64,000 nt of DNA from contig CAVSDM010000011.1 in assembly GCA_963726735.1 (NCBI GenBank), forward strand, positions 2,827-66,826, in the 5' to 3' direction. Source of the DNA: an uncultured Acidobacteriota bacterium (GTDB lineage Bacteria; Acidobacteriota; Blastocatellia; Pyrinomonadales; Pyrinomonadaceae). The notes beneath the pieces are model-generated. The model ran no database searches. It had not been told where the DNA came from and saw only the letters and a program-made list of their open reading frames with translations. Positions 1-64,000 of the stretch are shown in pieces. Every line of letters begins with the position of its first letter. Position 1 is the first letter of the stretch. The translations under genes were made by a program, and so were the position numbers.

Positions 1-3000
1 GCCGTGCCGGCGTTGCGCGGGAGGTCGCCGGTGCGGCCGATGGCGGGGAGCTTGAAGGCTTCGAGCAGGCGCGGGTCGAGCGGCGCGCCGCGGCCGCCGC
101 CAGCGGATGAGGCGCGGGTCGCCGTTGAAGAGGGGCGGTCGTTGCCCACGTCGTCGAGGTTGCGGTCGGCGCCGCCGAGGCTGAGAGTTGAAGGGCGCGC
201 CCGAGGCGAGGCGGAGCACGGAGGCGAAGTTGCAACCGCCCGAGCGCGCGCGGCGCGTCGAGCGTGCCGGAGAGGACGAAGCGGTGGCGCCGGTCGAGGA
301 GGCTGCGCGCACGCTCGCGCGCGGAAGTCGCCGACGCGTAGCGCGCTCGAAGTGTTGACGACGCCGTCGTCGATCAGGCGCGAGAGCGTGTAGGCCGCGC
401 GCAAGAGAGCCGCCGGCCGCCGCCCTCGCGCGGAGTCGAACCGCGCGCGCCTCGACGTGAGGCCGTGGTAGAAGCTGTTGCCGACCGAGGCGAGCTGCTC
501 GACTTGCATGCGCGAAGGGTCGGGCCGCAAGGGTGCGAGCGCGGCGAGCGCGGCTTCGAGCGGCGGTCGAGGTTGACGCTGTTGAGGTTGAAGACGCTGA
601 CGGGCACGCCGAACTCTACGACGCGCGACGATGTTCGTGCCGCGTCGGCGAGGGCGCGAGCGTGAAGCGGACGAGTTCGCCCGCCGTCGAAGCGTCGTAG
701 ACGGGTCGCGCGCCCGTCGCGTCGCGGAAGTTGGCGAAGTCGCGCGAGAGAAGGTAGTCGGCGAAGTCCTTGTAAGCCGCGCGGCAGGCGCGGGGCGTTG
801 GCGTTAAACTCGCGCCAGAGATGAAGGCCGCGATTGAAGGTGTAGTTGGCCTCGAAGACGAAGCCGCGCCCCAGCTCGCGCTCGAACCCGACGTTGGCCT
901 GATAGCTCTCGGGGATGCGTATGTTCGGGTCGAGACGGCGCGAGAAGTCGGTGAGTCGCGCGCCGAAGTGGCGGACGAGCGAAGAGTCGGCTGCGAGCGT
1001 TGCGGGGAAGCGGAGGTGGGCGGCGATGAAGGCGCGGCGTTCGGCGGAGCGCGGCAGGTCGTTCGTGTCGAACTCGACGACGGAGCGCGCCGAGCGTGAA
1101 GTCGTCAAGAGTCCGCAGAAGCGCGCGGGTGAAGAAGACGCCGACGCCGAGCGCGAACGACCGTCTTGCCCGTGCCCGAAGGGTCGAGGCGAGCGCCGAG
1201 ACGCGGGCGCGAAGTTGTTGCGGTCGCGGAAGACGGACTCGCGCTCGTAGCGCAGGCCGGAGGTGAGAGATGAGGTTGCGGCGCGGCGCGCCACTCGTCC
1301 TGCGCGAAGAGGCCGGCGTAAGTGTTGCGCTGCGCCGACTCGGTGCCGAAGCGCTGGCGGAAGCGCGCGGGCGCGTCGGCGAGGAAGTCGCCCGCGCTCG
1401 TGAAGCTGAACGTGCCGGAAGCGTCCGCGAGATCGACGAAGATGGAGCGGACGCGCTGGACGTCGACGCCGAGCTTGAAGGTGTGCGCGCCGCGCGACGA
1501 AGGTCAGCGTCGTCCTGAATCTGCAAGCGCGTCTCGCGCGCGGTCGGTCGCGCCCGAGTTGGATGAGCCGGCGACGAGCGTGCCCGAACGGTCTGCGGTC
1601 GTCGGCGTGAGCGGATCGTTGATCGTGATGAGCACGACGGGGCGCGTGTCGCCGCTCGGTGCAGTCGCGGGCGCAGGCGCGAGACTGCGCGCGCAGTTGG
1701 TTGACGGCGCGGGCGGAGAGCACGAGGTTGTCCGTGTAGGCGAGCGCGTCGGTGTCGCGCGTGCGGCCCTGCAAGGCGTCCGCGAGGCGCGAGCCGCCGC
1801 CGAACTGTCGCAGGTTTTCGAGCGGCCGAGTTGGAAGAGCAACGCGCCGTTGTGCGTTCGAGAAGTCGTGATCGAGGCGCGCCGTGAAGACTGTGAGTGC
1901 GCAGCGGCGTCGAACGCGTTCGACGAAGGGCGCGAGTTCGGCGGGCGAGTTCGGCGGCGTGGCCTCGGCTCGAAGCGACGGCCCGCGAGCGTCGTCGGGC
2001 GCGGGAGCGGGAACGAGCGGGTTCTGCTCGACGGGCACGAGCGCATCAATCAGCGTCGAGTCGAGCACGTGTCGTACTCGTAGGCGACGAAGAAGAACGT
2101 GCGGCCGCGGCCGTCGAATCAGAGCGGTCGAAGATGAACCGGGCGACGACGGGGCCGCCGAGCGATGAAGCTCGCGGCGGTGTTGTTGCAGCGGCAGACG
2201 TTTGAGCCCGCGCCGGTTGTTGTTCAAGGTGTTCGCGTCGAGACTTTCGTCTCTGAAGAAGTAGAAGAGGCGGCCCGCGCAAGCTGTTCGAGCCGGCGCG
2301 CGTGCGCAGGTTGACGCGCCCGCCCGACGCGCGCCCGTACTCGGCGGAGAACTGGTTGGTGATGACCTGCACTTCTTCGACCGCGTCGAGCGAGCGGTTG
2401 GAAGCGTTCGCGGGCGGCGCGGTCGTCGTTGTTGTCGAGGCCGTCGATGGTGATGTTGTTCGAGTAGGCCGCGCCGCCCGCGAGCGCGAACGTGCCGGCC
2501 TCTTCGGGCGGCTGCGCGCCGCGCGCCGCCGTGGCCGCGAGTCGCGTCGCGGTCTTCGGCCGCGTCGCGCGTCGAGAGCGGCTCTTCGGTGACGCCGCCG
2601 AGCGGAAGACGAAGTCGAGCGGCGAGCGCGATGAAGAGCGGCAGCCGCTCCAACTCCTCGCGCGTGACCGTGCCGCCCGCGACGGTGCGCGTCGTGTCGA
2701 CGACGGGCGCGCCGCCTCGCTCACGACCGTCTGCTCGGCGGCGAGCGCCGCGGGGCGGAGCGTGAAGTCGATGCGCACGGACTGTCCGGCGAGCGTGAAG
2801 ACGTCCCTCCGCTCCTCGGCGGCGAAACCCGCGCGCTCGGCGCGCAGCGTGTAGCGCGCCGGGCTGAAGCTCGACCAGACGATAGCGTCCTTCTTCGTCG
2901 GTCACGGCCGTGCGCTCGGCGCCCGTCGTGAGGGCGCGCCGTGACGCTCGCGCCGGGGATGACCGCGCCGTTCTCGTCGGCCACGACGCCGGAGAAGGAG

Positions 3001-3122
3001 ACTTCGTCGAGGTCTTGCGCGCGCGGCATTGGTCGAAAGAGAGATGATGAGAATGATGCTGACGAAAATCAGTCTGAAGTCGAAGTGAGCGAGGGTGTGC
3101 GGAAGAAGGCGTGGCCGTTCAT
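1..3122 (-). CDS. TonB-dependent receptor with N-terminal carboxypeptidase-regulatory-like domain; frame broken many times; 3' end runs off the window
   Basis: Minus-strand pieces in three frames read in order. First a signal-like IFVSIILIISL, then AQDLDEVSFSGVVADENGAVIPGASVTA and TDEEGRYRLVELQPG (CarboxypepD_reg-like). Next come plug-region motifs YSNNITIDGLDNNDD and VQVITNQFSAEYGRASGGRVNLRTRAGSN. Barrel-like segments follow (GLRYERESVFRDRNNFAP, ESYQANVGFERELGRGFVFEANYTFNRGLHLW). The 843-aa ORF 374..2905 in the track is mostly out of frame (Arg/Ala-rich). The start is uncertain (ATG at 3122 or 3029). Confidence 0.75.
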
Positions 3123-3305
3123 GTATGCTTCTCCGGGCGCGTCCTGAACGGCATGGCGGTGAAGTCTTGGCGCGCGGAAAAGTCTGAGGGCCTGAGGCAG
3201 GTCTCGGGCTGTTTTTTTGTTTGCAGGCGCCACCTGGCGGGGTGAGACGTTAGCGCGTGTGTGTCGGCGGCCGCGCACTCTATCACCGGCGCTGGCTGCG
3301 CGCAA

Positions 3306-4736
3306 GTGAATTTACTTCTAACGAGACCTTGAACTCGCCTCTTTTTTTCCCTCCCGAAAGTTATCAGCAGTCAGCCGGGAAAGCCATTGACAGTGACTTT
3401 GCAGCGGAGTATTAAAGTCTGTACGCGTCGCGAAAACTTGTTAACGCCCCCGAGGCAGTTACTAACCTATCAGTCGGTAGTTGCAGACGCGCTTATCGCC
3501 TGCTCGGCATCATCTTCCCTGGTGTGCTGAACTCATGACCAGCTCTTTGACAGGAGAGACACCATGAATACTCACAGACCCGCCCGATGTTCAGCCGCCA
3601 GAACACCCTCCCTTCACAATCTTCTTTTTGCTCGCGTTACCTCGTCTGCGGGCTTGTCGCCGGTACCGGGCAGTTATCTGCGCAGGCGAGTCTCGGTGTC
3701 GGGCGCGAGCAACCGAGGTCCCCCCTGAGTTTAACCCGACCCGAAAAGATGTCTTTCCCCAAAGAGACCTGAAGGTAAAGGGCAGAAGAAACCGGGCGAC
3801 GCGTGAGCCTCGCATGCATTGGGCAAGGAGAGGTCTACGACGAATTTGCCGGTGCCGTCAGCGACGTCAGACAATGATCCGGGCAAGGGAAATATGCGGG
3901 GGTGGTGAAAAACAAAAGGCTGGACGAGCGAACAGGCGTCCAAGGCCGTCAGCCTCCGTGAAGTGCAGGTCGAGAGGATAAGCAAACTCGATGACCCGTC
4001 GAAGGTCTTCGTTGGAAGGCACCAACGATTACGTCAACTTCTCGGCCGGCTCGCCGGCACCAAGGTCGTCGAGATCCGCCCCTCTACCCCGTATAGCTAT
4101 TCAGCCCTCTGGCGAAGAACGGGGCGAACTCCCCGGTCAGTTCATGTTAATGATAAGGTGCAGGAGCGTGTTTCGAAACGGCTCCTCTGGAAAGGCCCAG
4201 CGCCGGTAGTCTTGTTGAATTTTCTCTATTATTCGGCCCGTCGCCGGACGGTTACCGAGCCTTCGCCTCAATAAGCCCTATGTTTCCCTCTTCGTGGGCA
4301 ACACCAAGCGGCACGCCGGGGGATCTCCGGCCGTGCAGGGAAGCAACCCCCGGGTCGTCCGCCTCGGCTTTCTCTTTGATGTTATTTCAAGATGGTCAAG
4401 AGAACTGTGTAGACGACCAGAGCTTCTATAATTGACCCAGATACGGGCCCGCAAAGCTGCGGCACCCATACCCAGACCTGTCTATTCGGCCTGGCGGCCG
4501 TATATTGCCCCCGTTCTCGCCGGGAAGAGTCACAGGTTCAACGAAGACGCCTACGCCGACGCGGACGCCCTCGCCGTCGCCGACCTGCGAGCCGCCGGAT
4601 GAGCAGCCTGACACCTGCTGCAAGTCTATGTACTACCAACCAGACCCCAGACCTCTCATAGCGTTGCGTATGGAACTGTAGGGCCTCAGACAACCCTCGA
4701 TGCGCGGGGGAGACTCTCGACGACGGCTGCATCGTC
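3306..4736. other. Relatively low-GC, ORF-poor segment (no ORF above ~117 aa in any frame); possibly decayed secreted-protein gene(s)
   Basis: Visibly AT-richer than the flanks. ATG at 3564 has a good SD (caGGAGAGacacc ATG). A signal-peptide-like stretch (FCSRYLVCGLVAGTGQLSAQA) lies in a different frame from 3587. Thr/Pro linker-like stretches (TPTPTRTPSPSPT, TPTPTPS) occur near 4540-4830. No function is recognisable. Confidence 0.3.
3387..3415 (+). promoter_or_regulatory. sigma70-like promoter candidate
   Basis: TTGACA (3387-3392), 17-nt spacer, TATTAA (3410-3415). It lies about 150 nt upstream of the SD-preceded ATG at 3564. Confidence 0.35.
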
Positions 4737-5484
4737 GTGAGTGACGCACCGGTGGTCTGCGACGAAGCGATTACAGATTACCGGTATACCCGGGCGACGA
4801 TAGTTGCCCGGGCACGACGCCACGCCCACGCCGACGCCGTCTCGGAAACGGGCGGGGGTTGCGAGGTCGATTGCCGATCACGTCTGGGCCGCGCTGGTTC
4901 TGCGGACGAAGGGTCGGTGTATCAAGAGGACGCCGGTACTCGTGGACATCGCGGGCGACGGCTTCGGGTTCACCGACGCGGCCGGACGGAGTGGGCTTCG
5001 ACCTCAGGCACGGGCCACGCGGAGAGGTTGCGTGGACGCCGCCGGCTCCGACGACGCGTGGCTCGCGCTCGACCGGAACGGTAACGGGACGATTGACGGC
5101 GGCCGCGAACTGTTCGGCGACTTCACGCCGCAGCCCGCCCCGCCGCGGCAGGGAGGAACGGTTTCCTCGCGCTCGCCGAATTCGACAAGGCGGAGCAAGG
5201 GGGGAACGCGCGACGGCGCGATTAACCGCGCGGGACGCGGTCTTCTCAGTCCTGCGGCTGTGGCAGGACGGGAACCACGACGGCGTCTCGCAAGCCGCCC
5301 GAATTGCGCCCGCTGTCGTCGCTCGACGTCACACGCATCCACCTCAACTACAAGGAGTCGAAGCGGACGGACCAGTACGGGAACCGGTTCTCGATACCGC
5401 GCGAAGGTGGGCGACGCGAAGGGGGCGAAGGTCGGCCGCTGGGCCTGGGACGTGTTCCTCGTCCGGGTCAATAGCAGCCGATAG
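4737..5484 (+). CDS. Secreted calcium-binding-loop (EF-hand/dockerin-like) repeat protein of unknown function; frame-broken; true 5' end probably further upstream
   Basis: Across two frames: VLVDIAGDGFGFTDAAG, DDAWLALDRNGNGTIDGGRELFGDFTPQ (EF-hand-like DxNxNGxID loop), [82 protein letters not shown]. Stop at 5482-5484. Confidence 0.5.
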
Positions 5485-5824
5485 TCAGCGTCACAAGTAA
5501 GAACTGCGCTATGAAGGGGCCGCCCGGTGAGCACTCAAGCCGTGGCGGCCGACTTCTGCATGCGTCAACGCGTAGCGCCCGTCGCGCCGGGCTCGCGTCT
5601 ACATATAACTTTCGCGCCGACGCGTCTCTCACGATTGCACGCGCTCGGCCGCGGGGTCGCAGTCTTGTCTTAAAAGCACAATCAAACCGTAACACCCCGC
5701 GCGGACGCAGGTATTAAAGTAGAAGGCTTTTCGAGGCACTCTGTCCTCTTTCTCTCTCCACGCGGCGGCGTGCGCATCGCGCATCGCCTGCCCAACCAAC
5801 CTAGACCAAGAGATGGAGTTGAAA

Positions 5825-6808
5825 ATGAGCATTACTGTGACCCGAGCATTCGTTTGTGGGCGGCGGCCTTCGGCCTCGCGCTGTCGCGTTCGCGCCCGCG
5901 GCCTCGGGCAGGTGGCCGCACCCCGACTTCGAATAACCGTCCCCTGACGCAGGTCAACACGCGCCCCGTCCCCGTCGGCGCCAAGGTCAAGTTCCGCGGC
6001 GTCGTCGTCCGCCGCGACGCCGACACCTTCATCGTCCGCGACGCGAGCCGCGTCGACACGCAGGTGCTTCTGACCGACGAGACGAGCATCAAGACGAACG
6101 GGAGGATTCTTCAAGGGCGGCAAGAATTACGCCGTCACACGACATCCTGACCGGCCTCATCGTCGAGGTCGAAGGGCGCGGCGACCGGCAGGGGCAGCTC
6201 GTCGCCGACAAGATCAGGTTCAACGAGTCGGACATGCGCGCCGCCATCACGACCGAGACGCGCGTCGGGCCCGTCGAAGAGAACCAGCTAAGCCTGTCGG
6301 GGCAGATCGACGAGCTAGCGCCGTCGCCGACGAGGCGCGGCGCGAGGCCGCCGCGGCGCAGCGAGACGGCCAGACCTCGCCAACGAGCGCATCTCCTCGC
6401 TCGACGACTACGACGTGCAGGAGACGGCCGTCGTCAACTTCCGCGCTCAACAGCGCCGTGCTCTCGCCCGAGGCGCGGACGGCAACTGGACGAGCTCGCG
6501 TCGAAGGCTACGGCCAGCGCGCGGGTTCGTCATAGAGGTCGCGGGGCACGCCGACGCGACCGGCAGCGCGGCGCGAAACTTCCAGCTCAGCCAGCAGCGC
6601 GCCGAGGCGGTCGTGCAGTACCTCGCGGTCAACCACCAGCATACCCATGCGCCGCTTCATCACGCCGATGGGCTACGGCAAGACGACGGCCGTCGCCGAC
6701 AACACGACCGCCGCGGGCCGCGCGCAGAACCGCCGCGTCGAGGTCAAGGTGCTCATCAACCGCGGCATGATGCGGCCGGCGCCCGTCAGCTCCGCGCGCA
6801 ACCCGTGA
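5825..6808 (+). CDS. OmpA-family outer-membrane/peptidoglycan-associated protein; several frame breaks
   Basis: ATG 5825 is preceded by GGAG. The signal-like stretch WAAAFGLALS lies in a different frame from this ATG (it is in ORF 5770..6150). The OmpA C-terminal signature is split over frames: FVIEVAGHADATGSAARNFQLSQQRAEAVVQYL, then MGYGKTTAVADNTTAAGRAQNRRVEVKVLINRG. Stop TGA at 6806-6808. Confidence 0.7.
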
Positions 6809-6820
6809 GGTGAGTACTTT

Positions 6821-6848
6821 GAAATTTCAAATCTGAAATTTCAAATCA
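6821..6848. repeat. Tandem 14-nt unit x2 (gaaatttcaaatc-n), AT-rich, directly after the OmpA stop
   Basis: gaaatttcaaatct (6821-6834) and gaaatttcaaatca (6835-6848). Each unit contains the palindrome gaaatttc. TGA triplets occur in several frames across 6806-6836. Confidence 0.8.
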
Positions 6849-6862
6849 AGAGCAAAAAGGTC

Positions 6863-6893
6863 GGGCCGGACGTGAGGCTCTCACGTCCGGCCC
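6863..6893. terminator. Bidirectional stem-loop terminator between convergent genes
   Basis: Stem gggccggacgtgag (6863-6876) pairs with ctcacgtccggccc (6880-6893), a 14-bp perfect stem with a 3-nt loop. It is followed by ctttgtttg and preceded by aaaaa. Confidence 0.6.
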
Positions 6894-6923
6894 GCGCCCT
6901 TTGTTTGTAAAGCCGCCGGGCGA

Positions 6924-7780
6924 CTACTTGTTGCGGCGGTCGATGTCGATGTCGTCGCGCCCGGTGGCGGTGGCGCGGCGAACCTTGGTGCCGCCGGTCT
7001 CCTCCACGTCCACGTCGGTGCTGCGGACGGTGTCGCGGACGGTCTCGGTGCGCTCGGCGACCTCCTTGTTGATGGCGACCTCTTCGACGACGCGCGCCGT
7101 CTTATCGACGACCGCCTCCTCGCTCCGCTCGCGCAGCTCGAACGTGCCCTCGCGGAAGGCGTTCAGGTCGGCCTCCGAGACGGGGCGGTTGACGGGGCGG
7201 CGCTCGACGTTGACGCGCTCCTCGCGCAGACGCACGGCCTCCTCGACGGGGCGCTCGACGACGCGCGTGCGGACGCGGACGCCGCCGCCCTCGACCTCGC
7301 GCTTGCCGACGCGCAGCTCCTCTTCGATGACGGGGATGCGCGCCTCGCCGCCCTCGTCGAGGTCGGCGCGATTCGTCTCGACATTCTCGGTGCCCATGTA
7401 GGCGGCCTGGCGGTCAGTCTCGCCGCGCTCGTCCACGTCGCCGCCGAAGCGGTTGAGGATGGCCTCGGCGCGGTCGGCCGTCTCGTCCGTCTCGCAGTCC
7501 ACGGTGACGACCGTGCCGCCGCGGCCGACGGCCTCGGAGTAGTGGCTCGCGTACTCCGTGTCGTCGCCGAAGAGGCGCGAGAAGAAGTTGCCGATCTTGT
7601 CGCCGACGCCCTCGTCGTCGCGGGATGAATCTTACTGGATGATTCCGAGCCTGCGTAGTTCGTGTTGTCGCGCGAGGTGATGCCGATGTCCTCGCGCGAG
7701 ATGCCGCTCTCGACCAGCTCGACCACGGCGCGCTGCGCCTCACGGTACTCGTCGAACAGTCCTACTATCGTCTTCGTCAT
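6924..7780 (-). CDS. YsnF/AvaK (DUF2382) general-stress-type protein; one frame break near 7600
   Basis: N-terminus MTKTIVGLFDEYREAQRAVVELVESGISREDIGITSRD (ORF 7163..7780). C-terminal part in ORF 6924..7502 has IPVIEEELRVGKREVEGGGVRVRTRVVERPVEE and RLREERVNVERRPV, which are typical DUF2382 repeats. Confidence 0.7.
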
Positions 7781-8510
7781 TCACTGTCCCCCTTTTTCGT
7801 TGTCTGTTGTTTAGGTGAGACCCGGCCGGAGAGAGTCAAAGGCCGGGCGCGATTGATTAGCTGTGGGCGCGGCATGGCTTCGCATGCCGACCTCCGTCCG
7901 ACTCGTCCGCGTCGCCGCGCGCGACATCCGTGCTCGGTGCGCTCGACAGAAACCTCTTCGCTGAGCAGCTTGACGCGCTGCGGCCGCCGCTCCTCGGTCC
8001 GCTTGCGGGTGATGCGCAGCTCCTCGCGCACCACCAGACGCTTCTCGACGACCAGCACCTCTTCGAGCACGGGCACGATGAGCGTCTCGCCCTCGTGGCG
8101 CGGGCCGACGGGGCCGTCCACGAACTCGTCGATGGGCACGCGCTCCACGTCATACTCCTCGCGCATGAGCGGCTCGTCCACGACCTCTTCGTGCTCGTGA
8201 CCGTCTTCGTGGATGCGCACGCGGCCCGTCTCGACGACGCGCTTGCCGACGCGCAGCTCTTCTTCCATGACCGGCACGACGGCGACGGGTGTCTGCTCGC
8301 GCGCGGCGGCGGCCAGCTCCTCGAAGCTGCCGCGGAAGACGAGAGTGCCGTGCTCCCTTTGTTCAATCGCGTCCGGCGGGAGCCAGAGCCGTCGGCCGTC
8401 CGCGAGCAGCACCCGCGCGCGGCCTTCGCCCTGACGCCGTTGACGTGCGCCTCAAGGGTGCCGCGCACCCCTTCGGCATCGAACACGAATTCGTTCTCGT
8501 CCTCCGTCAT
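7777..8510 (-). CDS. Second YsnF/DUF2382-domain protein; one frame break near 8420; 3' end uncertain (7777 or 7857)
   Basis: MTEDENEFVFDAEGVRGTLEAHVNGVR (start 8510). It continues in another frame as LLADGRRLWLPPDAIEQREHGTLVF, VVPVMEEELRVGKRVVETGRVRIHE and LIVPVLEEVLVVEKRLVVREELRITRK. The stop overlaps the next gene's ATG (ATGA at 7777-7780). Confidence 0.65.
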
Positions 8511-8680
8511 CCTTCTCCTTCGCGGACGTATGATTTGAGCCCTTACGATTAAGCCTCGGGGAGACTCAAGCAACGCGCATACCTCTCCTGTCCCGCGCGC
8601 CGTTTGCGAAGACAGGTCGCCTGTTCCGCACGCCTTCTCAAAGAGGCCGGCAGGCGCCCGGGCGCGAAACGGTACAGTGT

Positions 8681-13276
<4,596 letters not shown>

Positions 13277-13496
13277 CGCCTGCGCCTCACCCGGAGAGTT
13301 GTCTGTGGCTTCTGCGCGCCGTCCCGGCGGGTTCTTTCGACGAGCGCGCATTGTAGCACCTCGGCGGCGCGCCCGTTTGTCCAATCTGGCCTGAAATATT
13401 ATTTGCACGGCGTGAAAGTTTCGGCCGCGCGCGCCATATAAGTTTGAGAGCGCGCCGTCCCTCCGCGCGCGCTTCACCCAACTCACCCCGCAACAA

Positions 13497-13530
13497 AGGG
13501 GCGGGGTTCCTCAAACAGAGCCCCGCCCCT
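13497..13530 (-). terminator. Rho-independent terminator candidate after hspR
   Basis: Stem aggggcgggg (13497-13506) pairs with ccccgcccct (13521-13530), with a 14-nt loop. On the minus strand it is followed by tttgttg. Confidence 0.55.
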
Positions 13531-13540
13531 TCCCTCACCT

Positions 13541-13960
13541 CTACGATTCTCTTCAGCCGCGCGGATTCGTCTGCGCGCGCCGACGCAGGAGCGTCGCGCG
13601 CGAGGTCGCGGACGAGCGCGCCCGCCTCGGGCGGCGGCGGCTCCGTCAGGTGCGAGAACTCTTCGGCGTGCGATTGCAGGTAGGAGAAGAAGCGCTCGAA
13701 CTCGCGCTGCATCGCGTCCATCTTCTCGCGCATGTTGAGGATGATCTCGACGCCCGCGAGGTTGACGCCGAGGTCGCGCGTCAGAGAGAGAATGACTTCG
13801 AGCCGCGCCAGGTCCTCGTCGGTGTAGAGCCGCGTGTTCCCCTCCGACCGCGAAGGCTTCAGCAGCCCCTCGCGCTCGTAGAGCCTCAACGTCTGCGGGT
13901 GAATCTCGTACTGCGTCGCCACCGCGCTGATCGTGTATGTCCCGCCCTTCGCCTTTTCAT
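13541..13960 (-). CDS. hspR: MerR-family heat-shock repressor HspR; both ends approximate (probable indels)
   Basis: GGTYTISAVATQYEIHPQTLRLYEREGLLKPSRSEGNTRLYTDEDLARLEVILSLTRDLGVNLAGVEIILNMREKMDAMQRE is a MerR HTH of HspR type. It sits directly downstream of dnaK-dnaJ. ATG 13960 needs a 1-nt correction in an A-run. ORF 13287..13922 reads through the terminator, so the true stop is probably near 13541-13555. Confidence 0.6.
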
Positions 13961-13965
13961 AAGCT

Positions 13966-14055
13966 GGTAAATCGGTAAGTCGGTAAATGCGTAAATGGTG
14001 AGATAGCGCGAGCTGGCTCTATTCACTGATTTACTGATTCACCATTCACTATTCC
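13966..14055 (-). repeat. Inverted heptamer-word array (GGTAAAT/GGTGAAT family), imperfect hairpin between dnaJ and hspR
   Basis: Arm ggtaaatcggtaagtcggtaaatgcgtaaatggtgag (13966-14002) faces ctattcactgatttactgattcaccattcactattcc (14019-14055). GGUGAAU can pair with AUUUACC through G-U on the minus-strand RNA. Pairing overall is imperfect. Confidence 0.5.
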
Positions 14056-15230
14056 AAGTCCCATCGCCACGCGCGGGTTCTCGGGGTTGAGCTGCGCGTA
14101 GCGCTTGAGGAGTTCCTTCGTCTCTTCCGAGATGACCTTCGGGAAGCGTGACCTGGACTTCGACGAACTGGTCGCCGCGCGCCTGCGGGTTGCGCAAGGA
14201 GGGGATGCCGCGCTCGCGCATGCGGAACTGCGCGCCCGACTGCGTGCCGGGCGGAATCTTGAGCTGCGCCTTGCCCTCGATGGTCGGCACCTCGATCTTC
14301 GCGCCGAGCGCCGCCTCGGCAATCGTCACCGGCACCTTGACGTAGATGTTGTCGCCCTTGCGCGTGAAGTGCTTGTGCTTGCCGACGTTCGTGATGATGA
14401 AGAGGTCGCCCGCCGGCGCGCCCATGCGCCCGCCCTCGCCCTTGCCCGGGATCGCGCACGCGCGAGCCCGTGTCCACGCCCGCCGGAATCCTGACCTTCA
14501 CCGTCTCGGCCTTCGGCACCGTGCCCTTGCCGTTGCAGAGCGCGCACGGCGGCCGACGCTTCCCGGCGCCGCCGCAGTCGGGGCACTCCTGCGCGAAGCG
14601 CATCCGCCCGCCCGCCTTCTGCACCTGACCCGAGCCGTGGCAGGTCGGGCAGGTGACGGGGTTGCCGCCCGTGTCGCCCGCGCCGTTGCAGCGCGGGCAC
14701 TGCTCGGAGCGGTTGACCGTGATGTTCGTCGTCAGGCCCGTGACGGCCTCCTCGAACGAGAGCGCGAGCGGCATCTCGATGTCGGCGCCCTTCTGCGGCA
14801 TCGGCCGCGGCGGCTCCTTCTCGGCCTTCCCGCCGCCGAACAGGTCCGAGAAGATGTCGCGGAACGAAGAGCCGCCGCCCGCCGTCGAGGAGGTCGCGGT
14901 GTTGCCCCAGTCGAAGCCCGCGAAGTCGAAGGGCACGCCCGCGCCGCCCCGCGCGCCCGCGCCGCCGCCCGGCCCCGTCGCGCCGCGCGCGGCGGCGTCG
15001 GCGAGCTGGTCGGAGTACGACCCGAAGCGGTCGTAGACCTTGCGCTTCTTCGGGTCGGAGAGCACCTCGTGCGCCTCCGTGATCTTCTTGAAGCGCTCCT
15101 CGGCGGACTTGTCGCCCGGGTTCACGTCCGGGTGGTACTTGCGCGCGAGCCGGCGGTAAGCCTTCTTGATCTCCTCCGGCTTCGCGTCCCGCTTGACGCC
15201 CAGAACTTGGTAGAAGTCTTCTTTTGCCAT
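14023..15230 (-). CDS. dnaJ: Molecular chaperone DnaJ; at least two frame breaks in the 3' third
   Basis: J domain: [34 protein letters not shown]. Zinc-finger repeats: [32 protein letters not shown]. The C-terminal domain continues in other frames: [30 protein letters not shown], then [22 protein letters not shown]. Confidence 0.9.
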
Positions 15231-15233
15231 TCT

Positions 15234-15321
15234 GAAATGGTGAATAGTAAATGGTAAATGGTAAGTTGGGACGAGTTTAGCCTTTAAATCCAGTCACCGA
15301 TTAACCCATTCACCATTCACG
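15234..15321 (-). repeat. Inverted heptamer-word array between dnaK and dnaJ
   Basis: Arm gaaatggtgaatagtaaatggtaaatggtaag (15234-15265) faces cagtcaccgattaacccattcaccattcacg (15291-15321). aatggtgaat and attcaccatt are perfect complements; the rest is degenerate. Confidence 0.5.
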
Positions 15322-15326
15322 CGCTC

Positions 15327-17269
<1,943 letters not shown>

Positions 17270-17430
17270 TGTTTTCTGTCTCTCCCGATTTTTTAGCCGC
17301 GCGCGCCCCCTCGCGCCGGGGAGCCCTCGGCCGCGTGCCGCAGTCAGTTGCCTGCCGTAGCCCTTTGCGCCCTCTGCTCGGCTCCGAATGGGAGCCCTGC
17401 GGGCGCGCCGGCGACCTTGAATGCGCCGCT

Positions 17431-17459
17431 AATATAATATCTGAGTCTCTCCTTGTCAA
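17431..17459 (-). promoter_or_regulatory. sigma70-like promoter candidate upstream of dnaK
   Basis: On the minus strand: TTGACA (17454-17459), 17-nt spacer, TATATT (17431-17436). It lies about 160 nt upstream of the dnaK ATG, just after the upstream gene's stop. Confidence 0.5.
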
Positions 17460-17528
17460 CTTTTAGTAGCAATTCCCCCTAACCGGGTTGCCCGACGCAA
17501 GCCGTTGGAAACTAACGGATTAGCCGAA

Positions 17529-18144
17529 TCAGCCTGAGGACTCGCGCTGCTGCCGGTCTTCGTTCAGCAGTTTGGAAGTCCAGAAGACGTAGTGAATGCC
17601 GGAGATGACGGCGAAGGAGAAGACGGTCGTGTAGACGGTCGGGAGGTAGCCGCGCAGCGGCGGGAAGCTGGCGGCGATGAGGACGAGGACGACCGCGACG
17701 ATCTGCACGACCGTGTTGGCCTTGCCGAGCCAGGAGGGCTTGAAGCCTCGAAAACCCGTGACGACGTTGATGGTCGCGGCGCCGACGATGATGAAAACAT
17801 CGCGGCTGATGACGGCCGCCGTCACCCAGAAGGGGACGGGCAGGTGGCGCGGGTGCGGCTGGACGAGCGCCTCCGGGCGCCATGATCGACGGCATCGAGA
17901 GGGTGATAAAAGAGGTGACGAGGAGGAGTTTGTCGGCGATGGGGTCGAGAATCTGCCCGAGCTGCGAATACTGGTTAAACCGGCGCGCGAAGAGCCCGTC
18001 GAGCCCGTCGGTCACGCCCGCGACGACGAAGACGGCCAGGGCCCAGCCGAACCTCTGGTAGTAGAGCGCGCCCACGAAGACCGGGATGAGCGCCATGCGG
18101 ATGACGGTCAGGATATTCGGGAGGGTGACGACTTTGGAGGCCAT
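17529..18144 (-). CDS. CDP-alcohol phosphatidyltransferase (PgsA-like); one frame break near 17850
   Basis: NILTVIRMALIPVF, and the motif DGLDGLFARRFNQYSQLGQILDPIADK matching D-x2-DG-x2-AR...G-x3-D-x3-D. The C-terminal TM half is in ORF 17529..17825. Confidence 0.75.
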
Positions 18145-18151
18145 ATAAAAA

Positions 18152-18220
18152 GTGACGAGTGATGCGTGACGGGTGAAGAGTTGAGCCGTCTACTCATCAC
18201 CCATCACCATCACTCATCAC
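18152..18220 (-). repeat. Inverted heptamer-word array (GTGATGA/GTGACGN family), long hairpin
   Basis: gtgacgagtgatgcgtgacgggtgaagagt (18152-18181) faces actcatcacccatcaccatcactcatcac (18192-18220), with a 10-nt loop. I count 27 pairs, including two that are U-G wobbles only on the minus-strand RNA, plus one mismatch and one bulge. Both flanking genes are on the minus strand. Confidence 0.7.
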
Positions 18221-18238
18221 TTGTACCCTATTTGCGAC

Positions 18239-19096
18239 CTATTCCGCGCAGCGCAGCGTCAGCAGAGAGACTTCGGGCAGGCAGCCGTAGCGGACGGGCA
18301 GGACGACCGTGCCGAGGCCGCGCGTGACGTAAATCTGCGTCTCGCCGCGGCGGCCGAGGCCCCGCAGGATGCGTCGGCGGACGCGGCCCGAGGCCGAGCG
18401 CTCGGAGCGCCAGGTGACTTGCCCGCCGTGCGTGTGGCCGGAGAGGACGAGGTCAACTCCGGCGCGGGCGGCGCGGCGCAGAATCACAGGGTTGTGCGCC
18501 AGCAGCAGCTTCATCTCGTCGGCGGAGGAGCCTGCGAGCGCGAGCGGCAGGTCTTCCAGGCCGACCATCGTGTCCTGCACGCCCGCGAGCCAGAAGGAGG
18601 CGCCGCGGTCTTCGAAGCGCATGCCCTCGTTGTTGAGCACGCGGATGCCGGCGAGCGTGAAGAGGTCTGTGACGAGGTCGGCGTCCACCCAGTTGTCGTG
18701 GTTGCCGAGGCAGGCGTAGACGCCGCGCCGCGCCTTCAGTTTCCCCAGCATCTCGGCGCAGGGCTGGACGTACTCGCGCTCGTGCGAGACGTAGTCGCCG
18801 GTCAGGGCGATGATGTCGGGCTGGAGGCTGTTGGCGACCTCGACGGCGCGCTCGACCTGCTCGCGCCCCGTGAAAGGGCTGTGGTGGATGTCCGAGAGTT
18901 GGACGATGCGCAGGCCGTCCATCTCGCGCGGCAGGCGCTTGAGTCCGACGGCGTGGCGCTCGACGGAGAGCTGGTAAGGCTCCGCGAAGGCCGCGCGCGC
19001 AATCTGAGCCAGCCCGGAAGCGATCGTGCGAAGGGGAGTCGTGCGCCCCGCGCTGGCGACACGTCGCCGCTCTCTCCAGTTGGTGATTGTTGCCAT
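18239..19096 (-). CDS. Calcineurin-like metallophosphoesterase
   Basis: Intact 285-aa ORF with LSDIHH, LTGDYV, GNHD and SGHTHGGQV motifs. Confidence 0.8.
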   Translation of the reverse strand: MATITNWRERRRVASAGRTTPLRTIASGLAQIARAAFAEPYQLSVERHAVGLKRLPREMDGLRIVQLSDIHHSPFTGREQVERAVEVANSLQPDIIALTGDYVSHEREYVQPCAEMLGKLKARRGVYACLGNHDNWVDADLVTDLFTLAGIRVLNNEGMRFEDRGASFWLAGVQDTMVGLEDLPLALAGSSADEMKLLLAHNPVILRRAARAGVDLVLSGHTHGGQVTWRSERSASGRVRRRILRGLGRRGETQIYVTRGLGTVVLPVRYGCLPEVSLLTLRCAE

Positions 19097-19278
19097 CTTC
19101 GTCTGTTCGGTTTAAAGGAGTGCCTGAAAAACTGTGCGAGGCCGTTAATTCCCTTCACCCGGGCTCGCTTTTCAAAGCCCGCGAATTATATGAATCTATG
19201 CCGCCCGGCGCAAGGCCCCCGGCGCCACTTTCTACGACACTTTCGCGACATTTGGGTTGTGCGACAGTACACCCGCGC

Positions 19279-21114
19279 CTATTTCATAGGCCAGAAGTAG
19301 GGGACGAGGAGGATGACGATGGCGAAGACGGCTATCGTCAGAATCGAGCCGACCTTGACGAAGTCGAGGAAGCGGTAGCGGCCGGGCGTGTAGATGAGGA
19401 CGCAGGCCGGCTCCAGCGGCGTCAGGAACGAGCAGGAGGCGGCGTAGGTGACGGCGACGGCGAAGGCGCGCGGGTTGAGGCCGAGCGCGAGCGCGGTCTT
19501 GACCGCGATGGGGAGGACGACGAGCGCGGCCGCCTGGTTCGACATCGGCTGCGTGAGCGCCACCGTCAGCGCGAAGAAGCCGGCGAGGACGGCGACGCCG
19601 CCGTAAGCCTGGAAGTTGTTGACGATGATGTCGGCGAGGTACTGGTCGGCCTTCGTCTTCTCCATCGCCGTCCCGAAACTGATCATCCCCGCGATGAGGA
19701 CGATGAGGCGCCAGTCGATGAGCTGGTAGACCTCGCGCAGGTGCACGGCGCGCGAGGCGAGCAGGATGAGCACGCCGAAGAGCACGGCGACGGCGAGCGG
19801 CACCTGCGGCAGGTGCAGGACCGAGAAGAAGAGGAAGACGACGAAGGCCCCGACCGCCCACCAACGCTTACCCGCGCGCTCGCGCCGCCCCTGCAAGTCC
19901 CCCTCTTCGAGCAGCAGGACGTGGCCGTCCGACGTGAGCCGCTCGACGCCGTCCTTCGTCCCCTGCACGAGCAGCACGTCGCCGAAGCGGAGCGTCACGG
20001 TCGAGAGCTTCGTCAACAGCGCCATGCCGTGGCGGTTGATGGCGAGCACGGTCAGGTCGTAGCGGTCGCGGAAGTTGAGGCTGCGCAGCGTCCGGTTCGT
20101 CATCTCCGAGCCGCGCAGGACCATCACCTCGAAGAGTTCCACGTCGCCCGCTTCGAGGTCGTGCGGTTGCAGCTCGAAGTCGGGGCGAATCTCCAGCCCC
20201 GCCTCCTCCTTGACGCGCAGGATGTCCTCCATCCGCCCCTGCACGAGCAGCAGGTCGCCCTCCTGCAAGACCTCCTCGCCGCGCGGCGGCAGACGCCCCT
20301 GCGTCCCGCGGATGATGCCGATGACGGTGAGGTCGAGTATCTCCGAGAGGTTCCCCTCCTCCAGCGTCTTGCCCGCGAGCGGCGAGCCCTCGACGACGAC
20401 CACCTCCGAGATGTACTGCCGCATCCCGTACTGCTCGACCAGCGAGTCGGCCGAGCCGCGCGCGGGCAGGAGCCGCAAGCCCACCAGCAGCATGTAGATC
20501 ATGCCGACGACGACGATGGCGATGCCGACCGGCGTCAGCTCGAACATCGTGAAGGGCGCGAGCGGTTCGGGGCCGAGGTTGAAACGTTGGAGCAGCTCCC
20601 CGTTCTGCCCGAGCTTGGCGAGCGCGCCCGAGACGGCGAGGTTGGTGGACGTGCCGATGAGCGTGCAGGTGCCGCCGAGGATGGCGCCGAAGGCGAGCGG
20701 CATCAGGAGCTTCGACGGCTGGACGCGCGCGCGGTGCGCGATGCCGAGGACGACGGGGACGAACATCGCCGTCGTCGTCGTGTTCTTCATCACCGACGCG
20801 CACGCGGCGGCCGTGAACATGATGAGGGTGGTGAGCTTGAACTCGTTGCCGCCCGCGATGCGGTGGAGGCGGCGGCCGACGAGATCGACCACGCCCGTCT
20901 TCACCAGCCCGCCGGTCAGGACGAACAGCCCGGCGATGGTGATGACGATGTCGTTGCCGAAGCCGGCGAACGCCTCCGAGACGTTGAGCGTCCCCGTCAG
21001 CACCAGCCCGATGACGAGGAGGATGGTGACGATGTCGATGGGAATCCGCTCGGTCCCGAAGAGCACGAGCGCGATGAGGAGGAGAACGAGGACGGTGGCG
21101 ATGGGCTGGGTCAT
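19279..21114 (-). CDS. SLC13/DASS-family anion permease with two central TrkA-C (RCK_C) domains
   Basis: Intact 611-aa ORF. Polytopic hydrophobic N- and C-terminal halves flank two soluble repeats (VVVVEGSPLAGKTLEEGNL, FEVMVLRGSEMTNRTLRSLNFRDRYDLTVLAINR). Confidence 0.8.
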   Translation of the reverse strand: MTQPIATVLVLLLIALVLFGTERIPIDIVTILLVIGLVLTGTLNVSEAFAGFGNDIVITIAGLFVLTGGLVKTGVVDLVGRRLHRIAGGNEFKLTTLIMFTAAACASVMKNTTTTAMFVPVVLGIAHRARVQPSKLLMPLAFGAILGGTCTLIGTSTNLAVSGALAKLGQNGELLQRFNLGPEPLAPFTMFELTPVGIAIVVVGMIYMLLVGLRLLPARGSADSLVEQYGMRQYISEVVVVEGSPLAGKTLEEGNLSEILDLTVIGIIRGTQGRLPPRGEEVLQEGDLLLVQGRMEDILRVKEEAGLEIRPDFELQPHDLEAGDVELFEVMVLRGSEMTNRTLRSLNFRDRYDLTVLAINRHGMALLTKLSTVTLRFGDVLLVQGTKDGVERLTSDGHVLLLEEGDLQGRRERAGKRWWAVGAFVVFLFFSVLHLPQVPLAVAVLFGVLILLASRAVHLREVYQLIDWRLIVLIAGMISFGTAMEKTKADQYLADIIVNNFQAYGGVAVLAGFFALTVALTQPMSNQAAALVVLPIAVKTALALGLNPRAFAVAVTYAASCSFLTPLEPACVLIYTPGRYRFLDFVKVGSILTIAVFAIVILLVPYFWPMK

Positions 21115-21192
21115 GTCTCTCTTCTGCTATAATCCGGAGACGGCCTGACAACTTGTCGAAACTGTGGTTTTTGCTTCGCGCGTGGGCGCCAT

Positions 21193-21221
21193 TCTATAGC
21201 CCCGCGCGCCGAACTTTGCAA
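21193..21221 (-). promoter_or_regulatory. sigma70-like promoter candidate for the SLC13 permease gene
   Basis: On the minus strand: TTGCAA (21216-21221), 17-nt spacer, TATAGA (21193-21198). A possible extended -10 (TGcTATAAT, 21125-21133) points the other way toward the response-regulator gene. Confidence 0.35.
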
Positions 21222-21237
21222 GGGGGAGTGTGACCTT

Positions 21238-21735
21238 ATGGGCGGGCAGCGCGTGCTGGTGATCGAGGATCAGGAGGACCTTGCGGCCCTGTACGAGCAG
21301 GCGCTCTCGAAGGAAGGCTACGAGGTCTCGAAGGCTTACACGGGCGAGGAGGGCGTCGGGCTCTTCGAGGACAACGGCGCCGACGCCGTCGTCTTAGACA
21401 TGACGCTCCCCGAGATGCACGGCGTCCAGACGCTCCAGGCGATTCGGAATCTGAACGCCAACGTCCCCGTCGTCGTCGTCACCGGCGAGACGAGCGACGA
21501 GACGCGCCGGCGGTGCGAGCGGCTCGGCGTCCAGCAGTACCTCTCGAAGCCCGCCGACTACCGCGACATCATGGACGCCCTGCGCCGCGCGCTCGACGAC
21601 CCGAAGACCAGCACGGAGGAGTACCAGGTCATCACCCTCCGCCTCCCCACGCGCATCGTCCGCTGCCTGACCGGCATCGACGAGAACATCGAGCGCGCCG
21701 TCGAACTGATCTGCGAGGAGAAGTTCAAGGGTTGA
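21238..21735 (+). CDS. Response-regulator receiver protein with a short uncharacterised C-terminal region
   Basis: VLVIEDQEDLAALYEQAL, VVLDMTLPEMHG (phospho-acceptor Asp) and YLSKP are CheY-like motifs. The gene ends GGT TGA GGT TGA, an in-frame double stop. Confidence 0.8.
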   Translation: MGGQRVLVIEDQEDLAALYEQALSKEGYEVSKAYTGEEGVGLFEDNGADAVVLDMTLPEMHGVQTLQAIRNLNANVPVVVVTGETSDETRRRCERLGVQQYLSKPADYRDIMDALRRALDDPKTSTEEYQVITLRLPTRIVRCLTGIDENIERAVELICEEKFKG

Positions 21736-21776
21736 GGTTGAAGGCGCGGCGGGCCATCGCCAACGATGGTATTACG

Positions 21777-21972
21777 CCGCGTTAGCGGCGTCTGAATTTA
21801 GCCCGGCCTTTCAAGGCCGGGTCCGGCGACGATTAACATGACGCCGCGTCGCGTCAGCGACGCCTGAACGGGCTCGATAGGTTCAGGCGTCGCTGACGCG
21901 ACGCGGCGGTGTTCGTTTAAACCTTAACCCGGCCTTGAAAGGCCGGGCTACATTCAAGCGCCGCTAACGCGG
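21777..21972. repeat. Nested-palindrome intergenic element, copy A
   Basis: Outer stem 21777-21790 / 21959-21972 (14 bp perfect). Small hairpin agcccggcctttcaaggccgggt (21800-21822) has its exact reverse complement at 21927-21949. Central 26-bp perfect stem 21844-21869 / 21881-21906 with an 11-nt loop. Confidence 0.9.
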
Positions 21973-22006
21973 CGGCTGGTCGCGGCTTTCCTTAAACAAC
22001 TCCTGC

Positions 22007-23032
22007 TCACTCGAACAGCTTCCGCTCGACGCCGGCCGCGGCGCGTCTGGTCCGGCCCTTCGTTGACTTCTGCTGGGATGGGTGTTGGGCGAGGTGTTCG
22101 GCGTTGAGGCCGAGTTCTTTGAGCAGGCCGGCGAACTTCTTCGCGCCGTGCATGGTGATGATCCTCTGCGCGCCGGACTCGCGCGCGAGGCGGACGAGGT
22201 CGTCGTAGTCGGCGTGGTCGGAGAGCGGCAGCACGAGGTCCACGTCCTTGTACATGTAGGGCGCGCTCTTGCCCACGGCCCAGCCGGTCAGCATGATGAG
22301 GTAGCGGCGCGGGATGTTCAAGATCATCGGCTGGCGGCGGGTGCCCGGCGGGGTGATGAGCACGCGCCCCCCGACGTTCCCGCGTTCGTAACGCTCGTAC
22401 TCGCCAGCGAACTCCACGCCGCACTCGCGGTAAATCTCCGAAACGTTGTAGACCGCCCCGTGCAGGCTGACGCGGTAGCCGCGCCTGAGCAGCAGCTCCA
22501 GCGCCTCCTGACTCTTCCCCAGCGCGTAAGCCAGCACGACGGGCACGGCGTCGTCCGAGAGCGCGCGGTCGCAGGCGGCGTAAAGCCGGTCGTACGTCGC
22601 CACGTCGGGCGGGAAGCGATACTGCGGGTCGCCGAAGGTGGACTCCATGACGAGCGTGTCGCAGGGGACGACGACCGCCTGCTCGGCCGCGACGTTCGGC
22701 CGCAGCTTCACGTCGCCCGTGTAGACGAGCCGCTCGCCTTCGGCCTCGACCAAGATCTGCGCCGAGCCGAGACAATGACCCGCCGGGTACATCGTCAAAG
22801 CATACCGGCCGTAGTCGCGCCGCTCGCCGTACCTCAGAGCCTCGACCTCGGCCTCGCCGCGGCGGTGGCGGAAGAGGCGCGCCGTCTCGGGCGTGGCGAC
22901 GATGGCACGGTGCTCGGCGATGTGGTCGGAGTGGGCGTGCGAGATGACGCAGCGCTCGCGCGGGCCGTCGGCGTCGAACCAAAGATCGAGGTCGGGCAGG
23001 TAGAGCCCGTCCCTGTATTCGACTCTCAGCAA
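22007..23032 (-). CDS. MBL-fold / beta-CASP-like metallo-hydrolase (resembles ligase-associated exonuclease family)
   Basis: Intact 341-aa ORF with ISHAHSDH (HxHxDH), MYPAGHCLGSA, VMESTFG and PLSDHADYDDL. Confidence 0.65.
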   Translation of the reverse strand: MLRVEYRDGLYLPDLDLWFDADGPRERCVISHAHSDHIAEHRAIVATPETARLFRHRRGEAEVEALRYGERRDYGRYALTMYPAGHCLGSAQILVEAEGERLVYTGDVKLRPNVAAEQAVVVPCDTLVMESTFGDPQYRFPPDVATYDRLYAACDRALSDDAVPVVLAYALGKSQEALELLLRRGYRVSLHGAVYNVSEIYRECGVEFAGEYERYERGNVGGRVLITPPGTRRQPMILNIPRRYLIMLTGWAVGKSAPYMYKDVDLVLPLSDHADYDDLVRLARESGAQRIITMHGAKKFAGLLKELGLNAEHLAQHPSQQKSTKGRTRRAAAGVERKLFE

Positions 23033-23129
23033 GGCTTAAAACCCCCTGGCTCTGCGGGCGCGTCGGCTTGCCGCGCGCCACGGTCTCGTCTATGTTTTCG
23101 GGAGAAGTCTGCAAGAGGATTATAACCGA

Positions 23130-23894
23130 ATGAGTGAGGAAGTCCCGAAGCACGACCCGGAAGAGTCTAAGGCCGAGGCAGCGCAGGCCGCGCCGCAGCG
23201 GCGGCGCGAGACGCGGCGGCTGGTGCGCGCCGAGTACGCCTACGCGGTGGGGCTCGCGGCCTTCGCCGTGCTGGCCGTGCTGGCGAAGGCCAACGCCTAC
23301 TTCGCCTGGGACCTGCGCGTCGCGGGCGCCATCCAGTCGATCACGTTGCCGGGCACGGAGACGTTGATGCGCGTCGTCTCGATGCCGGGCAACGGCGCCA
23401 CGTCGTGGGCCTTCGTCATCCTCACGTTCATCATCTTCTTCGCGTTCAGACGCCGCTCGGAGGCGTTCGGGTTACTCCTGAGCGCGGCCGGCGGCTCGGC
23501 GCTCAACCGCGTGGTCAAGTACGTCGTCGCGCGCCCGCGCCCGACGCTGGAGCACGTCCGCGTGAGCGGCGAGTGGGCGCACGAGAGTTTCCCCTCGGGG
23601 CACGTCACCTTCTACGTCTGCTTCTTCGGCTTCCTCTTCTTCGTCGCCTTCGCGCTGCTGCCGAAGGGCTCGAACGCGCGCAAGGTGGCGTGCGCCCTAG
23701 CGGCGCTGCCCGTCCTGCTCGTCGGCCTCTCGCGCGTCTACCTCGGGGCGCACTGGCCGAGCGACACCCTCGGCGCCTACCTCTTCAGCGGCCTCTGGCT
23801 CGCCCTCTCGGTTGACCTCTACCGGCGCTGGAAGCGCCGCGCCACCTTCCACACGGAGGAGGAGGTGAAGGAGGAGGTGATCAGTGATCAGTGA
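23130..23894 (+). CDS. PAP2-family phosphatase (membrane)
   Basis: KYVVARPRP, SFPSGH and SRVYLGAHWPSD are the three PAP2 motifs. Several TM segments are present. Confidence 0.8.
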   Translation: MSEEVPKHDPEESKAEAAQAAPQRRRETRRLVRAEYAYAVGLAAFAVLAVLAKANAYFAWDLRVAGAIQSITLPGTETLMRVVSMPGNGATSWAFVILTFIIFFAFRRRSEAFGLLLSAAGGSALNRVVKYVVARPRPTLEHVRVSGEWAHESFPSGHVTFYVCFFGFLFFVAFALLPKGSNARKVACALAALPVLLVGLSRVYLGAHWPSDTLGAYLFSGLWLALSVDLYRRWKRRATFHTEEEVKEEVISDQ

Positions 23895-23930
23895 GGAGCG
23901 AGAGCAAGCGGGCCTTGTCTTCTCTCATCG

Positions 23931-25025
23931 CTAGGATTCGGTGACGGCGTCGGGGGTCGCCTTCTCGCCGAGGGCGGCGGCCTGCGCGCGCTCGGCCTCG
24001 GCGGCGACCGTGCGCAGCGAGAGGCCGCGCGCCAGCAGGAGCACGACGCCCACGGCCATCCAGAAGAGCATCCGCGCCTTGCGCACGATGGCGAGCGTGA
24101 CGCCCGCGGCCACCCCGTAGGCGAGCACCTGGGCCAACTGCCCCGTCCCCAGCTCGTCGATGCCGGCGCGCAGCGGGACGAACTTGAAGACGACCGTGAT
24201 GATGCGGTTGACCGACTCGAAGAGGAAGGCCGAGAGCACGCTCGGCCGCGCGCCGTCGATGAGCCAAATGGTCAGGTAGCCCTCGGCCACGCCGAAGAGG
24301 TGGAAGAGCCCCTCGCACAGAAATAGGCCGGGGAACCGCGCGCGGTTGCGCGAGTAGAAGCCGTAGATGCGCTCCTCGAACGAGCCGACGCGCGCGAGCC
24401 TGCGCTCAAGCGCCTTCCGCCCCACCCCCCGCGCCGCCGTCCAGCGCAGGGCCGCGCTCAGGAACCTCCATTCGCTCCTGACCGCATTGAAGGCGAAGAG
24501 GATGAAGAGGGCCGCGCCCGCGATGATGCCGTAGCTCGAATAGCGCAGGACCTTCGGCAGTTGGAAGGAGAGCAGGAGCGCCGCCGCGCCGCTCAGGATG
24601 AAGAGCGCGACCGAGAGCATGTAGAAGACGTTCTCGACGGCGATGGCCGAGAAGGTGGCGGCGAAGGGGACGCCGCGGCGCGACGCCATCGCGGCCTTCG
24701 TCGGCTCGCTGACGACGATGCCGAGCGGGATGACGTTGCCGGCGGCGTCGCCGATGAGGTACGCCTTGAAGGCTTCGACGAAGCCGAGCCGGTGCGGCTC
24801 CTCGAAGCAGAGCGTCCAGGCGCGCACGCGGACGGCGAACCGCAGCCCCGCCAGCAGGAGGATGGGCGCGAACCACCACCCGATCTGCGCGATGTTCGCC
24901 CAGACCTCGGCCGGCCCCGCGCGCCAGACGAAGTACGCGAAGAGCGCGAGCCCCGCCAGTCCGCACAAGAGCCCCAGGGGCGCGAGCCGCCCGCGCCCCT
25001 TCCCCGCTTTCGACTTCTCTTCCAT
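23931..25025 (-). CDS. Flippase-like / lysylphosphatidylglycerol-synthase TM-region family membrane protein
   Basis: Polytopic membrane ORF. The likely start is MEEKSKAGKGRGRLAPLGLLCGLAGLALFAYFVWRAGP at 25025 rather than the ORF's 25142. The family call is from overall resemblance only. Confidence 0.5.
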   Translation of the reverse strand: MEEKSKAGKGRGRLAPLGLLCGLAGLALFAYFVWRAGPAEVWANIAQIGWWFAPILLLAGLRFAVRVRAWTLCFEEPHRLGFVEAFKAYLIGDAAGNVIPLGIVVSEPTKAAMASRRGVPFAATFSAIAVENVFYMLSVALFILSGAAALLLSFQLPKVLRYSSYGIIAGAALFILFAFNAVRSEWRFLSAALRWTAARGVGRKALERRLARVGSFEERIYGFYSRNRARFPGLFLCEGLFHLFGVAEGYLTIWLIDGARPSVLSAFLFESVNRIITVVFKFVPLRAGIDELGTGQLAQVLAYGVAAGVTLAIVRKARMLFWMAVGVVLLLARGLSLRTVAAEAERAQAAALGEKATPDAVTES

Positions 25026-25326
25026 CACTTTCAAGGTTACGCGCGCCGAGCCGCCGACGGCCCGACCGAGACACTGCAAGATACGCCAAATCTCACCCAG
25101 CCCCAAACCGCCGGGCGCCCACGCTAACGAAAACCGTGCCACGCCGCGCGCGGCCCCTTTCGGCCGCGCCCGCGGCGCCCGCGGCGTCCCGTCCGCTGGA
25201 TTTTTCCTGCCGACGTAAGACGAATCCTGCGCCCCGAACTAAATTCTTTAGACAAAATAAGGAGACCTTTCACGCCGCGCGAGCGTCTTATGTTATGTTG
25301 GTCTTCGGAGATACAGTGCGCCCTCT

Positions 25327-28300
25327 TTGAGCACGTTCGTCAGGAGAAGTTCCCCTTTGAATTTAAGAGACGCTGCCCGCCTCACGCTGGCCTGTGTAGT
25401 CGTGTGCCTAATCGCGCCGCTGGCCGCCGCCGCCCCCGGGGGCGCGCCGCCGCGCGCGTCAACGGCCGCCCCGCCGCAGACCTTCAACCTCTCGGACTTC
25501 GGCGCCGTGGGTAACGGCGTGACCGACGACGGGCCGGCCTTGCAGGCCGCGCTCGACGCGGTCATCGCGGCGGGCGGCGGGACGCTGCTCGTGCCCGCGG
25601 GCCGCTTCGCCATCGTCACGCCGGTCGTGGCGACCGCGACGGGGCCGAACGTCTCGCTCGAAATCCGCGGCGTCGAATCTTCGACCCCCGTCCCTCCGCC
25701 GACGGCGGGCGGCGACATGCTTTCCCGCGGGCTCGACCTCACCTCGGAGTTCGCCCCGAAGACCGGCGCCCAGCAGATCGCCATCCTGGTTCAGGGGTTC
25801 AGCCACTTCCTCATCCAGGACATTTGCTTCATCGGCTCGATAGACGTGGACAACGACGCGCTGTCAACGCTCGCCATCTCTTACGTCCCCGACGCGGTCA
25901 TCCGGCACTGCGAGTTCTACGGCCTGATGAGCCAGTCCCCCGGCGGCTCCATCGTCCAGAGCTTCGGAGGCGGCCTCACGATTCAGCAGACGAAGTTCCT
26001 CGGCTGCACCGGCAACAGCGGCATCTCCGTCCCGGTCGTCCAGAACTACTTCTGGAAGTCGATCACCGTCGAAGACACCATCTTCATCGACTACGGGCAG
26101 CGCCCGGAGTTGTACGCGAAGACGGGCTACGGCGCGCCGTACTCTTGGGTCCACGTCGGGCCGGCCGCGCCGCCGACGGCCGACCTGCCGCGGCGCGAGG
26201 TCGTGCTGCGTAACCTCTTCCTCGACGAGGGCGGGTGGCTGGGCATCAGCGTCCTACCGGCGCAGTTCCAGAGCAACCCCGTCCCCGTCGATCTCTTCTA
26301 CGCGACGGGCTTCTACGTCAACGTCTCGAACTTCTTCACGACCGGCCTCTACATCTCCGGCGTGCGCCAGGCGATGGTCGAGGACTCGCGCTTCACCTGG
26401 ACCCACCGCGCCAACGCCGCCCTCGAAATCTACGGCCCGCAGGACGCCATCCTCGACCGCATCCGGACGGACGCGGGGGCGACGCGTCTCCAGGCCGACT
26501 CCCTGACCCAGCGCCTCACCGTCATCGACTCGATCTACAGTGACCTCGCGTCCTCGGCGGTGCAGACCATCGTGCTCACGCCCGCGACGCCCGACGACGA
26601 CCCCGTGCGCTACGTCCGCGCGCGGTTCGAGTCGGCGCTCGGGCGCGCGCCCGACGCGGCGGCGCACTACTACTGGTCGCGCAAGCTCCTCGACTGCGGC
26701 GCGGACGCGACCTGCGTCGTAGCGCAGCGTGCGGCGCTCGCGGCCTACCTCGCCACCACACCGGCGCCGACGTTCGACATCAACGGCCGCGCGACCGGCG
26801 AGGGCGACCAGCCGCTCGCGGGCGTCGGGGTCACGCTGACGGGCACGCACCTGGCGGCGACGTTGACGACGCTGACCGGCGCCGACGGCTCTTACAGCTT
26901 CAACCGCCTGCCGACGAGCGGGGTCTACACCTTCAAGGTCGGCACCAGGCGCCACTACACGTTCGCGACGCCGACGCGCACCGTCACCACGCCCGCGGGC
27001 GCGCAGGTCGTGAACTTCCCTGCGACGCTCAACCGCTACGCCGTCGGCGGCCGGCTCCTCGACGAGCGCGGCCGCCCGATACAGGGCGCGACCCTGACGC
27101 TCTCGGGCGCGCAGGCCGCCACGACCAGCTCGGACGTGAACGGCAACTACACGTTCGCGAGCCTCCCGGCCGGCGGCAATTACACCGTCAACGCTTCGAG
27201 CACGCGCCACACGTTCGCGAGCCCGTCGCAGACGTTCACCGATCTCGACGCGAACAAGACGGCCAACTTCAACGCCACGTCGCTCTTCTACAACGTCAAC
27301 GGGCAGGTCGTTGACTCGGCCAACAAGCCACTGGCCGGACAATCCGTCGCGCTCTCGGGCGGGAAGACCGCGACGGCCACGACGGACGTGCAGGGTAACT
27401 TCACCTTCGTCGATCTGCCGCGCGGCGGCGCCTACACGGTCACGCCCGCGAAGCTCCTCGGCAGTCTGTTCACGCCCGCCGCGAAGAGCTTCGAGAATTT
27501 GACGGCCGACCAGACGGCCGTCTTCATCGCCGTCAAGACCGACTACAAAATCGCCGGGCGCGTCACCTCCGCCGGGACGGGTCTCGCGGGCGTGACTCTG
27601 ACGCTCACGGGCTCGAAGCAGGCCACGACCACGACGGACGCTAACGGCGCCTACTCCTTCAGCGTTCCCGTCCACGGCGACTACGCGGTCGCGCCCTCGA
27701 AGACGCACTACGCGTTCGACCGCGTGAGCGCGACCTTCGGCGGCGTCACCTCCGACAAGACGGCCGACTTCGTCGCGACCATCAACCGGCACAAGCTCAG
27801 CGGCGTCGTCAAACGGCCGGCGGGCGCCGCGCTCTCCGGCGTGACCGTCACGCTCTCGGGCGCGCAGGCGGCCACGGCGACGACCGACGCGCAGGGCGCC
27901 TACAGCTTCGCGAACCTGCCCGCGGGCGCCGCCTACACCGTCACGCCCTCGAAGCCCGGCTACGACCTCGCCCCCGCGTCGCAAAGCTTCACGGATCTCG
28001 GCGCGGACCGGACGGCCGACTTCTCCGTCACGCCCTCGAACGTCGCGCTCGCGGGGCGCATCACTGTGGACGGCGCCGCGCTCGCGGGCGTCACCGTCGC
28101 ACTCACGGGGTCGAAGACCGGCGCGGCCACGACGGACGCGCAGGGTAGATACTCCTTCAACGTCACGTCCGAGGGCACTTACACCGTCGCGCCCTCGAAG
28201 ACGCACTACAAGTTCGCGCCGTCGGCCCTTACCTTCAACGACCCGATCTCCGCGCAGACGGCCGACTTCGCCGGCACGCTCGACCGCCACAAGATCAGCG

Positions 28301-31300
28301 GGCGCGTCACGGACGGGCAGAACAACGCCGTCGCCGGAGTCGGCGTCACGCTCTCGGGCGCGCAGGCGGCCGCGACGACGACCGACGCGAACGGCAACTA
28401 CGCCTTCACGAACCTTCCGGCCGGCGGCAACTACACTCTCACGGCCGCGAGGACGAACTACTCCCTTGCCCCCTCCGGCATCGCCGTAAGCGACCTCGGC
28501 GCCGACCAGACGGCCGACTTCGTCGCGACGCTCAACCGGCACAGGATCAGTGGCACCGCCAGGAGTCCGGCGGGCGTCGCGCTCTCCGGCGTGACCGTGA
28601 CGCTCTCGGGCGGGCAGGCGGCCGTGACGACGACCGACGCGCAGGGCATCTACGCCTTCCCGAACCTCCCGGCCGGCGGCAACTACGTCGTCACCGCCGC
28701 CAGGGTCAACTACTCATTAAGCCCGGTCAGCGTCCCCTTCAACGACCTCGGCGCGGACCAGACGGCCGACTTTACGGGCACGCTCCTCGACTACGTCGTG
28801 CGCGGCCGCGTCACCGCCGCGGGCGGCGCGGCGCTCGCGGGCGTGACCGTGACGCTCTCCGGCTCGAAGGCGGGCACGGCGACGACCGACGCTAACGGCG
28901 GCTACTCCTTCACCGTGCCGGCCGAGGGGAGCTACACGGTCACGCCGTCGCGCAAGCACTACACCTTCGCGCCGACCTCCTCGACCTTCACGAATCTCGG
29001 CGGCGACAAGACCGCCGACTTCGACGCGACGCTCGACCGCCACACCGTCTCGGGACGCATCGCCGACCAGAGCGGTGCGGGGGTACAGGGCGTGACCGTG
29101 ACGCTCTCGGGCTCACAGTCGGGCACGGCCACGACGGACGCGCAGGGTAACTTCTCCTTCCCGAACCTTCCGGCCGGCGGCAGCTACACCCTCACGGCCG
29201 CGAAGGCGAACTACACGTTCGCCCCGCAGGCGCGGAGCTTCGATGACCTTTCGTCCGCGCAGACGGCCGACTTCGAGGCGACGCTCAACCGCCACGCCGT
29301 CTCGGGCCGCGTCGCCTACGCGAACGGCGCGGGCATACAGGGCGTGACCGTGACCCTCTCGGGCGGGCAGGCGGCCACGGCGACGACCGACGCGCAGGGC
29401 GCCTACAGCTTCGCGAACCTGCCCGCGGGCGCCGCCTACACGGTCACGCCCGCGCTCGTGCATCACACCTTCGCACCCGCGTCGCAGAGCTTCGACGACC
29501 TCGGGGCGGACGCGCGCGCCGCCTTCACGGCCGCCGTCGTGAACTACCGCATCGCGGGGCGCGTCACGGAGAAGGGCGCGCCGCTCGCGGGCGTCGAAGT
29601 GACCCTCGCGGGTACGCACGCCGTGCTCGGCGCGCAGGCCGGCAAGGCGACGACCGGGGCCGACGGCGTCTACTCGTTCACGGCGCCCGCGGGCGGCGAC
29701 TACACGGTCGCGCCCGCGCTCGCGAACCACACCTTCGCACCCGCGTCGCGGAGCTTCGATGACCTTTCGTCCGCGCAGACGGCCGACTTCGAGGCGACGC
29801 TCAACCGCCACGCCGTCTCAGGCCGCGTCGCCTACGCGAACGACGCGGGCCTCGCGGGCGTGACCGTGACCCTCTCGGGCGGGCAGGCGGCCACGGCGAC
29901 GACCGACGCGCAGGGCGCCTACAGCTTCGCGAACCTGCCCGCGGGCGCCGCCTACACGGTCACGCCCGCGCTCGTGCATCACACCTTCGCACCCGCGTCG
30001 CAGAGCTTCGACGACCTCGGGGCGGACGCGCGCGCCGCCTTCACGGCCGCCGTCGTGAACTACCGCATCGCGGGGCGCGTCACGGAGAAGGGCGCGCCGC
30101 TCGCGGGCGTCGAAGTGACCCTCGCGGGTACGCACGCCGTGCTCGGCGCGCAGGCCGGCAAGGCGACGACCGGGGCCGACGGCGCCTACTCGTTCACGGC
30201 GCCCGCGGGCGGCGACTACACGGTCGCGCCGTCGAAGAAGAACTCCGTCTTCGGCCCGGCCGCGGCGACGTTCAAGGGTCTGGCCGCGGACCAGACCTCA
30301 GACTTCGACGCGTCGCTCCAGACCGTCGTGAGCTTCGCCGCGACGAGCTACACGGTGGGCGAGGGCGGCGGCAGCCTGACCGTCACCGTCACGCGCGAGG
30401 GCGACACCACGACCGGGGCTTCGGCCGTCTACGAGGGGCGCAGCGACACGGCGAAGCTCGGCTCCGACTTCGTCGCCTCCGTCGGCCTGCTCACCTTCGC
30501 CCCGGGCGAGACCTCGAAGACCTTTACGCTCTTCATCACCGACGACGCCTTCGCCGAGGGGCCGGAGCGGTTCACGCTGACGCTGACGCCGTCCGGCAGC
30601 ACGGTCACGGGCGACGTGGCCGTCACGTCGGTGACGATCAACGACAACGACGCGACGACCTCTCCGGTCAACCCGCTCGACGACGACGAGTTCTTCGTCC
30701 GCCAGCACTACCGCGACTTCTTCAGCCGCGAGCCGGACGCGCCGGGGCTCAAGTTCTGGACGGACGAGATCAAAAAGTGCGGCACGGACGCGCGCTGCCG
30801 CGAGGCGCGGCGCGTCAGCGTCTCGGCCGCCTTCTTCCTCTCCATCGAGTTCAAGGAGACGGGCTACTTCGCCTACCGCCTCTACCGCGCCTCGTACGGA
30901 CGCGCGCCGGCGCGCTCCGGCGAGTTCATGCTCGACTCGCGCGTGTTGGGCGACGGCGTGGTGGTCGGCGCCGATGGGTGGGCCGGGCGGCTCGCGGCCA
31001 ACCGGCGCGCGTTCCTCGAAGCGTGGACGCAGCGGCAGGCGTTCAAGGAGCGCTTCGCGGGCTTTACCGACTGGTGGTTCGTCGAGACGCTCTTCAACAA
31101 CATGAACGTGACGCCGACCGAGGCCCGCCGCCAGGCGCTGCTGGCGAAGCTCGGCGCCGGCACCTCCCGCGCCGAGGTGCTCGCCGAGGTGATCGAAGAC
31201 GAGCAGTTCAACAAGCAGGAGATCGACCGCGCCTTCGTCCTGATGCAGTACTTCGGGTATTTAAGAAGAAACCCCAACGACCCGCCCGACTCCGACCTGA

Positions 31301-31416
31301 CCGGCTATAACCACTGGCTGGGCAAGCTCAACGAGTTCGGCGGCGACTACGAGAAGGCCGAGATGGTCAAAGCCTTCCTCTCCTCGACCGAGTACCGCGG
31401 GCGCTTCGGGAATTGA
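25327..31416 (+). CDS. Giant secreted surface protein: pectate-lyase-like beta-helix, DUF4214, 14 CarboxypepD_reg/Ig-like repeats, Calx-beta, DUF4214
   Basis: Intact 2029-aa ORF. A TTG at 25357 preceded by AGGAGA is a more likely start than 25327. Signal peptide LTLACVVVCLIAPLAAAA. Beta-helix N-cap FNLSDFGAVGNGVTDDGPALQAALDAVIAAGGGTLLVPAGRF. DUF4214 YVRARFESALGRAPDAAAHYYW. Repeats of ~84 aa (GRV...LAGVTVTLSG.QAATATTDAQG.YSF.NLPAGG.YTVTP). Calx-beta VSFAATSYTVGEGGGSLTVTVTREGD...GSDFV...LTFAPGETSKTFTLFITDDAFAEGPERFTLTL. C-terminal DUF4214 FVRQHYRDFFSREPDAPGLKFW. Confidence 0.85.
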   Translation: MSTFVRRSSPLNLRDAARLTLACVVVCLIAPLAAAAPGGAPPRASTAAPPQTFNLSDFGAVGNGVTDDGPALQAALDAVIAAGGGTLLVPAGRFAIVTPVVATATGPNVSLEIRGVESSTPVPPPTAGGDMLSRGLDLTSEFAPKTGAQQIAILVQGFSHFLIQDICFIGSIDVDNDALSTLAISYVPDAVIRHCEFYGLMSQSPGGSIVQSFGGGLTIQQTKFLGCTGNSGISVPVVQNYFWKSITVEDTIFIDYGQRPELYAKTGYGAPYSWVHVGPAAPPTADLPRREVVLRNLFLDEGGWLGISVLPAQFQSNPVPVDLFYATGFYVNVSNFFTTGLYISGVRQAMVEDSRFTWTHRANAALEIYGPQDAILDRIRTDAGATRLQADSLTQRLTVIDSIYSDLASSAVQTIVLTPATPDDDPVRYVRARFESALGRAPDAAAHYYWSRKLLDCGADATCVVAQRAALAAYLATTPAPTFDINGRATGEGDQPLAGVGVTLTGTHLAATLTTLTGADGSYSFNRLPTSGVYTFKVGTRRHYTFATPTRTVTTPAGAQVVNFPATLNRYAVGGRLLDERGRPIQGATLTLSGAQAATTSSDVNGNYTFASLPAGGNYTVNASSTRHTFASPSQTFTDLDANKTANFNATSLFYNVNGQVVDSANKPLAGQSVALSGGKTATATTDVQGNFTFVDLPRGGAYTVTPAKLLGSLFTPAAKSFENLTADQTAVFIAVKTDYKIAGRVTSAGTGLAGVTLTLTGSKQATTTTDANGAYSFSVPVHGDYAVAPSKTHYAFDRVSATFGGVTSDKTADFVATINRHKLSGVVKRPAGAALSGVTVTLSGAQAATATTDAQGAYSFANLPAGAAYTVTPSKPGYDLAPASQSFTDLGADRTADFSVTPSNVALAGRITVDGAALAGVTVALTGSKTGAATTDAQGRYSFNVTSEGTYTVAPSKTHYKFAPSALTFNDPISAQTADFAGTLDRHKISGRVTDGQNNAVAGVGVTLSGAQAAATTTDANGNYAFTNLPAGGNYTLTAARTNYSLAPSGIAVSDLGADQTADFVATLNRHRISGTARSPAGVALSGVTVTLSGGQAAVTTTDAQGIYAFPNLPAGGNYVVTAARVNYSLSPVSVPFNDLGADQTADFTGTLLDYVVRGRVTAAGGAALAGVTVTLSGSKAGTATTDANGGYSFTVPAEGSYTVTPSRKHYTFAPTSSTFTNLGGDKTADFDATLDRHTVSGRIADQSGAGVQGVTVTLSGSQSGTATTDAQGNFSFPNLPAGGSYTLTAAKANYTFAPQARSFDDLSSAQTADFEATLNRHAVSGRVAYANGAGIQGVTVTLSGGQAATATTDAQGAYSFANLPAGAAYTVTPALVHHTFAPASQSFDDLGADARAAFTAAVVNYRIAGRVTEKGAPLAGVEVTLAGTHAVLGAQAGKATTGADGVYSFTAPAGGDYTVAPALANHTFAPASRSFDDLSSAQTADFEATLNRHAVSGRVAYANDAGLAGVTVTLSGGQAATATTDAQGAYSFANLPAGAAYTVTPALVHHTFAPASQSFDDLGADARAAFTAAVVNYRIAGRVTEKGAPLAGVEVTLAGTHAVLGAQAGKATTGADGAYSFTAPAGGDYTVAPSKKNSVFGPAAATFKGLAADQTSDFDASLQTVVSFAATSYTVGEGGGSLTVTVTREGDTTTGASAVYEGRSDTAKLGSDFVASVGLLTFAPGETSKTFTLFITDDAFAEGPERFTLTLTPSGSTVTGDVAVTSVTINDNDATTSPVNPLDDDEFFVRQHYRDFFSREPDAPGLKFWTDEIKKCGTDARCREARRVSVSAAFFLSIEFKETGYFAYRLYRASYGRAPARSGEFMLDSRVLGDGVVVGADGWAGRLAANRRAFLEAWTQRQAFKERFAGFTDWWFVETLFNNMNVTPTEARRQALLAKLGAGTSRAEVLAEVIEDEQFNKQEIDRAFVLMQYFGYLRRNPNDPPDSDLTGYNHWLGKLNEFGGDYEKAEMVKAFLSSTEYRGRFGN
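26771..30320 (+). repeat. 14 tandem ~84-aa domain repeats (coding), alternating two subtypes
   Basis: I counted 14 units from TFDINGRATGEG to DFDASLQTV. Odd and even units alternate: SG..LSGAQAATATTDAQGAYSFANLPAGG versus AGRVT..LAGVTVTL.GSK..TTDA.G.YSF.V..G.YTVAPSK.HY. Confidence 0.85.
29231..30230 (+). repeat. Near-identical 516-bp tandem duplication (two-domain unit) inside the giant gene
   Basis: 29231-29714 matches 29747-30230, offset 516 bp (172 aa), with about seven substitutions by eye. Confidence 0.9.
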
Positions 31417-31421
31417 GAGTA

Positions 31422-31490
31422 GTAGGCAGATGGCAGTCGGCAGTTGAAAACGTCGCTGACGCGGCTTGCTGCCGACTGCCATCTGTCTAC
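31422..31490 (+). repeat. Inverted word array (GTAGGCAG/ATGGCAG family) forming a 22-bp hairpin just after the giant gene
   Basis: gtaggcagatggcagtcggcag (31422-31443) faces ctgccgactgccatctgtctac (31469-31490). There are 22 pairs, one of which is a G-U wobble on the plus-strand RNA. Loop 25 nt. There is no U-tract. The gene ends TGA GAG TAG TAG. Confidence 0.8.
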
Positions 31491-31807
31491 CGACTGCCGC
31501 GCCTGAGATTGCGACCCCGTTGCCTTCCGGTTGTTTTTAAGAGCCCGACGCCTCCCCGCTTGACACGACCCGCGCCTCCCGTTAGTGTGAGCGCCGTCCC
31601 ATTTAGTTTGCGTGGATCTCACCAGTCACACGCGAACAATCCTAAGCGACAACTGCTCAGGGTTGACGAAAGCCGTTAAGGGCTTTTTGCGCCCGTCGTC
31701 CGAGCCTGTGCCCCCTGTCTGCCCGCGGCCTTCTCCCGGCCGGGGGCGCGCGGGCTCGCCGCGTGCGCGCCGAAGTCCTGACCTTGATACACAACTAAGG
31801 AGAGCCA

Positions 31808-32368
31808 ATGCACACGGAGAAACACCCACCCGCACGGCGTCCGGCGCCGGTCTGGCTGGCGACGCTGTCACTCCTCCTGCTCGTACTCGCGGGCACCCAA
31901 CAGGCGCGCGCGCAGGACGCGGCCGCGCCCGACGACGCACGGGAGCCGAAGATGTCCGACCTCATCAAGATGCCCGGCAAGGTCATCGCCGAGTCCGACG
32001 CCCCCGCGCCCGCGGGCCGTCTCAAAGTCAAAAACTATCGGATCGAAGAGTTGACGCTGCCCGCGCCGGTCGAGGCCGAAGTCGGGGCCAAGCGCGTCAA
32101 AGTCTCGCGCGCCTTCCGCGTGACCGTCACCGGCGGGCCGTTCCCCGTCCGCGCCCTGCCCGCCGTCGTCTGGATAGACGACGTGGCCGTCGGCTACGGC
32201 GTCGAGAGCGAAGACCTCGACGCGATCACGGCCGTCACTTTCGACGCCTCGCTCCTGCGCGAAGGCGCGACCCTGTACGTCTCCTACGGCGACAAGGAGA
32301 AGAAGGAAGACCGCACGGCGCTGCCCGAGAAGCTCAAGCTCGGCGCGAAGAAGGGGGGTAACCGGTAA
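31808..32368 (+). CDS. Secreted protein of unknown function (186 aa)
   Basis: Strong SD (AAGGAGAG) 3 nt before the ATG. Signal peptide VWLATLSLLLLVLAGTQQARAQD. The stop overlaps the next start (TAATG). Confidence 0.6.
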   Translation: MHTEKHPPARRPAPVWLATLSLLLLVLAGTQQARAQDAAAPDDAREPKMSDLIKMPGKVIAESDAPAPAGRLKVKNYRIEELTLPAPVEAEVGAKRVKVSRAFRVTVTGGPFPVRALPAVVWIDDVAVGYGVESEDLDAITAVTFDASLLREGATLYVSYGDKEKKEDRTALPEKLKLGAKKGGNR

Positions 32369-34128
32369 TGCGTAAGCTCACACACACGCTCGCGCGCGCG
32401 CTCGCCTGCGCGTCCGTCATCGTCGCCTGCGGCGCGGCCTTCAGACTCAACGCGCAGACGCCCGACCCCGGCACGGCCGGGCCGCTGGCCGTCACGCGCG
32501 AGGAGTACGACTACGGCAACCTCGCCTTCCAGCCGACGGGGTTCCCCTCGGCGGTCGAGCTGAAGGCTTCCGTCCACTACCCGACGGGGCTGGCCGCCGG
32601 GCCGTACCCGGTCGTCGTCTTCATGCACGGCCGCCACGTGACCTGCTACCGCGGCACGACGACCGCGCTGCGCTGGCCCTGCCGCTCCAACGAGACCGCC
32701 ATCCCGAGCTACCAGGGCTACGACTACATCGCGCAGAACCTCGCGAGCCACGGCTACATCGTCGTCTCGGTGAGCGCCAACGGCATCAACGCCTTCGACA
32801 ACAACGTCACCGACCTCGGGATGCAGGCGCGCGCCGAGCTGATCCAGCGCCACCTCCAGCAGTGGAACACCTTCAACACGGCGAGCACCGCGCCCTTCGG
32901 GACGAAGTTCGTCGGCAAGGTCAACCTCCAGAAGGTCGGCACGATGGGCCACTCGCGCGGCGGCGAGGGCGTCGTCAAGCACTACGCCTATAACAAGTCT
33001 TTGGGCTCGCCCTACGGCGTGAAGGCCGTCTTCCCGCTCGCGCCCGTCAACTTCAACCGCACCATCGCCAACAACGTCGCGCTCTCGGTCGTGCTGCCCT
33101 ACTGCGACGGCGACGTGAACGACAACCAGGGCGTCCACTTCTACGACGACGCGCGCTACAACGTGGCGGGCGACACCTCGCCGAAGCACACCGTCCAGGT
33201 GATGGGCGCCAACCACAACTACTTCAACACGGTCTGGACGCCGGGGCTCTTCCCCGCCGGCACGTCCGACGACTGGGGCTTCACCACGGGCGGCAGCCTC
33301 GACGGACAGTGCGGAACGGTCTCGGGCAACCACCGCCTGACGGCGACGCAGCAGCGCGGCGTCGGGCTCGCCTACATCGCGGCGACGATGCGCGCCTACG
33401 TCGGCGGCGAGTCGCAGTTCACCCCCTACCTGACGGGCGAGGCCGCGCCGCCGCCCTCGGCGCTGACGACGGAGATTCACGTCTCCTACCACGCGCCCGA
33501 CACGGCCGCGACGCGCCGCGACGTGAACCGCCTGCTCACCTCGACCAACCTGACGACGAACACCCTGGGCGGCGCGACGACGCAGACGGGGCTCACGCCG
33601 CACGACCTCTGCGGCGGCCCCTCGCCGCAGCCGCAGCACTGCCTGCCCGTGACGCAGTCAACGGCCCGCCAGCCGCACACGACCGTGAGCGCGCGCGCGA
33701 CGACCGTCCGCGGCCTGAGCCAGTTGCGCACGGGCTGGTCGGCGATCACGGCCAACTACCGCAACGACCTGCCCCTCGGCGCGCGCGACGTGAGCGGCTT
33801 CCGCTGGCTCACGTTCCGCGTCAGCGTCAACTTCGCCGACACGCGCAACCCTTCGGGCATCCCGCAGAACTTCACGGTCGTGCTGACCGACGGCGCGGGC
33901 TCGACCTCGACCGTCACCGTCAACAGCTACTCGGACGTGCTCTTCTACCCGCCCGGCTCGGTCGGGCCGGTGCCGAAGGTGCTGCTCAACACGGCGCGCC
34001 TCCCCGTCAACGCTTTCTCGGGCGTGAACCTCTCGGACATCCGCTCCGTCCAGTTCAAGTTCGACCAGAGCCCCTCGGGCGCGCTCCTCATCTCCGACGT
34101 GTCATTCTCGTCGCCGCCCGTTCCGTAA
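32368..34128 (+). CDS. Secreted alpha/beta-hydrolase (lipase/esterase-like, GHSRGG nucleophile elbow) with a C-terminal beta-rich domain
   Basis: Signal peptide ALACASVIVACGAAFRLNAQ. PVVVFMHGRH, MGHSRGGEG (GxSxG), LPYCDGDVND and MGANHNYFN suggest a Ser-Asp-His triad. About 200 aa of Thr/Ser/Val-rich C-terminal domain follow. Confidence 0.65.
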   Translation: MRKLTHTLARALACASVIVACGAAFRLNAQTPDPGTAGPLAVTREEYDYGNLAFQPTGFPSAVELKASVHYPTGLAAGPYPVVVFMHGRHVTCYRGTTTALRWPCRSNETAIPSYQGYDYIAQNLASHGYIVVSVSANGINAFDNNVTDLGMQARAELIQRHLQQWNTFNTASTAPFGTKFVGKVNLQKVGTMGHSRGGEGVVKHYAYNKSLGSPYGVKAVFPLAPVNFNRTIANNVALSVVLPYCDGDVNDNQGVHFYDDARYNVAGDTSPKHTVQVMGANHNYFNTVWTPGLFPAGTSDDWGFTTGGSLDGQCGTVSGNHRLTATQQRGVGLAYIAATMRAYVGGESQFTPYLTGEAAPPPSALTTEIHVSYHAPDTAATRRDVNRLLTSTNLTTNTLGGATTQTGLTPHDLCGGPSPQPQHCLPVTQSTARQPHTTVSARATTVRGLSQLRTGWSAITANYRNDLPLGARDVSGFRWLTFRVSVNFADTRNPSGIPQNFTVVLTDGAGSTSTVTVNSYSDVLFYPPGSVGPVPKVLLNTARLPVNAFSGVNLSDIRSVQFKFDQSPSGALLISDVSFSSPPVP

Positions 34129-34144
34129 GCCTCTAAGAACAAGT

Positions 34145-34244
34145 AGCCAGTAGACAGTAGTCAGTAGAAAACAATAAGCGGCGCGTCTCGACCTTTAGGC
34201 CGGACGCGCCGCTTCTTCTTCCTACTGGCTACTGTCTACTGGCT
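34145..34244. terminator. Nested hairpins between convergent genes: outer 23-bp word-array stem, inner 12-bp GC stem
   Basis: Outer stem: agccagtagacagtagtcagtag (34145-34167) with ctactggctactgtctactggct (34222-34244), including one U-G on the plus strand. Inner stem: aagcggcgcgtc (34176-34187) with gacgcgccgctt (34203-34214), followed by cttcttctt. Confidence 0.7.
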
Positions 34245-35233
34245 GCCGCATCACTGCTGCGCGCAGCTTCGACGCGGTCGCGGCCGGTCTGTTTGGCGTG
34301 ATAGAGGGCCTCGTCGGCGCGCGCGATCATGTCGTTGCCGGACTCGCCGGGGTCGAGCTGCGCGGCGCCGGCCGAGAGCGTGAGGGGGAAGACTCGGCCC
34401 TCTTCGCCGAAGAGGCGCGCGGAGAAGGCGTGGCGTATCTTTTCGGCGAGCGCGCTCGCGCCCTCGACGCCGGTCTCGGGCGCGAGCACGAGGAACTCTT
34501 CGCCGCCGTAGCGGCAGACCACGTCCGAGCCGCGCACCGAGTCCGCGATGACGCGCGCCGCCTGCCGGAGCGCCGCGTCGCCCGCCGCGTGGCCGTAGGT
34601 GTCGTTGACCGCCTTGAAGAAGTCGAGGTCGATGAGCAGGCACGAGAGCGGGCGGCTGTAGCGCCGCGCCTCCGACAGCTCCCGCTGGAGCGCGCGTTGC
34701 AGGCCGTAGCGGTTGAGGAGCCCCGTCAGCGCGTCCGTCATCGACATCTCGCTCGCCGCTTCGGCGCTGCGGCGCAGCTCCTCCGCCCGCTGGCGCAGGC
34801 GGTCGCGCTCAAGCTTCAGGCGGATGGCGACGCTCACGCGCGCCAGCAGCTCCTCGACGCGGAAGGGCTTCGAGACGTAGTCGTTGGCGCCGAGGCCGAG
34901 GCCGCGCACCTTCGTGTCCGTGTCGTCGAGGGCGGAGAGGAAGATGACGGGGATGTCGCGCGTCGCGGGGTCTTCCTTGAGCAAACGGCAGGCTTGCAGG
35001 CCGTCGAGGACGGGCATCATCACGTCGAGGATGATGAGGTCGGGCAGCACGCGGCGCGCGGCCTCGACCGCCTGCCCGCCGTCCTCCGCGGTCTCGACGC
35101 GGTACTGCTCCCATTCGAGCCTGCGCCGGATGAGCGCGAGGTTGACGGGCTCGTCGTCGGCGACGAGGATGACCGGCGGTCGCGCCCCTTGCGTCCCGGC
35201 GGCCGGCTCGCCCTGCGAAGTCTCGCTCTTCAT
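34229..35233 (-). CDS. Response regulator-diguanylate cyclase (REC-GGDEF, PleD-like)
   Basis: ILVADDEPVNLALIRRRL, LIILDVMMPVLDG, DALTGLLNR and CRYGGEEFLVL (GGEEF). The ORF could also start at 35269. Confidence 0.85.
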   Translation of the reverse strand: MKSETSQGEPAAGTQGARPPVILVADDEPVNLALIRRRLEWEQYRVETAEDGGQAVEAARRVLPDLIILDVMMPVLDGLQACRLLKEDPATRDIPVIFLSALDDTDTKVRGLGLGANDYVSKPFRVEELLARVSVAIRLKLERDRLRQRAEELRRSAEAASEMSMTDALTGLLNRYGLQRALQRELSEARRYSRPLSCLLIDLDFFKAVNDTYGHAAGDAALRQAARVIADSVRGSDVVCRYGGEEFLVLAPETGVEGASALAEKIRHAFSARLFGEEGRVFPLTLSAGAAQLDPGESGNDMIARADEALYHAKQTGRDRVEAARSSDAAASRQ

Positions 35234-35367
35234 AAACGGCGACGTAAAACCTCTCGCGCCGCCGCACAACTTCGGCGCTGTAAGTCCACAATGAGGTTCG
35301 GAGCCGGGGTCCGGGGCTGAGACAATAATAAAGAAGGCGGGAGGGAAAAGGCAAAGGGAGTAGAGAG

Positions 35368-35626
35368 TAGGCAGTAGGCAGCAAGCCGCGTCAGCGGCAG
35401 TTTGAATTGAGCCCGGCCTTTCAAGGCCGGGGCCGCCGTCAGTTATAGGTGCCGCGTCGCGTGAGCGACGGCTGAACGGTTCAGCCGTCGCTCACGCGAC
35501 GCGGCGCCGTAGTCGTCCAGTTTACCCGGCCTTGAAAGGCCGGGCTCAACTCAAGCGCCGCTCTGCGGCGTTCGACGCACGCGCTACGTTTATCTCTATC
35601 ACTGCCTACTGCCATCTGCCTACTGC
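35368..35626. repeat. Nested-palindrome element, copy B, embedded between GTAGGCAG-type word arms
   Basis: Word arms 35368-35382 and 35600-35626. Small hairpins at about 35410-35431 and 35525-35547. Central 27-bp stem 35451-35477 / 35479-35505. The interval 35385-35524 is the exact reverse complement of 39311-39450. Confidence 0.9.
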
Positions 35627-35937
35627 TTTTGCCGGTAGTGCTCGACGAGGGCAAAGAGTTGCTCCGTCTCTACGTCGGAGAGACCTTTGAACTCGACGCC
35701 GACGCCCCAGCGCTCGATGTGGTAGCGCACCTCGCCGTAGAGCGTCTTCTGCTCGGGCAGCCAGAACTTGATGAAGACGGGCTGGCCGCGCGCGGCGTCG
35801 CGCTCGGTGCGGAGGAAGTAGCCGCCCTCGCTGAGGCTGATGATGCGGTCGTGGAACGGGCAGTCGTCGGTCCAACCCCAGTAGACGTGTATGTCCACCA
35901 ACACCCGCTCGTGCCTGCGCTGTTCGGTGAAGGTCAT
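35620..35937 (-). CDS. PilZ-domain protein
   Basis: MTFTEQRRHERVLVDI (RxxxR-type motif) and ISLSEGGYFL (D/N-x-S-x-x-G-like). About 105 aa from ATG 35937. The upstream part of ORF 35620..36135 looks non-coding. Confidence 0.65.
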   Translation of the reverse strand: MTFTEQRRHERVLVDIHVYWGWTDDCPFHDRIISLSEGGYFLRTERDAARGQPVFIKFWLPEQKTLYGEVRYHIERWGVGVEFKGLSDVETEQLFALVEHYRQKQ

Positions 35938-36176
35938 GAGGTGGCTGTCGGTCTCTGTTCGGCGAAGTTTGTGGGATTGGTGCGAGAATAGCCGCAGTCG
36001 GTCGCCGGCCGCAAGCGGGGCGGCGAAAGATTCCCGGCGCGCTGCGGGGGGGCTTTGTGTTAAGCTTCCGGCCTCCGGCGGAGTTTCAAACGCGAGGCAC
36101 GTGAGACCCGCGCCGCAGACACACCGGCGGCGCACCCACGCAGTAACGATCTGATTTCTCGGGAGGTCGGCCGAAG

Positions 36177-36620
36177 ATGCGACGACGTGAGGGCGACGGC
36201 TGCCCCGTGTGGGGCGTACTGCAAGTCGTGGGCGACAAGTGGACGCTGCTCATCGTCCGCGACCTGGCGGGCGCCGCGCGCCGCACCACGGAACTCCTCG
36301 CGCGCCTCCACCCCATCAGCAGCCGCACGCTGATGGACCGCCTGCGCGACATGGAGCGCGACGCCCTCATCGAGCGGCGCGACCTCGGCGGCAGCCCCCC
36401 GCACGTCGAGTACGTGCTCACCGAACGCGGCCGCCTGCTCACGCCGCTGCTGGAGGCGCTGCGCGCCGCCGGCCAGGCGCTCGACTGCAACGACTGCGAC
36501 GACCGCCTCGGCCGCCACGAGTCCTACTGCGACTCGTGCCCGCGCGCCGCCGCCTCGGCCCCCGCGTCGTCGGCGCCGCCGCGACGCGCCCCCACCGACG
36601 ATTCCATCGTGCTGCTCTAA
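36177..36620 (+). CDS. HxlR-family winged-helix transcriptional regulator with Cys-rich C-terminal tail
   Basis: CPVWGVLQVVGDKWTLLIVRDL, ISSRTLMDRLRDMERDALIERR and VEYVLTERG. Tail: DCNDCDDRLGRHESYCDSCP. Confidence 0.8.
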   Translation: MRRREGDGCPVWGVLQVVGDKWTLLIVRDLAGAARRTTELLARLHPISSRTLMDRLRDMERDALIERRDLGGSPPHVEYVLTERGRLLTPLLEALRAAGQALDCNDCDDRLGRHESYCDSCPRAAASAPASSAPPRRAPTDDSIVLL

Positions 36621-36662
36621 ATCCCCGCTCTCTCCCCGGAACGAGGCGGCGCCGGGCGCCGC

Positions 36663-37265
36663 GTGGAGGTGAATATGAGGTCGGCCGACAGGACTTTCAA
36701 CATGACTTTCCGCAAGACGTTCGCGCTCGCCGGGGCCGCTCTGCTGCTGCTCGTCTCACAGTCGTCGGGGACGCGTGCGCAGGTCGCGCAGGAGCAGCAG
36801 CAGCGGCCGAAGCACTTCGTCATCTCCTCGCTCGGCACGGCCTTCGGGGTGCAGGTGGCGGTCGTGGGGACTTACACCGTCAGCGAGAAACACGTCGATG
36901 TGTACGTGGACCGTCTCCTCATCCGCGTGAGCGAGCACTGCCCGTACCAGGGGCGGCGGTTCGTCAGCACGTTGCTCTTCGGGCTGGGGACGACCGGCAA
37001 GCGCGGCGGTTGGGAGATGGAGAACAGAAGCCTGCCCGTCTTCGTCGAGCACGTGATGGCGCCGCGCGAGGAGCACCGGCTCGTCGGCCTCCGGTTCCAG
37101 ATTCCGCGGAACGAGGGGGCGGACTTGTCGAAGCGCTGGCTCGCCGTCGAGATCGAGGAGACATCCCTCGACGTGCCCGACGGTGACCCGGACAGGACGG
37201 GCTACGCCTTCGCGCACAGTTGCCGCACCCTCTTCGCGGCCCCCTGCGCGGAGCCCGAACGCTGA
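36663..37265 (+). CDS. Secreted protein of unknown function (~200 aa)
   Basis: Intact ORF with signal peptide FALAGAALLLLVSQSSGTRAQ. I recognise no motif. Confidence 0.5.
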   Translation: MEVNMRSADRTFNMTFRKTFALAGAALLLLVSQSSGTRAQVAQEQQQRPKHFVISSLGTAFGVQVAVVGTYTVSEKHVDVYVDRLLIRVSEHCPYQGRRFVSTLLFGLGTTGKRGGWEMENRSLPVFVEHVMAPREEHRLVGLRFQIPRNEGADLSKRWLAVEIEETSLDVPDGDPDRTGYAFAHSCRTLFAAPCAEPER

Positions 37266-37422
37266 CGCCGCCCGCGGCCGGGGCTTGAGAGACGAAGAGA
37301 CGAAAGTCGAACCTTCGCTTTCGCCTCTTCGTTTCCTCCTGTTGGCGGCCGAACCGACCGAGAGCCCGACCCGCGCGGCGACCGCTCATCCCGACACCCG
37401 CATCGTCGAAGAGAATTCAGAC

Positions 37423-39233
<1,811 letters not shown>

Positions 39234-39240
<7 letters not shown>

Positions 39241-39482
39241 GCGGTAGGCAGACGACAGTAGTTGAGATAAACGTAACGTATACGTCGAACGCCGCAGAGC
39301 GGCGCCTGAGTAAACTGGACGACTACGGCGCCGCGTCGCGTGAGCGACGGCTGAACCGTTCAGCCGTCGCTCACGCGACGCGGCACCTATAACTGACGGC
39401 GGCCCCGGCCTTGAAAGGCCGGGCTCAATTCAAACTGCCGCTGACGCGGCGTCTGCCATCTGCCTACTGCCATCTGCCTACT
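39234..39482. repeat. Nested-palindrome element, copy C (inverted relative to B; lacks one small hairpin)
   Basis: 39311-39450 is the exact reverse complement of 35385-35524. There is a ~25-nt deletion of one cccggcc hairpin relative to B near 39306-39311. Word arms at 39234-39261 and 39453-39482. Confidence 0.9.
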
Positions 39483-39488
39483 ATTCTT

Positions 39489-40259
39489 ATGGACATCCTT
39501 GAGCACCAGAGCCGCGCGTGGGACAGGCAGGTCGGACTCGGGAACGAGTGGACGCGGCCCGTCGGGCCGGAGGTCATCGAGGCCGCGCGGCGGGGCGAAT
39601 GGTCGGTGCTGCTCACCGAGCAGAGGTCGGTGCCGCGCGCATGGTTCCCGGCGGAAATGCGCGGGCGCGACGTGCTCTGCCTCGCCTCGGGCGGCGGCCA
39701 GCAGGGGCCGACGTTCGCGGCCGCCGGCGCGCGCGTCACCGTGCTCGACAACTCGCCCGCGCAGCTCGCGCGGGATCGTCTGGTGGCCGAGCGCGAGGGG
39801 CTCGACCTCCAAACCCTCCGGGGCGACATGGCCGACCTCTCCGCGTTCGCCGACGAGAGCTTCGACCTCGTCTTCCACCCCGTCTCGAACTGTTTCGCGC
39901 CGGCCGTGCGCCCCGTGTGGCGCGAGGCGTTCCGCGTGCTCCGGCGCGGCGGGCTGCTGCTCGCCGGCTTCAACAACCCCTCGATCTACATCTTCGACCT
40001 GGAGGACGAGCGGCAGGAGAGGCTCGAAGTGAAGTACGCGCTTCCCTACTCGGACCTCGAAAGTCTGAGCGACGCCGAGCGCGCGGGGGTGCTCGCCGCC
40101 GACCGCCCGCTTGAGTTCAGCCACACGCTCGAAGACCAGATCGGCGGGCAGCTCGACGCGGGCTTCCGACTCACGGCGCTCTACGAAGACCGCCACCGCG
40201 GCCTGCGCGTCGCCGAGTTCATGCCCACCTACGTCGCCACGCGCGCGATCAAACCGTGA
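39489..40259 (+). CDS. Class I SAM-dependent methyltransferase
   Basis: [33 protein letters not shown] (motif I plus the acidic post-I residue), DLVFHPVS and LRRGGLLL. The ATG at 39489 lies just after the repeat. Confidence 0.8.
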
Positions 40260-40879
40260 GCTGTGACGTTCCGATTCGGGAGCTTATTATTTTGGAGAAC
40301 GCTTCGGCGCGAGATGACTTGAAGAGAAGAGTCTGGCCGTGGCTCGCCGTCGTGGCGGTGCTCGCGGCCGCCGCTTTCCTGCTGCGCTGGCAGGGCCGGT
40401 TGTGGCTCTGCTCTTGCGGGCGCTTCCGCCTCTGGCTCGGCGACGCGTGGGGCGCCGAGACCTCGCAGCAGCTCTTCGACCCCTACTCCTTCACGCACGT
40501 CCTGCACGGCTTCGCGCTCGCGGGGCTGCTCGCGCTCCTGCTCCCGCGCGCGGGCTGGCGCTGGCGCCTCGCGCTCGCGGTCGCGGCCGAGGCCGCCTGG
40601 GAGGTCTTCGAGAACACCGAGTTCGTCGTCAACCGTTACCGCGAGACGACGGCCGCGCTCGGCTACAACGGCGACTCCGTCGTCAACTCGCTCGGCGACG
40701 TTATCGCCTGCGCCGCCGGCGCCTTCATCGCGCGCCGCCTCGGCCTGCGCAAAACCCTTCTCGTCTTCGCGCTCACCGAGATCGTCCTGCTCTTCTGGAT
40801 CAGGGACAGTCTCCTCCTCAACATCCTCCTGCTCGTCTACCCTTCGGAGATGCTGAAGGCTTGGCAGACCGGGCACTAG
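40256..40879 (+). CDS. DUF2585 (UPF0314) family membrane protein
   Basis: [38 protein letters not shown] and [14 protein letters not shown]. The start overlaps the upstream stop (GTGA). Confidence 0.7.
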
Positions 40880-40900
40880 GCGCGCGCGCGGAGAGAAGAG

Positions 40901-42220
<1,320 letters not shown>

Positions 42221-42455
42221 GCTCTCTTGATCTATAAAGGCTCTCGGGGGCGTCTGTAAGCGCGCTTACCGAGCGCGCGCGCCGTCGGTGGTAGCCTTTT
42301 TCTCGGCGCGTGTAGTATAACTGCTCGCGCCTTGAGGAGTCGAATTTGACCGCTAAGAGAGAGCCGGAACCCCGACCGCCCGGCGCCCGCGAGACCCTTT
42401 GAGCACGCCGCAGGAAGAGAGAGATTCGACGCCGCACGCGACCCCGCCGCCGTGC

Positions 42456-43310
42456 GTGACGCGTCGCCGTCCTCGGCGCGGGCACGATGGGGCACGGCAT
42501 CGCGCAGGCCGCCGCCGCCGCGGGCTTCGAAGTCGTGCTCCGCGACCTCGAAGAGTCCTTCGTCGAGAAGGGCCTGCGCGCCATCGAGTCGAACCTCTCC
42601 AAGGGCGTCGAGCGCGGCAAGGTGACGGACGAAGAGCGCGCGCGCGACCCTCTCAAACATCCGCACGACGACCGCAGCTCGAAGAGACGGCCGACAGCGA
42701 CCTCTTCATCGAGGCCGTCCCCGAGCGGCTCGACCTCAAGCGCGAGACGCTCCGCGCCGTCGAGCGTCTCGACCACGGCGCGACTTCATCTTCGCCACCA
42801 ACACCTCCTCGCTCTCGATCACGGAGATCGCCGAAGGCGCGCGCCGCCCCGAACGCGTCGTCGGCATGCACTTCTTCAACCCCGTCCACATCATGCGCCT
42901 CGTCGAGATCGTCGTCGGGCGCGAGACCTCCGCGCGAGACGGTCGAGGCCGTCCGCGCCGTCGCCGTCGAGGATGAAGAAGGAGCCGATCGTCGTGCGCG
43001 ACGTGCCGGGCTTCGCCTCGTCGCGGCTCGGCGTGGCGCTGGGGCTCGAAGCGATGCGGATGCTGGAGGAGGGCGTGGCGAAGCGAAAGATATAGATACG
43101 GCGATGGAACTCGGTTACAATCACCCCATGGGGCCGCTCCGCCTGACCGATCTCGTCGGCCTCGACGTGCGCCTCCACATCGCCGAGTACCTGCACGCGC
43201 AAGCTCGGCTCGGAGCGCTTCCGCCCCCCCGACATCCTCCGGCGCATGGTCGCCGAAGGCAAGCTCGGGAAGAAGACGGGCGAGGGCTTCTACAAGTGGG
43301 ACGACAGTAG
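42456..43310 (+). CDS. hbd: 3-hydroxyacyl/3-hydroxybutyryl-CoA dehydrogenase; many frame breaks
   Basis: [28 protein letters not shown] (Rossmann fold), [46 protein letters not shown] and [13 protein letters not shown], spread over three frames. The start is approximate. Confidence 0.8.
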
Positions 43311-43423
43311 GCAGTAGGCAGATGGCAGCAGGCAGTTAAGAGTGCCGCTGTCGAGAACGCCGAGATTAACCTTCAACCTCTGCAACGCGGAGCGCTGACT
43401 GCCAACTGCCATACTGCCTACTG
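43305..43423 (+). repeat. Inverted word array (GTAGGCAG family), hairpin with 61-nt loop
   Basis: cagtaggcagtaggcagatggcagcaggcagt (43305-43336) faces actgccaactgccatactgcctactg (43398-43423). About 22 of 25 positions pair. It begins inside the last codons of hbd and ends one nt before the next ATG. Confidence 0.7.
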
Positions 43424-43801
43424 ATGACTATGACGAGGCCACCGAACGAAGAGAGACGATTCGCGCTGCGCATGGCGCTGCGGCTGCCCATCGTGGTGTC
43501 GGGGCGCGCCGAGGACGGGGCGGCGTGGAGCGAGCCGACCGAGACGGACGACATCTCGACCCTCGGCGCGCTCTTCCACCTCAACCAGCGCGTCGCGCGC
43601 GGCGACCAGCTCTACCTGCGCGCACACCGCCCCGACGGCTCGCCCATCGAGGCCACGGCGCGCGTCGTCCGCACCGCGCCCGCCATCTACGGCACCGCCC
43701 GCGTCGGCGTGCAGATCATGGAGCCGACCGAGAACTGGCTCCGCCTCTTCGTCTCCTGGGTCGCCGACGAGCAGCAGACGCCCGAGGGCGAGAAACAGTA
43801 A
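43424..43801 (+). CDS. PilZ-domain protein
   Basis: NEERRFALRMALRLPI (RxxxR) and DDISTLGALF (DxSxxG). Intact 125-aa ORF. Confidence 0.7.
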   Translation: MTMTRPPNEERRFALRMALRLPIVVSGRAEDGAAWSEPTETDDISTLGALFHLNQRVARGDQLYLRAHRPDGSPIEATARVVRTAPAIYGTARVGVQIMEPTENWLRLFVSWVADEQQTPEGEKQ

Positions 43802-43808
43802 GAACCGT

Positions 43809-43915
43809 CAATCAGTGAAGCGTGACAATCGTGAACGTAGGGCTGACGGCTCTCAGTCCGGTTTCGTTACCTTGCCGACTCGACTCTCGTCACGATTCAC
43901 GATTTACATTTACGG
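43809..43915 (+). repeat. Inverted heptamer-word array (CGTGAAT/CGTGACA family), imperfect
   Basis: caatcagtgaagcgtgacaatcgtgaacgtag (43809-43840) faces ctcgtcacgattcacgatttacatttacgg (43886-43915). Pairing needs bulges. TGA/TAG stops follow the PilZ stop in all frames. Confidence 0.5.
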
Positions 43916-43926
43916 AGGAAAGACCA

Positions 43927-44710
<784 letters not shown>

Positions 44711-44734
44711 GCGTCACGGAAGGGGGCCGGTGCG

Positions 44735-44947
44735 TTGAGGGTCGCCCTCATCATCTTCGGCATCGTGCTCGCGGCCGCCGGCGGCGTGCTCGCCTACCGC
44801 TCCTACTTCGTGGAGCCGAGCACGGCGGTCGTCATCACCGACACGGCCGTCCGCGAAGTGCCGAACATGGCGCGCGTCGCCGTCGGCCTCCTGCTGCTCG
44901 CGGCCGGCGCCGCCCTCGCCCTCTTCGCCGCCCTCCGCCGCAGGTAA
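44735..44947 (+). CDS. Small two-TM membrane protein (70 aa), unknown function
   Basis: Two hydrophobic helices (ALIIFGIVLAAAGGVLAY and VAVGLLLLAAGAALALFAAL). It is followed immediately by a terminator. Confidence 0.4.
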   Translation: MRVALIIFGIVLAAAGGVLAYRSYFVEPSTAVVITDTAVREVPNMARVAVGLLLLAAGAALALFAALRRR

Positions 44948-44987
44948 AACGAGGCGCCCGCATCGCCGGACGCCTCGTTTGCGTTTT
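44947..44987 (+). terminator. Rho-independent terminator
   Basis: Stem aaacgaggcg (44947-44956) pairs with cgcctcgttt (44971-44980), with a 14-nt loop, followed by gcgtttt. Confidence 0.65.
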
Positions 44988-45033
44988 ACACTACCGACTG
45001 CTATTTTATTTTTCCGTGCCGCGCGGTACGTAC

Positions 45034-45106
45034 GGGGCCGTAGCTCAGCTGGGAGAGCGCTGCAATGGCATTGCAGAGGTCAGGGGTTCGATCCCCCTCG
45101 GCTCCA
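45034..45106 (+). tRNA. tRNA-Ala (anticodon GGC), 73 nt, CCA not encoded
   Basis: The full cloverleaf folds by hand. Acceptor ggggccg/cggctcc has the G3-U70 Ala identity pair. D arm gctc-agctggga-gagc. Anticodon stem ctgca/tgcag with loop aTGGCAt. T arm agggg-ttcgatc-cccct. Discriminator A. Confidence 0.9.
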
Positions 45107-45156
45107 TCAAGCAGATCAACAAGTCAGGGGCTACCACTCGGTAGCCCCTAACTGTT

Positions 45157-47420
45157 TTATGCGCTGATGGCTGGCGCGCGGGCCGTCAGAGGTGTCCGCT
45201 TCCAGAAGTCGAGCATCGTGCGTTGCAGGTGCATCTGCGCGGCGCGGTCGGTGAAGCCGTGCTTGCGCATGGGGTAGATCATCTGCTCGAAGAGCTTGCC
45301 GGATTGGATGAGCGCGTCGGCGAACGCCTGCGTGTTCTGCGGGTGGACGTTGTCGTCGTAGGTGCCGTGGACGAGCAGGAGGCGGCCGTGCAGCTCGCCC
45401 GCGCGTCTGACCAGCGAGGCGCGGTCGTATCCTTCGGGGTTCTCGGCCGGCATCCCGGCGAGCGCCTCGGCCCACTTGGTGTCGTAGTAGCGCCAGTCGG
45501 TGACGGGCGCGCCGGAGATGCCGGCCTTGAACTCCTTCGAGCGCGTCATCAGGCTCAGCGTCATCGTGCCGCCGCCGCTCCAGCCCCAGACGCCGACGCG
45601 CCCGGGTCCACCCACGGCTGACGCTTTGAGCCAGCGCACGGCGTCGAGCAGGTCGTTGCGTCTCCGGCTCCGACGCTCGCATCGCGATGGTGTTCTCCAG
45701 CTTCTTGCTGATCCCCGTCGCCGCGCGGTTGTCCACCGTCAACAGCACGAACCCTTCGGCGAGGTAGAGCTGGTCGGAGAGCAGGTTGCCCGGCCACGCG
45801 TTCGAGACCGAAGGCGCGGACGGCCCGCCGTAGACGTAGATGATGACGGGGTAGCGCCGGTCGGGGCGGAACCCTTTCGGCTTGAGCAGCCGCGCGGGCA
45901 TCCGGAAGCCGTCGGCCGCGGGGATGTTCAGAAGCTCCGGGTACTGCACGTCGAAGCGCGCGATCAGCTCCGGCCTCGGCGGCGCGAGCACCGACTGGCG
46001 CGCGCCGTCGGGGCGGCGAAGCGTGAGCGACGGCAGCGTCCGTATGTCCGAGAAGTTGTCGAGGTAGAAGCGCGCGTCCGCCGGCATCGAGATGCGGTGC
46101 ATGCCCGCTTCGCCGAGAGGCGCGTCATGCCGGTGCCGTCGAGCTTGATGCGGTACAGGTGGCGCTCGACGGACGAGCGCTCCAGCGCCGTGAAGTAGAC
46201 CCAACCCCCGGCCTCGTCGATTCCCGTCGACGGCCTGCCTGACCCAGAAGACACCCGCGCCCGAAGACGCCAGCGACCAGGGGCCGCGCGTGACCTGATT
46301 GACCAGACGGCCGTCCAACGTGTAGCGGTAGAGGTGGTAGAAGCCGTCGCGCTCCGAAGCCCAGAGGAAGTGGCGGCCGTCGGCGAGGAAGTGCAGGTCG
46401 TCGTGGATGTTGACCCAGGCCGGGTCGGTCTCGGTCAGTATCGCGTTCGGCCGCGCCCGTCTCGCGCGAGGCGAAGTAGAGCCCCGAGTCGTGCTGGTCG
46501 CGCGTCAGCGTCTGCACGCTGACGCGGCGCCCGTCCGGCAGCCACTTCACGCGCAGGACGTACTCGAACGGGACGGTCGTTGATGTTCACCCAGGTCGTC
46601 GTGCCGCGGCCGACCTCCGCGACGCCGACGCGGACGCGCGGGTTGGGCGTCCCGGCCTTCGGGTAACGCTGTGTGATGAGGCGCGGCGCGCTGTCGGGAC
46701 GAAAGTCCACGAAGGCACTCATGCCGACGGCCGACTCGTCGGTCTGAAGGTAGGCCAGCGCGCGCGAGTCCGGCGACCACCAGTAGCCGATGTCGCGCCG
46801 CCCGAAAATCTCCTCCCAGTAGACCCACGACAGGCTGCCGTTCAAGGTCGTCTCCGAGCCGTCGCGCGTCACGCGCGTCTCGGCCCCCGTGTCGAGTTCT
46901 ATCACGTAGAGGTCGTGTGGCGCGGACGAACGCGAGCCGCCGCCCGTCGGGCGAGAAGCCGGGCGACTGCTCTTCCGCCTCGGTCTTCGTCAGGCGCGTG
47001 AAGCGCGCCGCCGCGAGGTCGAGCAGGAAGAGGTCGCCCTTGAACAGATAAAGCGCGCGCCGCCCCGCCGCGTCGAACGCCTCCGGCCAATCGAGCGACT
47101 CCGTCACGCCCGAGTCCGGCAGCAGCGCCTTCAGGCTCGCGACCGCGGCGGCCATGTCGAGCGCCGACCGCCGCGCGCCCGTCGAAGGGTCTAAGACCTC
47201 GAAGGTGCGCTCGGCCGGCGGACGCCTCACGTCGAACAGCATCAGCCGTCCGTCCGACAGCCACGCGTGCGTCGGAAGACTTGCGACGCGCCGGCCTTCG
47301 TCGCCGTATATCCACTCCAACGTGAGGCCGCCGGCGGCCGTGGTCTGGGGACGCGCGGGCGTCGCCCCGCACAACGAGACGGCCAGGACGACAGGCGAGA
47401 CAGAAGACGCGTGCGAACAT
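45157..47420 (-). CDS. S9-family serine peptidase (dipeptidyl-peptidase IV / prolyl oligopeptidase-like); many frame breaks
   Basis: Signal MFARVFCL. Beta-propeller pieces: GGLTLEWIYG, FSPDGRRLAFVR, SLSWVYWEEIFGRRDIGYWWSPDSRALAYLQTDES. Catalytic domain: VGVWGWSGGGTMTL (GxSxGG), LLLVHGTYDDNVHPQNT and KHGF. Confidence 0.8.
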
Positions 47421-47461
47421 CGCTTTCACTCCTTGAATCAAGGAACACGGATCGGGGAACT

Positions 47462-47902
47462 TCACTGATAGGTCCGCCCGTTATGTTTGAGCCACCCTGC
47501 TGTGTGCCGCCCCTTCGGGTCGTGGTGCGTCCAGTGGACCGTGCCGCCCTGTTCGTTCCACTCGTACTCGCCGTAGAAGCGCACGCTGTCGCCCTTACGC
47601 AGCCCGCTCACACGCGGTGCGATGTCGATGTTGTGGGCGATAAGCACCGTCTGACCTGATGCGAGGCGAAGGATGAATCGCTGGTGCCTGCTGCCGTCGT
47701 TGTCATCCGCCAGCAGGCGCGTGACCACGCCTTCGCCTTCGACCTGGACGTTGCTCGTCCGTGATTTGAACGCGCGCCCGACCGGACTGTCGTCACCGGC
47801 CCTGCCCCGCTTCTGCCCGCCGGACTGGGCCGCGCCGTCGCAGCCCGCCCAGAGCAGGGTGCAGACAAGCAGCGCGGCCAGATGATTTCGTTTCAAAAGC
47901 AT
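47462..47902 (-). CDS. DUF3465-family lipoprotein
   Basis: Lipobox LLWAGC. EGEGVVTRLLADDNDGSRHQRFILRLASGQTVLIAHNIDIAPRV and GEYEWNEQGGTVHWTHHDP. Confidence 0.65.
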   Translation of the reverse strand: MLLKRNHLAALLVCTLLWAGCDGAAQSGGQKRGRAGDDSPVGRAFKSRTSNVQVEGEGVVTRLLADDNDGSRHQRFILRLASGQTVLIAHNIDIAPRVSGLRKGDSVRFYGEYEWNEQGGTVHWTHHDPKGRHTAGWLKHNGRTYQ

Positions 47903-47980
47903 TCTACCTCCCAAAGTTGTCGATCGTTTTTGCCGACCGATGTCTAAACGCTCACCTCGGCAGCGCGAGCTCGTCGTGCG

Positions 47981-48418
47981 TCAGGGTGCGCGGGTGCGCA
48001 TAAATCTCTTTGCGTCGGTCAACTCCCCCTGAATGCTCTCCTTCCAACCGTAAGGCGGGTCGTCCTGCGGACGGCCGGCGTGCCACATCAACGTGACGAC
48101 GTAGCCCTCTCTGTGTTTCCTGATCGCCTCTGCGACGATCTCCGGCCCGTAGTCCTTCGTCCCGCCGAGGATGAAGTCGGTGCCCCAGACGGCGGGGCGC
48201 TTGCCCGTCAGCGACTCGGCCACCTCGACGTACTTGTTCAGCTCTTGGTTGTAGTTGTGCTGCCCGGCCAGCGTCTGCTTTCCCCGCAATCCATAGAGGT
48301 AGCTCAAGAGCTTCCGCGCCTCCGGCGACGCGTCCCGGTTGATCGGTTGAAAGCTTTGAGCGGCCGCGTGCGCAGAGGCCATGAGCAACAGGGCGAGCGT
48401 CAGGATTTTCATCTTCAT
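47981..48418 (-). pseudogene. N-terminal ~145-aa remnant of a GH26-like (mannanase-family) secreted glycoside hydrolase
   Basis: Signal MKMKILTLALLLMASAHAAAQ. INRDASPEARKLLSYLYGLRGKQTLAGQHNY and GYVVTLMWH resemble GH26 N-terminal halves. The ORF ends after ~145 aa and only ~65 nt remain before the next gene. The region is AT-richer than its surroundings. Confidence 0.4.
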
Positions 48419-48627
48419 ATAGGTGGAAGATGTCGGCGACTACTTCGACAGACAGACCATCACTACATCATGTGAAGACACTTCGGCGACGAAGAACGTG
48501 GCGGTCGTGTCCGCGTCCCTCTTTGCCCACAGGTCGCGGATTTTGTAGCTCGCTTATTGAGGCCGAAACCATCGCTAAGGCGCCATACAATTTATCATCT
48601 TCGCGCGCGCCCGCGCTTGTGTAGAAT

Positions 48628-50043
48628 GTGCGCATGGCTAAAACGGTTCTGGCTCTCGTGGCGCTCCTCGTCCTGTCTCTGCTGCTGCCCGCGGCCGGTG
48701 CGCGTCAGGCGACGCGGACGATGCGGCTCGACTTCTACCACACCGGCACCGCGACGGAAGAGGTCTTCAGCCTCGACCGCGCCGTCGTCGAGCCGCTGGC
48801 GTGGCCGGGCAATCCGCGCCGCGCGGTGGACGACTCGAACCTCGGCAAGTATCTCTTCGAGGTGCGGGACGCGAAGTCCGACCGCCTCCTCTACTCGCGC
48901 GGCTTCGCCTCCATCTACGGCGAGTGGGAGACGACGGACGAGGCCAAGATCCTGCGCCGCACGTTCCAGGAGTCGCTCCGCTTCCCCGTGCCCGACGCGC
49001 CCGTCAAGGTCGTCCTCAAGAAGCGCGACGCGAAGAACATGTTCCGCGAAGTCTGGACGATCGCTCTCGACCCGGCCGACATTTTCATCGACCGTTCCCC
49101 CCTCAAAGCGCCCGCGCCGCTCATCGAGATTCAGAAGAACGGCGACTCGGCGTCGAAGGTCGATTTCCTCATCATCGGCGACGGCTACACCGCGGCCGAA
49201 GCGGGTAAGTTCGAGCGGGACGCGCGGCGCATGACCGAGGTGCTCTTCAAGACTTCGCCCTTCAAGGAGCGGCGGCAGGACTTCAACGTCTGGGGCTCTG
49301 CCCGCCCGCCGCGGAGTCGGGCGTCTCGCGCCCCTCGACGGGCGTCTACCGCGACTCGCCGCTCGGCGCGACCTTCGACGCCTTCGGCTCGGAGCGCTAC
49401 GTCCTCACGTTCGACAACCGGGCGCTCCGTCGCGCCGCCTCGTTCGCCCCTTACGAGTTCGTCGAAATCCTCGTCAACAACCGCACCTACGGCGGCGGCG
49501 GAATTCATAATCTTTACTCGACGGTCGCCGCCGATAACGCGTGGGCCGACTACGTCTTCGTCCACGAGTTCGGCCATCACTTCGCGGGACTGGCCGACGA
49601 GTACTACACCTCCTCGGTCGCCTACGCCCCGGCCGCCGAGCGCACCGAGCCGTGGGAACCGAACGTGACCGCACTGCTCGACCCCGCGAATTTGAAGTGG
49701 AAGGATTTGGTCGCGGCGGGCACGCCGATCCCGACGCCGTGGGGCAAGGAGGCTTTCGAGAGTTACTCGCGCGGGATACAGGAGCGCAGGGGGCAGATCA
49801 GGGCCGAGCGCAAGCCCGAAGAGGTGATGGAGGCGCTCTTCCGCGAAGAGCTGGGGCACGAAGAAAAGATGTTCGCGGCGGAGAAGTACGTCGGGCCGCG
49901 TCGGCGCCTTCGAGGGCGCGAACTACGAGGCCAAAGGCTTCTACCGCCCCGAGGTCGATTGCATCATGTTCACGCGCACGAACCACTTCTGCGCCGTCTG
50001 CCGCCGCGCCATCGAGCGCGTCATCGACATGTACGCGCGTTAG
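48628..50043 (+). CDS. M64-family (IgA-peptidase-like) zinc metallopeptidase; two frame breaks
   Basis: Signal VLALVALLVLSLLLPAAGA. N-terminal domain MRLDFYHTGTATEEVFSLD. KVDFLIIGDGYTAAE. Catalytic ADYVFVHEFGHHFAGLADEY (HExxH). C-terminal DCIMFTRTNHFCAVCRRAIERVI. Confidence 0.8.
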
Positions 50044-50518
50044 AGGCCGTTGGCCTTGCGGTACTCCTTGATGAAGGCGTCGGCGAACTTCTGGGCCGGA
50101 CTGGCGAAGAGCTTTTTCCGGCCCTGCCATGTGAAGAGGACGCGGCGGCCGCCGCCCGCCGCGGGGACGTAGGCCGAGCCGTAGCCGGCGTCGATGTCAA
50201 CATACTTGGGCTCCGTCTTGCCGGTGGGATTCCCCAGAACATCTCGCTTCTTCTCCATGCCGGCGGCGGCCGTGACCTTCTCGGCCGAGAAGAGGAGAAT
50301 CAGCTCGGCCGCACCGGGCGCGTCCACGACCTCGACGCCGACCTTCGACTTCCGCAGCGCCTCGACGATGCGCGCGCGGTTCTTCAGGCCGGCGCCCGCG
50401 TCCACGTAGACGCGCTTGAGCCCCTTCAACTCTGAAGGGCTCCGCGTGAGCTCCGCTCCTGCGCGAGCGACGCCGGGACGAAAAGCAGCAGCAACGTGAC
50501 GGCGGTCAGTAGTCTCAT
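50040..50518 (-). CDS. Secreted protein of unknown function; one frame break near the signal peptide
   Basis: ATG 50518 gives MRLLTAVTLLLLFVPASLAQE. The body is in ORF 50040..50555 (LKRVYVDAGAGLKNRARIVEALRKSKVGVEVVD). Confidence 0.4.
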
Positions 50519-50572
50519 GGGCCTTAATGTAAGGCCCGCCGCGGGCAGAAGGCAAGACCCGTTATGTCGCCC

Positions 50573-51544
50573 TCAGTGGCCGAGGTAGCGCTCGCCGGCC
50601 TCGACGCGCAGGGCCAGCCGGTTCTGCTGCGGCGGGAGCGGGCAGGTCGCGTACTTCGTGAAGGCGCAGGGCGGGCTGTAGGCGCGGTTGAAGTCGAGCG
50701 TGACGCGGCCGTCCGCGCCCGGCGGGTCGGCGTAGAGATAACGGCCCGCGCCGTAGGTCTCCTTGCCGCTCGTCTGGTCGGCGAAGATGATGAAGAACTG
50801 CTCCTCGCCCTTCTCCTTCAAGGCTTCGAGCCGGTAGGGGCGGCCGTCCACCTCGAAGGCGAGCGCGCCCGGCGAAATCTCCTCGGTCGTCATGTCGAGC
50901 ACGTTCAGAATCGGCACCTGCTTCGGCGGCTGGTACGGCTCGAAGCGCGCGTTGACGACCCACTTGCGGTCGGCGGGGTAGTAGTCCGTCCCCTTGAACG
51001 CGGCGCGCGCGGGGTTCTCGCGGTCTTTGACGCGCAGGCCCAGACGCTCGCCGCGCTTGACGACGTGGAAGCTCAGCGAGCCCATTTCGAGCATCGTCGG
51101 CTCGCCGTCCTCGTCGGACTTGAGTTCGAGCGTGGTGACGGGCTGACCCTTCGAAGTGATCTTCGCGTCGGGCTTTGCGTCGAGCGTGACCTTGCCCGCG
51201 GCGAGCCGGAGCGTCCCGGCCAGCGCAGGCGCTTTGCCGTCGGGCAGGACGATCTCACCTGTCAGGTCGCTCCCGAAACGGTTCTCGCCCTCCTTCAGCC
51301 AGAAGAGGCCGATGAGCGACAGCCAGCCGTCCTCGCTCTTCAGGTTCGCCAGCCGCTTCGCCTTCCACTGCTCCAACTCCTGCTCGTACGAAGCCCCACC
51401 CGGTGACGCCGCAGCAACAGGCGTCGCCGTCGGCTGCGGCTTTGCCGGCTCCTCCATCTTCGCGCATGAGACGAACAAGGTGAGTGCTGCGGTGAAGATG
51501 ATAAGTTTACGAATTGACACCCTTGAAACTCCTTCCATTGACAA
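50573..51544 (-). CDS. DUF1684-domain lipoprotein
   Basis: Intact ORF with LFVSCAK lipobox-like signal, DGWLSLIGLFWLKEGENRFGSD and GRYLYADPPGADGRVTLDFNRAYSPPCAFTKYATCPLPP. Confidence 0.75.
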   Translation of the reverse strand: MSMEGVSRVSIRKLIIFTAALTLFVSCAKMEEPAKPQPTATPVAAASPGGASYEQELEQWKAKRLANLKSEDGWLSLIGLFWLKEGENRFGSDLTGEIVLPDGKAPALAGTLRLAAGKVTLDAKPDAKITSKGQPVTTLELKSDEDGEPTMLEMGSLSFHVVKRGERLGLRVKDRENPARAAFKGTDYYPADRKWVVNARFEPYQPPKQVPILNVLDMTTEEISPGALAFEVDGRPYRLEALKEKGEEQFFIIFADQTSGKETYGAGRYLYADPPGADGRVTLDFNRAYSPPCAFTKYATCPLPPQQNRLALRVEAGERYLGH

Positions 51545-51547
51545 TCA

Positions 51548-51598
51548 GGTCAGAACCACCTGCGGTAGGAGCGGGTGATACGATGGTGGTGTCTGACC
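51548..51598 (-). other. Intergenic hairpin between the LLM oxidoreductase gene and the DUF1684 gene
   Basis: ggtcagaaccacc (51548-51560) faces ggtggtgtctgacc (51585-51598). There are 13 pairs with one bulged base and a 24-nt loop. Confidence 0.4.
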
Positions 51599-51613
51599 GC
51601 TACGGCATCGTAC

Positions 51614-52663
51614 TCAATTACCGGCGGCGATGCTTGCCTCGCGCCGCTTGATGACCTGTGCGGCGAAGCGCTCCATCTCTTCGAGCTGCGGGCTGCACTG
51701 GAGCAGGAGCAGATCGACGCCCGCGTCCTCGAACTCCTCGACCCGCGCCGCGACCTGCTCGGGCGTGCCCACCAGACCGGAGCGCAGGCCGCGGTTCGAG
51801 ACCGAGTAGTCTTCGAGCGACACGCGCTGCTCGAGCTGCGTCCCCGCGAGCCACTGCTGATAGTTGTCATAGCCCGCGGCCGACTGATGCACGTCCGTGA
51901 TGCGCTCAAGCTCCTTCTGCGCCTCTTCTTCCGAGTCGCGCACGACGCTGTACCCGGCCACGCCGTAGATCATCGGCCCGAGCCCCAGCCGCTCGCGCCG
52001 CGCAGACATGTCGCGCACCTTCTCGCGCACGCGCTCCGGCGGGTCGCCGTGCATCACGTAGGCGTCGCAGCGCGCCGCGATCAGCTCCTTCGCCGCCTCC
52101 GACTCGCCGCCCGCGTAGATGACGGGGCGCGGCTGCGTCATTGGCTTGGGTCTGCAGCACATGTCGGCGACCTTGTAGAACTTCCCCTCGTAAGAGAAGT
52201 GGTCCTCCTTCCACGCGCGGTCTACGACTTCGAGCCACTCGGCCGTGCGCGCGTAGCGGTCGTCGTGCTGCTCGAAGTGGACGCCGTACATCGCCGCCTC
52301 CGACGCCCACCACGACGAGACGACGTTGAGCGACAGGCGCCCGCCGCCGCCGATGTGGTCGATGTTGGCCGCCTGCTTGGCGAGGAGCGCGGGGTTGTGG
52401 AAGGTGGGGCGCACGGCCACCATCAACTCCAGCCGCTCGGTCACGGCCGCGAGCGCCGCGGCCGTAGACCACGCGTCGAGCGAGGGCGCCTCGACGCCCT
52501 TGATGTCGTTCAGATTCAGCTCGGCGACGAGCGTCAGGTCGTAGCCGATCTGCTCGCTGCGCCGGGCGAGGCGGCTGACGTAGTCCCAGCTCGCCTCCAT
52601 CCCCTCGTCCTCGACGTTCCGCAGCCAGCCGCCGAAGACCGGAAGCCAGTAGCCGTAACGCAT
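51614..52663 (-). CDS. LLM-class (luciferase-like) flavin-dependent oxidoreductase, RutA/SsuD-like
   Basis: Intact 349-aa ORF with MRYGYWLPVFGGWL, AAVTERLELMVAVRP, NIDHIGGGGRLSLNVVSSWW and PRPVIYAGGESEAAKEL. Confidence 0.8.
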   Translation of the reverse strand: MRYGYWLPVFGGWLRNVEDEGMEASWDYVSRLARRSEQIGYDLTLVAELNLNDIKGVEAPSLDAWSTAAALAAVTERLELMVAVRPTFHNPALLAKQAANIDHIGGGGRLSLNVVSSWWASEAAMYGVHFEQHDDRYARTAEWLEVVDRAWKEDHFSYEGKFYKVADMCCRPKPMTQPRPVIYAGGESEAAKELIAARCDAYVMHGDPPERVREKVRDMSARRERLGLGPMIYGVAGYSVVRDSEEEAQKELERITDVHQSAAGYDNYQQWLAGTQLEQRVSLEDYSVSNRGLRSGLVGTPEQVAARVEEFEDAGVDLLLLQCSPQLEEMERFAAQVIKRREASIAAGN

Positions 52664-53636
52664 CGGCGCACCTCCTCCTCCAGATAATCGACCAGCCGCG
52701 CGTGCGGGTCGAAGCCCACGATTCGCACCGCGTCCGCGACGAAGTTCGACAGCGCGTTGATGTCGTAAAAACGTGGCCGCCCGTCGCGCTCGTCGATCAG
52801 ATACTCGACGCCGCCGATGTCGAGACCCGCCTCGGCGGCGATGCGCTCGACCTGCCCGACGATCTCGGCCGGCGGTTCGTAACGCTCGATTTTCAGCCCC
52901 GCCTTCGGCGCGTCGGCCAGACAGACTTCGCCGACGGCCGCGATGCCCGTCTGCTCATTAGCCTTTCGAGGTCGCAAATCTCCGCCGGGCACAGATTGAA
53001 ATTCTCGCCCTCCGTGTAGACCTTCATCGCGTAGAGGAACTTCCCGGCCAAAGTCTCGACGCGGACGATGTGTCCGCCGCCCGCACGGATGTACTCCTGC
53101 ACGAGCGCCGTGCTGTCTATCCCGAGTTCGACGAGCCCCGACTGAAGCGCGTACTCAAGGTCGTCCGCGGTCTCGAAGCGCACGATGCCGGCGCCGCGCC
53201 CGCCGATGTTCGGCTTGACGACTACCGGGAACGTCAACGCGTGCGCGGCCTCTCGCACTTCAGCGAGACTGTTGACGACGCGCGTGCGCGGGAACTCGAA
53301 ACCGAGCGCGGCGAAGAGCGAGAGCTGCAAAGCCTTCGAGGTCTCGTAGTCGAACGCGCGGCTCCCGTTGACGACGCGGACGCCCGTCCGTTCGAGGTGG
53401 CGCAGGTAGTGGCGCGTGTAGAAGACCGCGTTGCCGTGGCCGCGCAGGTAGCTGGACGCGCTCATGCGGTTGAAGAGGAGCGCGAAAGACTCTTCCTGTG
53501 CACCCGGGTCGAAGCGGTGGCGGGCGGCGTCCACGCGGACGTAAGGCGTGCCCCGCCGTTCAAGCTCCGCGAAGAGCGGGCGGAACCAATCGGGGTGCTC
53601 GTAGTAGACGGCTATCGGCGGCAGAGGCTCTGCCAT
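52664..53636 (-). CDS. ATP-grasp domain protein (RimK-like fold); one frame break near 52990; 3' end unresolved
   Basis: FPVVVKPNIGGRGAGIV, LVQEYI and GGVEYLIDERDGRPRFYDINALSNF. The last frame (ORF 52534..52992) runs 130 nt into the LLM gene without a stop. Confidence 0.6.
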
Positions 53637-53726
53637 GCTGACTCCCTCCGGAAATAAAAAGGCCGCTCTGCGAGCGGCTGGGGTGACCCCGAAACCTTAA
53701 ACGCGGCGCGCGGGCAAGTCAAGCAA

Positions 53727-53790
53727 GTAAGCAGATGGCAGATGTCGGAATTCGTGGAACGTGTGCGGCGGCGGCCTACTGCCTACTGTC
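53727..53790 (-). repeat. Weak inverted word array (GTAAGCAG/GTAGGCAG family) after ilvD
   Basis: gtaagcagatggcagatg (53727-53743) faces cctactgcctactgtc (53775-53790). Only about 8 nt pair convincingly (gtaagcag with ctgcctac, where an A-C on plus is a G-U on minus). Confidence 0.35.
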
Positions 53791-55471
53791 CAAATCCGTC
53801 ACCGCGCCCAAACTGCTCGAAGAGACGAGCCGCGCGTACTTCGCGAGCACGCCGCGCGTGTGGCGCGACGGGCGGCGGGCTCCACGCCGCGCGCCGCCGC
53901 GCGATCTCCTCTTCGGGGACGTGGAGACTGAGCAGACGCGCCTCCGCGTCAATCGTAATCGAGTCCCCCTCCTCGACGAGCGCGAGCATGCCACCCACGG
54001 CCGCCTCCGGCGCGACGTGGCCGACGACCATGCCGTAAGTGCCGCCCGAGAAGCGCCCATCGGTGATGAGCGCGACGGCGTCGCCCAGTCCCGCGCCGAT
54101 GATGGCCGAGGTCGGCGCCAGCATCTCGCGCATCCCCGGCCCGCCGCGCGGCCCCTCGTAGCGGATGACGAGCACGTCGCCCGGCCGTATCGAGCCGTCG
54201 AGGATCGCGGCGAGGCACGCCTCCTCGGAATCGAAGACGCGCGCCGGGCCGGTCAACTGCGGGCCTTCACGCCGGTGATCTTCGCGACCGCGCCCTCGGT
54301 CGCGAGGTTGCCTTTGAGCACGGCCAGATGTCCGTCCGGGTAGACGGGCCGCTCGAACGGCCGGATCACGTCCTGATCGCGCGCGCGGCTCTGCCGGCAC
54401 GTCGGCCAGGACTTCCGCGATGGTCTGCCCGTGATGGTCAGCGCGTCGCCGTGCAGGAGACCGTTCGCCAGAAGCATCTTCATCACCTGCGGCACGCCGC
54501 CCGCCGCGTGCAGGTCGGTCGCGACGTAGCGACCCGAGGGCTTCAGATCGCACAGCACCGGCATGCGCGCGCGGATCGCCTCGAAATCGTCGAGCGCGAG
54601 CGGCACACTCGGCCGCATGCGCGATGGCGAGCAGGTGCAGCACCGCGTTGGTCGAGCCGCCCGACCGCCATCACGACCGCGATCGCGTTCTCGAAAGCCT
54701 TGCGCGTGAGGATGTCGCGCGGGAGGATCTGCCGCCGCACGGCCGTCGGCCAGCACTTCGCGCGGAGCGCGCGGCGCTGTCGGCCTTCTCGTCGTCCTCC
54801 GCCGCCATCGTCGAGGAGTAGGGCAGGCTCAACCCCATCGCCTCGATGGCCGAAGACATCGTGTTGGCCGTGTACATCCCGCCGCACGAGCCCGCGCCGG
54901 GGCAGGCGCGCCGCTCGACTTCGAGCAGGTCTGCCTCCTTGATCTTCCCCGCGCAGAAACTGCCCGACCGCCTCGAACGCGCTGACGACCGTCAGGTCTT
55001 CGCCGCCGAAGTGTCCCGGCCTTGATCGTGCCGCCGTAGACGAAGATCGAGGGGATGTTCATCCGCGCGATGGCGATCAACGCGCCCGGCATGTTCTTGT
55101 CGCAGCCGCCGATGGCGAGCACGCCGTCGAGGCTCTGCCGCCTGACAGACCGTCTCGATGGAGTCGGCGATGACCTCGCGCGAGACGAGCGAATATTTCA
55201 TCCCCTCCGTCCCCATCGAGATGCCGTCGCTGATGGTGATGGTGCCGAAGATTTGCGGCATCGTGCCGGCGGCGCAGAGAGCCTCGACCGCCCGCCCGGC
55301 CAACACGTTCAGACCCGCGTTGCACGGCGTGATGGTGCTGTAGCCGTTCGCCACGCCGATGATCGGCTTCTCGAAGTCCTCGTCGCCGAACCCCACCGCC
55401 CGCAGCATCGCCCGGTTCGGCGTCCGCTCGACCCCCTGCGTGACAATTCTGCTTCTGAAGTTGTCGCTCAT
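53776..55471 (-). CDS. ilvD: Dihydroxy-acid dehydratase; at least seven frame breaks
   Basis: [88 protein letters not shown] and [22 protein letters not shown]. The ending [11 protein letters not shown]-stop is at 53776. The pieces are spread over all three frames. Confidence 0.9.
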
Positions 55472-55477
55472 AAAAAA

Positions 55478-55676
55478 GTAGGCAGCAGGCAGTAATGGGA
55501 TAAAGTTCGCGTCGTGTTACAGCCCCGGAGGGGCGAGATGTTTATAGTAACAGCGATCAATTAATCCCGAGCCCGTCAGGGGCGGCATGCACATGCCGCT
55601 CCTCCGGAGCTTGGAAGATTAATAATCAGCTTGAGCTATAGACATGCCGCCCCTCCGGGGCTCACTGCCATCTACC
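55478..55676 (-). repeat. Second nested-palindrome element between ilvC and ilvD, flanked by word arms
   Basis: agccccggaggggcg (55521-55535) is the exact reverse complement of cgcccctccggggct (55648-55662). Degenerate copies of the same ~20-nt unit form a central palindrome around gcggcatgcacatgccgc (55582-55599). Outer arms are gtaggcagcaggcagta (55478-55494) and ctcactgccatctacc (55661-55676). Confidence 0.75.
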
Positions 55677-55678
55677 TT

Positions 55679-56695
<1,017 letters not shown>

Positions 56696-56710
56696 CTCAA
56701 TTCCTTTCAA

Positions 56711-56833
56711 GTAAGCAGGCAGTAGGCAGATGGTCAGCAGGCAGTTAAAACTTTCGGCGGCGGGCGGTTTGGGTTGAAGCGTCTGCGTCCTTCAGGGCGG
56801 AGCCGACTGCTCGATCTGCCTACTGCCTACTGC
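56711..56833 (-). repeat. Inverted word array (GTAGGCAG family) between ilvN and ilvC
   Basis: gtaagcaggcagtaggcagatggtcagcaggcagt (56711-56745) faces gactgctcgatctgcctactgcctactgc (56805-56833). A 14-nt perfect core (ggcagtaggcagat) has degenerate flanks. The ilvN stop (CAG TAG) lies in the right arm. Confidence 0.65.
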
Positions 56834-57318
56834 TCCTCATTCGACACGCGGTTGATGGCGATGTAGCCGGTGCGAGTGATGTCGTTGATGCCGAGGGGGC
56901 GGAGCAGCTCGATGAAGGCGTCCACCTTCTCTCGGTTGCCCGACGCCTCGATGAGCATGCGCGTATGCGAGATGTCCACGACCTTCGCGCGGAAGACCGC
57001 GACGAGACTCAAGACTTCCTGCCGCGCCGCGCCCGGCGTGGCCGAGACATCTATGAGCGCCATCTCGCGCTCGACGTGCGGCTGGCTGGTCACGTCGCGC
57101 ACCTCGCGCACGCGCGCGAGCCGCTCGCACTGCTTGACGATCTGCTCGACCGTGCGGTCGTCGCCCGTCGTCACCACCGTGACGCGCGACCATTCCGGGT
57201 CGAGCGTCGGGCCGACCGACAGCGTCTCGATGTTGAACCCGCGCGCGCTGAACAGCCCCACGATGCGCGACAATTCGCCCGGCTGGTCGGCGACGATGAT
57301 GGAGAGCGTGTGACGCAT
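56827..57318 (-). CDS. ilvN: Acetolactate synthase small (regulatory) subunit
   Basis: Intact 163-aa ORF. MRHTLSIIVADQPGELSRIVGLFSARGFNIETLSV is an ACT domain. It lies immediately downstream of ilvB. Confidence 0.9.
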   Translation of the reverse strand: MRHTLSIIVADQPGELSRIVGLFSARGFNIETLSVGPTLDPEWSRVTVVTTGDDRTVEQIVKQCERLARVREVRDVTSQPHVEREMALIDVSATPGAARQEVLSLVAVFRAKVVDISHTRMLIEASGNREKVDAFIELLRPLGINDITRTGYIAINRVSNEEQ

Positions 57319-57324
57319 AAATGC

Positions 57325-57371
57325 CGTGAATCGTGAATCGTAAATCGTGAATAGAACCTGCCTTTATCTAT

Positions 57372-57388
<17 letters not shown>
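57325..57388 (-). repeat. Heptamer array (CGTGAAT x3, CGTAAAT x1) forming a 20-bp perfect hairpin between ilvB and ilvN
   Basis: tgaatcgtaaatcgtgaata (57334-57353) faces tattcacgatttacgattca (57369-57388), with a 15-nt loop. The ilvB stop TGA (57372-57374) lies inside the right arm. Confidence 0.85.
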
Positions 57389-59159
<1,771 letters not shown>

Positions 59160-59162
59160 GAG

Positions 59163-62100
59163 CTACTTCTTCGGTACGACTTTGACGAACCTTGCGCGCC
59201 AGTCTTCGGCGAGGCGTGCGACCTCTTCGGCCTCGGCGTGCTGCAAGGCTTCGGCGAGGGCCTCGCGGTAGTGGCCGAGCAGCACGCGCAGGTTGGACTC
59301 GTCGGACTCCTCGACCGGCTCGATGCCGACCCGTGCGCCCGCGGCGAGGCGGCGTCGGATGGCCCCCTCGTCGAGCCCGAGTTCTCTTTCCAGCAGGAGA
59401 TAGATGACTCCGCCCGTCATGCCGGAGCAGAGCCAGGGGCCGGGATCGCCGAGCACGAGGCCGCGACCCGAAGTCATGTACTCGAAGGCGAAGCCCTTGA
59501 GGTTGGCGCGCGCGGCGATGTTGCCCAGCTCGTCGCGCAAAGGCGCACGCAGGCGCCCGCCGAAGATGATGTCGGCGCCCGACAAACGTATCCCCGCGCG
59601 CGAGTCGGCGTCGCCCTGCACGACGAGCAGACCGGCCTGCGCGCCGTAGGCGAAGCACTTGCCGACCGAGCCGTCCACGGGCACGCCGTCGTGGCTGATG
59701 CCTTTCAGGATCCGTATGCGCCCGCCCGACGCGCCCTTCGCCGCGCCGTCCTGCACGCCGCCGTGGACGACGATGTCCACGCCGTCCGAGTTGAACGCGC
59801 CGAGGCCGTTGCCCGGCACACAGCCTTCGAGGAAGTTGAGCTGCGCGCGCTTGAGCCCGAGCGCCGCCGTCGTCCCGTGGCCGTTGTGACCGTGACCGTT
59901 GTTCTCGAAAAGTTGGTTCAGACGCGCGCGCGTCAAACGCCCGGCGAGATGCGTCCCCAACGCGCGGTCGCCGCTGGAGACGTTCGAGTCGTCGTAGTAG
60001 ACGACCTCCTTGCCGGCCTCGGCCAGCTCCGTCACCGAGTGCGAGATGACGCGCGTCAGGGAGGTGAGCGAACGACGCGCGCGCCCCACGGTCGGCTCCT
60101 GCGCCGACACGCAGAGCACGCACGGCTCTTCGGGCTCAAGCAGCCACGCGAGGTCGAGACGCTCGTGCCCGCGCACCTGTTCGAGTAAGTCAACACGTCC
60201 CACCAACTCACGCGTTGACGCAAGCCCGGCGCGCGCCGTCTCGCGCGCGATCTCTTCTTTGACCTCGTTGAAGAAGCGGACGAGGTGTTCGACGGCCAGT
60301 TCGTACTCGCGCGGCTTGAAGTGTTTCTGCCCGGCGGCGAGCGCTTCCTGCGCGTCCTTCAACTGGCTCGTGATGCCGACGTGGCAGGTGCCCGTGTTGC
60401 ACTCGCGGCAACTCGTGCAGCCGATCGCCGCCATCGCCATCGTCGCGAAGCCCACGCGGTCGGCGCCGAGCAGCAACAATCTCACCACGTCGCGCCCCGA
60501 CTTCACGCCGCCGTCGGCCCACAGCTCGACACGTCTTCTTAAACCCGCGCGGACGAGCGCGCGGTGTGCCTCGCGCAGACCGATCTCGACGGGAAGGCCC
60601 GTGTGGCGCAAGCTGTGTTTGCGCGCGGCGCCCGTGCCGCCGTCGTAGCCCGAGATGGCGATGATGTCGGCGCGCGCCTTCGCAATCCCCGTCGCGATGG
60701 GGCCGAGGTGCGGGATGGCCGGAATCTTGACGGAGATTTGCGCGCGCGGGTTGATCGTCTTCAGCTCCTCGACGACCTGCGCGAGGTCTTCGATGGAGTA
60801 GATGTCGTGGTTGTTCGACGGCGAGATGAGGTCGATGCCGGCGGGCGTGTGCCGCGTCTCGGCGATGCGCGCCGTCACCTTGAAGCCGGGGAGAAGTCCG
60901 CCCTCGCCCGGCTTCGCGCCCTGCCCGATCTTGATCTCCAGCAGGTCGCACGAGTTCAGCAAACGCGCGTTGACACCGAATCTTCCGGAGGCAACCTGCT
61001 GCCCGCGGTGCTCGCGGTAACGCCCGAGCATGTCGGGAATCTCGCCGCCCTCGCCGTTGACGCAGATGATGTCGAGCTGCTTTGCTCCTTCGGCGTAGGC
61101 GCGGAAAGATGCCTCGCCCTGCGAGCCGAAGCTCATCGCGGAGAAGTAGAACGGCGCGGCGTGGCGGCCGGCGCGCGTGTCCACTTCTCCGCGGCGGGGA
61201 GAGCTTAGCTCGTCCGCTTCCGGCGCACGGATGTCGAGCAACTGCCGGAGCGCGACCGGCTTCGTCTCCTCGATCTCTTGCAGACGCGCCGCGAACTCCG
61301 CGTAAGGCTTCTCGCCGCGCGCGACGCGGCCCGCGACGTTCCACAGCGAAGGCTGCTCGCGGAACTCGCCCGGCAGCGCGGGCGGGCGCCGCTTCTTCAA
61401 CTCCTCTTCCGACTCGCCGCGCGCGAGCGCGAGCCGTGCGCGCGCGTCCCGCTCAAGGTCTATCAAAGACAGTCCGGCGAAGGCCGTGCCGCAGTAGTTG
61501 GCGACGCCGAAGAACTCCTCCACGTCGGGCGCCAAACCCACAGCCGCGAAGAGCCGGCCGTAGCCGTCCAGCTCGTGGATGCCCATCGTCGAAAGCACCT
61601 TCTCGACGCCGACCGAGAGCGCCGAGGCGGTTTTGACGAGACGCTGCACCTGCTCTTCATGAGTAGCGGCGCCGCGGGCGGCCACGTCGAAGAGCGCGTA
61701 AGGATTGACGGCGTCGGCGCCGCAGCCCAGTGCGAAGACGAGGTCGTGGACGTTACGCAGCGAGGCCGCGCGCAGCACTACAGCGGCGCGGCGGCGCAGG
61801 CTCACGCCCTCCCGGTCGCGCTCGTCGCGCAGGCGCGCGTCCACGGCCGCGAGCGCAAGGTGCGCGTCTACATTCAGACGCGCGTCGCGGTGCGCGCGCG
61901 CGTCGTCGAGGATGAGGACGGACGACCTGGATTCTCGAACCAGCCGCGCGGCCTCTTCGCAGATTCGCGCCAGCGCCGGTTCGAGCGTCTCGTCCTCACC
62001 GAAGGTCGTATCAATCGTCGCCGCGCGTAACGCCCCTTCTGACGTTCCGTCAGCAACACTTTCATCAAACGCCTCGCAGAGCGCGAGGACTTCCGCCAGC

Positions 62101-63908
62101 GTGCGCTGCTTTGTCGAGCGCGCGGCCGCGGCGTGGGCCGCTTCGTCTTCCACGCCGACCCCGCCGAAGAGCAGTGGCGTGCGCAGCTCAATCTGTTCGA
62201 CTTCCGCCGACCCGGCGGGCGTCGGGCGCGCGCCGAGAAAAACACGCGTCGAGAAGTGATCGGCCTCGCGCTCGCGGTCGATGGCCGGGTTCGTCACCAC
62301 GGCCACGCGCTCGTGAAAATAGTCCGAGACGTTGCGCCGCTTCTGCGAGAGCGCGGCGAGCGGGCCGTCCCAGCCCAGACCGCTGATCGGCTCCTTGCCC
62401 GTCTCGGCCATCTCGCGCACTTCCGACTCTTCCATCCGGCCCCAGCCGAACGTGGCGAGCCGACGCTCGTCGAGCCCCACCGCCACGCCGCCGTCGGGGG
62501 CCGGGGGCGTGGCGGCGCGCACGTCGCTCTGGGCGGCGGCGCCGTCGGGGGACTGTGCGGTCTCGTCGTCCGCCCACTTCACACGGGCGTTGAGGCGCGC
62601 GGGTTGGAAGCGCGCGCGTACGTCTTCGAGCGCGCGCCGTTGCAGCTCGTGGTACTCGAAGACCTCGACGCCGACGCCGCGCTTGAGCAGAAAGCCCATC
62701 TTCTCGCCGGGCGCGAGCGGGTGCGGGTCGCGCACCATGTTCTCTAAAGGCACGACGCCCTTCTCCGAAGAGGCGAAGAACTCCTTCTCCGTCTCGCCGC
62801 ACCACAAGGGCCGCAGGCCCAGAGCGTCGGAGCTGAAAACAATCTCGTCGGCCTGACGGGCGATGATGGCCGCAGGCCCCTGCGCGTGCGCGCCGAAGGC
62901 GCGGCGCCAGTAGCGATACAGCTCGCGCACCTCCGCGGGGAAACGCTCGATCTCGCTCCACACCGGCGGGAAGGCGATCTCCAGCGCGTTCATCAGGCTC
63001 AGACGGTACTCGAACATGAAGCTCTCGACCACGCGGTCAAGACCTGCGAGTCGCTGGCGCGTGCCGGGAGCTGGAAGCCGAGCGCGAGCGCCTCTCGGCC
63101 GAGGCGGTCTACCGAATTGATCTCGCCGTTGTGGCCGAGCGTGGAGAACATCTGCGCGCGCTCGGGGCGCGAGTCGGTGTTGGTCGAGTAGCGGCCGTGG
63201 CCGAGCGAGATGGCCGACTTGAAGTCGGGATGCGAAATCTCGGGGAAGTAGCGGCGCAGCGTGTCCGCGTCGCCGCGCACCTTGTAGATGACGCTGTTCG
63301 GGCTCAAACTCGCGACGTGGACGGGCAGCTCGCGTTCGAGCCGCAGTGTGATGTTGAAGATGTCGCGGTCTTCGACGCCGCGGGCGGTGCGCGGCAGAGC
63401 GGCCACCTGCCAGAACTCGGGCTCCATGGCGCGCGCCTGCGGCCCCAGTGCCTCCGTGCGCACACGCGCGGTTTCACTGACCAGCACCTCGAAGACGTGA
63501 ATCTTCAAATAACTCAAGCGCGCGCTGCTTGATCTTCTCCGCGTCGGCGCGGTGCTCGTGCGGGATCATGATGTGCGCGACGGTGAACTGCGCGCGGTTG
63601 ACGAGCGTGCCGCGCAACCCCGCCGCCTCAAGCCGCTTGGCCCAGCGCTCGCGCGGGATGTCGGTCTGCAACCCGGCGCCGTCGCCCTCGCCCTCGACCT
63701 CGCCTGTGCGGTGGCCCATGCGCGCGAGCGCTTCGAGCGTGCGCTTGACGTTGCCGTGCGAAGGCTTCCCGTCCTTCTTCACGTTGGCGATGATGGCGCA
63801 GGCGTCGCGCTCCGACTCGTCGTGGCGCCAGCGGCTCGGGCGGTCGGCGGCGCCGCGCGCGTGCGTGCGCGCGTAAACGTCGCCGACTCGGTGGGCCGCC
63901 TCAGACAT
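59163..63908 (-). CDS. gltB: Glutamate synthase large subunit (GATase2 - central - FMN - GXGXG domains); two frame breaks in the 5' ~900 nt
   Basis: N-terminus: [35 protein letters not shown], then GHGRYSTNT (class II amidotransferase). The 1289-aa intact ORF 59163..63032 carries the FMN domain ([30 protein letters not shown]) and the C-terminal [21 protein letters not shown]. Confidence 0.9.
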
Positions 63909-63930
63909 AACTTTCGTCGTAAGAAGTCGG

Positions 63931-63970
63931 GGGAAAAAAGAGGCCATCAACCCTCGGACGTTGATGGCCT
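63931..63970 (-). terminator. Rho-independent terminator of the gene upstream of gltB (off-window)
   Basis: aggccatcaac (63941-63951) faces gttgatggcct (63960-63970), with an 8-nt loop. On the minus strand it is followed by cttttttccc. Confidence 0.55.
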
Positions 63971-64000
63971 GCCGCAGACACTTAGGTTGCAGGACAAGCC

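Follow-up and report, generated by a model that had tools for sequence, protein, structure and literature searches.

Intergenic nested palindromes of Pyrinomonadaceae resemble REP doublets and are linked to a Y1 transposase gene in related genomes

The window, by which we mean the whole stretch of 64,000 nucleotides that was analysed, contains three nested palindromes, which we refer to as copy A (21775-21974), copy B (35385-35570) and copy C (39290-39450). All three are intergenic. The genes around them are ordinary ones, encoding a response regulator, an MBL-fold hydrolase, GGDEF, PilZ, HxlR and beta-lactamase/TPR proteins and a methyltransferase. An earlier note on this DNA had described a family of three such palindromes, and they are indeed present, with lengths of ~160-200 nt and a degree of repetition far above chance. 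The 20-nt small hairpin CCCGGCCTTTCAAGGCCGGG has 10 matches in the window, counting both strands, against 0.01 expected, and the 27-nt arm of the central stem has 6 matches against 0.00 expected. A covariance model of the repeat unit, R1, matched the six halves of A, B and C and nothing else in the window. The central stem, given in the earlier note as a perfect helix of 26-27 bp, is 27 bp long in all the copies with no mismatch, and the loop at its tip measures 11 nt in A but 1 nt in the other two copies, in agreement with what had been reported.

Copy A is a complete doublet, made of two inverted ~95-nt units arranged around the 11-nt loop. The two units were matched by model R1 at 21760-21869 on the forward strand, with 102 bits, and at 21881-21988 on the reverse strand, with 100 bits. 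Reading from the left, the copy begins with a box hairpin (box1, 21775-21790, CGCCGC-GTTA-GCGGCG), followed by a small hairpin (hp2, 21802-21821, CCCGGCCT-TTCA-AGGCCGGG) and by the left arm (21843-21869, forward strand, GCCGCGTCGCGTCAGCGACGCCTGAAC), which holds its own hairpin, GCGTCGC-GTCA-GCGACGC. An arm of this left type is the REP-like unit that adjoins the transposase gene in relatives. The central loop occupies 21870-21880, and it is at the equivalent position that full-length relatives carry a Y1 transposase gene. The right arm (21881-21907, reverse strand) repeats the left arm in reverse complement, and is followed by the right small hairpin, the linker and the right box hairpin (21928-21977, forward strand, with the box at 21959-21974). 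Folded as single-stranded DNA, copy A has a predicted energy of -109 kcal/mol (z = -18.9). The GCCGC boxes had been interpreted as the two sides of an outer stem. The boxes are there, but each of them folds alone, as a separate 5-6-bp hairpin of the form CGCCGC-N3-4-GCGGCG. Every arm of the central stem likewise contains a 7-bp hairpin of its own.

Copy B is also a complete doublet, with a 1-nt loop and the arm variant GTGA/GACGG. Copy C is the reverse complement of B, minus 26 nt that comprise one small hairpin. Positions 39310-39450 of C and 35385-35525 of B are 100% identical over 141 nt in reverse complement, and the damaged half of C gave a model match of just 49.7 bits. The common plan proposed for the three copies therefore holds for A and B as complete doublets, while C retains a single small hairpin. 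It also follows that the covariation said to occur between diverged copies rests on two independent sequences only, B and C being one sequence in two orientations. B and C lie inverted to each other 3.8 kb apart, and their outer flanks are merely ~83% alike, which suggests recent gene conversion or copying. Judged from its arrangement, the pair could mediate inversion of the enclosed PilZ-HxlR-beta-lactamase segment; the GGDEF-PilZ adjacency of this 3.7-kb segment shows no sign of inversion. Both copies sit within inverted envelopes of GGCAG heptads, unlike copy A, which has none. The envelope around B spans 35360-35628 (left part 35360-35384, right part about 35598-35628) and the one around C spans 39232-39500 (39232-39262 with 39451-39500).

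The family extends well beyond this DNA. An exact scan for one arm, GCGTCGCGTSAGCGACGSCTGAAC, using one genome per species, returned at least 82 loci, nearly all of them in Pyrinomonadaceae/Blastocatellia MAGs and drawn from at least 25 genomes. In four of the MAGs the scan counted at least 21, at least 16, at least 11 and at least 10 loci. All the loci share one five-hairpin plan, consisting of the box hairpin CGCCGC-N3-4-GCGGCG, the linker YYTGAATTTAG, the small hairpin, a spacer of ~21 nt and the arm, GCC-GCGTCGC-GTCA-GCGACGC-CTGAAC, which is followed by a loop of 1-17 nt and then by the mirror image. As the plan is mirrored about the loop, the natural unit is the ~95-nt half, two of which form the element as an inverted doublet. 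Within the half, the box and linker together are paralogous to the arm, from which they differ at 4 of 24 positions. We built model R1 from 140 halves. The earlier note had proposed a covariance-model search, and among the at least 82 loci listed this gave 152 unit matches, or about one doublet per 8-kb locus, arranged in +/- pairs. The arm-selected loci from other genomes contain 53 full doublets.

Short copies inside one genome differ greatly in their spacers and loops. Many of the family loci are found at contig ends, where assemblies break at the element, and a Logan contig 99.5% identical to the window likewise ends within copy A. We also observed the element in MAGs labelled Heliomicrobium (L007) and Opitutaceae (L046), and its presence in these non-acidobacterial bins reflects either mis-binning or horizontal transfer. 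For 37 doublets we recorded the gene context using heuristic gene calls, and found 29 flanked by co-directional, 5 by convergent and 3 by divergent genes, a split that is roughly that of random intergenic placement. Two spacer types, TTGAGGTTGAACAAAACGAC and GACGNCGAACGTTAACAAGAC, recur in the family and some elements carry one type twice. We attempted to use the two types to assign a polarity to the element, but the orientation scores were too weak and this was set aside.

We compared the 140 halves to see which parts of the fold are conserved. The box1 helix is 97% paired with double changes at three of its six pairs, and the hp2 helix, that of the small hairpin, is 98.4% paired with double changes at six of eight. 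Over all helices 97.7% of cells are paired, and we counted 94 double-changed cells, where shuffles gave 9.1 and slid controls 7-39. The invariance of the arm hairpin is partly circular, because the arm was the search key. In the 53 full doublets we then compared the variants found in the two halves. For the box 4 variants were mirrored and 37 were not, and for the small hairpin 30 were mirrored and 44 were not; these two counts alone are free of the bias from exact-arm selection. The counts for the arm (11 mirrored, 112 not mirrored) and the arm tail (0 mirrored, 60 not mirrored) are biased downward, as the scan demanded one exact arm per locus. Variants are thus mostly unmirrored between the halves, and compensation across the long stem is no property of the family. 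This bears on the compensated stem changes emphasised previously. The two C-to-G differences between the A and B arms are each mirrored on the opposite arm, exactly as claimed, but among the 53 doublets such a pattern is the exception. What is maintained is the local hairpins; the long cruciform predicted from folding energy is not. More than 97% of the pairs are Watson-Crick, and G-T pairs (14) do not outnumber A-C (22), which gives no indication that one transcribed strand has been under selection. Taken together, the local covariation, the unmirrored halves and the lack of a wobble strand bias point to hairpins that act at the level of DNA, and not to one RNA. At one pair of orthologous copies we observed that the loop of one small hairpin is flipped, reading TTGAAA in L003 (~3060-3080) and TTTCAA in L057 (~5770-5790), with an unaltered stem, as would be expected if a segment had inverted inside a palindrome.

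The site of copy A was compared with its orthologues. We fetched orthologues of the response-regulator gene that adjoins the copy from metagenomes, which gave 59 loci, and found no credible element at any of them, the single marginal match being in L135 (21.9 bits, E ~0.001). Among the loci that have the convergent MBL gene as well, the gap between the ends of the response-regulator and MBL genes is 11-38 nt in eight, compared with 275 nt in the window. The site is empty in L094, L096, L098, L100, L101, L103, L106 and L107, and at these eight empty sites the proteins reach 89-94% identity with their counterparts in the window. The presence of copy A is therefore shown to be lineage-specific. 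Upstream of an ilvD-like gene the situation is reversed, with the element present in the syntenic locus L058 (~90% identical) and a different nested palindrome in the window. Another comparison, of L041 with L058 as a filled and an empty site, was discarded as unclean, the upstream gene being different. In three pairs of MAGs a doublet is kept at the orthologous site, with the hairpins conserved and the spacers and loops diverged. Copies are gained in some lineages and then persist for a long time, as described for REPINs. No target-site duplication is visible at copy A, where the limits of the element are blurred by optional heptads of the TGAAGGCTGTGCGCA or GGCAG type, and we found no transposition intermediate and no target-site rule.

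The convergent gap between the response-regulator and MBL genes is itself a hot spot, where lineages differ in what is inserted (L088-L146). The inserts include a palindrome with a 26-bp stem, another palindrome, a 22-nt tandem array and a small extra ORF, with examples in L097 (1745-1835), L095 (1145-1275), L089 (1280-1555), L093 and L120. In L094, one of the empty orthologues of site A, a lone box-like sequence, CGCAGCGGAGCGGCG, lies between the two genes at ~1995-2025, and could be the footprint or the seed of an element. A nested palindrome of another kind, ~165 nt in length, is located at 55500-55665 of the window (AGCCCCGGAGGGGCG ... CGCCCCTCCGGGGCT, with an inner GGGGCGGCATG-CACATGCCGC hairpin). 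It sits inside a heptad envelope upstream of the ilvD-like gene, at the site where L058 has the element, and its matches to model R1 are weak (E 0.16-0.25).

In relatives the repeat units are found on either side of a Y1 transposase gene. Inverted units flank this gene in all six loci examined (L027, L079 and L084-L087), and five of these loci have the gene placed between the two arms; in L087 one whole doublet stands on either side. The units of L084-L087 were found by model R1 and have no Rfam match at gathering thresholds. In L079 (850-1299) and L027 (1313-1762) the gene encodes a protein of 150 aa, and here a complete left unit precedes the start codon and a complete right unit overlaps the stop codon. 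The gene is present in two of the at least 82 arm-selected loci listed, and those two are 85% identical and come from different MAGs; there is none within the 64-kb window. With regard to synteny, two MAGs have it downstream of ligA and two others have it between ABC ATPase and permease genes, and these shared neighbours within pairs of MAGs suggest a fixed, vertically inherited position.

The proteins of L079 and L027 match Pfam PF01797 with E-values of 6e-32 and 1e-31 (110.7 and 109.8 bits), and carry the motifs DHVH, WQ and YIRNQREHH (signature Y---Q--HH). Against the NCBI model for IS200/IS605 transposases, NF033573, the Y1 protein scores 85.3 bits and passes the cutoff of 55, whereas against the NCBIfam model for REP-associated tyrosine transposases, NF047646, it scores 16.2 bits and fails the cutoff of 80. 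Its nearest solved relatives are the ISDra2 and IS608 TnpA proteins, and E. coli TnpA(REP) is not among its PDB matches. The 150 aa include no extra C-terminal HTH. At E <= 1e-10 the family contains 4615 proteins, for which the JGI label is often RayT.

The earlier note did not recognise the sequence, and at Rfam gathering thresholds the window yields nothing but a tRNA. The outer two hairpins, that is the small hairpin, linker and box hairpin, do correspond to a known family, Rfam RF01687 (Acido-Lenti-1), which they match at E-value level with scores just below the threshold of 37 bits. In copy A we obtained 34.7 bits at 21928-21977 on the forward strand and 33.9 bits for the mirror module at 21775-21821 on the reverse strand, and the right outer module of copy B (35525-35570) scored 33.7 bits. 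Copies in L007, L054, L004, L027, L079, L011, L031 and L038 pass the threshold with 37.2-50.2 bits, including those on either side of the L027 and L079 Y1 genes. With relatives above threshold the family relationship to RF01687 is clear, although the window copies score just below. The 46-nt model is matched end to end, through an 8-bp hairpin, a CUAAAUUCA-type linker and a 5-bp GCCGC hairpin. Strong Rfam matches to 'miRNA precursor' families were rejected as generic long-hairpin matches far below their own thresholds. Acido-Lenti-1 was described by Weinberg et al. 2010 as 'probably RNA' of unknown function, with 89 representatives, and is sometimes found near group II introns in Lentisphaerae (PMC2864571). 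The RF01687 seed contains many copies per genome, with sites in Acidobacteria and soil. In the literature searched we found no link between Acido-Lenti-1 and a transposase. Unlike RF01687, which is filed as a candidate sRNA, the module observed here is always one of the two mirror-image ends of a larger palindrome, and that palindrome flanks a transposase gene.

The arrangement has close parallels in the REPIN/RAYT system (Bertels & Rainey 2011, PMC3116915) and the BIME/REPtron system of E. coli (PMC3333891), where the palindromic units are extragenic and are for the most part arranged in inverted doublets, which fold into a hairpin. As in REPIN and REPtron systems, there are many copies per genome and the Y1/HUH gene is flanked by its own repeat units. 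As in REPINs, copies are inherited at orthologous sites and the hairpins show compensatory changes, which are common in REP-doublet hairpins according to Bertels and Rainey (PMC3116915). There are also clear differences. REPs are single hairpins of 20-40 nt, whereas the unit here is ~95 nt with three hairpins, and there is no GTAG beside the arm or box hairpins, GTAG being confined to the optional heptad envelope. In contrast to REPINs, variants are mostly unmirrored between the two halves. The Y1 protein falls outside the RAYT sequence class, with the tyrosine motif YIRNQREHH in place of the YI..NP of class 2. We also considered the CGTC-tagged REPs (PMC3733652), and rejected them, as the CGTC found here lies within the arm stem and is not a tag.

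With the assignment made from motifs alone, the Y1 protein would match TnpA(Y1) subclass 1.2, which is characterised by DH[IV]H, WQ and YIKNQKEHH and whose median length is 148 aa (Quentin et al. 2018, PMC6006769). The protein studied here shares with this subclass the motifs DHVH, WQ and Y---Q--HH, a length of 150 aa and a copy number that appears low. Subclass 1.2 comes mainly from Cyanobacteria and Bacteroidetes and was described without REPs or IS properties (PMC6006769); unlike the subclass as published, the genes here have structured repeats on both sides, and these repeats are abundant in the genome. The same study reports class 3 Y1 proteins, with NHVH, YV..EQ, a length of 178 aa and a CnGA foot, and ~600 atypical hairpins in Solibacter usitatus (PMC6006769). 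The likeness lies in an acidobacterial Y1 gene flanked by atypical, highly repeated structures; the class 3 motifs fit neither this protein nor these hairpins. A further candidate was the TIRYT group, which is mostly of subclass 2.1, with proteins of ~238 aa, a C-terminal HTH and terminal inverted repeats that share GGGGWSAS (Di Nocera et al. 2013, PMC3733652). That survey of TIRtrons describes an Acidobacteria group, and TIRtrons resemble the present loci in having a Y1 gene set between long terminal inverted repeats, of which some are doubly palindromic, and in that these repeats form dimer families of moderate abundance (PMC3733652). The protein motifs rule this candidate out; the protein is 150 aa long, and GGGGWSAS is absent from the units. 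Finally, the likeness to IS200/IS605 elements lies in the transposase family (NF033573), in the small hairpins by the gene ends and in the lack of an evident target duplication. The differences from these elements are that the ends are inverted repeats of one unit, that there is no tnpB gene, and that a rare, syntenic gene contrasts with an abundant and diverse short form.

From these comparisons we consider it likely that the element is a non-autonomous REP-doublet (REPIN/BIME) repeat of a REPtron-like system of Pyrinomonadaceae/Blastocatellia (Acidobacteriota). A MITE-like palindromic mobile element was one of the two identities put forward in the earlier note, and this is the one borne out, the element being present in multiple copies in many genomes, flanking the Y1 gene in six of six loci and, in the case of copy A, being absent from orthologous sites. 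The other was a structured ncRNA, which would be either the Acido-Lenti-1 sRNA or a multi-hairpin RNA of ~200 nt whose function maintains the hairpins. The RF01687 matches, both in the window and at higher scores in relatives, and the strong covariation of the stems are what such an RNA would show, and copies are probably transcribed given that 29 of the 37 lie between co-directional genes. The same module is, however, present on both strands of every element as a mirror image, and the almost exclusively Watson-Crick pairing shows no G-T/A-C asymmetry. There are dozens of copies per genome, their position is unconserved at orthologous sites, and the element flanks a transposase gene. We found no promoter-like site adjoining copy A in our scan; two terminator-like matches occur around it (0.6 expected), at or beyond the right edge and none at the hairpins. 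We therefore regard an RNA gene as improbable, and the elements as probably selfish DNA of an ordinary kind.

An ordinary insertion sequence of the IS200 group, in which the gene-bearing unit is itself mobile and has given rise to the short copies by recent internal deletion (MITE/PATE), would explain why the protein scores as an IS200/IS605 transposase with ISDra2 and IS608 TnpA as its best solved relatives, and why the gene sits exactly at the loop position of the short copies. Such an origin is nonetheless unlikely, as the ends are inverted copies of each other, whereas IS200/IS605 elements have two different hairpins on one strand. The scarcity of the gene among the arm-selected loci, its conserved syntenic positions in different MAGs, the great divergence of spacers and loops among short copies of one genome and the persistence of doublets at orthologous sites between species also argue against recent deletion, and the motifs match a subclass described as lacking IS properties (PMC6006769). 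We also weighed whether the repeats might be host elements with a cellular role, in mRNA 3'-end protection, in termination between genes or as sites for a DNA-structuring protein, for which the link to the transposase would be historical. All the copies are intergenic and packed tightly between gene ends, and doublets are kept at orthologous sites across MAGs, as such a role would suggest. The REPs of E. coli have cellular roles such as mRNA 3'-end protection and termination (reviewed in PMC3733652). Site A in relatives is on the other hand empty or filled with unrelated palindromes, tandem repeats or small ORFs, so no function is tied to that site, and the hairpins are followed by no T-run. 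A host role would also leave the spread of the copies unexplained, and is compatible with a REPtron-like system; as the explanation in its own right we consider it very improbable.

Under the preferred reading, that of a REP-doublet repeat of a REPtron-like system, the unit would be a ~95-nt module of box, small and arm hairpins, two of which in inverted orientation make up the ~200-nt doublet. As the Y1 gene in full-length relatives is flanked by or lies between inverted units, the gene-less doublets are best interpreted as having been moved or copied in trans by the Y1 enzyme. It is established for IS608/ISDra2 and for E. coli TnpA-REP that Y1 transposases recognise their ends as hairpins in single-stranded DNA (PMC5027513, PMC3333891), and the pairing seen in the family, which favours neither strand, fits hairpins that are read in this way on either one. 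The Y1 enzyme of the present system may recognise the small hairpins in the same way as the TnpA proteins of IS200/IS605 and the REP-associated enzyme of E. coli, with the choice of hairpin and the cut site being putative. Copies inserted between genes would probably be transcribed and may affect mRNA ends as a secondary effect.

It is also possible, at about even odds in our view, that Acido-Lenti-1 is no RNA gene but the outer hairpin module found at the ends of a REPtron-like DNA element, with a subclass 1.2 Y1 protein as its partner and with the ~95-nt unit and its doublet as the substrate and the replicating form. This would give a candidate DNA substrate to a Y1 subclass that had none, and a likely origin to an Rfam motif of unknown function. 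The REP-doublet reading accounts for a conspicuous repeat that breaks assemblies of widespread soil Acidobacteria. As probable selfish or domesticated DNA, the three 'structured' intergenic elements should not be annotated as RNA genes. The findings may be of interest to those who work on REP/RAYT systems and to Rfam curation, and involve no new kind of biology.

The heptads that surround B and C are part of a wider pattern in the window. Inverted arrays of a 7-nt unit (GGCAGTA/GGCAGAT ... CTGCCTAC) bracket many of its intergenic regions, and enclose 40-270 nt of varied content, with B and C among it. Further heptad-bracketed sites lie at 43300-43415, about 53730-53790, 55478-55680 and 56712-56835. 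At 31417-31500 a heptad envelope holds a single box-like hairpin, GTCGC-TGAC-GCGGC, which from its sequence is possibly the remnant of an element end. With up to one mismatch, GGCAGTAGGCAG has 17 matches in the window compared with 0.21 expected. The heptads of related MAGs differ, being GGTAGAC in L055, GTAGTCA in L081 and GGAGACA in L058 (5130-5200). GGCAG is found on 22 of 141 outer flanks of units, against a background of 4.8%. The arrays may mark an insertion hot spot, form a second repeat family or serve as an outer module. Lastly, we noted a 2029-aa ORF at 25327-31416 of the window, whose 252-nt (84-aa) tandem repeats number at least 12 and are 60-92% identical at the DNA level, and which includes one pair of 51-nt stretches that are 100% identical.
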